This document shows, in pieces, positions 1 to 64,000 of a DNA stretch of 64,000 nt. A program made the translations under genes and the position numbers. The DNA is taken from the NCBI RefSeq assembly GCF_037042905.1, contig NC_087245.1, positions 22,322,001-22,386,000 on the forward strand. Reading direction: 5' to 3'. The notes under the pieces were generated by a model. The model ran no database searches. It had not been told where the DNA came from and saw only the letters and a program-made list of their open reading frames with translations. The DNA is from Lytechinus pictus. Taxonomy: Eukaryota. Every line of letters starts with the position of its first letter. Within the stretch, counting starts at the first letter, position 1.

Positions 1-3000
1 GCAGAGTATAGGTCTATACAATTATACGAGCTATATGTTGCATTCACGTGGTGTGTTGATGAGTTTCACAGAAACAACTAAGCATTAGTAAAGACAGTTG
101 AGCGTAGCAGGAAAACGGTTGAGAGACCCGTGTGAAAGCTCTCTGAGTCCACAAACCAAAATTTCATCATTCTTTCTTTCCTTCCTTGTAGACACAAAAG
201 GAGTGAGTGGACAGACACTGTAAGAATGAATCCTGAATATGACAAGAATTATCTCATTGAGATGATTGGATTGAAGGATACAGCTTTGTTAGATCCCTTC
301 CCATCCAATGAGGTGATTTCACACCCACCCAATCATGAAAAAATACCTGGTATTTTCTGATTGAGAACTCCACCCATTTCACCAATTACCGGGTATTTTG
401 CCAGTGTGGCAAGAAAGTACTCCCATAGAAGAAAGATAACAGCAAATTTGTAAGTACTTTTCAAAATTATGAGAACTTTCGCAGTGATCTCTCCAAATGA
501 GCAAAATCACAGTGATATTCCAGTGTGAAGGTAAACAATGAGATCTTTTATGCAAGACAAAGTGAATATGTGCATTAATTGTACAGGAATGTGAGAGTCT
601 TGATGTGGGTTTTTATACCTGAGAGAACTTCATCAGTAATTATTTCATGCCCAAACAATTTTTTTATAAATTTATGTTGTTGTTGTTTTTTTGCAAATAT
701 GGCAGGTGTGAACATACTAAGGTCCACTCATTCATCAAAGGTCGTCTCATCTAACACTTTCATTTTCTGATAGTACACTGGTTTACTTTTCACGCTTTCT
801 TTTGTCACGTACCTCCTTTTGTTAACTCCACATTATCCTATTAATCCTACACTATCTATTTTGCTTTTCACTCTTACTATTCTTGGCCCTGGACAATCTC
901 CTGCAACAGGTTTGCTTCTACTGCAATGGGTGTGTTAACCCTGTTTTTAGAAGGGTCAGACAGTCTCACACCTCATTTGTAGGATCAAATATTTCTCAAG
1001 ATATCCATATAGACAAGCCTACTATATCTTTCTATGATGAACTGTTCAGGTTACCGTTCTTAGAGGCTACCAATTTATTATCAATAACCCGAGAGATTAA
1101 ACAGGACATAACAGCACATGCTGGGAAAATCCTCACAATCACATACATTCTCATTTTCATATTCAATCAGGGTATTCAGTTGTGAAAAAAACTGAGAGCA
1201 ATTGAATTTTTTTAAAATATTTCAAAAAAAAGTCATATTATGTTTAAAGCAATTAGTTGAATAACTAATAAATCTAAAAATCTGAGAAGTGTAAATGCCC
1301 CTTTAGCCTCATACTTTCATCGCAAATCCAAAAAAGGGAAATTTTCTCATTGTCTCTGACACCCTTAGTATTTTTTCTTTGTCACGCTGATCCTTCCTCA
1401 AGTTCTTATATGGCTATCTGGAGACTCTCGTTTGGGTTCATTTCTAAAATCAGTTATTACCCCATGGCAACGGCAGAGATAGGACAGTGAACCTGGGGTA
1501 TGTTCCAGCTCTGTTTTAATTTTGATTTGTGGTAAAGGAATAAGCTATAAAACTATGAGACTGGGGAACTTGTCAGCTTACGGTAGGCAATTTGTGTACT
1601 GAATGTGTGATATTGACTACAGGGAAGAGGGGCAGTGCTTCATGTACGGTAGAAATAATTTATTTCTTTCCCCAAAAAGGTATTTTTTCATAAGTGAGGC
1701 AAAAAAAGGAAGTTGCAAAGGGAAAGAAAATATACGGAAACACATGGGAAGTTTAAGAGAAATAGTGTAAGCACAGTTATGGAGGGATAATTTGTTAATA
1801 TGGAAAAGATGAAGAAAAAAAAAGAAAATACAAGTAGAAAAATTCAATCAGCAAAGAAGATCAAGGGTTTGCAGCTTATCCTATAATAACAAAAATCTAT
1901 GTCATTCCTTAGATTTTGACGAAAAACAATTTTCAGATGAATTATTTAAATGGAAATACCCATATATTAACAAACTACATGAACAAATACTATAAAAAGG
2001 GACGTGAGTCCTTTTAAACACCTTTCAAAAGGATTCCAAAGATTCTTAACATTAATCTCAAGAAAGAAAACAACTTCTTGAAGCTAGACTTTCCAGCTAC
2101 ATGGACTTGAAATAAATGAAAAGACAATTTTTGCAGCAAAAATAAATCACAATCCATTTCAAGTAAAGCAAGCAGAGAGGAAAAAAGAGAATCCAAGCCC
2201 AACACCATCATCTGGGCTTCTGATCCAATATCTATGTATGCATCTTTGGAGGAAACCCCTAGAAATATTATATTTGAGTTTGTATTTCTGAAAATTTATC
2301 TTTGGGCTTTCTCTGCACTTTTGTGTAATTACATTCAGGGCATCATTACTCATTGTACATACATCTGTTATGAATGTTGAGCGGCGATGAGTGCAGGGCT
2401 GAGAAAGACAGATAAAGTATAACACATTCGAAGCACATGGGAATTGTGCTTCATGATCTCAAGAGATAAACATGAAATGTGCATTTTATTTTGTAAAGAG
2501 TATCTTTAAGGATGCCGATCAAGGTCACCAAAAAAGTATAAAAAGAAAAGATAGTCATTTTAATCAACCATTTCTCTATTTATCCCCCCCCCCCCATCGG
2601 TTTATGCCTCTTTGAATAATCCCTTTTCTCTCCCTTTCTTTTTATTTCTATCTCTTGAAACATTACTATTATTATCAGTCCTCTATTCACTTCTCTCTAA
2701 GTAATAGTATATTTCATCCCAAAAAGAACAACCCTACCCCCTCTCTTTCTCTCTCTCAATGTGCCCCAACTCCAGAGCAATATCAATATTGCATTATTTT
2801 TGCAATATGCCATTGTTAACCAAAAAAGAAGAAAAGACGATATATTAAACATTTTAACCAAATTGGCGACAGAGCATACATTCAAAATTGAAAAACAAAA
2901 ATTTGATTGAATTTGAAGTTGGTATTATTTGCCTGTCAAAAAGTATTCAATCAAATTTTTTGTGCTCCATATCATTTTGACACAGTATGTATAAGGTGAT

Positions 3001-3759
3001 TGTACACGCCCTTTTAAACCCCTTTTTTCTTATTCTATCTTCACTTCTCATTTTTTCCTCATCAACAATATTCAACTTCGCTCAAATTAGATTTGATAGG
3101 TATAATACGAATTATGTACACCATTTATTTCTTGTATACCCTGAATTACATGAATTTGAAGTATCACAATAAACAAAACACAAAACCAAAATGAAGGCTT
3201 TAATCCATATTGAAGATGGCAGAAATCCCTCATACAAGCTTTATTCGAGGAAGCCATCAATCAGAGATTTCATGAAGAGAAATACAGGGGATTAGAGATT
3301 AGAGATTTTGCAACATAAAAGACCAAAATGCTGTGAATTGAGCCAATATCCCCCAACGATTCCTTCAATTAATATGAAACATGCCACCCTTCCATTCTCT
3401 TCAGTTATGTATTGAAGATTCTCAGAGAAACTGAAAATTAAAATGAGATCATAGGGTGAGGAAAAGAGATAGCTTGAGCCAGAAAGAAAGTCAAAACTAT
3501 AGTGTCTAGCCTTTCAGGAAACCAGAGTTCAAGAAGACGGGAGAGATTGTGAAGACTTCTGTTCGAGGCCCAATCCTGTTTCAAACTTTTTAGAGGTCAT
3601 TAAACTGTTATATAGTTTTTTCTGCAATCATTAAATTAATTATTTCTAGTTCAACTGTATTGAAGAAAAAAAAGAAAATCAATCCATATTTTAATGTTCA
3701 TATTAGAATCTGAATACAGAAATACTCCTAAATATTCATTTTGCCCAATTGATTATGGG

Positions 3760-3942
3760 ACCGGCAGCCACTGTCCAGCTCCAGATCAATGTAGCTCTCT
3801 CCCTTTAATCGTTTAACGCCAAACAGGGTAGCAGCAACTCCCATCTTTTAACATCTTTTGGTCTGATGCGGCAGCAGAAGCTTGAACTCCCAACCTCCCA
3901 ATTGTGAGACGGGCACTTTACTAACAGAGCTAACACACCGGC
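3760..3942 (-). mobile_element. tRNA-derived SINE (core resembles MetaSINE-type domain)
   Basis: Reverse complement starts GCCGGTGTGTTAGCTCTGTTAGTAAAG (A-box-like) ... GGGAGTTCAAGC (B-box-like), followed by CAGACCAAAAGATGTTAAAAGATGGGAGTTGCTGCTACCCTG. Confidence 0.75.
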
Positions 3943-5955
3943 TTTTTATATATTTAGAAATAACCCGATATTTCTATGATCTAATTGCTCTTGTTCTTCA
4001 ATAAAAACATCAAGGTGATCCAATGTAGTGTCAAAATTCATTCATGGAGCCATTGAGACTGATTTTTCTTCAATTTATCAATTCACATATCATCAACTAC
4101 TTCGATGAAAGTGACAAAATAAAAGGAAAGAGAAAAAGCAACATACAGAGACAGACTAGTCCGATGGGGAAAGTCACAATCGTGTTCTGATGGCACTTGC
4201 GAGAATGCCATCATTTTTTTTAAGAACAGGAATACTATCTTCCGCTTGACCCACTTAAAATCAATTCATAATATAAATTTGATTAGATGGTGGTTCAGTC
4301 GGCTATGATTTGCCTGGATACGTGTCCGCTAGTCAGCGGGAGCTTGGAAGGTATTCAACTCTTGAGGAAGAATTGAGTTATTAGATGGAGGAAGAGAGAG
4401 AGAAATTGGGCATCAGGGATTTCAATAGAGTCTGGGAAATGAGTAAAAGGGAAATGGAAAAGAAAAACTAAGCAGAAGACTGGGAGAAAAGAACTCAGAA
4501 AGGTGCAAGAATGAAACTAAATACAGCACTATGCATGACAAAAAAATTATATGCTTATTTTGATCAAAACAATGCCTATGAAAATGAAGTCATTAAAAAA
4601 ATTAAAAGAAGAACAAAAAAATGACAGAATTAATGAAAATGGTTTAATCTAATAATATTATCTTCATTGGTGAACAGATATGAATTAGAATAAACCAAGC
4701 AGAAGCTCTTCATAATCATGCAAAGTGGGAGGGGATATTGCCTCGTGCTGTAGTTTATAGATTTAAAAAAAAATATGATATTATGAGACAAAATTAAGAA
4801 TGATTTAATATGAACCTATAATGTTTGATTGTGGCAAAATCAATTCTTTTGAAATGACTACAACTTATGAAGACACCTCACTCTAACCCATCATAAAAAT
4901 TGTCCTTTTCTATAAACTGACCACAGAAGAAGATGAGGATCTATCTCTCTCACTTTTCTGACCACATCCAGGGGGGGGGGAAACAGTCCCTGAGCCAACT
5001 CAACACATCAATGATCAAGAAAAATATTATTGACAGAGATTGGATCATTAATTTAGGATAATTCCCTCCAAGCATCTCTCTGGTAAGATTAAAGCTCGCA
5101 AAATGATTTGAGACGTTAAAATGAAATGCATAACTGGGATCATGCAAAATTATAAACCATAAGTTTTTTTCTTTGTAAAAGTTAACACAACAAAAAGAAC
5201 CACATTGAAGTAAAAAGACACACAAAAAAGGGAAACAATGTTTACATTAAAAAAAATTCCAAAATAACAAAACAAAAAGCTTTGTAAAAGAAAACTAGAA
5301 AGAACAATATAGGAGTAAAAATAAACAAAATGTTTGATATAAACTTGAATCTAATGTAATTCATATAATATAATGATATCATGAGCCATTTAAAAGTATT
5401 TTTTAAATTATTTTTGTCAAAATCCTTTTAGTTTTCAAACACTGTCAAGTACATTTTGTTTAAGGCAATCAAGAACCTGAATAGGTGAGATGTAATCAGG
5501 AAATTATGGAAATATGTCAAAATGAGAGCCAAACAAGATATGATGCAAGTTCGGAGTGATAACTTTAATCGGAGTGATAACTTTAAACAAATTTCTTGGC
5601 ATTTGTTTTATCATGGGTATGATGATAGATATCAAGCCTTCACACCTTAATCTAATTAAGCTAAAATGCAATAAAACCTCACCTGTTTGATCAATCACAG
5701 AGAATGATAGCTTTTAGGGGTCATTCCAACGCAAAATTAAGGTTTGGCATAGAAGGTCCTTAACCTCTTTCATAAGCGGGTGTTTTTGCATGTTGCCAAT
5801 TTTAATTTATCTTGCATCTGAATACTTCCTTTCTGTAATTGTTTTCGTGTCATCAACGTAAGCTTCCACTATTTGTATAGCATGAAGTCTAAATACTCCG
5901 CAAAATATTTTCAAACAATTGAATAAAAATTAACTCATTTTAGTAATTCAAATCA

Positions 5956-6056
5956 ACTACTACTGATACGGCTGCTGCTGCTACTACTACTACTACTTAA
6001 AGCAGCAGCAGCACTAGTGGTCGCCGTAGTAGTAGTAGTAGTAGTGATAGTAGTAG
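5956..6056. repeat. Compound microsatellite (TAC)n/(GCT)n ... (AGC)n/(GTA)n in inverted arrangement
   Basis: Read directly from the sequence. Confidence 0.85.
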
Positions 6057-6450
6057 GATCAAGGAATTAAGAGCAGTGATAGATGAAGCAACAAAGGAGC
6101 AGGTACAAAACAGAAGCAGGAAAGGAAAATTATTTTCCACTTTCTATGAAATACAATTAAGCTTGAAGCACCAAAGTTTACAACCCATGAAACCATGGCA
6201 ACCAAGTTACAGTAACATTTTAAACACATGGTTTCTTGTTTACTATGTGTTGCCTCCGCTATGTACTAATCTCATTAATGAAAATCAGAGTTTGGTCAGG
6301 TGCCAATCGCCAACCCACTATCCTACAAACCACCAGGTACTATGTTACTATGGCAACATGTTGACACAAACGGTATCAGAGGTAACCCAGTGTTTCCGTG
6401 CAGGTAGGCACTGGTGACCAGGCTCGGAAAGCTTTGGAGAGAGCGAGTTT

Positions 6451-6595
6451 CCTGGAGAGCATTTCATGAAGAGTTTTGACAGTGATATTCATTGACTTAT
6501 TTGCTCTCAGCCAATCAGATACAAGGATTTCTAGTAGCTTATAATATCTGTGAGTGAAAATCACTTACAGAAGTCACCATGAAACGCTCCCCAGG
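6451..6595. mobile_element. Short MITE with central CCAATCAG
   Basis: Ends CCTGGAGAGCATTTCATG / CATGAAACGCTCCCCAGG are inverted. A related copy in the opposite orientation lies at 46763-46904. Confidence 0.7.
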
Positions 6596-6766
6596 TTGAC
6601 TAGATGGTGCATGATGCACTAATGAAGAAGGAATCAACGGCGAGAATGAACAAGTACAAGGTCTCGTTTGTAAACAAATGCATGACGATATCAGCATGAC
6701 ATTTAGAAGAGTCTCTGGTCCATCTATAGACATTGATCTTGAAACTCTTAATACGTCATTCACTTA

Positions 6767-7125
6767 TACCCCATTCATAAACCCAATTTGTTCGTAAAAT
6801 CGGAGCGGGACCAGAGTTATCCACATTATTTCGATGTTGCAATTATCCGCATAATAGCGGCATCGGGGCCAGATTTTGACTTTATGATCGCATTTCCAAA
6901 GTAATGCGGATAATTGCCATGGTGCGGTCACAAGGTCACCCTTTTCCAACACAACCCCATCGGAGGGGGTGTGTGCAGTTGCCATGACAATTATCCGCCT
7001 TTTTCAGGTCGGGCACTCGTAAAAAATAGTGCGGATTATTTTCGGAGTTTGTGAATGCAATTTTTATTGAATTATCCGCATTACTCTTAGGCGGATAATT
7101 GGAGGATGGGTTTATGAAAGGGGTA
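6767..7125. mobile_element. PIF/Harbinger-like MITE (359 bp)
   Basis: 19-bp TIR TACCCC[A/T]TTCATAAACCCA, TTA on both sides (6764-6766, 7126-7128), and internal ATTATCCGC/GCGGATAAT repeats. Confidence 0.85.
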
Positions 7126-7776
7126 TTAATTGCAGAAGTCTTTTTTTCCAAAACAAAAACATGATCAAGACGCTGTTTTACACAGATCATGACAGCACAT
7201 AGGTTGCCAGTCGATTGTAATATGGCCAATAGGATTCATTATTGAATGTGTATATTGTTCAAATGACTGACCAGTAATCCAATCAGTTATATTTTTTTCA
7301 TATAAAGCATGCAATTGAATGCCAACTTTTATGTGACTGGTTTCTGGAATAAACAGTTTGGGGATTTTCAAATTATATTTTTATTCAAATATGATTTTTT
7401 ATCCATTTTCATAAGATCTTTTCCTAAAAACAACTTTTCTGCTTGAAAAAAAAATCAATCATGCTATGTTCCCACTGCTAAATCAGTGATCTAAATCATG
7501 CCCTATCAAGTTATTTGAGAGCTTGGTTGGTCTAGCTTGGCAAGATAATGGGTGACGGGTGTCAATCTACCACAGTCGGCATTGTCTACCTTGATCATCG
7601 CTGTGTTTACATTCACATTTATTTTGAACATGTCAAGAATATTTGAATATCCAGCCAGATCATTTTCAATCACCCCGATCAGCATATTGACGCCAATTAC
7701 CATGCTTAGCAAGTCCATCCAGGCAAATATTGGCTTGATCAACCCTGATTGATCTGACAGCAATAGAAACTTGTCA

Positions 7777-7965
7777 CCGGGGAGCCGTTTTATAAAGCTG
7801 TTCATAAGTTAAGAGCGACTTTAAGAACGACTGGTGAACCTTTCTTACGCGCTAAACCATCGCCAATGAACATTTTGGTGCTCACCATTTACCACAAGAA
7901 AGGATCACCAGTCGTTCTTAAAGTCGCTCTTAACTTACGAACAGCTTTATGAAACACCCACCAGG
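7777..7965. mobile_element. Palindromic MITE with ~65-bp inverted arms
   Basis: ATAAAGCTGTTCATAAGTTAAGAGCGACTTTAAGAACGACTGGTGA ... TCACCAGTCGTTCTTAAAGTCGCTCTTAACTTACGAACAGCTTTAT. Confidence 0.85.
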
Positions 7966-8139
7966 GCTTAAAAAACCAAAAAAAATTGGATGCCCTATTT
8001 ATTGGCGTCACTGCCCACTTTATTGAACTTGGATATTCTTGTGCCCCTTTGAACTTGTCCTTAAATTGAAAGAAGTCTGAAAAAAGTGACTTTGCCCTAA
8101 ACGTATCAAAAGTTAGGGCTTTCAGAGTGTCGTTTTTAC

Positions 8140-8239
8140 CTTTCATGATCAACACCAAGATCCGTGTAGATGCTGAGGAACATCCCTCCAAGAACGTAAC
8201 CAAAGGCAGGCCCAAGTAATGATGCTCCATTGAAGATTC
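8140..8239 (-). CDS. SLCO4A1-like: Second coding exon of the same SLCO4-like gene
   Basis: Acceptor tctctctttatttgtatgttccccaatatAG, then 100 nt reading (G)IFNGASLLGPAFGYVLGGMFLSIYTDLGVDHE, then AG|GTAAAA. The phase-1 start joins the previous exon, and the peptide is the conserved OATP helix (GPAxGYxLGG) that follows DENV...SLYIG. It is in a different frame from the ORF-track entry 7889-8230. Confidence 0.93.
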
Positions 8240-8330
8240 CTATATTGGGGAACATACAAATAAAGAGAGATTATCTTTATTTATAGACATCTATGATAAT
8301 GCTATTTTGGCTGTTATATCGAAATAAGTA

Positions 8331-8491
8331 TGGGACCCGTTGCATATACATGTAAAGTTACTATTATGGTAACTTTGCCATCCAGCCATCCATGGTAACG
8401 ATGATCAACAGACAATGAAAATCAAGGATTGCATGAATACCATTGGATGGCAGAGTTTACCACAATGGTAACTTTTATGCAATCGGGCCCA
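8331..8491. mobile_element. Short MITE
   Basis: TGGGACCCGTTGCATA ... TATGCAATCGGGCCCA, with inner inverted TTTGCCATCCA/TGGATGGCAGA. Similar fragment near 52603-52703. Confidence 0.7.
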
Positions 8492-11400
8492 AAAATTGTC
8501 GTCTAAAGAGTTGAATGGGACGTACGTGTACTGAATGGTTGCCAATCCTGATACAAGTTGGAAGTTTTGCTTGACTTGTATCAAGACTAGCATCCCCTTT
8601 ATATAACACAAGAAAATAATGAAATGAAAATATGATTTTTTTAAAAGAAAATCAGATAATTCATCCCATCATCTGCAAAGGCCTTGGAACAAGAATCTTT
8701 CAACCAGACAGTCACCTACTGTAGTCACTCATAATATTGCATGTACTACCATATGATGTATTTAGGTAAATATGGTAGTGTCTAATTATGATAAATATTT
8801 GAAGGGAAAAAAGACCCAACAAAAGGTGTTCAAATTGCAATAAAATTGCTGACAAATTGGACATTGCGTTATTGAAATATGAATTATTGTTTGTTTTCAA
8901 TACTCTCTACAAGAAAACTGTCAACTCACACTTTAAAAAAGCCACTGAACAAACAACCAATAATGAATGGATGCAATGAAAGGAGAATCCATTGTAAATG
9001 TCCTTGTGGGTCTTTAGTGCATTAAATCAAGCAGATCAAAGTTTCATTCAAGTTTTGTTTGTATATAAATAACAGGGTATCCTTTTAGATCTGTTGCAGA
9101 CAATACATCTTTGGTTAGCCTCTGTTTGAGTGAAAACTTCCATGAAACCCAACCTTAGTTCTACCTCTGTTTTCACAACTATGCATTGTTTGAGGTATGA
9201 TAGGAGGGCGTGCCCACTAACAGCCGAACTCGAGATATTAGACAGACATGAATATATTGGCGACAGTTCTGAAGAAGCATTTGGTCTATTGTTTCCAACC
9301 GCAGTTTTACTTACGTCTCTTGAACAAGGACTAATTGTGGCAAAAGTTATGTAAACATAGGTTAAACTTAAGTTATGCTTAGATGGTGAATTTACTGGGA
9401 CAAAAGAATACCTCACAGCGAATCATTTAAATACCGTACAATGACATTCTTAAATTTTTTGCAAAGTTCCCCTAAAATTACCTGCCACTTTTCCGGTACA
9501 TTATTACAAATTTACAATATATGAAATTGTATTTCTGAAAGCTGTTTATATGGTGTGGATAATATGAAAAGAAAATGTGTATTAGTGGATGCTTTATGTA
9601 ATTTTCACAGGACCCAACCAAAACAAAGTAACTGTATTAAAAAAATAATCACAATACAGAAAAAAAAAAGATAATACCTATATAAAATACTTTGCAAGCA
9701 CAGATTGGACTATAAATTTTAGGAAATCATCTTTATTTGCATTTTTTTATATATCACAAACCTTGTTTGATAAAGATAAGTGCTCAGAGTCCTCTTAATA
9801 GAAAAAAAATACTAGCCACAGAGTCAGATATTGGAAGGGGGCATAAGTGCTTGCCTCCTAGGGCTGTTTTACCTAGATACGCCACTGTGTGTAGGTGGAA
9901 TGATCTGCCCATGGAATGAAAGGGGATTAAAAACAATATGTTCGGAGGCAGTCATGAATAAACTGAATAACAACATTCCTTCATGTGGTGAATGTCTTCA
10001 TCACTGGCCCAGAAAGTTGACAAGGAGAATACATATTTACTTGTCGAGTGCTAGAAGATCAAATATCCAGATCAAATATCCAGCATTGCCTTCATATGAT
10101 TCCACCAAAAACAGCTCTAATATCAACTCTCTAAAGTTTGCTAGACAAACATCAATCATTCATTTGTTAGCTTTGAATTACAGCTTGAAAATGATCCGTG
10201 TCAAAGGGTAGGCCCTATTTCTTGCAATGCTCTATTTACAAAGTTTGAAAAACGATTTGTCTGTTGTGTGATATATAGCTGCCCCACCTCCAATAAGGGC
10301 ATGCCATAGGTCTAATGCATTTCTAATGACTATACAGGTTTGGGGGATTTATTGGCAAAAAGCAATTCAGTACACATGACCAAGAATTGATTGGCAATTA
10401 AAAATAATCAAAGAAAGAGAGAAACATTGAAGGTTGTTTGGAGTTACAGATGCCACTATTATCTACATGCATAACAATAAAAATATAAATAATAAAGAGG
10501 ATAAAAATAATAATGTGCTTTTATATTGTGCTTTCTATCTAGATATAATCTATAGTAAGGCGCAAGGATTAATTAAGATTTTTTTCAGTAAATAGACGCC
10601 CAGACAAATCTTAACAAAAAATTAGTATGGCATAACAAAAAAAAAAGCAAAATTCTTCATGGACTATACATGTATCTCAATAGTTTCATTGTAATATTCA
10701 TTTAAACATGTTCAAGGTAAAATGATGGACTTCAGTCAGTGCTCCACCATGACATAAATATCTTATCATCTCACAAGAAAAAAAAAACCAGAGCTAATGT
10801 TCAGGAGGTGTTGAAGGAATGGGGAACAGAGCTTGAATTCATGTTTCAACTTGCAAATACATTCTTGCTGAATGATTTAATGGAACATGACGTTATCCTG
10901 AATAACAACATTGCTATGTATCTGTACAGCATTTAGAGATGTGTCGTTCTGATGTAATAAGCACTATATAAAGAGAGATAGCATTATCATTATCCTACTA
11001 GGTGTAACTAGGATGTGGCAAAATTAATTCTAGATCCCACAAACCTAATATGGATTTCATATTAGATTAGTTAATAAAATACGTGAGGTAGCCAACAAAA
11101 AAACATTTGAACTTGCGGAGAGAGACAGGTTTTTCATTCCACTTTAAAATCCTCAACCCCCTGCCCCCAACTTATCCCACTAAAATTGTTACCTCATCTC
11201 ACAAAAGTGCCACCATCCCCTTATGTAGACCCAGATACTGCCATAATCTTTTGGCATTTAAATATGAAAATATGCAACCTTGATCAAAGATGTTCGTGAT
11301 TTTACGTAATTACAGGAAGGGTGTAAACATTTGGCCTGGTTTGAAAGAAAAAAATGTTGAGATATCAAGTTTTGCAGGAGGAAATGTCACATTTTTGTAA

Positions 11401-11889
11401 ATTGGAAAGAATCTCTTTTTTGATAAGTTTCTGTCAGGCCTTGAGCACAGATCGACTTCGTAGAACCTTAAATGTCATTCCAATGTGACATGTAAATGTA
11501 TGTATTTAAAGTGCGCATGAGTTAATCTTTTATTTTTTGATTGATAGTGTTACAAATCAGACTGTTAGCTTACATTTTACTGCAGTTTCTCAAGTTCATG
11601 AATAAATAATTACAAAATTTAGAGATTTCAATATAAGGAAAAATACATATGTATTTATGTTCAATTCATCTCACACAAATTAATTCACAGTACATTTTCC
11701 AATTTTATCATGCTATACAGTAAGTGGACATTTAATGTGGTAAAACAAATCTTTCCAATATTTTAATATGTTGAAAATTCAATAGCAATGCTTGAGAAAA
11801 TAATTTGAATTTTTTCATGACTTCGAGTTATTCTAGGCTCTAATAAATACTGTACTTTAAAGGAACTTCTTGGTTTCCTATAACTTTTC

Positions 11890-12170
11890 AGCAGCCCAAG
11901 TTGCTTGAGTACGGAATGTGACCTTGATCTACAGAGAATCGCTTCGATTCAGGCTAGCAGAGATGATACACCATGAATGAATTATTCTGAGCCACTAGAG
12001 CTCTTTCACTGGCAAATTTCGTGGATAATTCACCAAATAGCACGCTTCATAAAGTCTGAAGTTGACTAAGGATTATAAACATACAAAATAGCCAGCTAAT
12101 TTGCATCTTCATTACAAATCATCCTGGCATTGTTCTGATCGGGATAACTTGTCAGATCCGAAATAGCGGG
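11890..12170. mobile_element. Older degenerate copy of the 12553-12953 element, opposite orientation
   Basis: 12098-12166 (taatttgcatcttcattacaaatc...ttgttctgatcgggataacttgtcagatccgaaatag) is the diverged reverse complement of about 12590-12660. Confidence 0.65.
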
Positions 12171-12552
12171 AGGGAAGGGCCAATCGTGCTGGAGTATGAA
12201 AAAATAAGTTGTGAGCATTGTCTTCATGGAGTAAAGTCAAGGTAATCAGCTAAAGAACAGTTACAGATCATTTCCGTCATATGTAGGGGTGGACATGACT
12301 GTCCATCAGAGTACAGGCTCATCCCTGTCAGAGGACTGATCATCCATGCCTAGCCTTGGTCTGGCATCCCCACTGTGTTATCATGGTCAAACCCTGTCAC
12401 AGAGGGTGATATGGGGAAGCAATCAATGTCAGAACGAACCATTGCAGTCAATGAATCATTCATCTATATTATCATGCTGATGGGCCATGATGAATATGAT
12501 AAAAAATTATAATCATAATGACGATGATAATGGTGCATAACACAGCAAAAGG

Positions 12553-12953
12553 GGCCGTCTGCACCAGCCTGAGTTTTCATATTAGCATTTTATTTCTGAT
12601 CCGGCAAATTATCCCGATCTGAACAATATCTCAAGATTATTTGTAATGGAGACGCAATTATCGCGCAAGTTCGCTGGATTAATCTCGAGATTGCAATCCC
12701 AAGTCAACTTGGGATTTTTTTGCAAAATAGCACACTATTTACGAATTATCCCGCTAATTCACAGGCATGCACAGACGCATTCGGGGTTATTTATTCATGA
12801 CCATAATGCATCAATGCCTCGCTCGAGCAGGAATCGCTCTTCTTGGGATGGTGGAGACGGGGTTTCTCGAATTTCGAGATTGATTAATCGCGAAGAGGGC
12901 CGATCAGGCTAAAATCTTGAGATTGAGCAAACTCGGGCTGGTGCAGCACTGCC
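12553..12953. mobile_element. Non-autonomous TIR element (~400 bp)
   Basis: CTGCACCAGCCTGAGTTT at left and AAACTCGGGCTGGTGCAG at right. Internal AATCTCGAGATT-type palindromes. Confidence 0.8.
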
Positions 12954-13299
12954 TAAAGAGACTTTATGTACATATATAAAAACAACAAAGTACAAATATC
13001 ATATGCATATTCATTCACCAGTCCGGCAAAAATACCGACTGCCATACAAACCACACAAAAAGAGGTCTGGAGAACTTTTTTCTCATGGCCAGTTCGTGTC
13101 AAAGATGACCATTTCGAGAAGCAATCAATGTCAACTCCGACTGTGAATCCAATCTGTCAAATAAACTGTCCACAAATCATCTGGATGGTCATGACCAACA
13201 AATACCAGTATCAAGTACAACCATCTTCTTTCATGATACTCCTGAAGCTTCTTCATGAGACTTCTTACCATTCATTCCATTTATTCTCTAATCCTGTTC

Positions 13300-13700
13300 T
13301 TGTTCCTCTGTATCCTCTCATCCTCCTCTTCCTTCCCCTTCTGTTCTTCTTCCTCCTCATCATCATCACCTCTCACCTTTCATCTACTCCTCTTCTTTAT
13401 CCTCATAATCTACCTCCTCCTCCTCGCTCCTCCTCTTGCTCCTCCCTCTCCTCTTAATATTACTCTCACTCTTCTTCCTCCTAATCATCCCCCCTCCACA
13501 TCTTCCATCTACCCCCCCCCCCCCCTCTTCTTTATCCTCATAATATTCCTCTTCCTTTTTCTTCTCTTTCTCCTCCCCCTTGCTCCTCTTCTTGCTTCCC
13601 CTTCTCCTCTTTATCTTCCTCTCCATATCTTCCCCAACACATCTTCTTCTTCCTCCTCATCTTCCTTCTACTCCACTTCCTACATGTACTCCTTCTTCCC
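13300..13700. repeat. Polypyrimidine low-complexity tract (CTT/CCT)n
   Basis: About 400 bp almost free of G on the plus strand, with an internal duplication around ttctttatcctcataat. Confidence 0.9.
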
Positions 13701-16700
13701 CATTAAAACTCTAGTATCTCTAAATGTTTGCTTATAATTCTATCTATTTCATAATCAATCTCTTCACTCACTACATGTACTTTGTATGTATATTACTGTT
13801 TACAATAACTTAGCAACATTTTTCTGTATATCATTTAAATTTCCTCAGCAAATTCAAAGTTATATACCTCTTCCAAAAACTTCTACAATCCTTCCTTCTT
13901 TCATAGGGTGCAAGGAGACCAGAACAAATATGCAATGAATAATGCAATTCAGAAAATCGTAATCCAATCATTGTAAGAGTATTATCACCCACGTTTAAAT
14001 AATCTGACAGATTATCCATCAATTTCATCCTCCATCAGTTTTTCTTTTTCAATTTGTCTCTCTTGCCACCCATACATCAATCACATTCATACTCTTTCAA
14101 TTCATCATTCATCATGGTAATTCTTCTGAATTGGATCATAGAATTGTCATTGTCTTCCTACAAAGTAAGTTCAAAGGATTCTAATAGATTTTCAGTTGTA
14201 GTTTACAAGCACTTCCATCAAACTATTGTCACACTTAGAAAAGCTCTAATTTGTTTGGACAATGGTGACCCTAATACCTTGGATTTCTATCAAAAATATT
14301 TCAAGGATGAATATGATTTGATTGAAGTGAGAATGATCAAATGATTTCTTTTTTAGGGATTGTTATATGGGACATGTAACATTTTGAAGGGTGTTGTTTT
14401 TTAAAGCATATTTCTCTCTTTCTCTCAGCCTCACTTTCATAATTACCACAGATTTTTCACTGGCATATGACCTATATTTAATCATTCTATCTAAAAAGTT
14501 ACTCATGCAAAGTCTGATGAATGTATTATCACAAACGATTCACAAATAAGTTCAATATTCTAATATTGAGAACCAAAACAATTCTTGTAGTCAATAATCA
14601 GTCTATTTCCTTGCCTTTACAATTGAAATTGATGTATTTCTAAGCTGATAAAGCATATCAACATTAGTTGCCTGGTAATTTTCATACAATAATAACTTCA
14701 TCTTCGAAGAGCATGAGGAATTCATGTTTTCCTGAAGAAAAAAAAATATTCGGAAAACAGCTCAATTAACAAATCCCAGTAGTCTTTTCTGAGGTTGAAG
14801 CCCCTTTGCCACAACAAAATGGAATCAATTAATGTTGGTGGCCAAAATTATACAGCTGAAACAAATCAGTTTAATGGAGTAAACTGTTTACTATCTTGAT
14901 ACTTGCTTCTTATCTTCATATTAAAAGCAAAGAAAAAAATACATTTTCTGTTATTCTTCAAAATCACAGATTGATGGAGTAAGCTGTCTAGGTGTTTGCT
15001 TTTTATCTAGTTGTATTATAGTAAAAGCAAATTCTTCAAAAGTATCTTCAGAATGAAAAAAAACTGCTGACAAATTATCCTATTTTTGCGCAACTTTATA
15101 GGCGCACAGGAGTACATTCATGCAGTACCCTTTTAGAAAAATTACCGAGATTATAGGGGTCAACAAGGAGCAACTAGTTATTTTTATTATTATTTTTTTT
15201 TTTTTAGAGTCAGATATTATTGCAAACTATCCAATCGTAAATAGAAAATAGTGCGAAAAAACAACTAGATTAATAATTGTACCCAGCTGACTCCTAAAAC
15301 AAGTTCTTTTTTTAAAAGAATATATGGAAAGTGTGTAGAATATTCAGATTTGTCTTTTTGTTTCTTTAATTCCAGTGTTGTGGTTTCAAGCATCAGCCAG
15401 TTTGTTTTGGTAGGAAGTAAGGAACTGGGTAATTTTCAGACTTTAATAGATTCTTCAACACCTCATTATCATGACCCTGCTCATTCTGTCTTATTCCAAC
15501 CCCCTCTCTCTCTCTCTCCCCATCTCTTCTTCTGTCTCGTTCTCTCCCTTCCTTTCTCTCTCTCTCTCTTCAGGAGCTCCAAACTTTGAACACATCCCCT
15601 CAAACACTCTCCAATTACCTTCTTCATTACATGAAATTGACAGCGTAAACTAAAACTTTCAAGGCACTTTTGCACATCTACGCCTTTCAAGTCATTGAAC
15701 TACAGCAATGTTATAGGAATACTGGCGAAATTGAATTTGAGGACTTTGCACTCCTACATATTTTTATAAACATAATGTGTGTTCGAAAAAAAAGATAATT
15801 GTTCTCTCTTGGCATGAAAGGTTTATGAACCTTGTAGCTGCAGCCCCCCCCCCCTCCCAGAAAAAGTACAGCAAACAACCCTTCCCTATTCTGACATTAA
15901 TGTTTTAACATGACCACACCTTCATAAAATGATGAATTTATCCAGAAAATTAAACTATAATGAAATTAATAAAGATCAAAGTTTGATAGTCCACACTGTA
16001 GGCCTACATCTTTCTGTCAACAAAAAATATCATATCATTATCAAACATACTAAATTTGGTCTGGTTCAACCAAAAAATAATTTAATTATAGCCTTTGTGG
16101 GATCAAAATTGGCAAACCGAATGCTGGCTTTCTCTCAATGCAAATCTATCCGATGGTAAACAAGCACATAAAACTTTCTCTCTTGCTCTTATCTATGGCC
16201 AGCACCTTGAAGCCAACTAGCTGTAGAGGGCCATGCAAGCGCTGAATTCAACCGACCCCGCCCATCACCAGCTCCCTTCATTAACAAGCGTAATAAGAGC
16301 CCTCAAAAGAAAACCCTAAATGCTTTTAATTCTCCGCTGAGTGACAACATTGACGCTGGGAATTTGGAAAACCCCACCAGGACAAATTGTGCATGGTTTC
16401 AGCGATTAGATTTGAGCCCCTTTAAAGCTGGGATTAATTCAAGGGAGGCCTGTGACACGTGCAATTAATGTCAATGTGGTTTATAGAGGAATGGGGTAGA
16501 ACCCACTTCTTAATTGGCTAACTTGATTTGCCCATGAGATTCCATATCCATCATGGTCATTTGCTTTTCCATTTGTAAGTAATTCAAGATCATTGATACA
16601 TATACAGGGGGGCACATATAACTGACTCTTATCCTTGGTGTATAAGAAACATGCTCTATAAAATAGAAGTATTTTTTTTCTTAAGAACTATTCTGATGTA

Positions 16701-18775
16701 GGACAATGATACAACAATCTATGATCACTCTTAGCAAACTGCATACTTGAATTTTCTGCAGTCATGCACATGCATCGACACTCATCCACATCGACTGGTG
16801 CACATTACCAGTTTTGTATTCAAGAACAGAGTTTGCACTTTTGAACAATGTTGCATCACATGCCTGTATCCATACAAGGTATTAAATGAATACATTTCTA
16901 ATTTGACATTATAATAAGGTACTTTCACCTTGAATTAAAAAGGCAGGTAGAAATTTGATTAACTGGATAGACATTGACATTTAACATCCTCGATTTTTAA
17001 TAATTGTGACAGCAAGTGGACTTTAATGAGATAGCAGGTGCTTGAGAAGCAATTAAATTAAAATAAACTTTTTGGATAGGTGTTATGATGTGCATGAAAA
17101 ATCACCTTGAAAGTGAAGAAAGAAATTTGAAGTGCAAAACTGTAATAGTCATGAAGGAATTCTTCCTTCGATGTTTCCAGCTTGACAAAATGCACGAATG
17201 ATATCTTCATCACGGCAGTGTTGTTTCCTCAGCTCTAAAAAACATTATGGCAATGTTCAATTATGCATTGCTTCACTGCTAAATCATGCTAGGTGTTATA
17301 TTATGATGATAATAAGTGTGGAGATGCTGCCTCCGAAAAATAGGTCAACAAGGAACCTGTTGAAGGGGAAGTCCACCCTGATGTCAAATTGGTTTCAATA
17401 AATGCAGCAATGAGAGAAACATATCCGAGTTTGACAAACAGACATCAAATAATACGAGAGCTATGAACTTTCAAAGTTTTATTTTTGTGACAACAAGGTA
17501 TTAAAGTAGCTGCTCCATAAAGCAAGAAATATCCAAAAATATTCTTTGATGGATTTTCTGAAAGCCTGTCATTTCTCTTTCCCTCGTATTTTCTGCTTTT
17601 GTTAAAATCAATCTGATGTCAGGATTATTTTTTTTTCTTTACATGAGAATTACAAAATAGATTTTAGCTTACAATACAATAAAAAAAATACATTTTCACT
17701 TTAACACATTAATTGTATATAAAGGCCTCTATGTATTTAATCAGATTTCCAATAATATTCTAAATGTAAAGTGCTACTCATCAAAGAATCTTATTATCAC
17801 ATGATATCAAATGCACTCAAAAATTGTAATTATTTTGTGCATCTCTTTTTGAAAGACAGAAAACAGTCCCATCTTTACCTCCAAAGTATGGAGGATATAT
17901 CAAGTTAAAAAAAAATTACCAATGTTTTGTCTCTTTATGTTTTCTTTATTTAAATATTTAGTCTGAAAAGGCCTATGGGCAAAATGATGCGAGAATGAAG
18001 ACAATGTACTGGTACAGATAAAAGCCAATTTTTCATAGTTTGACAAACATACTCCTCCTTTTCCTTTCAGGAAACAGTCTCGTCTTTACCTCGAAGGTAT
18101 ATATCGCGTGGAGTGAGGAATGCTTTTCACAATCATATTGTTCAAAAGACATAAATTTGTTGTCTACTCTCTTTTCCTGAGTATAATCATCTTTTAGTAA
18201 AAACAAGCCTATAGGCTGCAATGCATCAAATATGTGAAAAATTTATACAGACCGAAAACTATTGTCATAGTTTCCGCAAACTCCACCTCTTCCTACTATA
18301 TGACTTACACTTCTGGCGGCACAATTTGTTTTGAAGAAATAGGTCAAAATATAATTTTCTCTTGAGACCTCTATTGGGTTATTGGCACATCAGTCATTTT
18401 ATTACTCATTTTGAAAGCATAAAATCATACAAACTTTTCTATATTTGGGCAAATTGACATTTTCCAATTGGGGTAACTATTCAGAAACTTGATTGGATAA
18501 TAGGAATGTTAAATGTTTAAGGCTGGTATTATTTATCACAGAAAATAATCATCAAGTATTTTGGGGCTTGAACAATTTCTCAAAATTAAGGGATGTTTTA
18601 TTGGTTTTGGCGGTTTGAAATCACATAGGTCTGGGTGAGTCCCCCTACAGAGGATGATGTACTAACCAAGCAATATGAATCTCTACCCCCCCCCCTCCCC
18701 TCCTCCTAGTTCTAAATGGCTTTGGTCTTTGAGCCCTGTATCAAACTAAACCCAGACCCAAGCATCTATTTAGCT

Positions 18776-18884
18776 CAGGGGCCCCTTTCATAAAGGATGG
18801 TAACAAGGCTCAGCAGCCAATCATAATCAAGGTTTCAATGGCAAAGTTACAACAGTTGCAAGTCCTTTATGAAACAGGCCCCTG
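18776..18884. mobile_element. Short MITE with central CCAATCA
   Basis: CAGGGGCCCCTTTCATAAAGGA ... TCCTTTATGAAACAGGCCCCTG. Confidence 0.7.
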
Positions 18885-20298
18885 ATTGCATTTCAATCTC
18901 CCGTAAATAGGTGATGAAGGAATCAGGTCGAATGGGGAAGCACCCTCTCCATTGGGATTCATCTTTATACTCTCATCAAATCCCCATAATTCCTTGAAAA
19001 TTGAGATGCCATAATCATGATTATGCTTTACTTGTAATTATACAAGAAAAGTTCCTGCTACCCATTACAGAGAGGTTTATAACAGGCATAAGCCTTATTT
19101 ATGGCGATGTAAAAAGAAACCATGGAGCTAAATAGCTCTATGAAGAAACCAAGGATATCATGGAGTAGGTTGTTTTCCAAAGCTGGTGTGCTTCTGAAAA
19201 GCGATAGAAAACTCAATTATGTCACGTATCCAAGGCAATGATGGATATGAAAATTGAAAACAGAATACTGTAGAGCTCGGATGCCAAATTTCAAAAGAAA
19301 TATTGTAGAGCTTGAATGGTATATTTCAAAAGAAATTACATTTGCAACTATTATTGCATTAAATTGTATATGAAGTTACTATATGAGCTAAACGACTTTC
19401 GAAGAATAGATGTGTCAAATATTGTTCTTTGAAACCCCAAGTTGAACAAAAATATAAACATAGATTTTGAAAGAAAAACTTAAATGTGTTGATACTCTTG
19501 TAATATCCGATTTACAAATCTTCTTCATTAATTTGTTAAACAACTTTTTTCAAAAGGTTTGGCAAACAAGCTATTGAAATTGTCCAGTGTTTTACAGCCT
19601 GGGGTCTTGGAATCTTTCTAGGTTATCAAGTTGGACCCAACTAATGTCCTGCTTACATAAAGTCTTTCCCTTGACACTGCGCGTTACCTTAACTTCCTGA
19701 CTTTACCTTCGAGACTCTACAACCTGTCATACGCTTATATTGTCACAAGCATGGCACCACTGTGCCCTCCTCGTCCCCTCCAATTGTTATTTCTAAGACA
19801 ACCATCTAAGATGAAGAAACAGAATGAGGGGTGGAAGCTCCAATTTCCTTCTTGCGGTCAGCTAATTTGTCAGCGATCACTCCCTTCAACCCAAGAAAGC
19901 CTTTTGTGTCAATGAATTGTTCTGAGTCACTTTGTTACTGTCGCTACATTTGCCGCAGAGATATTACACATTCAAGAGAAGTTATTTCTAGCTTCCTTGT
20001 AAATGCCAATAACAATGAACGGCATGCACACCCATAAAACTCACATCCAATAAACTTTGGATAAATAAATCTAATTTGCTCTAGTGCTGTGGTTGATGTT
20101 TCTTTAAAATGAACGAGACATTAATTACTGACAACTGATGAAAGAGTTCACTGCTCTCAAGTCAACAGGATAGTGTGTTAACCCTCCAAGATTTTCAGTA
20201 CTGTCTCAGAACTCTATCCTTCATTTAGTTTTATAAGTATTTTCACAAACTTTTCATGGAGAACTAACAAGCATCTTTAGAGGACCCTTGTTAAAAAA

Positions 20299-20751
20299 AT
20301 ATGTGACCAGCCACGCTAAAACCAACAATAAATTGCACAAAATGAATTTTGATATTTTAATCTAGTTTGAAAAAGCACAGCCATAGCTTTAAAATGATAT
20401 ATAGTTTGTCTAAATTGATCAACAATAACCCACTGAAATACTTGATTGAATGCAGAAGAAACAAAGCATGAGCTTCAGAAAATAAGGAGAAAATAACATT
20501 TGAAGATTGTGTTCACTCAAGCATGAGATGTGCACACTGAGCAATTTTAATTAAACTTCCAAGCAGTCCACAAAAACTTGTGTCAAACAAACTCTTATAT
20601 CTTGTCTTATGAATTTTTACAGCATTAAATACTACTTCAGATAAACAATTTTTTTAATTTTTGGCTTTTTGAAGACCAATTTACTATTTTGACTATTACA
20701 TAGAACCCTCCCAGGCGACTTATTGGTGGTTTTGGGTGGCAGGTTGCATAT
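20299..20751. mobile_element. Degenerate non-autonomous TIR element
   Basis: ATATGTGACCAGCCACGCTAAAACCAACAATAA versus the reverse complement of the right end, ATATGCAACCTGCCACCCAAAACCACCAATAA. Confidence 0.7.
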
Positions 20752-21391
20752 ACAATTCAAAAGAAGATTCAGAGAGATATGTGTTAATATATGTAAATTT
20801 ACTTTGCAGCATTCAATACTACTTCAGAAAAACAAATGTTAAATGTCACGTTAGTGAAGTAGAGAATGGGAGTGTGGAAAGACAGCAGAAATTAGATTGT
20901 CACATTAATTTCTAATATCTCTGTATTAGAAAGATCTCTCTTGATGCAAATGGAATTCAACAAATATTTCAATTCTCTTTCCCTTTTTTATAATGAAGCA
21001 TAGGAAACTTACAGCAACACCTCTACACATTGCTACCAGATTGGATAAGATCACAGTGATTTTTTTGTTATTGTACTTTTAATAATTCTTTTCTAGTGAA
21101 ATTAGTCATACCAATTTTAATCAAGAATCCTTTTTCAGCAAAAAAAGCTCTTACTTGTGAAATGTCTATTTTAATCACTTGATCAACTAACATTTTTATC
21201 CAGCTTTGAGAGTATGAAACTAGATTTGAATCTGTAACATCAGAAACATCGTTTTAGGCAGTTAATAATTAATCCATTAAATAATATCCTCAAAGCAACT
21301 TGGCTGGGATAAGAGGAAAATGTGTATCATACTGTGAAATCAAAGCATGTTCAACTGGTTTTTATCAGGTCATTAAAATATGTGTACTTAC

Positions 21392-22214
21392 CAATATAAA
21401 GAGATGTCATCTTGGGTTTCACATTTTCATCAATGTATGTAATTCCAAGTGTGTAGAGGGGTGCTGCCCCCAGGCCATGAAGAAACTGCGCTCCAACAAA
21501 TACCCAAAAATATAATGAAAGCCCACTGGTCTCCTCTACAGAGTCACAAAGGTCCGTCCCGTTACGGCCCGCATCACAGTACTCGTAATCCGATGATCGG
21601 AATTGATAGTTTGGTGTTGTGAATTGGGGAAGCATGAATATAAAAGAACCCACAGCAAAGATGAACGCTCCAAAGGCAAGGATTCTTGGTTTGTGGCGAC
21701 GTTCGCCGAAATACGTGACAAAGATGATGACGACCATGACTGAGAAGTCGTAAGAGCTGGAGATGAAACCGCTCCGCACGGAGGGAAGTTTGAAACGCCT
21801 CTCTAACGTTGTAGTGATGACGTAGACAAGTCCGTTAACAGTTATACCCTGCGTAATGGCGAATATACAAAGAAATACAAGAAACCAGGGGATTTTAGAA
21901 CAGCACTGTAATGATTTGGGATGTATCTTCCCCCATCCGCACATATGCTCCTCTTCGATGACATTGTCAACACTTTCATCCTCGTACGCAACACGAGTTT
22001 TGACCGAACTGTATCCATTTGATGATGGCTTCTGATGCTCAACACCAATGACATCTAGGTCCCCTGGCGAAATGGTGCTAATTGTTCGAATACCTGGACT
22101 GGCATTGTTGCTAGAGTTGATAGTATGCACATGGTTCGAATGACCGTTTCCAACATGTAAACCATCCATGATATTGCTGTTATTGTTGAACGACTTCTCC
22201 TCTGGATATTCCAT
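21392..22214 (-). CDS. SLCO4A1-like: First coding exon of a solute carrier organic anion transporter (OATP/SLCO), SLCO4A1/SLCO4C1-like
   Basis: Translation has OATP hallmarks: CGWGKIHPKSLQ, ITTTLERRFKL, GFISSSYD, YFGERRHKPR, GLGAAPLYTLGITYIDENV. The ATG is in ACCATGG context with an in-frame upstream TAG (22253-22251). The exon ends at ...SLYI G|GTAAGT (donor 21391, phase 1; 823 nt = 274 codons + 1). The ORF-track tail KYTYFNDLIKTS is intron read-through. Confidence 0.95.
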
Positions 22215-23371
22215 GGTTATGTTTCCGTAGTGCCTTTTGAATTTTAAAATCTATCAGATGATAGTAGAAACTCTGACACCACCGATAAAGTGTACCTTAC
22301 TTGGTGCTTCAAGAAGTCAGTCCAAATAGCATCTGCACTGCTGGCACGTTGTGTGCACTTTCCATGCGAGATATCTGTGATGAGTTCACCGGCTACTCGG
22401 CACTCCGCACATGTTCCCAGTTTGTACACGCACTGCAATGGATATAAACAATAAAAACATCTGTTAGTCCAAGACTAGTAGATGGAGAAGGAGAACTGAA
22501 ATCGTTCTTTAGGGTGGAGTCTGCAAGTGTCATTAACAGCGCGAGCCTCTGGACAGTCAAATGATTGCTCCCAAGCCACCAGGAATGTAAAGAGAGCAAT
22601 TGCATGGACGGGGTTTTGGCAAAGCCGCACTGGCTTGTAAACTGAGAAGGTTACACAGGTTCAGTTACAGAAGATACTAAATGAATGTACAATGCCGTCA
22701 ATGGTTTACGGCAATTTGTTTTGATCTTCCCCCTTTCAAGAGCTCCAATGATTAACAGCCACTATAATGAGATAGCTTACAAGAAGCAAAGGGGCAGCCT
22801 TGTATTAAAATATAGATCTTTTAAGCGCTATCGATGTCTCCTGATATTTTCTGAGGAGGACACAATTAGTGATCGGGTGACAGGAAGATGCTCAGGATGT
22901 CAAGTTCAAATATAGGCAAGCGGATACCTGCACGCACCTTTGGGACCCACTGTTCAGATCAGATGCTATCAAGCATTAAACGGTGAGGTAACTGATCATG
23001 TGACCACCAAGGTGTGTGTTACTACTAGTCTTGGGCAAAGTTAGCCAACAAATCATCAATGAGGGGTGCGCTGTCAATGACGGATAGGCAGAACTGACTC
23101 AGTAGGAGTACGTACCTCGTAGCCGATTCAATGGTTAGCTGTCACTCTGATGCGTGATGGACAGTCAGGTCATGGAGCGAGAGAAACGTAATGAGCCTGG
23201 CTAGGATGCAGATCACTGGCCTTGCGGTGGCTAACGATATGATCCTCGGTATGACGTCAGCCTGATTGTGTTTTTATGATGAACCAGGAACTACCATGTT
23301 ACTAGTCCCGTGCTAACAGTGACGTAATACACCAAGGCGCAGGAAGTTTACTATTCTATGCAGATGGTAAC
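22215..23371 (-). other. Candidate 5'UTR part of the first coding exon (two possible acceptors)
   Basis: More GC/CpG-rich than the flanks. Acceptor-like ttttgtttcctttttgttgttgcAG ends at 23372, and a second, tgtttttattgtttatatccattgcAG, ends at 22433. Confidence 0.55.
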
Positions 23372-24543
23372 CTGCAACAACAAAAAGGAAACAAAATATT
23401 GAAAAATTGAAATTTTGAATGTATCTTTAATTTCTGAAAAACGAGTGCACACTGTCAATGTTGCAACATAATTGTTTGCTACATAAAACTGTTTTTTTAC
23501 CAAAGAATATTTCTATTGAGCTAAAAATATAAAGACACAAATGAATCTCAGAATTCTACTTTGGATCCCAGAATTTCATTAAATATACTTGCATCACACA
23601 TTGTGAAGTGGTTCAGGTTTCAAGGGTCTTTTCATCAATGATTTTTCAACATCATACTAGCAGTAGCATCTTAATCTTAAACGTTTTTTCATATGATTTG
23701 TTTTCTATGGTAGGTCCAATCTAAAAACAACAAATATCCTTATTAATTTCTTTTGTCGTGAAAACATGCATTGCTTTGTTGGGTTTCTTTCCCATGGGGG
23801 AACAAAACAAGAGTAAACCAAAGTAAATGTAAACGATTTGTACTAGAGGTCATTGAACAGCTAAAAGAAAATAGCTCTGAGCTCATTTCATGGGGCATTT
23901 ACTTTCAATACATGTGCAATTGGGTTGTTCACATGATTTCTATAAATTCAAAGCGGTATGTGATAATAGAAGAACAATCCTGTGAAATGGGTCCATTTCA
24001 GGGAGGAGATTTAGATCAGTAAACCTGTTGTACACTTCATTAAGTACTGTATTAGGTACGATTATTTCCTAATTCAAGATGTTAATCTTCAATTGTAATG
24101 CCATAATCTTCTTTGGCTTCATACTTATTGATCAAATATTGATTAAATAAAGAATAATGATAGGAGTTTTAGGACCTACTATTACCTGAGACTGGAAATC
24201 AACAAATTTAGTATAAATCAATACAATAGCCCACTTTATAATGTATTGTCTTCAAATAAAGGGAAATGAAAAGGAGAATCAGAGGTTTAAATCCAAGAAT
24301 ACATTTTCTGCATGCCATCTATCAAGCACTATGAAGAAGTTTCATCATGAACTCAAACAAATTTTAATTCTAACTCTAACTGCTTCAATCTAAATTTCAA
24401 ATATGTATCAAACACCCACATTTCACAAAATCTATAGATACATCCAGATTTCAAATCAATTTTCAACTAAAAATTGAATCCATGTGATATTCACTAGACT
24501 TGGGAGGTCAAGGCACAGATAGAATAAATGAAAATTCTACTTA

Positions 24544-25097
24544 TACCCTTTTTACACAGGATTTTCTTAGCCCCGGACTATCGCTAACCCCGTACTATCC
24601 TTAACCCCGTACTATTTTGTTTTCCTTTTTACACATGCCAAATTGTTATTGCTAACCCCGGATAAGGAATCCTTGCTTTTCACACACGAAACTCGCTAAC
24701 CCCGGACTAGTGGTTTTTGTCGATCATTCGTAGTACAAGTACTTCACTCGTACCTTTTTACACACGCTACAATTTCCTTAACCCCGTACTATAGGTGGGG
24801 CCAAATTGCCATTTAGCCCCACCTATAGTACGGGGTTAAGCTTAGCCCACTTTCGTTTTACACTAGCGATCTTAACCCCGTACTATCGCTCTTAGCACCG
24901 CAATTGCTGGGATAACCCTGCTTTTTTGCAGGGCCAAATAATCCCGTACTAAAGGTGGGGTTAGCCCACTTTGCAAAAATGCTGTGTAAAAAGAAAGTGG
25001 GCTAAGCTTAACCCCGTACTATAGGTGGGGCTAAATTGCCATTTAGCCCCACCTATAGTACGGGGTTAAGGAAATTTTAGCGTGTGTAAAAAGGGTA
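24544..25097 (+). mobile_element. Young Harbinger-like MITE, copy 1 (554 bp)
   Basis: TIR TACCCTTTTTACACA, 3-bp TSD TTA, many AACCCCGTACTAT repeats and internal palindromes. Near-identical to 47646-48198. Confidence 0.93.
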
Positions 25098-25855
25098 TTA
25101 GAAATAGTTCAAAAATACAAGAAGATGCTGAGGTATGAAAACGTTGTTATATCCAAATATCTTCATGAAATGAGACAAAAGAAACAGAAAGATAGAGCAA
25201 TAGTAAATTATAGAGAATATACGTCAGCGCATATGTAATTTGAATAAATGGAAACAGGATGTAAACTGATTACTGAAATGACAGGATCCACCTACAACAT
25301 TAATTAATATAACACACAAACAAAAATAATTTAATCAGCTTTCATATCCACCCCAGTCTCAAATTACCATAGTATCAGTGTTGCATCAAAGGAAATTTCA
25401 AGTATCTAATATCTAACACTTCAGGATTTACAGAAAGTGAAGGACAGTGTGGTGATAATCACCTTTCTCGACAACTATACAAAAACACACAACACAACGG
25501 CACAGTAACCTTTTCCGGAAAATCAATATCCACATTTTACAACATACTGAATGAAGGATTTTGAGTTTCAATAGCTTTTTCTTTTCTTAGGTGAATTACC
25601 AACTTCAGAATATATGGAATTTTAAAGTAGTACATAATAGAAGGGAGAATTTTCAAATATCGATGGTTTTATCTTGAACTCAATTTCCTTGACAAATACT
25701 AGGAAAAACTACCCTCTCTTTCATACTTGTTTTCAATGCATACTGGAAATATATTCCAACCCCCCTAAAAAAAAAATTATAATAATAATAATAATATTAT
25801 TAATAATAACAATAATAATATTAATAATAACAATAATAAAAATGATAAAGATAAT

Positions 25856-26028
25856 AATAATAATATTGAAATGAAATATTAAAGATAAATAAAGAATAAG
25901 GATATGAACCATACATCATTTTGTAAACAAAATGATCATAATGATGTATGGTTCATAGAAACCCTTGATATTCATGCAATATCCTTATTCTTTATTTATC
26001 TTTAATATTTCATTTCAATATTATTATT
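25856..26028. repeat. Perfect 50-bp inverted repeat with nested hairpins, between (AAT)n and (ATT)n tracts
   Basis: 25856-25905 is the exact reverse complement of 25979-26028. Inner arms TATGAACCATACATCATT / AATGATGTATGGTTCATA. Confidence 0.92.
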
Positions 26029-26903
26029 GTTATTATCATTATTATTATTATTATTACGCACATCATGCCTTCATGGTCCACTATTTTCAAAGAAACTCTG
26101 CTTGACCAGAGTTTTTTTTTCTTGTAATGTATTCAATTAAAGTATTGTGTATTTACAGTGTACATTATTTTTTTATAACATGTATTTACGTTGCAAAGGA
26201 CCCCATGGAAGAACAGTGGTATTATATTAATACCGCTGAAATGGGCAATCCTCCTTTTAAAAAAAAGTTCTTTTTGGTACGAGTCTGTAAATATTCAGGG
26301 GTCATTCAAGCAAACACATTCTTTGTCTCTCAAACCAAAGACGGAAACAGGGGTATTCTGATTTTTCAGTCAACTATTGCTTTCGTGATTTATTCACCAT
26401 CTGAACAAAAGAGGAAGCAATCTTCACTGGAATAACTTCCTAAAAAGTAAAAACATCCTAGTTAGCAATACAGAGGGGAAAACCTGCTGGGGATATGGTG
26501 TATAAAAATAGAAGAAAGTTATGACTCCATTCAGAGAATACTCACACACAATAAAAATGGAAATATATCATAATCACTTGTAGAAAAGCCAATGTTTTTT
26601 TTTACTGGCCCGAATTTCCTCAAGGATGTAGTTGAAATTCAACATTATGTTATCAATTAATTCTTATCAAACTAAAACGTGATATATTTCTGTATCAAAA
26701 AGAGCTGTGAGGATTCCAATCTCACACATGAAATATCTTCTTATAAATACTCTGTTACTGTCAATACATTATGATATCTGATCAATGTGCTGGAGAAAAA
26801 ACACTCACAGAATGAACCTTCACAATCAGCAACAAACAACAAAACCATTATTAAAGAAACATATATTTTAAGTCCTATATCATCCTTACAACAATGATTA
26901 AAC

Positions 26904-27874
26904 AACTAGCACATCACTGATGTGGTGCTCATCCGGCATCTTGCAACAAAATTTAACACAATTTTTAATTTCAGCCCAGTTGACACTGTAGTGAATTATA
27001 TTGGTGACATAAATTGAGGAGACAGAATTGAAATTGATGAAGAAATGACAGAGAAGCAATTTTTATGATTTATAAATAAATTTCATATAAATTAGCATAA
27101 ATAATTTTCTAGTCAAAATTTCTAAATTCTGTCTAGAACCTTGGTGAACCTCATGTAGCTCTGACGGAACAAACAAATCAAAATTGGTCAACAAATAAAT
27201 AAGAAGCATTTTTGTGGGTTTTGAAAATATGCATAAATAGCATATTTAACGAGTTTCAAAATTCTGTGTAGAAGTTTTGTTTCCCTACCTAGAGCTATCA
27301 TATAAGGCAAAAAAAATTGAAATTGATCAACAAATGAAGGAGAAAAAGCATTTTTTGTGATTGATAAATAAATTTCACATAAATTAGCGTAAACAATTTT
27401 CTACTCAAAATTTCACAATTCAGTGTAAAACTTTGGTGAACCTCATGCTCTACCAGATAGAAAAAAAATCAAAATCGGTCAACAAACAAAGTAGAAGCAT
27501 TATATGTGAATTTTGAAAAATACGCATAGATTAGCATAATTTTTTTTCTAGTCAAAATTTTGAAATTCTGTGTAGAAGATTAGTGAACCTCATATAAAGC
27601 TCTTCTAGATGGAAGCAAAAAAAAATCAAAATCGGTCAACAAATAAAGAAGATGCATTTTTTTGTAAATTTTGAAAAATGAGCATAAATTAGCACTATTT
27701 AATGAGTTTCAAAATTCTTCGCAGAATTTTTGAATCCCTAACCAAGAGTTATCATATAAAGCAAACAGAATCGAAATCGGACTTGAAATTATGAAGAAGA
27801 AGCATTTTGAAATGGTGGACGGACGACGGATGCCACCCTACGGCATAAGCTCATCTGGGCCGATGAGCTAAAAA
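26904..27874. mobile_element. Helentron-associated (DINE-1/HINE-like) non-autonomous element with ~145-bp internal tandem repeats
   Basis: Starts AACTAG...GTGCTCATC. Contains about 5 units (AAATTCTG-type motif at about 27124, 27258, 27415, 27563, 27711), a GGACGGACGACGGA microsatellite, and a terminal hairpin AGCTCATC-tgggcc-GATGAGCT followed by an A run. Confidence 0.75.
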
Positions 27875-28899
27875 CCCTCAATGTTTCAGTATGGTTTCAG
27901 TACAAGGGCAACCAAAGTGCAATGTGAGAGGGCGGAATGAAATGCTATTCTCACTTTGCCAATCGGATGTGTATTCCATTTCACTCACAATTTTACATTC
28001 GCTAATGACCTCTCTTCCAAATGACAGCATATGACGCTGTCAAGGACAGTATTCTCTATCCTGACCTGAATCTTGGACATATATCGTCAAAACTTCATCA
28101 AATTCTCCAGCAAGAAAGGTCAAATAGGACCAGAATTACAAATAAATGCTTTATCATCGAGTTGTACATGTGTGAAAGTCACATCAAACTAATGATGTCT
28201 GTTTCTCATACATTTCAATGTCCATGGACTTGAAAAAGATATACACACAAGATTTTAATCACAATGTATTTTTTCCTGTATTAGGGAAAGGGCATGCCTA
28301 TTCCAAAGCTGCACTGCAATTTATTTTTTTTCCTTTAATATCTCACTGTGACTATCATTGTGATTAAAAAAATCAGTTTTCTCTCATTTCCTCACATTAA
28401 AAGAATATTAAATTGCAATCATGGTTCTAACAGCCAGTTTACAGTGCTTGTTTTCCCCTCAAGTGTTTGATCTAAAATGAAATAAAAGATGCTTTTTATC
28501 ATACAAATACATGGGGTATTTCTTACATGGTTTTGTATGATTTTCAGTAAAATCTGAACGATCCAGCATCATTCCTCTCTACGAAGTACCATACAACAAT
28601 ATGTCTGTGTTAGCATGGTGGTGTTCTACATAGGCCTAGCTTAGTATCCATTAAAAACTTTGCATTGTTAAAGGTATAGTGTATGATTGGTTGATCTCAG
28701 ACAAGGGCAATGAATCAATTTTGAAATTATTACATTCATTAAATACCTATATTATTGCTCTATTTTATCACGGAAAAGAAACTTGCATAACTTTTATATT
28801 CTCATGATATTGAGGGGTGAAACATATATTATAACAATTATCGGTTAATCGATATGCCTTGGAACTTTCTTGTTGACGCCCTCTCGGGTTAAAAAATAA

Positions 28900-29520
28900 A
28901 TTGATATTAGAACACCGTTCGAATCATGCATATTCATTACGACTCATGCATATTGATGAAATACGTCATGGCGCATGCGCAGTATCAAGAAATCCCCGTA
29001 TCAACAAAGTGCAGTACTCTGTGTGTGTAGCTGAGTAGAAAGCAAACATCGAACGGTGCGTGCAAGCTCAATGAGCCGATGCTAGGCGGCTAGCGACATG
29101 CTTGCGCTCTGCATTAGTTTCAGATATAATCCACTATTTGCGATAGCACACACAGGATAAGAATACTATATTGAGCTATATCCATAAATGTATCGTACGC
29201 GTGAAAAAGGATTCAGACACGTTGATTATCTGACGTGAATGACGAAGCAAAGGATTGCCCAATACGGCTTACTTTCGGACTCTTATGTCATGAATCTGAA
29301 AGTACTCCAAGACTAAAAGAGATACGAGAATCCCAGAGATGGGCAAGGGCCGAGTTCCGAGTTTGATCTTTATTCATGTGGATTGTAGCTCTTTTATGCA
29401 CCTTTCCCTTCATGTATAGCTTGGCGTGATACATATACGGGAACTACAGCGAGGCGCTATAGCGCAGCTCACTGTATGTATACTCTGTATACTGACTCCT
29501 TGGCCCTCCCCAAAGGAAAG
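28900..29520 (-). promoter_or_regulatory. Candidate promoter and non-coding first exon of the SLCO gene
   Basis: Local CpG enrichment, perfect NRF1-type palindrome GCGCATGCGC (28971-28980), ATGCATATTCAT (28926-28937), half-CRE TGACG sites, and a minus-strand donor-like AAA|GTAAGC at 29272. Confidence 0.45.
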
Positions 29521-29853
29521 GGGGAGGGAGGAGAGAGAAGAAAGAAAGAAGTGGATTGGTGAAAGAGAATCAGGAGAGCCATCATAAAGGGATATGGATA
29601 CAACATACCCTAATTTGATATTTTGGTGTTTTTTTATCTTTCCTGAATGTTTCAGTCAGTTTCAGATTATTTAGATCCACTCGCAAAGTACAGAGGAGAA
29701 ATTGGAAAAAAAAGTTAGACAAAAAATATTTAAAACTCTAAACAGACGGCCACCACCATTCTGTCTACAGCCAAGCATGAAGGGAAAGGGCGAAGAGAAA
29801 AACGATTACTTTCAGAGCAGGTTCTACGATATAAAACAGGGTTTGTTTAAATA

Positions 29854-30047
29854 CGGGGTTAAATATAGGCCTATAGTAAAACATAACGAAGATGCAATCA
29901 TATAGGCCTATAGTAAAACATAACGAATATGCAACCCCAATGCGGGGTTAAATATAGGCCTATAGTAAAACATAACGAAGATGCAACCCCAATGCGGGGT
30001 TAAATATAGGCCTATAGTAAAACATAACGAAGATACAATCCCAATGC
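29854..30047. repeat. Minisatellite, about 4 copies of a 52-bp unit (one truncated)
   Basis: CGGGGTTAAATATAGGCCTATAGTAAAACATAACGAAGATGCAACCCCAATG repeated. Confidence 0.92.
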
Positions 30048-30717
30048 AACACTTGACTACTCTTCGTTTGTTTAGATTGAACTCGCGAGGTCAAAAGGTG
30101 AGCTGAGAAACCTGTTGATGCGAAGTACGTACGTGTAGTCTACATTGTGTAGACCGTGATAGCATGAATGTGACCAACGTACGCATCAAGTTGCTAATTT
30201 CTGTTATTTCTGTTGCCGAGGTTTTTACCTGACTGCTAAGAAAGCACGAATGCCTGTGAGCAAGCAACCAGGGGACCAACGGCTCAAGGTCGAACAAGCA
30301 GAGTAAAGGCGTCATGAGTCAAAAAATGAGGGGGGCAGACATGACGTCAGGGACAAGATTTCTTATTTTTGCATCCACACAAGAAAGCTTGCATCGAGAT
30401 ATGGAAAAATGAGAAGTTGAGTATTGCGCGGTGCACGTGCTTCAGAGTTGTGATTTCCAGGGCCGACCAGCATGTAGAGTCTTACAACAGAACTTTACAA
30501 GGCACGCCGTGGGGCAAAGTGCAACAACGTATGTGAAAGAAGACTAAGCAAACCTGGAGAAGCAGCAAGGTGCAACATGTACAAGGGAATTGTGCATGTA
30601 CATTACGTCTGCTTTGAAATATAATGTGTACATGGGTCGCCGAGTTTTTATGTAGTATGGGGAGGGGGTGGGGGTAGCCTATAATGATATAGTAGGGCGC
30701 TTTATACTTTATACAAT

Positions 30718-30738
30718 CATGGACCTATTACGTCCATG
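30718..30738. mobile_element. Putative excision footprint of the 53738-54579 family
   Basis: CATGGACCTATTACG + GTCCATG (sharing one G), i.e. both TIR tips. Flanks ATACAAT/CTATAAT match at 5 of 7. Confidence 0.7.
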
Positions 30739-32110
30739 CTATAATCAAACCATCAGCACGACCGGTGGATGGATGACTGAAAGAATGGATGGATAGGCAT
30801 ATATAAATGGATCATCCAATTGATGTATTTTCCCAAGAAATGGATGGTCAAAGAGAAATGGATACAAATGATGCAGCAATAGATAGGGGCACCCCATGGG
30901 AGATCAACTTGCTACCCCTTCATAGACAGTAAACAAGTAGAAAGAATTGATAAAAAGATGAAATTTTATAGCAACAAATGAGAGGAAGAAAGGCCTCCGG
31001 GAAAGGCCTATACGCATACAGAGTGTGCACGAGCAGTTCAACCGTTGAAAAAATGTGAATGACTGCGACATGAGCAGGACAAAGACATTACTTGCATCCG
31101 GGACTTGCATCTTGATTGGCATAACATTTTAGACTTATTTATCAATGGAATTGTAACTCCCATTTCCCTGCTATAACTATAGGAAAAACGAATGATAACT
31201 GTTGTTTTATAGACGTGGAAATTTATGCTTCATATTAGGACCAAAGAGATACTGGCGTACGTGTCAATATTTCAAAACTCATGCGGGAAAATAATATAAT
31301 CATTTTTTATGATTGAAAAAAAAGTGCCAAGTTCACACTGTCACGATTTTTTTTTTTGGTGGCGGTGCTGAGGAAAATTTGACAAAGCAAAAGAAAAACA
31401 TTAAAAAAGGTTCCAATACAAAATGTTGGTAATTTTCCTACATTTATCCAATTCGACACCTATACCAGAATTCCAGGGGGAGCTGCCTACATGGAAAATA
31501 ATGCACGCCGCACCCCATTGTAAAATCTTGGGGGTGCTTTGCACCCCCGGTTCCAAGGGCCTTAATTATAATCGCGGAATAATTAATCGTATCAGATCAG
31601 TCGAGGCGATCGTATAAATAGTTGGAATGGTTCAACTATGTGGTGATGTGGCTTTTTTTGCAGGATTTTTTTGCATTTATTGGAATAATATACAAAACAA
31701 ATTTACAATGCTTGAGACATGATCATAATACAAGTGACAATCGTATATGTAGTGACTGGAGAAATACAATATATAAAAAAATATATATATAATGAGTAAA
31801 ATGCATAGGCAAACTATATACAGTAAGCAAATATGTGCTTGAAGCATATAGCAGCCAAAATAAAAATGAAATTTCGAAACGAGACAAAAATAAAATTGTT
31901 ATTTTGGGACAAGCCCCATCTGGCGAGGTTTAATGGGTATACGCTTTTTCTGATCATGGACCCTGATGTACTTAATTTATGATGATGTAATTAATGCACA
32001 TGTGCTGCCGATGAAAATATAATATTTTGCCTTTATGGGTTTTTTACAACTCCAGGGGGATCAATGAGAATACAGTAATAGTTCTGAATACGCACTGAGA
32101 GAAGTGAAGG

Positions 32111-32654
32111 CCGGGGGGGGGGGGGGGGGGGGCACTTCCATTGACGAGTGGATACCATGCGCGACCATGGGGTCTCGAAAAGCACCCAAACACGTATTTT
32201 CCATATTCTCAAACTGCACCCCTTAACAAGTTTTGGCGTCTCAAACCGACCCTTAACAAGTATTGGAAACAAAACGATACTCTTGGCAAGTATTCCCGAA
32301 ATGAACCCCTAAACAAGTACAGCGATATTTTATTGTTATGTCGGGTCCGTCGGTCGTTGGTTTTACCTTTACACATCATTATTTTGGTTTAGTACGGCCC
32401 CATGCACCTTCCACAACTCGCGCAAGTCGGACTCTAAACACGTAGTGTTGGGGCAAAAAGGACATCCTTTATAAAACATTTTAATTTTGTTTCATCATCC
32501 CCGAAAATATTACCCTAAACACGTAGCTTTCCTAGCAACATAGATACCCTTTTTTAAATATTTTTGTGTTTTTGACAAAAAGACATCCTTTTTACGTGTT
32601 TTTGGGGTCGCGCATGGTATCCACTCGTCAATGTAAGTGCCCCCCCCCCCCCAG
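32111..32654. mobile_element. Non-autonomous DNA transposon with poly-G/poly-C tips and 8-9-bp TSD
   Basis: G20-CACTTCCATTGACGAGTGGATACCATGCGCGACC ... GGTCGCGCATGGTATCCACTCGTCAATGTAAGTG-C13. Flanking direct repeat AGTGAAGG(C) at 32103 and 32655. Confidence 0.9.
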
Positions 32655-33749
32655 AGTGAAGGCAAAGCGGTCATGGAGCATGCAAGCAAACGAGTAATTA
32701 TAATTCCTTGAATAGTCATACCATAATAAAGTTGGAGAGGATAATATTGAAATAAATAGAAAAATAACATTAAAAAATGCGAACATAAGGAATACACACA
32801 ACCCCCAACCCAAGGCTAGGAATTGTGTAAACATCGAAAAATACAGAAAGATGTTAGGAACCTTGCTTGAACTATTGGCGTAAATAATAAACGTAAAATA
32901 TATGAATTAAGGGGCCAGATATATGTGTCGGGCACAAATCATTTTTTATCGGTGATAGATTTTGACATAATATTCAGATATTAGTTCCCCTTCTCGCTTT
33001 CTTTTTGTATTGGCCGTGATAAATTTGGGAATCCATATAGCCCCAATCCTTCCCCATTATTTTGAACGCCACTGATTTCAACTGGATATCGTCAAAAAAT
33101 ATTGATTGATTGATTTTATTTCGCAAGTCACCATAATATATATACAGTAGCATTAAAAACAACAGGCTTACACAGGATGACCCACGAAAGCTCTAAAGCT
33201 ATTTTCCAGTGGGGAAATAGGCTTTACCTTGTAAATAAATATTACCTTGGAAATAAGCTTTACCTTGTAAATAAATATTTACAAGGTAGTCAAACTGACA
33301 GCAGATGCAGCGTGTAAACACCATATGAATTTCATTACATGATAATAATAAAATGATATTTACGTAATGTCATGGGTGGTGAAACAAGGATGGGACGTTT
33401 TGTAATTCGCTACGCAGGCTTTTGATAGTAAAGCTGATGAAATACAGGGTTGAAAGTAAAATAATGAGAAAGACTGAAATGAAACGATCTATTCAAAATA
33501 TAAATTCCATGAAAGAGAAGCGATTCAAACAGAGTATGATATTGCGTTTACATTCCCTTTGATTCATATTATTTTGATTCCCTTTCAACAATCTACTTCT
33601 TTCTTTATTTCTTCTCTCTCCTCCATGCCCCCCTTCCCTTTCTTGGGGCGGCGGGGATGGGGGGGGGGTATCGGATATGAGAAAGCCTGCAGTTTAGGTG
33701 TTATGGCACACTCGGACAAGTTCAATTTAGTGGCCTAGTAGGTCCATTG

Positions 33750-34060
33750 GTAAATTGCCAAGTCGTCGACTGCCAAGTGCCAACTTGCACTCACCACATG
33801 GTCTGATTTAATTTAGTCCATATCCATTCCGTCCATCAATATTTCGTCGAACAACTATTTGGTCCAGTATCCAATTCATTTTCATTCATTTTGCACAATA
33901 GCACGTTGTCCAATTAGACCAAATGGTATATGGACTGAATGGCTATTGGACCAACTGGTTACTAGACGATAGTGGATGAACATAATTATGGTAGACTTTA
34001 ATGATAGTAGGCGAGTTGGCAATTTGACGATTTGGCATCAGACGAAATGGAAGTAAACTG
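33750..34060. mobile_element. Degenerate foldback-type element made of ~15-bp tandem units in inverted halves
   Basis: Left half repeats GTC(T/C)A-type units and right half T(A/G)GAC-type units at about 15-bp spacing. Confidence 0.55.
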
Positions 34061-34609
34061 ATCCATGGACTTATATAGTATCACACCGGTATAGATAAAG
34101 AGGTACAAAAGTGGAAACGATGCCCGACGGACATGCGCATATCCAGGATTTTGCACCACGAGGGGGTCACTATTTTTGCGCCCCTGTGAACTTTTCGGAA
34201 AATTGCACCCCGACCCGACCACTCAGGCAATCAAAGTGCCTAAATGCATTTTGAATTGTCTTATTCCACAACCACGTGAAAAAGGCAATCGAAGACCATT
34301 TTTTTTAATGTGTCCATAGTGTGTCCATGTAAAAAAAGATCAAAGTTGTATCCACTTCTTGAAAAGAATAAATGCGACCAGAAAGCATAGAATTTTTAAG
34401 CGTTTTGGGGTTTCAATTTAGTTCAACTTTTCATCAGAGTGGTAGACCATACTAAAATTATGTGCGGGAGCTGTAATTTCTTAACCGGGGCTAGATCCAG
34501 CTTTCGCCAATAGGGGAGGGGGATATTTTCATCTGTTTTCCGATCAAACATTCTACGCTTTTTGCAACCGTGAACATGATATGTATATGAATTATTTAAA
34601 CAATTATTA

Positions 34610-35310
34610 TTGATACGAGCGCGAAACGTGAGCTGAATTTTTTTTATATTCTGACCTAAAATTTGAGGGGAAAAAAAATCTATGAGCACTTTTGGCAATC
34701 AAGAACAGGATGAGTATCTATCAACATTTTATGCGATCACGAAGTGCGAACTGACAATTTTTGAATTCCCAATCCAACACTGGACATCATAAGCACTTTT
34801 TATAACCATGAACAGGATGGGTATATAGCTAAATAATTAATGCGAGCGCTAAGCGCGAGTTCAAATTTTTTGATATTCTGACCTCGTAAATTTGTGCGAG
34901 TGCGAAGCGCGAGCTTAAAAAGTGATTGATATTTTGACCTAAAATGTGGACATTCTAAGCACTTTTGGTAATCATGAACAGGATTGTCATCTAACTAAAC
35001 ATTGATGCGTCCGCAAAGAGCGAGATGAAATTTTTTTCATATTCTTACCTAAAATTTGGACATTTGAGTAAGCATTTTCGGTTATCATGAAAAGGATGAT
35101 CAGTAACAAAACAGTTTATGCGAGCGCGAAGCGCGAGCTGAATAAAAATCTATATATTTTGATACAAAGTCAGACATTCTAAGCACTTATCTTACCATGA
35201 ACAGGATCGCCACCTTACTAAACAATTAATGCGAAGAGTAGGATGAATTTGTTTTTATATTCTGATCTAAAATTAGGACTTTCTAGGCACTTTTGGTAAT
35301 CATGAACATG
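34610..35310. repeat. Tandem array, ~110-bp unit (about 6 copies), transposon-internal satellite
   Basis: ATGCGAGCGCGAAGCGCGAGCTG...ATATTCTGACCTAAAA...CATTCTAAGCACTTTT...CATGAACAGGAT recurs at about 34615, 34732, 34841, 35006, 35119, 35230. Confidence 0.85.
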
Positions 35311-35329
35311 ATTGGTAATTGATGGGAGC

Positions 35330-35815
35330 AAACATGAGTTTGGCACCCCCTCCCCTCCCTAGGTAAATTGAACCTGAATTTGATGCACCGAGACAAATAT
35401 CAAATTGGCGTGTGGTGAATATCCATTCGGCACCCCCTAGGTTGAACATCAATTCGGCGCCCCTATATGTCAAACAGCAACTCGACAACCGTATATAGAA
35501 AAAAATTATTCGGCGCCCCATCCCCAAGGTTAAACATCATTTCGGTGCCCTTCGGTGCCCCTATGTCGAACATCTATACGGCGCCCCGAGGTAAAACATT
35601 AATTCGCCCCCCCCCCCCTAGGATGAAGATCAATTTGGCACATCCTAGGTCGAACATCAATTCGGTGCCCCTAAGCAAAACATAAATTCGGCACCCGCTA
35701 TATACATACTCTAGGTTGAACATCAATTCGGCGCATCCACCCCCCCCCCATGTCAAACAGCAATTCGTCAACCCCTTTTCTTTCCTTCCCTTTTCTCCCT
35801 ATTTTGGCGCCCCCG
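35330..35815. repeat. Degenerate ~30-bp tandem array (AATTCGGCGCCCC...AGGTTGAACATC)
   Basis: More than ten TTCGGC(G/A)CCC-type motifs. The array ends near GAATACGCGCATG (35827), which is inverted to CATGCGCATATCC at 34132. Confidence 0.75.
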
Positions 35816-36099
35816 AATACGCGCATGGTAGAGCTACGGATATAGAGAAATAAGGACAAAGATGTAATGAAAATATAAAAACTCTTGAAATACTTTACGT
35901 TTTCTAGGCAAACAAGAATCCAAACTCCAAAGCGTATAATAACGTCCGGCTGAATAGACCTCCATTTGCATCCTGTTTGATATGCTTTCCTGTAAGTTCC
36001 ATTGTGGGCAAAATAAAGGGCAAAAGTAAGTCTGCTTTCTTTGAGAGGGTGTAAATGATGATATATTCAAATACCAGCGAGTGCCATAGGTGACGGAAT

Positions 36100-37096
36100 C
36101 ATAGGCGACGGAACGTATTTTCAATTATTATTATTTTTTTTTTTTTTTTGGGGGGGGGGGACAAAGCGAAAAAAGGCACTTATATGCAAAAAATTGCATT
36201 TTTTATGCAAACTTATATTTTCACCATGAGATTATCATCTGTGTTAAGTATAGTTGTGCGTTTTGTAGTAATTAAATTGAGCAAAACCTTTTTAAAGTCT
36301 TTTCTGATTGATAAAATATCCATTTAAGCTTTATTTTTCCGGGAGCGAGCGTAGCAAGCAAGCAGTTTGAACATTTTCAAATCTGAAGTTGTGAAACTCG
36401 CCGCTTTTTGGTCAAATCGCGCAAATTATTGTTAAAAGAGCATTCTTGCGAGGTGTTAAGAGCGCAAATCGCGAGCTATAAATTCTAGACATTGCTTGTA
36501 CTAACATGACTAATAAGACATGAAAATCAAACATTCCGAGCAATTTTGTTATGAAAAAGATGTGCATCTAATTGAAGAATGGACGCGAGCGCGATATTCC
36601 AACCAGAAAACTGGACATTCTAAGCACTTTTTTAACCCAAGAACTTAATTGTGTGTCTTAATAAATAATAATTGATGCGAAGCGCGGCGAGCCGAAAATT
36701 TGTAATATTTCAACCTGAAAACTGGATATTCTAAGCAGTTTGAAACCAAGAACATAATGTGTACCTTTGATGCGAGCGGAAAGCGCGAGCTGAAGATTTG
36801 TGACATTTAAACCTGAAAATTGAACATTATAAGCACAAGTTGTAACCAAAACAAAGTGAGTGCCTTCCTAAAAAATAAATGATGTGGGCGCGAAGCGCGA
36901 GCCAAAATTTTTGTGATTTCCAACCTAAAATGTATCGTTTGACTTCAAAAAGGGTATTTTATTTTGAAAAGGGACATTCATGTACATCATTTTGAAATAA
37001 GTGCACTCTCCATTTAAAAAAGGCATTTTTTCCTACCTGGATTTTTTTATGTAGGGGGTTAAGTGCCCCTGCCGCCCCCCGGTTCCGCCGCCCCTG
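36100..37096. mobile_element. TIR element carrying GCGAAGCGCGAGC tandem units
   Basis: Left CATAGGCGACGGAAC (tip duplicated at 36085), right GTTCCGCCGCCCCTG. Internal ~100-bp repeats related to 34610-35310. No TSD seen. Confidence 0.65.
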
Positions 37097-37687
37097 CTGC
37101 TAATATAGCCTCGGGTTATAATTTTTATCTAAGTTCAAACTGGTATTAACAAAAATATGTTGGTATGACTGCATTTTATAACGATGGTTTTCTTTAAAAT
37201 ATATATTTTTTACCATTTCGATCCATCACATTTTTGCATTTTTTTGTCCGTCGATATGCCCAGCGCTGAGAGGTCATGCCAAAACGTGATTTTGCATGAA
37301 GTACATTCTCTGAACCATCATCGGAACTTCGGAATCACACAGAGATGGAAGACCCCTTCCCCCAAATAGTTCCGCCTAGCTGTATGTCCTCGAATATATA
37401 TATATATATTTAATAAGACATCAGAAATGCGAAACACAAATTCACGAGTAATGCAGTTTTTGCAATAAAATTTGCAATTTTATTATATATATATCACCAT
37501 GATAAGTACGTAATTTTATTATCCGAGCACATGCAGCGGACCGAGGAGGAGTGGGTGGAGGGAGAGGCACATAGGAGACGTCATACTTGTTCTTGTTCAG
37601 TATACTACCATAACAAGTTGAAAAGAAAAATACAAAGAGAAACTTGGAGGGGATCGATGTTACATTGTTATAAGAACGCACCGGTAT

Positions 37688-38410
37688 CATAGGCGGATCC
37701 AGGAGGCAAACGTTACGCCCCCCCCCCCGATATTGGCGGCGCAAAGTAATATGAACGAAAGCAGAGGGGGGGGGGCAAAATATAAGAGGAAGAATGAATA
37801 AAAAAAGGTGAGGGGAATTCAGACTTGGGGAGGGGTGGGAGCCAATCATGTCACTACACATGTATAAAAACAATTTAGCCCGCGCTTTGTGTTCGCATTG
37901 CCTGTTCGATGGAACATCTATTCATCTATACCAATTCATTTATTGATTTATTCATTCAGTCATGGTTAAACAGGTTCACAAGTTCAGAGTTATTAGTATA
38001 TAAAATCATAGTAACAAGTACAATGACAAGGTATAATTCATATCGAAATAGTATGAGACATAAAGAAATATTAACTGATCAATGTAATACAAAACACGGA
38101 AACATTGTTGAAGGGCTTATAGTAAAACGAACAAGGGAACTAAATAGGCCTTTACTTATTCAAATTTTTGAGCACCTTATCCGTCAGTGTGCATCTTGTT
38201 TAATGATCATATTGCTCAGATCAATTTTCAGGACACAATACACAGTCCAAAAATAATACCTCACGCTCGCATTTTTTATAGGGTTTAGTACTGTTACGAC
38301 TATAGATTCCAACAAAAACTAGCTTTGAGCTGCCGTCCGATCGGGAAAAATGTGGATGAAAATATTGTTCACCCCGGCCCCGTTATTAGTGAAAGCTGGA
38401 TCCGCCCCAG
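37688..38410. mobile_element. TIR element with GGCGGATCCAG termini
   Basis: CATAGGCGGATCCAG ... CTGGATCCGCCCCAG. No TSD seen. Confidence 0.6.
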
Positions 38411-38869
38411 AATATATTGTTTAAAAAAAAGGCATAGGCCACGCGGTATTTGTCATTTTTTAGTGATAAATACATTGAGGCAGTATATTGACAAATAATC
38501 ACTGGAAGAGAAAGAGCATCTTATAGGCCTATATAACGCACAAAGCAAAATAATGAAGAATGGCGGCAAAGCTAGTTCAATACAAAATGATTTCCTTTTC
38601 CTTTAAAAAAAATGTTACAACACGTTATAATAATGAACAAATCAAAATACAGAACCTGAAGAAATTGATAACAATTCAGTGAATCGGAATCGAAACAAAA
38701 ATGCGTATGTAAATATAATTATAAAATAGAAATAAAAAACGGGGAAAAAAATAAGAATAGCCCTTTCACAAGCAACCATAATTCTCCCTCCCTTCATACC
38801 CTGGACAAGTAAAGAAAAAAAAATACAGCTAGAGAAACGAAGCAAAGATGAAAAGCAAGGAAAGGGAAG

Positions 38870-39220
38870 GAAGCCGTCTCTCGGTACCTGGTACTCTGCC
38901 CAGATATCAAGATGTACGTAGGACCTATTCTCCGCGATTTGAAAAACAACGTGCATAACATCACAATTATTATGATGGTCATTTCAAAAGGTCCTTGGTT
39001 GTTTCCAAGTTATTTAATTTGCCGTCGAGGGACTGCGCGAATGCACACGCTCCTACAGGATATGAATGAAAAAGTCGCAAACAGACTCCGCCGTTCAATC
39101 CGATACTGTACTGTATAGCCGGTATACAGATCGGCACGTGAGACAAGCGCAGAGGCGATGGATATGAATATTCATGAGCAGGTATTGATGTCATTTGGTC
39201 TCAAGGTGGCGCTCTTCATT
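38870..39220. promoter_or_regulatory. Second CpG-rich promoter/enhancer-like island
   Basis: CpG enrichment, CACGTG E-box near 39135, palindrome ATGAATATTCAT (39164-39175), CTCF-like tctcaAGGTGGCGC near 39200, and a minus-strand donor-like CAG|GTACCG at 38887. Confidence 0.35.
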
Positions 39221-40683
39221 TTTTATATCAATTTCAAAATCTGCATCAAAAGAAAGCTCACTTGGCAAAATTTCTCTTCTTTATATATTTTTTTGAGAAT
39301 AAAAACAGTTCTTTTGGCCAATGCAATACATTTTATGGACTCAGAACTTGTTTATGAGTATTTTGAAAAGCGAAGAGTGAAATCTAAAAGAAAGTTTTGA
39401 AATAAACCAATGTCACAATTTACCTTTAAACCATCCCTGAACTATCTGCTATGAAATGCTTAATTATAAAAGAAAGAAAACAGTTTAACAAAGTAATAAA
39501 AAATGAAAGAGTCAATGCGGCTTCAGCTCACCTGTATACAGAACTTAGACAATCAACACAAGTAATATTTGCTGACAAGATTTGTGACTGACTTAAAATA
39601 TCTAACAATGGATGTAACTATTCTTCGTCAAATTGTTCTGTCAGTCAGTCCAAACTCCAAATTACAAGTGCGCTTCTCTCTATGTATGCACACTAGATGA
39701 ATGAATCGGTCATTCACTACTAATTTCAAAGGTCATTATTCACACAAACTTCACATACCTCACAAGTTGTCCTTCCAATGGTACAAAAGAAACTCTTACA
39801 ATCATTTTTCAAATGCTATTGTCCAATGGTACACCATCTATGAATAGGGTTGTGGGTCTCTTTCATGGAAATAAGTGGATTCTTTCCCTCAAAAGTGGTT
39901 CTTTCATCCAAGTGTCAGATTTTTAGTTATTCCTGCTTGCGAGTGGAAAGGGCATTGTACTGGACCAATGTCATCTTTCGTGATAAAGCAGTTTACACAG
40001 TGCAACTAGGTGCGTTCACACAACTGAACATCCAAGGAAATGGTATTGAGCAAAGTTAACATCAACATGGGTATCGAAAATAATTTTTGTCAGTGTTGAT
40101 CAAATGCAAATCTATGTGTTTCATTTATTAGCCAGGGAGAAATGAGTTAAGGGGAAGAAACTTCACAGTTCAAATTTGAGTAAATCAACTATAGTAGCAG
40201 AAATAAAGCTCTCGCTACAAAAATTGTATAGTAAAAAAAATACGAAGTTTTCTCAAGTGGCATGACACCTGACTGCAACAAGTCGCACCTACGATATATG
40301 TCAATATAGGCGAAACCTAAAAAATATCAGGGTTGCTAGAAAACATTCTAACAAAGATCCTTGAAAAGCCCCATCTCCATCAGCCCAAATGTCAAATTAT
40401 CATGCTGTTTCTGATCAGGCAAATTATCTTAATCGAAACAACAAGATTCAAATTTAGAGCCCAAAGAGAGCATTCACCATATCCCAAGATCACAATTCAC
40501 ACTAAATTAAATTCGACTGAGATATAAGTTTAATCCCGAAAATGGATGATCTGGCAAGAATCAAGAGATCAAGCTAACCCGGACTAATGAAGAGTAGGCT
40601 AAACCATACTTTGTAAACTGAAACACCAAACTGACTATGCATCACTGATCAAGCAGCAAATGAAGGGCACAGACAAGACTTAA

Positions 40684-41032
40684 AGATAAATACCAGTTGC
40701 GGTAACGATCTCAAAATGAGTTCGAATGGAATCCAAAGAAATTACCACCAAAGTGTCTGTATGTATAAATAAAAAATATGTGCCCAATAGCTTTGGAATA
40801 AAATGCGTAATTGCTGATAAATGAGCAGAATAAGCACAGAACTCCATCAAATGTCAGGTATTTTTTAAAGCAATATTAATACATTGTCCCACATACATGT
40901 ATGCTTTTCTGTGTAAGTGATCATCAGAATTATCGATTTTGAGCTAAGATTTCACAAGTTTACAAAGATAAACCTTGATTTAAAAGACTTTCTCATAAAA
41001 TAATTGATTGCTGCAACTACTGTCTTTTACCT
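40684..41032. mobile_element. TTAA-flanked (Kolobok-like) non-autonomous element
   Basis: TTAA|AGATAAATACCAGTTGC ... GCAACTACTGTCTTTTACCT|TTAA. Confidence 0.7.
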
Positions 41033-41671
41033 TTAATCTGTAGTGGGAGGAAATAAACAAGTTAAGGTCCAGTGAAAAGGGCCTTCAAGAATCAAAGTTT
41101 GTGAAATTTCTATTTACCATAAGCTTTCTTAAAATTCTTCTTTTGAGTACAGTGCACACAAAGAAATAAAAGTGATATGAGTAACAAAGGATTTGACTAC
41201 AGAAGAGAAAAAATTGATCGAACATGAAGAAGGAAAGACAGCAAATACTGACTGGTTCCCAGCCAGACAATTGCATTTATATCAGTATGGAACTATTAAT
41301 ACGGGATGATCCACAGTAATGACATTTTGACATATCATCAGAAGATGTATGGACTGTTTCCATGGCAACACAATAATTGTAGTAATTTTTGCCAGCTCAG
41401 GAACATAATCCAGCAAAGCTTCAAGCGGTTTCTTGATCCTGGTTGGAAAGGAAGTTGTATTTAAGATGAAAAGTCATTTACATTTCTATATAATTTTTAC
41501 ATCTAACAAAGGGATTCACAAACAGGAGGATCTATTGAACTGAACGAGAGAGTTCAAAGAGCAACATAAAGATCAATTGTGGATATACCCTTTTCCATTC
41601 AAGATTTGATCAAAGGAATAGCTGCAAAATAGACTTTCTCTTTCACCTTCTTAATCTTCGATTTGACTAGG

Positions 41672-42093
41672 AACAAGAGTGTCGCTAGGGTGAGCACATA
41701 ATACGCCCACCTGTAAAGCGGAAAATGGAGTTATAAGCAGAAAAGTGAAAGGTGGTGACTTGACTCTAACTTTTTGACCTAAAAATCAATAGGCTTCCTG
41801 GGATACATGCTAGTATCATACACACCAAATTATATGAGCCTAGGTTAAGTTAAACTAAGTTATTGGCATTTACAAGGACTGGAGAAGGGTAAGATGAAAA
41901 CATGTCACTGTGACCTTGACCTTTGACCTCAAAATCATTAGGCTTCCTGGGATCCATGCTTGCATCATACACACCAAATTATATGAGGCTAGGTTAAGTC
42001 AAACTGAAGTTAACATGTTTACAAGGAAAAGTTAACGGACGGACACCGAGCGTGTTACCATAATACGTCCAGTCTAGGATGGGCGTATAAAAA
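41672..42093. mobile_element. Helentron-associated (HINE-like) element with two ~155-bp units
   Basis: AACAAG start, CATAATACGCCCA subterminal motif, TGACCTTGACCTTTGACCT core, duplicated GGCTTCCTGGGAT...CATACACACCAAATTATATGAG, ACGGACGGAC, and hairpin ATACGTCCA/TGGGCGTAT followed by an A run. Confidence 0.8.
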
Positions 42094-42139
42094 CCAAGAA
42101 TCATTGCTCCAGCTTCATTGCATTGTATAATATGGAAGG

Positions 42140-42285
42140 AATATCCTACAGGTGCCAATTTTTTACACCTGTGTAAAGCGCATCAAATGTAAGTCAATGT
42201 CATTCCATGGGTCTTAGTGTCATGGTAGAGGATTAGAACCTGGTATATTGTTATTTGCAGTCTGGAGACAAAGGTAATCCACTTA
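42140..42285 (-). mobile_element. Degenerate tRNA-derived SINE related to 53322
   Basis: Reverse complement AGTGGATTA...GTCTCCAGACT...GGTTCTAATCC...CCATG...CAGGTGTAAAAAATTGGCACC. Confidence 0.55.
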
Positions 42286-43907
42286 TCTAAAACTTCCCTT
42301 GGTAAACTTGTATACTTACGATGATCTTGAATGAGGCCTTGAACATTCTAAAAACATCTTCAAGATGTGGTTTTATCATTAATTTTTGGCTTGCAACCAA
42401 AGCAACGGTATTAACACACCCTCAATTTCACCACAGCAATCATGTCAGCGAAAAAGACAGTTGTTCCCAGTCGCTCAAATACCAAAATAGAAGATGTTCT
42501 CCACAAATGTTACCACTGATAATGGATGTTGGCACAGGTTGTAAGAGACAAAACTAGGAAAATAGGTACATCCAAAATCATAATTAGCAACTGTCTTATC
42601 AAATGAGTTGAACAGCTGTTTTGTTTACGAACGCAAAATCAAAGCATCCGCCGTTTCAGAATCATGCACGACTTTGCATCATGATTCCAGCTATTTTGTT
42701 TCATCTATATTCTTGATTTTACAGGAAAGTAATATTTCCTTGGTAAATTTGCCCAAATTTTTGCCAATTTCGTGTTGCTTTGTGCCAAAAATTGAAAGAA
42801 GGGAGTGTTTGTCGGCTGTAAGGAGATCTGATTTGAGAGGAGAAACGAGCATCGAGTGATGGGTCTATGAGCGCACCTTACTTCCTGTGCAATGACGCAG
42901 GTTACGTGACGAGGTTATTTTGGGATATATCTGTCTGAGATGTATAAACAGTCAGGTAATAGGATTTCAAGACAATGTGAGGCTCAGACTGACAACGTTA
43001 AGGGGATAACGTGTAAGAAACTTATATATCACAATGCAGCCATAAAAATTATTTTATATTCTATAGTATTACATTGTATGCAGAAAATGCTATATCAACC
43101 ATTCTTAAAGGCAATTAATGTGCTTGAGCGGGCAATTTACATGCTCAATGAAATCAATCACTTGATTTTTCACCACAATTCTAAAAGATCAATAAAAAGC
43201 CAATAGAAATGTGTCAATCACCATCAGACTTAAGGTGCAAATATGAAGCAAGCTTTCTGAAATAATCGAACAAAAATTCAGATGTGAATTCACAAGTGAT
43301 ATTCAATGTGTGCGTAAGTACAGATATGTATATATATAAATATCATTTCAATATCACTTTCTCCAATTAACTTATTTTCAAGGAGATATGAGGTCTATGG
43401 AAGATCAATGACCTGTAGTTTGCAGTAGTTCATTAGGCTTTATCCAAAGTCGTCTCAAAACTGATCCACTCTTTTAACAGGAATTCATTAAAGTCTCATT
43501 TCACTGCCAGGTAAAAGACTGAAAATATTGACTGATTTCATGGTCAAAATATGCCAGAATACCACTCTCTTTCTCTTTCTCCCACCACCTCCCTCTCTCT
43601 TTCTCTCTACTTCATACCAGGTCCCCTTTCATTAGGATCAATGAATTTCAAACTACTTTTCCCACTTTTTTCTTATTATACAAGTAGCTGACCATGAGAG
43701 AAGACCCTATGAACAATAGAGACCAGTAGCCTAATTTCTTTAAAGCCAATTTTGTGATATTGTCTTGAAGGCAATCATCCAAACAATGATATAAAAGCTC
43801 ATCATTAATTTTGGCCTTATTAGCAATATTTACTCATTGTTTTCTTGAATAAAAGTTACTTTAATCTCTCAACTTGAAATAAATATGCAGCTGAAATTGA
43901 ACCTTTT

Positions 43908-44213
43908 GGCCCATATTCTGAAGTCGGGTTTAATTCAAACTTTGGTTTTAAGTTGTGGTTAAACTATGGAAAGCAAGTTGTTACATAAATCTCTAACAGT
44001 AGAGGTTCAATGTATCAGCTCATTTGACTCCCAAAACATTATTAACTGCATGGGAAGGATAAGTATGACTATTGTCTTCACCATCAAATAATTAGTGAAG
44101 AGCCGTGAGAAGCATTCACTGTAAACAAAATTTTGAAAATTTGGCTTCCCATGATTTTGGCACAGAGTTAGACCATGGTCTATAAAGTTAAACCCAACTT
44201 CAGAATACAGTCC
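43908..44213. mobile_element. MITE (~306 bp)
   Basis: GGCCCATATTCTGAAGTCGGGTTTAA ... TTAAACCCAACTTCAGAATACAGTCC, with TTT on both flanks. Confidence 0.75.
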
Positions 44214-44588
44214 TTTATCTTTACAATGTCAAATTGACACCTCAAGTTGAAATCCAAAGAAAAGTTGTGAATCCTCCAAAGGTCGTTAATAGTAGATGGA
44301 AAGTTGGCAAAGAACAATAATGTTAAAGAAGATGTGATCAGATCAACACATTGGGATTCTCCTCTGACCCACGACACATGACAAGACAATTCAATAAGTA
44401 CATATCTCACCAAGATGCTCTATGGATCCAAGCCAATAATCACAGCTTGAAAAGAAACTGGAGAGGGAGAGAGAGCAAGCAAATGGGGCACCTTATTTCT
44501 TTATAGAGACAACTGTATTCATCATAATGACAGGTTTGTGGGTCAACCACTTTTTCCAAAGACCATAAAAGATCCCACTTAGTAAGAA

Positions 44589-44608
44589 CATGGACCTATA
44601 GGTCCATG
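44589..44608. mobile_element. Putative excision footprint of the 53738-54579 family
   Basis: CATGGACCTATAGGTCCATG (11+11 nt of the two TIR tips joined at an AT overlap) between perfect 7-bp direct repeats GTAAGAA (44582-44588, 44609-44615). Confidence 0.85.
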
Positions 44609-44638
44609 GTAAGAATTGAAAAGTAAAGAAATATTTAA

Positions 44639-45000
44639 AGGACAAGTCCACCCAAACAAAAAGTTGATTTGAATAAAAAGAGAAAATCCAACAAGCATAA
44701 CACAAAAATTTTCATCAAAATCGGGTGTAAAATAAAAAGTTATGACATTTTTAATTTTTGCTTAATTTGTTAAAACAGTATGCAACTGAGGGGACTGATG
44801 TCACCCATGCACTATTTCTTATGTATTTTATTAAATGAAATATGAAATATTCTAATTTTCTCTTCATTGTCATTTGAAACAAAGATTTATTCATCCTTGA
44901 ACATTTAGTATTACCAACGTTATAACATTTTACGATTCAGTCAAGTTGGTCTTTACTGTCAAATCTGTAAAAATTGAGCATTATATAATTAAAACCATAA
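44639..45000 (+). mobile_element. Truncated TTAA-flanked (Kolobok-like) element
   Basis: TTAA|AGGACAAGTCCACCC...AAAATTTTCATCAAAATCGG. No right end seen. A degenerate relative starts near 17362. Confidence 0.6.
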
Positions 45001-46762
45001 CAACAATGACTTGTCGTCAAACTTTACCTCTGTTTTATAAAGATTTTGGTACTCAAATGTAAAACTTAAGTGTCACACACATAATATTCAACTCTTTTTA
45101 ATGAGGCCCCTGGGTCTCCTAAAAAAATGATACTCAAAATATCAAGCGCAAGTCCCACATACCTGCATGCATTTCATTGGTTGAAAATAAAACTGCTTTT
45201 GAATTTTTGAGTCTACTTTGATTGCAACTCTTTCTGAAATGAGCCACAGGTCACTTAAAATTGAAATTGGCAACTCAGTGATATATCTTGCAAGTTCACC
45301 TAAATAAAATTTCATAACTTTCTATCTTTTTACTTCCCTTAGGAGAACCTTATTCTCCAGCTCACTATCATCGTGCCTGAAATCTAAACAAAAACTGACA
45401 GCCGAAAACACCTTAGACTTGAAAAGCCACCTTGATGAGTATGCTTGGAAGCAGCGCTAATTTCACTGACCTTCAAATGACTTTCAAAAGATGACAGTGC
45501 ACACCATCTTACAGATTTTGGAGTGTCTCATAGCTATGGTCAAGGAAAGATGTGGGGGACGTCTGAATAAGCTCAAGTTTGAATTAACCCCAGGCCTCCC
45601 ATGACAACAAATTCCATTCGTATTGCATGTGGGATGCCCAATGGTGAGGTTCAGAGGGTTAGATGCAGTTCCTTGGCAGACAGAGGGGGGGACAAAGTTA
45701 GAACATCTGGGGTCCATCTTTGCCAAATTTGATTTGTCCTCCCACACTTTGTCTGACAATTCAATTTCAAGCTCCTTGTCGTTTATCGAAGCTGATGGCC
45801 CCATGGGCTGGATAGTTGATCAAACATAACATTGACAACCACTCCCGATCATGTCCTTTTCATATATTGCTTCTTGATCGAATTTCACTATCTAAGCCGA
45901 TGGTTTCCCAGGGCTAATAGATCTCTGAGCTCAGGGTGTTTTCTCAAGATTATTTCCATGTTGTGGATCTGATTGCTTAGATATAATTTGATCTGAGCAA
46001 AAGCATGCAGAGTTCAAATGATATCACTTGAAATATCATATCGGGCTTCAAAAGCAAGCCTGTATCAGGCAGTGCATTTTCAAAGAACTTTGTTGTGTCA
46101 CTTTATTCAATCAAACTCCTTTTCAGAATATTTTGATTGCTACAATTTTTATGATTTATACCTCTCTTGACTGCATCCCCAATCTGAGGAGTTAAAAATC
46201 TGAAAATCTCATTGATTCTTTTAAGGTAAACAGTTGGGCTGGAGTGGCCCAGACAGAGTACCATCCAGCCTGTACTCCACTGTGACAAGTAGGTCTTAGA
46301 TAAACTTTTCTTAAAAAAATGATTTCCCAACCTTTTTATTCCTGATAGCATCATGGCGGGGGAGGGGGCTCCATCGATCTCTTCTGTTTTGATAAATGTT
46401 TGTATGTTTGACATGTCTTCCTTAACATTACTGTGCCAAGATGTCTTTCGAATTACAAAAAATCAACCTTCAGCTTCAGACAGAGGGTGGACAAACAAAC
46501 GAAGGAAGGGGAAAGCACGAAATCCAGAGACAATATACAAACAGCTTTCCTGATTTAAGATAACACACAAACTGACACACTGCATCACCGAAGCAATCCA
46601 AATCTTTGATGAGCTGATCCAAAACACAATATGTGAATTTTCTTGTATCACATTAAATGAATTCTCAACACAAAAGTTCTAAACAAAAACAGAATATGAC
46701 AGATAGGACTCAACAGAGAGAGAGAGAAAAAAACTACACATTTAGTTTGATGAATTCTTAAT

Positions 46763-46904
46763 CAGGTGAGTGTTTCATGAAGCAAATAGCCATTGACTTT
46801 CAGAGACTATTTGTTATAAGCTACTAAAATCTTTGCATCTGATTGACTCAAAGCAAATTTTTCAATGAAAATCACTGACAAGATGTTTCATGAAATACTC
46901 CCCA
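46763..46904. mobile_element. MITE related to 6451-6595, opposite orientation
   Basis: TTATAAGCTACTAAAATCTTTGCATCTGATTG approximates the reverse complement of CAATCAGATACAAGGATTTCTAGTAGCTTATAA. Confidence 0.7.
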
Positions 46905-47645
46905 TGATCTCATATGCCTCTCTAAACTGGGCATGATATCACCTTATGTATCCCATAGATTTTCCAAAGATTCAGCTGGTATGGCCAAGACAGAACCTGA
47001 ACTCTTCAAAATGGACCATCCCCAGGTACTCCATCACCCCCCCCCCCCCCACAGACACACACACACTCAAAACAAAATTGTCCACTCTACATCACCGACG
47101 ACTCTCAAAATTGGGATGGAGCTTGCTACAAAAAGAGCTGCAATCAAACACAACTCGAAAAAATCAAATGCACCTTGATATTTAACCAATCAGAAGTATG
47201 CAAATCAAACTTGCATTTGGTTGGATTTCATGAGTATTGCATTTAAACAAACAAAAAAACTTTCTGCAAAGATCCTCTTTTAAATAAAATAGATCTGTAA
47301 ATGGTAATTTTGTTTTTAAAAAAAAATGAACTACTGGCTGAAAGCAAGGTACCTGGGCCAGAATCCAAGTAAATGCCTGGAAAGTGACTTTGCTGTTACA
47401 CTTGCCCTTTAACCTTATTTGCTAAGCTTGTCATTGTTGTCTTGTAAAAGTATATGTTTGTATTTATAACAGGGACTCAAAAAGAGAAGTGGTCGTCTAG
47501 ACTAATATGAGGTCCCTGCAGAGCACCTGTTTAGTAGATGTGAAATCATTGATGTTGTCATCTTCAAAGATACCACAGTGCCATGTCTTAAAGGAAGCGG
47601 CAACTCTCTGTCTGGTGTCTCTCTTGTACTTCTCTTCCTTTCTTG

Positions 47646-48198
47646 TACCCTTTTTACACACGCTAAATTTTCCTTAACCCCGTACTATAGGTGGGGCTAA
47701 ATTGCCATTTAGCCCCACCTATAGTACGGGGTTAAGCTTAGCCCACTTTCTTTTTACACAGCATTTTGGCAAAGTGGGCTAACCCCACCTTTAGTACGGG
47801 ATTATTTGGCCCTGCAAAAAAGCAGGGTTATCCCAGCAATTGCGGTGCTAAGAGCGATAGTACGGGGTTAAGATCGCTAGTGTAAAACGAAAGTGGGCTA
47901 AGCTTAACCCCGTACTATAGGTGGGGCTAAATGGCAATTTGGCCCCACCTATAGTACGGGGTTAAGGAAATTGTAGCGTGTGTAAAATGGTACGAGTGAG
48001 GTACTTGTACTACGAATGATCGACAAAAACCACTAGTCCGGGGTTAGCGAGTTTCGTGTGTGAAAAGCAAGCATTCCTTATCCGGGGTTAGCAATAACAA
48101 TTTGGCATGTGTAAAAAGGAAAAAAAATAGTACGGGGTTAAGGATAGTACGGGGTTAGCGATAGTCCGGGGTTAAGAAAATCCTGTGTAAAAAGGGCA
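47646..48198 (-). mobile_element. Young Harbinger-like MITE, copy 2 (553 bp)
   Basis: Reverse complement of 24544-25097 with few differences. TIR TRCCCTTTTTACACA, 3-bp TSD TTG (47643-47645, 48199-48201). Confidence 0.93.
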
Positions 48199-49873
48199 TT
48201 GGTGTCATCCATTCTATAATTGTTTTTTTTTTCACACTTTTCCAGCATCCCTTTCTTTTTATACTGGGATCTATTCAGCCCCCCTCCCCCGCCCTTTCGA
48301 CAGCTCTCTTATTCTCTCTAAGTTTAAATCATTACTCAATTGTTTTCTCTCCAAGGCTTCTAATTTCAGTGCAAGGAAAAAGACATTTCCCCTGTAAGTT
48401 ATAACACTTTTGCTAAAAGAAACCTATGAAGTTTTGTGAAAGCTGTGTTCAATTACAGAAAGCCCCCTCATTAAAATTTCAAACACTTATTCCTCCCAAT
48501 TTTACTATGCAGAAAAATAATAAAACCAGGTGTGCAGAAATTTGTGGTAAAGACTGAAGAAGACAACAGAGGGGTTATGGAAGAAAAATTACCGTAAAAC
48601 AGGAAGGGTTTACCCAACCTACCTGCGAAGATTATTTTTGGTTCTTCGTAGTTGATTCTCTCTAATTTCTCTTCTGTTCTCTTGACTTCCAAGATGGTTG
48701 AACTTGTTCAAGCCTTCTTCAGCTAATAAGTCTCTCTCATCTTTTTATGACTGTACAAGAAATTGAAAAAAATATACATAAATAAACATGACATTGTGAT
48801 AAATTGTTCAGACACACAAGTCACATAAAAAGAATTCTTCATCAACAAAAAACCACAAGTTAGTGAGAAGGTCAAGTATGCCATGAATGTCATCTTGTCA
48901 AATTTCATATTTTCATGGTCCCCTTTCATTTGATTTTGTGTTTGAATTTCTTTGTACATGGGGTCAGTGTAATTTTACTGACCTGTTTCATGACCTACAC
49001 AAAATCACGATCCTTCTATCCCACTACCCTTGGCTAATAGGCCTACCATATCCATTTCATGTTGAAGTAAATATATTCCGATTCCTAATTGTTCAACTGC
49101 ATTTCTTAGAAAAAGATATGGACTCTGTAATCCTCCAACTAAATATATTCCATCCAAATACTATCCAGCTACATAATATTGACCAACACCTTAAGCCAGG
49201 CAAAATATATAATTCCTCATGGAAAAATTTGACTCCATCTGAAAATTCAAATGCAATCTTAAACCTCTATGCAGGTAGGAAGTATCTGCAAAATACCACT
49301 AGGGCATCAAATTGACACAAGAGGAATGAAGTCTAATGACCTTTCTTTTGTTCATACTGGCTCTTCTGGAAATAATCTTCAATGTGAATGTGTGTAAATG
49401 TACTTAATGATACAATGATAGTAAGAACAAACATTTACAGGTTCATGGAATTGCATTGGCCCTATATAATAACTCAACCCCCTCCAATATCTAGAATGCA
49501 CTGCTTTGAAATAGGCATTAATATTAAGCAAAGTCTTGCAGAAATACAATGAATACAATAGTTTAAAAAAGACCCCAAAATGCATCTTGATGACATTGTT
49601 AATATTCTAGTAAAGCAAGGAAGTATTTGAAAATAAAGAACTCCATCTCACTTTGAAAGTTTTTACATAGGATTAAGTTTTTGCTTAAGTCTTTTGAAAG
49701 TTGTCATTATCCAAAAAGATTCATACTTAACAACTGAGTGGTTAAAAATAAAACAGTTTGATTTATTGACTTTTGAGTTAACATTTGGAAAACAGTGTAT
49801 CTCCTTCCTGAAATGGAGGCAAATGTTGAAGCTGTGAATGAAATATTACGTTGAAATTAAAAAAGACTAGTAA

Positions 49874-50544
49874 TCGTCGGCGGTCATCCGAACTGTCGTA
49901 TCAGTTAATTTTGGTCCCAAAAAAAAATTGATTTTGAGATTTTTGCATAAAATGAAGTACAAGTCCTACTCTATTCATAACTAAATTTCTAGGCAGCAAT
50001 TTATTTTATTTTCTGAGATATGAGAGGATTTACATGGTGATGCCATACTAATTTTTTATAAAATGCGCAAATCCCAGTGGAAACGTGTACTGTAACAGAG
50101 CGATACGTTTTGACTGACTGCGATTTCAATGCGTGCAGTCAGCCAAACCGTCGTATTGGCACTGGGAACTGCATTGACTTTGCACGTGAAAATCAATACG
50201 TTTTGACTGATCGCGCGCATTGAAATCGCGGTCAGTCAAAACGTCGTATCGCTTTTTCCCTATGCCGTTTTTGTACAGGGAAAATTTAAGTCGCTCAAAC
50301 CAAAATTACCACCATGTAGCTCTTTTGCAATATTTTCTTGGATCCTTAGTTTTGTATAAAAATAAAGATACCAATGTCAAGCAATTATCTTGGTCTTTCC
50401 AACCATATATTTTTCTAGCAATTAATATGTTGTAAGGCTGGGGAACTAAGTGTGAAAATAATAGTAAACTTTGAAGTCAATTTTCTCTGAAATGGGTTTG
50501 CACCGTCGTATGTGTGATACGATGGTTCGGATGACCACCAACGA
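49874..50544. mobile_element. Non-autonomous TIR element with internal foldback
   Basis: TCGTCGGCGGTCATCCGAACTGTCGTATCA versus right-end reverse complement TCGTTGGTGGTCATCCGAACCATCGTATCA. Central inverted arms at about 50099-50140 and 50210-50253. Confidence 0.8.
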
Positions 50545-53321
50545 AATGGTTATTTTCCGCACGCACAAAAAAAAATATATGTTATTTCTACCATGGGTAA
50601 TTCCCTAATTGGCACATAATTCCACATTGGTCACATCATTTCCTCCGAAGGCAAATATATATGAATGAAATTTTTGATAAACCATTCCTTTTATCACAAA
50701 GGTATACCCTCATGCCACTCACAATCCTTTGGTTTGCTTGCCACCCACCAGTGCCAGACAAAAACAAACAGAGAAAGTTCCTTGACCTTTGACCAGTAAT
50801 TATCACCTCAATTAACCCCCCTATCACATGACCTGACATGACCCCTAGGCAGACTGTGTCAGGGAAAGGACAAGATATCAATATCACTATCCAGCTGGGC
50901 AAAAAAAATGAAAATCCAGGCTCAATAACTTGTCTAGAAATAGCACACATTTGGCACATTCACACCCGAACCCTCATGAAAATACCTATAAATTAGGAGG
51001 AATTGTTGACACCTCATAACACCAGGAGATTATTTTTAAACAAGTACTTTCATTCATAATTAACTATTCATCCAATACAATATCAAATATAATGGTGAGC
51101 GATAAATGGCTGATCAAGACCAAGTACTGTATGTTATCTTCTTTCATGCCACATAAAACATGGCTGAACATCTGAAACGTATCTTTATCCTATGCGGACC
51201 ACACCCATATAAATTATGAGGTGCTAGATGATACATGTGTGGGTTTGATGGATATATGACAGGTGTTTTTTTTTTCTTCCCCCAGACAGCTGCTCTAGAT
51301 GGGTGGAGCACAAGGGCTTATCGGCTTACCATACACCTACATGAATGTGGAAGCAATGATCTGTCCTTGACATACATGACTCTTAAAGTTAAATACCTCT
51401 TAAGTTTCTTGTAGATCATTTTAGCAAGGACCTTCTAACAGATATCATTTATTTTAATGAGATGTGAACCTCATGTGCCTAAAACCTATAAGGGACAGAG
51501 ATCTCTATATTACTTTCCACATGGTTTCTAGATATAGTATTTGAGAGGCAAATCTTTAAGAGTGGGCAATTCCATAAAACTTTTTGTTCGTCCTGACCCC
51601 CATTTTTCTCAAGTCTTACTTCACTTTGTAACCTGATCAAGTCATGGTCCTTTGAGAACATTACAGACTGTCCAAAGAACCAGAAATCAGAAACAGAAAA
51701 TGTCATGAAGGTCCCACATATAGGGGGTCGGACATACATATTTTATGGACTTACCCGAGTGTTACCGGCTTTTTTTTTCTTTGAACTATTATCCCTCTCC
51801 ATACCAACAGTTCTATTAATCAAATGACATTAATCCAATTTATTTCATAACGATGATTCAAGGAAAACTCTCCAGGAACCAGGGTATCATTTGGGAAAGG
51901 TCATGGGAGAACTGCACACTTTGGAACTGGGGGGGGGGGGGTCTCCCTGGGTATCACACACTGAATCATCTTTCACTCAGAAAATTGTTCTCACTAGCTA
52001 GGCTACAACAAATGGGGATATTTAAACTTTAAACTTCATCTTATTTTAAACTTTAAACTTCATCTTATTTTAGAAGAGCACCCCTACTCTCAGGGAAAAA
52101 AGTCCCTGGAACAAGTTGTCTGGATATGAAAAATGATGGTGTAAGCCAGTTTAAATGTCAACTTTTAAGCTCTTGGTTTAACGATGAATCACCCGGTATT
52201 AGGTGGGAACATGATGAAATTGGCAATAGAGGGAAACCACAGATAAAATGTGTTCATCTTAAAGCTGATCGATCAGCTGGATTGAACGAATGTAGCACAA
52301 TCTTTGGCATGCGTTTTCCATGGAACCTCTGGCATCAGTCAGGGAGGAGGGGGGGGGGCAACATTTGTTGCCATGACTCCTATAAAGGAGGTCAATCCAG
52401 TTGTGCAGGAAGAAATTAACCTGGTACACTTCAAAACATTACAATTAATAAAGTATTTGAGTTCATGCCACAGGCCTGCCTGAAAACCTCAGCTTTTGAG
52501 CTACTTTTATTTTCATCTGATCCCAATTACAAGATCGACTCATTCTGGATCAAAGTGAACTTTGAGTATACCAGCAAAGACAATGCTACCTTATTCTAGA
52601 TCCGGGGTCCCAGTGCATAACAGCTACTATGGTAACAGACAGTACCATGGTACCAACAGCAAACCAATATCAAGGAATTCATGAAAGATACCATTTGATG
52701 GCATATATTTTTGATAGAACAGTTAATCCAAAATTAGCAACATGTCACATAAGTACGTACTGGGTGTAAACAGAAAATGTTAATCACATTTACGTGTCAT
52801 TAATCATTGACGTTGTTTGGCTGACATTTAATGAGCCTTGAAGCAATAATTGTAGAAAGGAAGTGTGGATGTGTGCAGAAATCATACAGATAAGATTTGA
52901 CATGACCATTATGACTTCCTATTAAAGATTAATCTTAATTTGTCTCACTTCCCTTCTTTCCAGTACCTATGAAATCATTACATTCTTTAAACATCCAGTC
53001 ATCCCATCATCTCCAGTTCATATTTCAACATTGACCAACACATTGTATTTGAAACAAACCATCTTTAGTTTCATATCTCCTTTCCTATCCCCTTTTATAA
53101 TGTACTCATGAAACATTTCAAGCACTACTAACTTACTTTTCTGTCCCAGATGCACAAAAATTCCTCATTTAGTTTGTTTTCCTTTATTAACTAAAATTCT
53201 TAATTTTGCACACTGACTTTGTACACACATCAACTCTTTACACAGTTTGAACAGATCAAGAAAACCTCTCTATCAAAAATATATACAATTAGTTCAATTA
53301 TTGTATTTTATATTCATACGT

Positions 53322-53610
53322 GGAGCATTGTGGCCCAGTGGATTAGTCTCCGGACTTTGAAACAGAGGGTCATGGGTTCCAATCCCAGCCATGGCGTAAT
53401 TTCCTCAAACAAGAAATTTATCCACATTGTGTTGCATTCGACTCAGGTGAGGTGAATGGGTACCCGGTAGGATTTATTCCTGGAATGCTTTAGCACCTAT
53501 TAATATGGCAGCTTAGCTACAGCCGGGGTAATAATATGATGCCAAGTATCAAAACACAGTTGGGTATATGCACATAGTAACTGCAATATATAAATGGACA
53601 TATTATCATT
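53322..53610 (+). mobile_element. Near full-length tRNA-derived SINE
   Basis: A box TGGCCCAGTGG, B box GGTTCCAATCC, core CAGGTGAGGTGAATGGGTACCCGG, and tail ...ATATAAATGGACATATTATCATT. Confidence 0.85.
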
Positions 53611-53737
53611 TTGGCTCCTTCATACTTGTTATGTTGTATTATTTGACCTGAATTTCCAATTCAAATGATAACAAACACCACCAACCACCCCAAAGAACTG
53701 GTCGAGGTACTAGTCAATTTCATGATGTAGGTTAAAT

Positions 53738-54579
53738 CATTGACCTATTACGAATGGACATTCAACGAGAGCATTTTATGACCACCACCTGTTTCCAGTT
53801 GTCAAAATTGCTGTCTAACCCTTAACTTTCTCTTTACGTGGTTTTTACGACGACCGCCCGGGGCGATTGTTTACACAAGCTCCTTTCGGCCGATGATCGT
53901 CACCGATCGATCACTGGCCCTCTTTCGACCAAAGACGGTCATGTTGTATGCCCGATTGCCAATAGGGAAAGTCCCTACATTACCTAGAATGCAATGCGCA
54001 ATTCATATCCGGTTTTTCAGTACATTATTTTAGGATGTCTATAATGTGCGATTGTCGTCTGTCCATCAAAAAAAATCCCGTTAAATTTCATCAATCCTGT
54101 GGAATTTTATGCCCAAATGAAAATCAACTTCTGACCGAAGGTAAGCGCTACTATCGACATCAATACTGTCCGAAAAAGATGAAATTTTAACGTTTTTCCG
54201 CAGATTTTTTCGTCAAATTTCAACTGCTTTTTTGCCGTAGATATACGGATCTGCAAGGTGATGTCAATGCATTTCATTTCCGGTTGTTAGCGATGTACGT
54301 AAAAAATACGTTTATGCACGCCTGTTTTCTTGTTTCTGCTATCATTTTCATAGCGCTAACGTTCGCTGCTGTGCGTTGCTTTTGATAAAGTGAACGAACA
54401 ACATCGCAATGGGTAGGAGCAGCGTACAATTGATTTCCGCTGTCCATCAGTGAGAGCGTGTTTTACGACCGGCTTGATGGGTGTCAGCTGCCAGCGCTCT
54501 GTTTATAAAAGGATTAGCGGCGACGGTCTTTGGGTCAAAGGAGGGGATTCGTTGAATGTCCATTCGTAATAGGTCCATG
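53738..54579. mobile_element. P-superfamily-like non-autonomous element (842 bp)
   Basis: 31-bp TIR CAT[T/G]GACCTATTACGAATGGACATTCAACGA (1 mismatch), perfect 7-bp TSD GTTAAAT (53731-53737, 54580-54586), subterminal inverted CCAAAGAC motifs, and no ORF. Confidence 0.9.
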
Positions 54580-57500
54580 GTTAAATCCCACCGCTGCCAC
54601 CAATATTACAGTTCCAGACATTTTCAATAGCCCTCTCTCCTCTAAGTGCCCCAATAAACCAATGTGGTTTGGGTGCTATTTCGCTATAATTGGAGGACTT
54701 CAAGTATGCTGAACATAGGAAAATTTATGCACTGACATAGCAACACACCTTGCACATTGCTTAATCCATTGAAAGTGCGATTATTTTTTATTCATACCCC
54801 CTCCCGTTACTGTAACCTACTAATTAAAAAATGCTAGAATTAGACAAAAGTGTTGCAGTTGCTCTAGAAAGATTTTGAGTACTTTTCATCATTTTCAGTT
54901 TTTTTAATCCACATGATTTACATTCCTTCAGGTATTTGTTCATGTCTTCTCATTCCTTTCGAGTTCCATCACATTTACATTCCTCAGGCCTATATCTTAC
55001 ATTCTGCTCACAGAATGCAGTCTGCTCAGTCTCAACATTCACAATCCAATTCCAAATGTTACTGATGTATGTATCATTGTCAAGACCTATATCCAGTTAA
55101 ATATCAACTACACAGAGGCAATTGACTCCATGTTGAATGATCCAAGTTATCAGTATCTACGCTTCACATTCCATCCGCATCAATGGCATAGGAGAACATG
55201 GAATGAGAGGAGCAAATACATTTATTCTCATTTTCAACCATGAGTATCTCATTTCATGAGCTATTAGGAAGATGGCTCCTCATTTACGGACCCTGTTTCA
55301 ATACCATTGCCAAACAAGCCCTTGGTATAAGTTACATACGGACTCCGGACTCCGTTTCAATACCAATGCCACACTTGTTATAAGTTATTCAAATGGCATT
55401 ACTTGATTGGTTAAGAGCAAATTTCCCATAAATTTCTCGCAGCAAGTTTATGGATTACTAGTATGTTTTATGAAACTGCACCCTGTTCAAAATACCAAGA
55501 AAAATATTAATTCTACTTTACAGTTAGAGCCCCTTATTTTCAACTGCAATACGAAGTATTAAATCTTTGCACTTTTCCCACAGGGGATACTCAAACATAA
55601 AAGAGGACATCCATCACCAATACACACAATGTTCAATTCTCTCTCTGAATATCGTATTCCATACAAGGCCTCAGGAGATTTGTATAATACTAAAAACTAC
55701 ATTCCATCATGTTTTCACACACACACACACCCACACACAGATATATACTGAAAATATCTGTGAATACAATATACAAGGTTGGAGAAAATACTTCATTTCA
55801 TATTCGCCCATACCTGATTTATTATTTTAGAAAATACCGCACACATATGGAAATCTTTGCATACCAGTATAACTTTTGAATACCATCAAATCATCTTCCG
55901 AAACCTTGAATGGAATGGTAAATTATCACACAGGACTGATCTGTCTATAATGAAGAGCAAGCGTCCGTATACTGCTATACTTTTGCCAGAGATTGAAGAA
56001 AACAGAAATTAATTTCTTTAAACAATTATTATTCTTTGCTGATATCTCCACAAACCAATGAAAATAGAGGTATTCACAAAACCTTTCAACTTATTTTCAA
56101 ACAATAAAAACACAACATGAGATAAAGTGTTCAACCAAATCTCCTTTTTAGTTTCCCCTATCAAGTTCAAGGTTGTATAAAGTCTAGAAGATTTTGCTGT
56201 ATTACAGTGAGCTGCAGTGGTTTGAGAATTATGCATCATGTTTCAAAATGCAAAATGGGTAAAATTTCAGAGTTTATCCAGAAAATTTCCTCACGTCAAA
56301 AGGAGGATTTATCTAGATTTGTGCCATTTTCAAGTGACATATCGCATATCCTGTAAAAAAGAGTACATTGATGCTGTTACCTACGTGAATGTCACGTCAC
56401 ATAATCATAACATCCTCAGAAGTTCCACAGGTTGCTATGTTCACATAGTTTTGATTGGTTGGAAATTGATTTGATTTTATCACCTTATCACTCCTCAGAC
56501 CCACTGAACGACCAAGCAGTGGGCCTACATAGTCTCTTGCACAATGCACATCTGAAAGTAAATTTAGGATTTTTTATATTTCAGAGATATAATACCTAGG
56601 ATACAATATGCTTTTTATAAATGAATTGTTTTGAGCTAAATTGTCTTTCTTTTAGGTTAAAAAATGCTGCTGCTAAAATTTGAGATGAATTTCATAACTT
56701 GTTGTGGGGTTATACACTTGGATCAGTCGATCTACATTTTTCAAAATGCATTATCACATCACTTTACGGCTATCACTGTTATATTGTTTTATAATCCACA
56801 TACAGGCCTATATTGATAATTCCATTTGTATGGAAGAAAGCAACAAAAAACTGCTATTTGATTGCCCAAAAGTTTACTGTGAAACACATATTTTGTCACT
56901 CCACATTTGTGGTATAGAGAAGAAAAGGCACAATCAAGTGTTAAAACGCCAACAGTGGAATAACAAAGTTAATTCACCAAGGTGTTGGTTGCTGTAAGCC
57001 AATTTACTCCTCACTAGTTGACTTCTAGCTCCTTTCACTTGGCGAAATTCAATTTTCAAAAGGACACTGTCAGCTGCAGGAACGGATTGACAAACAACAA
57101 TCGGACCAACTACAAATCTGAGCAAGTGTTCCCTTTTCTTCATAGAGAATTTAGATTGTTTGAGGGCGGCAAAGGAAAAAAGCGATTTCTGGAATGAAAA
57201 GGGATTGAATAGAAATGAAAATACAGCGATTTCGGTGTGAGAAATGGGGTTGTCGCCTGCAGGAATCGAAATCCGGAATGGCAGGATAAGGAAGGCCCGC
57301 TGTGAGGATTATTGTTAGAGATCTTTTTTCTGCTCTTTGGAAAAGAGGACTAAAAGTGCATCTTGTCCCCATTCAGCTTACTAAAATATTATGTATAGCT
57401 CTAACTGAGAGTGGTAAATAATATGAATAATTTAGACTTGAGATCCCATCATTTCTACAGTCATTAAAGCCCCAAATTATTATCACGAAACAGGGTGTGG

Positions 57501-60500
57501 CTTATCATAAACATTGATGTCTGTGTAGCTTTCATTTTATTCCTATTCAAATAATATTTCTTTTCCCAACTGCTTTATGTTGTTTCTACAAACAGGTAGA
57601 TTCAAAATACTGAACAGTCTGAATTGGTATTTTGTGTTTGGAGGGCTCGTGAAGGCAAAGTTAGGTGGTAATAAAATGTTTTCATTCCGCTGCCTTGTTA
57701 TTTCCTACCTCCTAAGTGCATTTTGTCATGAAGTGACAATGATAAAGCCTCCTCAATTCTCTCCCTAATAGGGATCTTGTCAAAACAGAACCCAAAGTCC
57801 CTTTTATATTCATCGATTATTAAAGCTGGCTCAAATCCATACACACAAAACTGAACCTAAAACCCTGCATTCATCTTACTTTATTTTTTCTTAAGATTCT
57901 ATAAAGTGGAATATTGGAATATCATCCAAGCTTACAAAAGAGTACAAAGTAGGGCTACAAATTTTTCTACATACGGCTTTGTGTCATGACATGAGTAAAA
58001 CAATGAAATCAAGGGCAAATTAAAGATTGATAAATGTGAAGGTGTTTAGCTCTGAATCGGCAATAACTAGCACTTTTTTTATCAAATGTAAATAAAGGTA
58101 CATTAATTCATGCTCTTTTTCACAAACTAGCACACACTTCACATCTTTATAAACCATACTTTCCTTCTTCAAACCAAAATTCCTACTTCTTGAGACCTGT
58201 GGAATGCAAAACATTTCAAATTTAGCATAGCAAAAATGCATTTCAGAGAACCATTATGAATATAAATTATTACATCTGACTTGACAAGCAAGTTGAAATA
58301 GGTCAGATTCAGAACATAAAATTATTTCAAAAGAAACCCATTATTTTTAATTTGTTCAACGGCATTTGGGAAGAATATAAATCAAAATCACAAAGAAAGA
58401 CTGGATAACTTTAAAATCAGCCATCATGACAATGCAGATCAGAATGTAGTGTCCTGGTAGCAGAATTGAATCAGCATGAACTGAAAAACAAAGCATCATG
58501 CATAATAAGAGGAAATTGGATGACTACGTGTAGATGGAATCTTGACTTTATATAATGTCAAAGAGTCAATGACCCAATGATTAAGACTCCAATTTACCTT
58601 TTTACCCTAAAAGAATCTTTCTCTTCAAAAGAACTCTTCAGAACTGAGAGTCTGCAGCAGACAGTATGTGTATATCCCTGAAGAGGCATCAGAGTCTGAA
58701 CAACAGGATACAAGGATTCAAATCCACAACATTTTCGTATCTCACAACCGAAAATACTCTTCATCTCACGTCCGCAGCTACAGAGAGGTCAAATAAAAGA
58801 CAGCTCACCTGGTTTCAGACTCAAAGAAGTTTTCAGATTCTTAGAAAATAAATTGTTGTGGTATTATGTTTGCAGCTGTAAGGCACGTCAGGCACGTGCA
58901 GCACATTCAAAAGTAAGAATTACTTGGAGGATTTTTTTACAACATATATTTCTTCCAAACTGCTGACATTGATTTTCCAAGTGGATAGAAATAGAAGATT
59001 TCTGTGATGACACAGTTGTGGCAATACCTGATTATTCCTCAAATTGGAAAATAAAACCTGATGGTCAACCCATGAAGACACAAACACCTCTATGGTCAAT
59101 CTCGTAAGGGCTGCAGATGCTGTAAAACCAATCAAAGCAATTTCAATATCTATGGAAACCGTGATTTAGTGTTGAGAGATTCTTCTCTCAATGGCAAATG
59201 ACTCGGAGGATTCAAAATCTCACACTAAGCTAAATAAAAATTATCAAATCCAACCACAGAAGTAAAGTGATCCAAATGATACTGGTGTTAAAGGCCCTCC
59301 TCCAATAATTTTAGCCATATATTGTTGTTCTCAATTGATTTCAACAAAATACGTCAGATTTCTATTCATTTAATTCTTATTAAACAGGTTAAAAGTTCAT
59401 CAAGCCGACCGCACTTGGCCAGAGGCATGAACCCTGCCCGCCCTTTATCCTCCGACTGGAAGAAGTTCAAGAAATTCTTGAAAGTCCCTTTGACCAGTTT
59501 CTCCCTTACTAATCCACTCCCTCGTCAACCCTAATTCAAGAAGAAGGGCGAAAATTGTTTAACTCCACCCCACGATCAATTTTCGGCCCCCATTTCAGGG
59601 CTCTGCGGACAGTCCATCTCTCAGCAACAAATTGGGTCATGATTCCAAGTTTAAGAACGGGATCCGATGACCCATTGGTATCTCGCCCTCCGGGGACTCT
59701 GTGTGTGATTTTCAGCTCTGGAGTTGGGGAGAGGTAATCCAATATTGGTCTGAACTTGGCACTACACCTGAGATACTGACCATACTGCGCTGTTGGATGA
59801 CCCCATTCTCATTAGAGCGAGGTGATGTTTGACTTTTCTCAAAGTCCGATGGATGAAATGGAGTTTTCAGATGTTTAAATTCCTGGGAACCTATCAGGGG
59901 ACGTGGGTTTGTAAATAAATGGACAAATCTGTCTCTAAGTTGTTAGAATTACACAATTGATAGCTTTGATCAAGGAGCTTCTTTGATACTGACTCTTGTG
60001 ATCACTCTCATGGACTGCATGGACTGGTCTCTATAGGGATATGTATTGCCCTGTTCAGCTAAGGAAAAAAAATCAGCAAGATATTGCAATGAAGAACCAC
60101 AGCACAAGTTGTGCTATAAATGTGGTTCATTGGATTCTCAAAGACTGCATATCCCATCAAAATATTTGGTGTTGTATCACTATGAAAGAAAACCAATTCC
60201 CTAGGTATTACAGTGAACTTTTATTGTAAACTTCTGCACTTGTGTGTAAACTTTAAAAGGTGGGTCAAGTTTAATGTCTGTGTGATCTGTGATATTATTA
60301 TACTACTCCATAAAAAAACCCATCTTTACTATTTGTTATGATACCAAGGGGGATAAAATATTTGTACTGGCATATAAAAAGTTCTATATGCCATTTCTGT
60401 CAGTTTATAGGTTAATATTCTCATTATACAAGGACATAAAGTTAGAATGGTGATGACAGCTTTAAAGTGATATGAAACTGCAATAGTGTGACAGAGTGCG

Positions 60501-62614
60501 ACAAGGGACTCTGAATTATTGATGTCAGGGTTAGGATATGTAAGCAATACACATCTCGCATAAAAACCTGATATATATGATATAAACATCCCATGACTGC
60601 ATGGCCTAAAAGTCATATCAAGTTTAACAAAGTTTGTGTACTGAGTTCCCATGGTTCCTTGCTATCATCGAAGTATCAAATTAAAATCATGGTGGCTTTT
60701 TCTTAAGGGGGGGGTACAAATAAGACCATTCATACTTTCTAATCTCCCTTAGAGGATGCCCACCCTCATAAGATCTGCTTGGAAATAATTTTTCCCGGTC
60801 AATATCGGCATGGTGAATTTGATCTAAAAGATCTAGGAAGCGATCCTCTGGACTGATCTAGAATAATTCTGATAGAATAAATGGAAAAAGTTCCAATATT
60901 TGATCTTTACTGGGAGTGCATATAAGAACTTTGCATATTTGAGATTAGTGTGTAGGGCCTACAATTTCAAATTTATGCACAAATCTTCCCCGTTCTCCAA
61001 ATTCAAATGATGGTGTTCCCATTGCAACATGGGCTATTCTACTGAACTCTGTTGTAGCTACAAAATCAGTGGATTGATCCCATCAGAAGACATGGCACAA
61101 TGAAGCAAATTTTTCCCTTTGATATTGAAATGTTTTGTTTCTACTCTCTGTCTAGCATCACTCATGATCACTTAAAACATCTTTGTGCAAACATGTAGGA
61201 TCTTCAATCTTGTCATAAACATTGATCTTAATTAGTCTAATGACTGCCCTATCCTAAATACAAGATGATTATCTGCCACTTATAGGAAGGAATACAACAA
61301 ATCGGTACTTAAAATTTTCCCACACAATTAATTGCTACAATCAATTGCTACTTAATCAGATGATGAGAGCTTGTCTAATCAAAACCTTTCTGTTATATAA
61401 TTGAATTATAATTGGTTTGTTTCATTCTTCTTTCATTACAACCAGTCTATAATCATCATTTAGATCATTTTGTTTTGCAAAACTATTGGTAATCCTTAGA
61501 CCCATCATATGCAGACATTCCCAAATTAAATGGATTAGAAATTGATACATGGAACAAAAGATTATAATCATGTATCCACATGTCAACAAGCTACAATACG
61601 AAACAATTTTCTTTACAACTACCGCCAAAACAATACAAAGATCGTATCATCATCAAAGCATTTTTTCTTCACAATAACAAAGTTCAAGTAAAAAATAGAA
61701 CTAAAGAGAAAATCTTATAAAGAGTAGAAGGATAACAAAGACTCCATAACTGAAAAAAAATAACTTAAAGTCCGGAAATAAATAACTTTTGTCTTTGTTC
61801 TCGCCTACCAGCATGCCAGACTCAATGAACTTCAGACGATAGATTTGTTCATACCCAGTAAACAGATCTAATCCTACACATTCATGTGGGTGTATATCGT
61901 CACATGATTTACAAAACTGCAGTGTACTCAATACACTAGAATTACCATCTACCAAAGGACAAAATAAAAATCATGAACGTTCAAATTCCTGACACAATAC
62001 TAATTTTAGCACTCCACAGCATAACAACAGCTACAAATGCCAAGGAAATTAGTACAGACTATCTAAAAAAATTATATTATTAACCCATTGCTTACTAGAA
62101 CACGGTTGTCCCTGTACAAAGTCTATGGGAATTACAGAATTCAGTAGTCTACAGGTTAACACCAAATACGGCAGTAAAGAACTAATAATAATAAATCATC
62201 GGTGGTAACTGCTTCCTTATGATAATGAATTCCTATGTAAAGAAAAAAGCAATGACAAATTAGCTCTATTCCACATTCGTACTTTGGGCAAAATCACTTC
62301 ATTTTGTTTTTCAAGTTCACAATTTTAAAGAGCGCAGGTGAATAACTCCCAATGAAATTCATTCATTCATGACCAATGAACTTCCCTTTATATACTCCGA
62401 TGAACCTTTTGCCACCGCAGAAAGACAAACCAACTATGCGGAAAGAGATTTCGAGAAGAATTGTTACTGTTTTTACTCCACCAAAATGGGCAACAGTTGT
62501 GATTTGGAGGTTAAATGGTCCAGAAAATACCAACAGGTAATGTGTACAAGGAAGTCTGACAGAGATGTATTACTAGTAATACTCATAAATCACTGGTGCT
62601 TCTACTCCTTCTTG

Positions 62615-63449
62615 GGGTGCGTTTATCCGCCACTTTTTTACCCTAGAATCATGATCTGAATCATGATTCAAATCATGATTCTGCAGAATCACGATTGCGT
62701 TTAGTCGAAATTGAATATAATCATGATTAGAATCACAAACATGAAACACGAAAAAAGGGGCGTTTGGAAAGACGTTTCTGCAGAATCACGTACGAAAATG
62801 TTCGAATAAACGATATCGTGATTACAATCATGATTCTATGACCTCACTGTTGTGTCGGGCTACTTTCGGTTTGACTCTGGCCAAGCTCAAGGCGCTCTAT
62901 ATGCTCATTGTATGTACATGATTATGTACTACGCATTCATTTCTTGTCATGTTCAAGTTCTGTGTTGGTCATCGCATCGTCCACTACTTTTCATTTTTTG
63001 GTCATGTCTTCAAGTTCTAGTATAAAACTAAATGAATTAACTGGACAGACAATGATCTCAGTTGTTGTTGAGTATACAGTATCAATATGGGATCAATATT
63101 AAATTGGATCTACGCTGAAATTCACTTCCGAACACCATTTTGGGTAAACTAACAAGATGAATAGAAGCATATGGACCCTATATGATAGAAGTAAACAAAA
63201 TGAGGTATAGACTGAATTCTGGAAGCAAAAGATTTTTCGAGAGCCGAAACACGTGCGAAAAACTTCCTCTGTCAAACTGCGCACTAGTGATGCGCACTGG
63301 ATTGGCCCGAATCTGAGGAGAAACAGCATTGGAATGAAGGTCGTCTAAACGCTGATTCTGTGATATTGTGATTCATGTTTGTGTTTTGAATCATGATTCA
63401 AATCATGATTCAAATCATGATTCTGGCTTGAGGTCGCATAAACGCAGCC
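62615..63449. mobile_element. Non-autonomous TIR element with AATCATGATT subterminal arrays
   Basis: GGGTGCGTTTATCCG ... CGCATAAACGCAGCC. The palindrome AATCATGATT is repeated near both ends. No matching TSD. Confidence 0.8.
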
Positions 63450-64000
63450 TAATAATCACAAGCCAATCTAACAAAACAAAAACTTTTTAAAAAGTACTTG
63501 TTCAATACATTAATCTTTAAGCTTTTAAAAAAAATTCTTTTGAATTTGGAGAATAATTTATACCATGCAATATCTATCAAATGCCAAAATACATGCCAAA
63601 ATATGTTTTGCATTTGAATGGCTATGACAGTAAACTAAAGATAAGTATGAGGTAATACTGTAGGCCTACATGTTTCATTTGTACCTTTATTGTAGTAATG
63701 ATCCAAAGTTTGAGGCAAAGTGCTGATGATCTTTATAATTACCATGACCGTTTTTTGACCTATAAACAATTCTTGAACTTGAAGCACATCTTGTTACCAG
63801 CACATCATCTAACATCCTGTGCCTTCACATAATGAGATTCATTTCCAGACTACTTAAAATGGAGAACACGTTTCTTGGAAACTGTTGCAGTATGACGTTT
63901 ATACCTGCAGTCACTGCTACACATGCAATCTCCCATGTGCAGGGCTTCATACTTACAAAATGTGGTTGAACTAGGTATTGGCCTTAGATTGAATTTAGCC

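What the first reader, a model, noticed from the sequence alone, without database searches (positions are those of the whole stretch)
44582..44615. 20-bp palindrome between perfect 7-bp repeats: apparent excision footprint of the P-like family
Seen: GTAAGAA-CATGGACCTATAGGTCCATG-GTAAGAA. The insert is exactly the outer 11 nt of each TIR of the 53738 element, joined through a 2-nt AT overlap. Known: P transposase cuts with a ~17-nt stagger, leaving TIR tips at the donor site, unlike most cut-and-paste superfamilies. Inference: the scar records P-type staggered cleavage followed by end-joining in the germline. It would give mechanistic evidence for the family and a way to count past excisions that repeat-masking would miss.
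Basis: partly seen in the sequence, partly recalled or inferred. Interest (0 to 1): 0.75.

Follow-up and report, generated by a model that had tools for sequence, protein, structure and literature searches.

The report
Excision scar of P-like transposon
This 20-letter palindrome is the two tips of a jumping-DNA family joined together inside a 7-letter duplication, most likely the scar left when a probable relative of the fruit-fly P element cut itself out; it is real but an expected kind of scar, and it does not by itself show the 17-letter cut depth.

Summary
The feature is real. 44589-44608 is two 11-nt tips of the TIR of the 842-bp element at 53738-54579, overlapping by AT, between perfect 7-bp repeats. 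It is exact only against the right TIR, because the left TIR differs at position 4. A second scar of the same family, not part of the finding I was given, lies at 30718-30738 (15+7 nt; flanks match 5/7). Shuffles give 0.02 such inserts per window. In contigs of a related organism the 53738 site is cleanly empty with one 7-bp target copy, so the TSD is real. The scar site there lacks the palindrome but is not a clean empty allele. Best reading (0.7): excision left long TIR tails on the donor flanks, which were then joined by microhomology, as for Drosophila P. The data bound the tail only at 14-15 nt or more, not at 17. No genome was held, so the length-cap test could not be run. No transposase was found, so P membership rests on end and TSD anatomy. 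This scan has already noted such scars several times on other DNA of this genome. New member of a known kind; interest 0.3.

The parts
44582..44588 (+). left copy of 7-bp target-site duplication GTAAGAA
44589..44599 (+). left TIR tip, 11 nt (last 2 nt, AT, shared with the right tip)
44598..44608 (-). right TIR tip, 11 nt
44609..44615 (+). right copy of the 7-bp duplication
30718..30738 (.). second scar of the same family: 15-nt left tip + 7-nt right tip, 1-nt G overlap; flanks ATACAAT / CTATAAT match 5 of 7
53731..53737 (+). left 7-bp TSD GTTAAAT of the full non-autonomous element
   Evidence: single copy at the empty site in organism A
53738..54579 (.). 842-bp non-coding element of the family; multi-copy in organism A; no Pfam hit at cut-off in 12 frames tested
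53738..53768 (+). left 31-bp TIR (30/31 to the right TIR; T at position 4)
54549..54579 (-). right 31-bp TIR
   Evidence: loose ends at 54579
54580..54586 (+). right 7-bp TSD
19114..19149 (.). candidate scar of another family: 22-nt imperfect palindrome (19121-19142) between perfect AAGAAAC repeats; parent not found in the window
63161..63191 (.). weaker candidate scar: 17-nt CAT..ATG insert (63168-63184) between perfect ATAGAAG repeats; parent not found

Best explanation
The insert is two tips of the family's terminal repeat joined inside a 7-bp duplication, and it is likely the repaired donor site of an excision in which a probably P-type transposase left long single-stranded TIR tails on both flanks. 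Shown: tip identity, TSD, the family's 31-bp TIR and its 7-bp duplication on insertion. Inferred steps: (1) a family member inserted at GTAAGAA; (2) the transposase cut at the tip on one strand and at least 14-15 nt inside on the other, so each flank kept a 3' tail of the same TIR sequence; (3) two tails of identical sequence can pair only at self-complementary words, here AT at positions 10-11, and trimming and fill-in would then give a perfect palindrome of 11+11-2 = 20 nt; (4) this happened in the germline and was inherited.
For: Tip match and null. The second family scar is 15+7 nt with a 1-nt overlap. Both scars keep 17 nt or less per side. If deletion breakpoints were uniform over 842 bp, that has probability 8e-4 per scar; with exponential repair tracts it is 0.024 per scar for a 100-nt mean and 0.33 for a 20-nt mean. 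The AT overlap is one of the symmetric joins this TIR allows (tip lengths 3, 4, 10, 11, 13, 15, 18, 24, 30). The empty site in organism A skips 849 = 842+7 nt with 7 letters shared, so the 7-bp TSD is a true duplication (X4 with 122 letters on the short side, X6 with 28, X5 none listed). CAT..ATG inserts of 4-40 nt inside a perfect 7-bp repeat number 4, against 0.15 expected (0 of 200 shuffles reach 4); 4- and 5-bp repeats show no clear excess. Drosophila P cleaves 17 nt inside its 31-bp TIR (PMC7776569). Its end-joined donor sites are TSD + TIR tips + TSD, and an AT-overlap palindrome is the commonest short-microhomology product: 14 of the 66 isolates I count in Table 1 of PMC2895639. The P-superfamily members 1360 and Galileo make 7-bp TSDs (PMC3698922; PMC4168063).
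Against: Only 2 scars of this family were available, and there was no genome, so no cap is shown. The longest tip is 14-15 nt and nothing points to 17. In the fly tables the common products lose about 1 nt per tail, whereas 11+11 needs 6 nt lost on both sides; the CG join at 15+15 would need less trimming. No transposase remnant was found. The second scar's flanks match only 5/7 (chance about 0.016), and under a relaxed definition 3 of 100 shuffles reach 2 inserts. At the scar site organism A lacks 41 nt and has 3 others, 11 nt more than a clean empty site would lack; this was seen in one contig of 4 runs.
Confidence: 0.7

Rival explanations
1. The element was excised with a short or blunt cut, and gap repair from the sister chromatid then aborted early, re-copying only a few TIR bases on each side before microhomology joining.
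For: Abortive gap repair after excision is expected to give large deletions with breakpoints near the element ends (PMC8277862 passage). With a mean tract of 20 nt, two such scars have probability 0.11. Internally deleted copies of the family exist in organism A (table 5).
Against: No TIR-tipped insert of 41-800 nt with a perfect TSD is in the window. Tracts of 50 nt or more give 0.007 or less for two scars.
Confidence: 0.15
2. The deletion needed no transposase: the two TIRs paired as a stem on single-stranded DNA and polymerase slipped across at a short repeat (like Tn10 'nearly precise excision'; recalled, not checked in a call).
For: It would also leave TSDs and both tips. The TIRs are 30/31 complementary and 780 nt apart.
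Against: It should favour the longest microhomologies. Those are 5 nt (19+26) and 4 nt (38+19, 26+33) in this element, but the scars use 2 nt and 1 nt. Transposition-independent breaks in TIR elements removed a median 4.6% of the element and were skewed inward (PMC8277862 passage), whereas here about 98% of an 842-bp copy would be gone.
Confidence: 0.1
3. The 20-mer is itself a tiny mobile unit inserted with its own TSD.
For: It has perfect ends and a perfect TSD.
Against: The two family inserts differ in length and junction (20 and 21 nt). P transposase needs internal binding sites beyond the TIR (PMC7776569 passage).
Confidence: 0.03
4. Chance palindrome, or hairpin-opening (P-nucleotide) footprint of a hAT/Transib/MULE element.
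For: Perfect palindromes of 20 nt or more occur at 0.12 per shuffled window. Hairpin opening makes palindromes (recalled).
Against: Those superfamilies form the hairpin in flanking DNA (PMC5499845 passages), so the palindrome would copy the flank. Here it copies the TIR 11/11. Null is 0.02 per window.
Confidence: 0.02

Closest known systems
Drosophila melanogaster P-element donor-site end-joining junctions (P{wa} assay; PMC2895639 Tables 1-3)
   Same: TSD + TIR tip + TIR tip + TSD; 1-3 nt microhomology; AT-centred palindrome; tips of 17 nt or less; parent TIR of 31 bp beginning CATG.
   Different: 7-bp instead of 8-bp TSD. Tips of 11+11 and 15+7, shorter than the usual fly 16+16. A natural inherited allele rather than an induced event. 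Transposase and cut position unknown.
Galileo and 1360/Hoppel (P superfamily; PMC3698922, PMC4168063)
   Same: 7-bp TSD; non-autonomous derivatives.
   Different: Galileo has long internally repetitive TIRs. I saw no excision junctions for either in the passages read. No sequence comparison was made.
Natural DNA-transposon excision sites in rice (PMC4423477)
   Same: Excision read from genome comparison of related species.
   Different: The passages seen describe TSD-only, flank-deleted or filler-bearing sites of Mariner, Harbinger, Mutator, CACTA and hAT, not sites with 7-15 nt of both TIR tips.

Membership tests
P superfamily of DNA transposons | P-type DDE transposase (THAP, GTP-binding insertion, D(2)H) | not testable with these tools
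   The 842-bp copy has no Pfam hit at cut-off in the 12 longest of 24 listed frames. There was no genome in which to find an autonomous partner. The metagenome TIR scan gave 4 matches; none extends along the TIR or shares the element's interior.
P superfamily of DNA transposons | 7- or 8-bp TSD | tested here: met
   7-bp TSD; a single copy at the empty site in organism A. 7 bp for 1360 and Galileo, 8 bp for P.
P superfamily of DNA transposons | TIRs with P-like ends (fly P: 31 bp, starting CATG) | tested here: met
   31-bp TIR, 30/31, right end starts CATG; fly values. This is a resemblance and is not diagnostic alone.
P superfamily of DNA transposons | Subterminal inverted repeats or internal transposase sites (fly: 11 bp and 10 bp) | tested here: inconclusive
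   Self-BLAST shows only 8-13 nt matches with E of 0.5 or more apart from the TIR.
P-type excision footprint | Both TSD copies intact around TIR tips | tested here: met
   44582-44615 has a perfect TSD; 30718 only 5/7.
P-type excision footprint | Retained tips capped at the stagger (17 nt) | tested here: inconclusive
   Tips of 11, 11, 15 and 7 are all within 17, but n = 2 scars; only a lower bound of 14-15 nt follows.
P-type excision footprint | Full-element or clean empty allele at the same site | tested here: inconclusive
   Organism A lacks the palindrome but also 11 more nt; seen in one contig (X6). X4 stops at the same base; X1 and X5 are uninformative.
hAT/Transib/MULE hairpin footprint | Palindrome derived from flanking DNA | tested here: not met
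   The palindrome matches the TIR, not the flank.

The most novel reading that the evidence does not exclude
Scars of long-stagger transposons are common fixed features of this genome (4 perfect-TSD candidates in 64 kb) and record each family's cut depth. This family may cut at a depth other than the fly's 17 nt, possibly near 15 nt: its 31-bp TIR is an imperfect dimer of a 15-nt unit (10 of 15 positions alike, read from the sequence), and the longest tip seen ends at that boundary. Scar catalogues would then give transposase cleavage geometry and counts of past excisions without biochemistry.
Probability: 0.2. Interest if true: 0.6.

Novelty: new member of a known kind. Interest (0 to 1): 0.3.

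Why it matters
Most excisions leave marks that cannot be assigned to a family. Scars that keep TIR tips name their parent. In bulk they could show whether the P element's unusual long stagger is shared by distant 7-bp-TSD relatives, help classify non-coding families, and count excisions that library-based repeat masking probably misses (inference; masking was not tested). This single scar adds one data point to a mechanism already known from flies and already noted by this scan.

Tried and rejected
Metagenome scan with the 19-nt TIR tip: 4 loci. L001, L002 and L004 are one coding-sequence match, and L003 diverges after about 20 nt with no second end. None matches the element beyond the tip; rejected as chance. 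Earlier-findings look-ups by sequence, by nearby place and by relatives returned nothing. Pfam on 12 element frames: two sub-threshold hits only (E 0.1 and 0.23). Sequencing runs: no run held half the words of the scar region; the best share was 0.14, so no same-population allele was available. In one search a very high-copy repeat starting at 44635 swamped the tables (236 joints and 2772 loose ends hidden). Rejected as scars: two 8-bp-flanked CATG hits (63404 lies in a tandem array; 63592 is a 12-bp tandem duplication), single-sided CATGGAC matches such as 34064 and 60009, and relaxed pairs 44174-44608 and 61972-62114 (chance level). The TIR tail has no self-structure that would single out 11+11. 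Nine literature searches listed no title or abstract start on natural P-type TIR-tip scars outside flies. The library lacks most subscription papers, one review of TSD lengths was not held, and no supplements were read, so this is not proof of absence.

Full report
Observation. The window reads GTAAGAA (44582-44588), a perfect 20-bp palindrome (44589-44608), then GTAAGAA (44609-44615). The element at 53738-54579 is 842 bp long with 31-bp TIRs (30/31) and a 7-bp GTTAAAT repeat; an 8-bp repeat does not fit. Each half of the palindrome equals the first 11 nt of the right TIR, with a 2-nt AT overlap. The left TIR has T at position 4, so 'exactly each TIR' holds for the right end only.

A second scar. 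30718-30738 is wholly made of the same ends: 15 nt from the left and 7 from the right with one shared G (or 14+7). Its 7-nt flanks match 5 of 7 (chance about 0.016). An exact copy of the right flank also lies 32 nt further left at 30679, so its true TSD is uncertain.

Chance. Inserts wholly explained by the two tips: 2 observed; mean 0.02 and maximum 1 in 100 local dinucleotide shuffles. With a looser rule (6 of 7 tip letters, flanks 5 of 7), 3 of 100 shuffles reach 2, and with a perfect 7-bp repeat none reaches 1. Regardless of family, CAT..ATG inserts of 4-40 nt within a perfect 7-bp repeat number 4 (11476, 19121, 44589, 63168; lengths 17, 22, 20, 17) against 0.15, and 0 of 200 shuffles reach 4. 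Repeats of 4 and 5 bp show no clear excess, and 6 bp gives 3 against 0.64 (6 of 200). Shuffles destroy ordinary tandem duplications, so this null is lenient: the two 8-bp hits are such duplications. Among the 16 dinucleotide end types, near-palindromic inserts occur only for CA ends (2), one AA case and low-complexity TA tracts.

Other genomes. No genome is held for this window. The run search found only small shares (0.14 at best) in three samples of one coded organism, A. Laid contigs differ from the flanks at about 5-7% (18-24 letters in about 345), and most listed differences are shared by the samples, so A is likely a relative rather than the same population. At the 53738 element a contig skips 849 = 842+7 nt with 7 letters fitting either side (X4, 122 letters on the short side; X6, 28; none listed for X5). 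This is a clean pre-insertion site and shows that the family duplicates 7 bp. The family is multi-copy in A: depth over the element is tens to hundreds of times that of the flanks (not a copy number), and 7 and 9 contigs leave at 54579 into unlike sequence. Of 23 joints, 15 are shown: one is the empty site and 14 are internal, none with both breakpoints within 70 nt of the tips. At the scar site one X6 contig goes from 44573 to 44615 with 3 other letters (table 5c). The palindrome is absent, but 11 nt more are missing than a clean empty site would lack. X4 stops aligning at the same base; X1 and X5 end earlier. The insert is therefore absent from that lineage's allele, but the order of events at this site is not proven.

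Coding capacity. The 12 longest of 24 stop-to-stop frames over the element have no Pfam hit at cut-off. A metagenome scan for the TIR tip gave 4 chance loci. No transposase could be tied to these ends.

Mechanism. Drosophila P transposase cuts at the 3' tip and 17 nt inside the 31-bp TIR on the other strand (PMC7776569; passages; the section on the strand-transfer structure). Donor sites repaired by end joining read TSD-tip-tip-TSD. In Table 1 of PMC2895639 I count 66 isolates: 27 with short microhomology, of which 14 are one AT-overlap palindrome of 16+16, 20 with long microhomology, 1 blunt and 18 with insertions (abstract; two results sections with Tables 1-3). Both tails have the same sequence, so a symmetric join can use only a self-complementary word. 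For this TIR such joins fall at tip lengths 3, 4, 10, 11, 13, 15, 18, 24 and 30, and the observed 11+11 is one of them. This explains the perfect palindrome without any function for it (inference). It does not give the cut depth: 11+11 needs 6 nt trimmed from each 17-nt tail, and the 30718 scar sets only a floor of 14-15 nt. Uniform internal deletion would leave both tips within 17 nt with probability 8e-4 per scar; aborted gap repair gives 0.33, 0.08 or 0.024 per scar for mean tracts of 20, 50 or 100 nt, so a short-tract version cannot be excluded with two scars. Slippage between paired TIRs should prefer the 4-5-nt microhomologies further in, and transposition-independent breaks in TIR elements were small and internal (PMC8277862, passages). 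Hairpin-type footprints copy the flank (PMC5499845, passages) and do not fit.

Comparison. It works like a P-element donor scar. Membership of the P superfamily is probable but untested on the defining protein. The 7-bp TSD matches 1360 and Galileo (PMC3698922, passages; PMC4168063, passages), and the 31-bp CATG-ended TIR resembles fly P. Natural excision sites in rice superfamilies look different in the passages seen (PMC4423477). PMC9977147 records one P-family excision in Chlamydomonas without a junction in the passages seen. PMC8230255 sequenced excision products only in a supplementary figure that I did not read (passages). Nine searches (listings only) showed no paper on natural scars of this type outside flies, within the limits of the library.

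Earlier notes of this scan. Searches list several unchecked notes on the same genome, which they call a sea urchin (not tested here). They describe the same kind of scar. One covers 856 letters with a 31-bp CATG TIR and 7-bp TSD (842+14, probably this family), one a 15+15 CG-joined scar that matches a join allowed by this TIR, and others claim hundreds to thousands of scars and family-specific cut depths. I could not see their sequences or repeat their counts. They gave me the two main papers and show that the idea is not new within the scan; they are not counted as support.

Verdict. Real, most likely an excision scar with long TIR tails (0.7), new member of a known kind, interest 0.3. The added value here is the second scar and the clean empty site that confirms the 7-bp TSD.

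Noticed in passing
window 21351-22250 (-): Open frame of 299 aa holding the N-terminal part of an OATP/SLCO transporter (Pfam OATP, E 6e-53); likely one exon of a host gene.
   Followed up: partly
window 19114-19149: 22-nt near-palindrome between perfect AAGAAAC repeats; candidate scar of a different CA..TG family, with no parent in the window.
   Followed up: partly
window 63161-63191 and 11469-11499: 17-nt CAT..ATG inserts between perfect 7-bp repeats; weaker scar candidates.
   Followed up: partly
window 30679-30717: An exact copy of the 30718 scar's right flank (CTATAAT) lies 32 nt left of the scar; either chance or a 32-nt insertion between the true left TSD and the scar.
   Followed up: no
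window 54549-54579 (-): The 31-bp TIR is an imperfect dimer of a 15-nt unit (10 of 15 alike), seen in the print-out.
   Followed up: no
window 43893-44226: 334-nt high-copy stretch skipped by contigs of all four organism A runs (25 other letters in X6), so likely a lineage-specific insertion.
   Followed up: no
window from 44635: A very high-copy repeat begins 20 nt right of the scar's TSD (hundreds of loose ends at 44634-44635).
   Followed up: no
window 24616-25104 and 47639-48127: Two copies, 98% alike and in opposite orientation, of a repeat with 111-nt internal inverted arms.
   Followed up: no
window 32120-32652: Element-like stretch with 47-nt inverted arms (98%) ending in G/C runs.
   Followed up: no
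L003 2487-2510 and 3736-5001 (-): Metagenome contig with a 23/24 match to the TIR tip near a frame that looks like a sodium-channel gene by eye; no second end found.
   Followed up: partly
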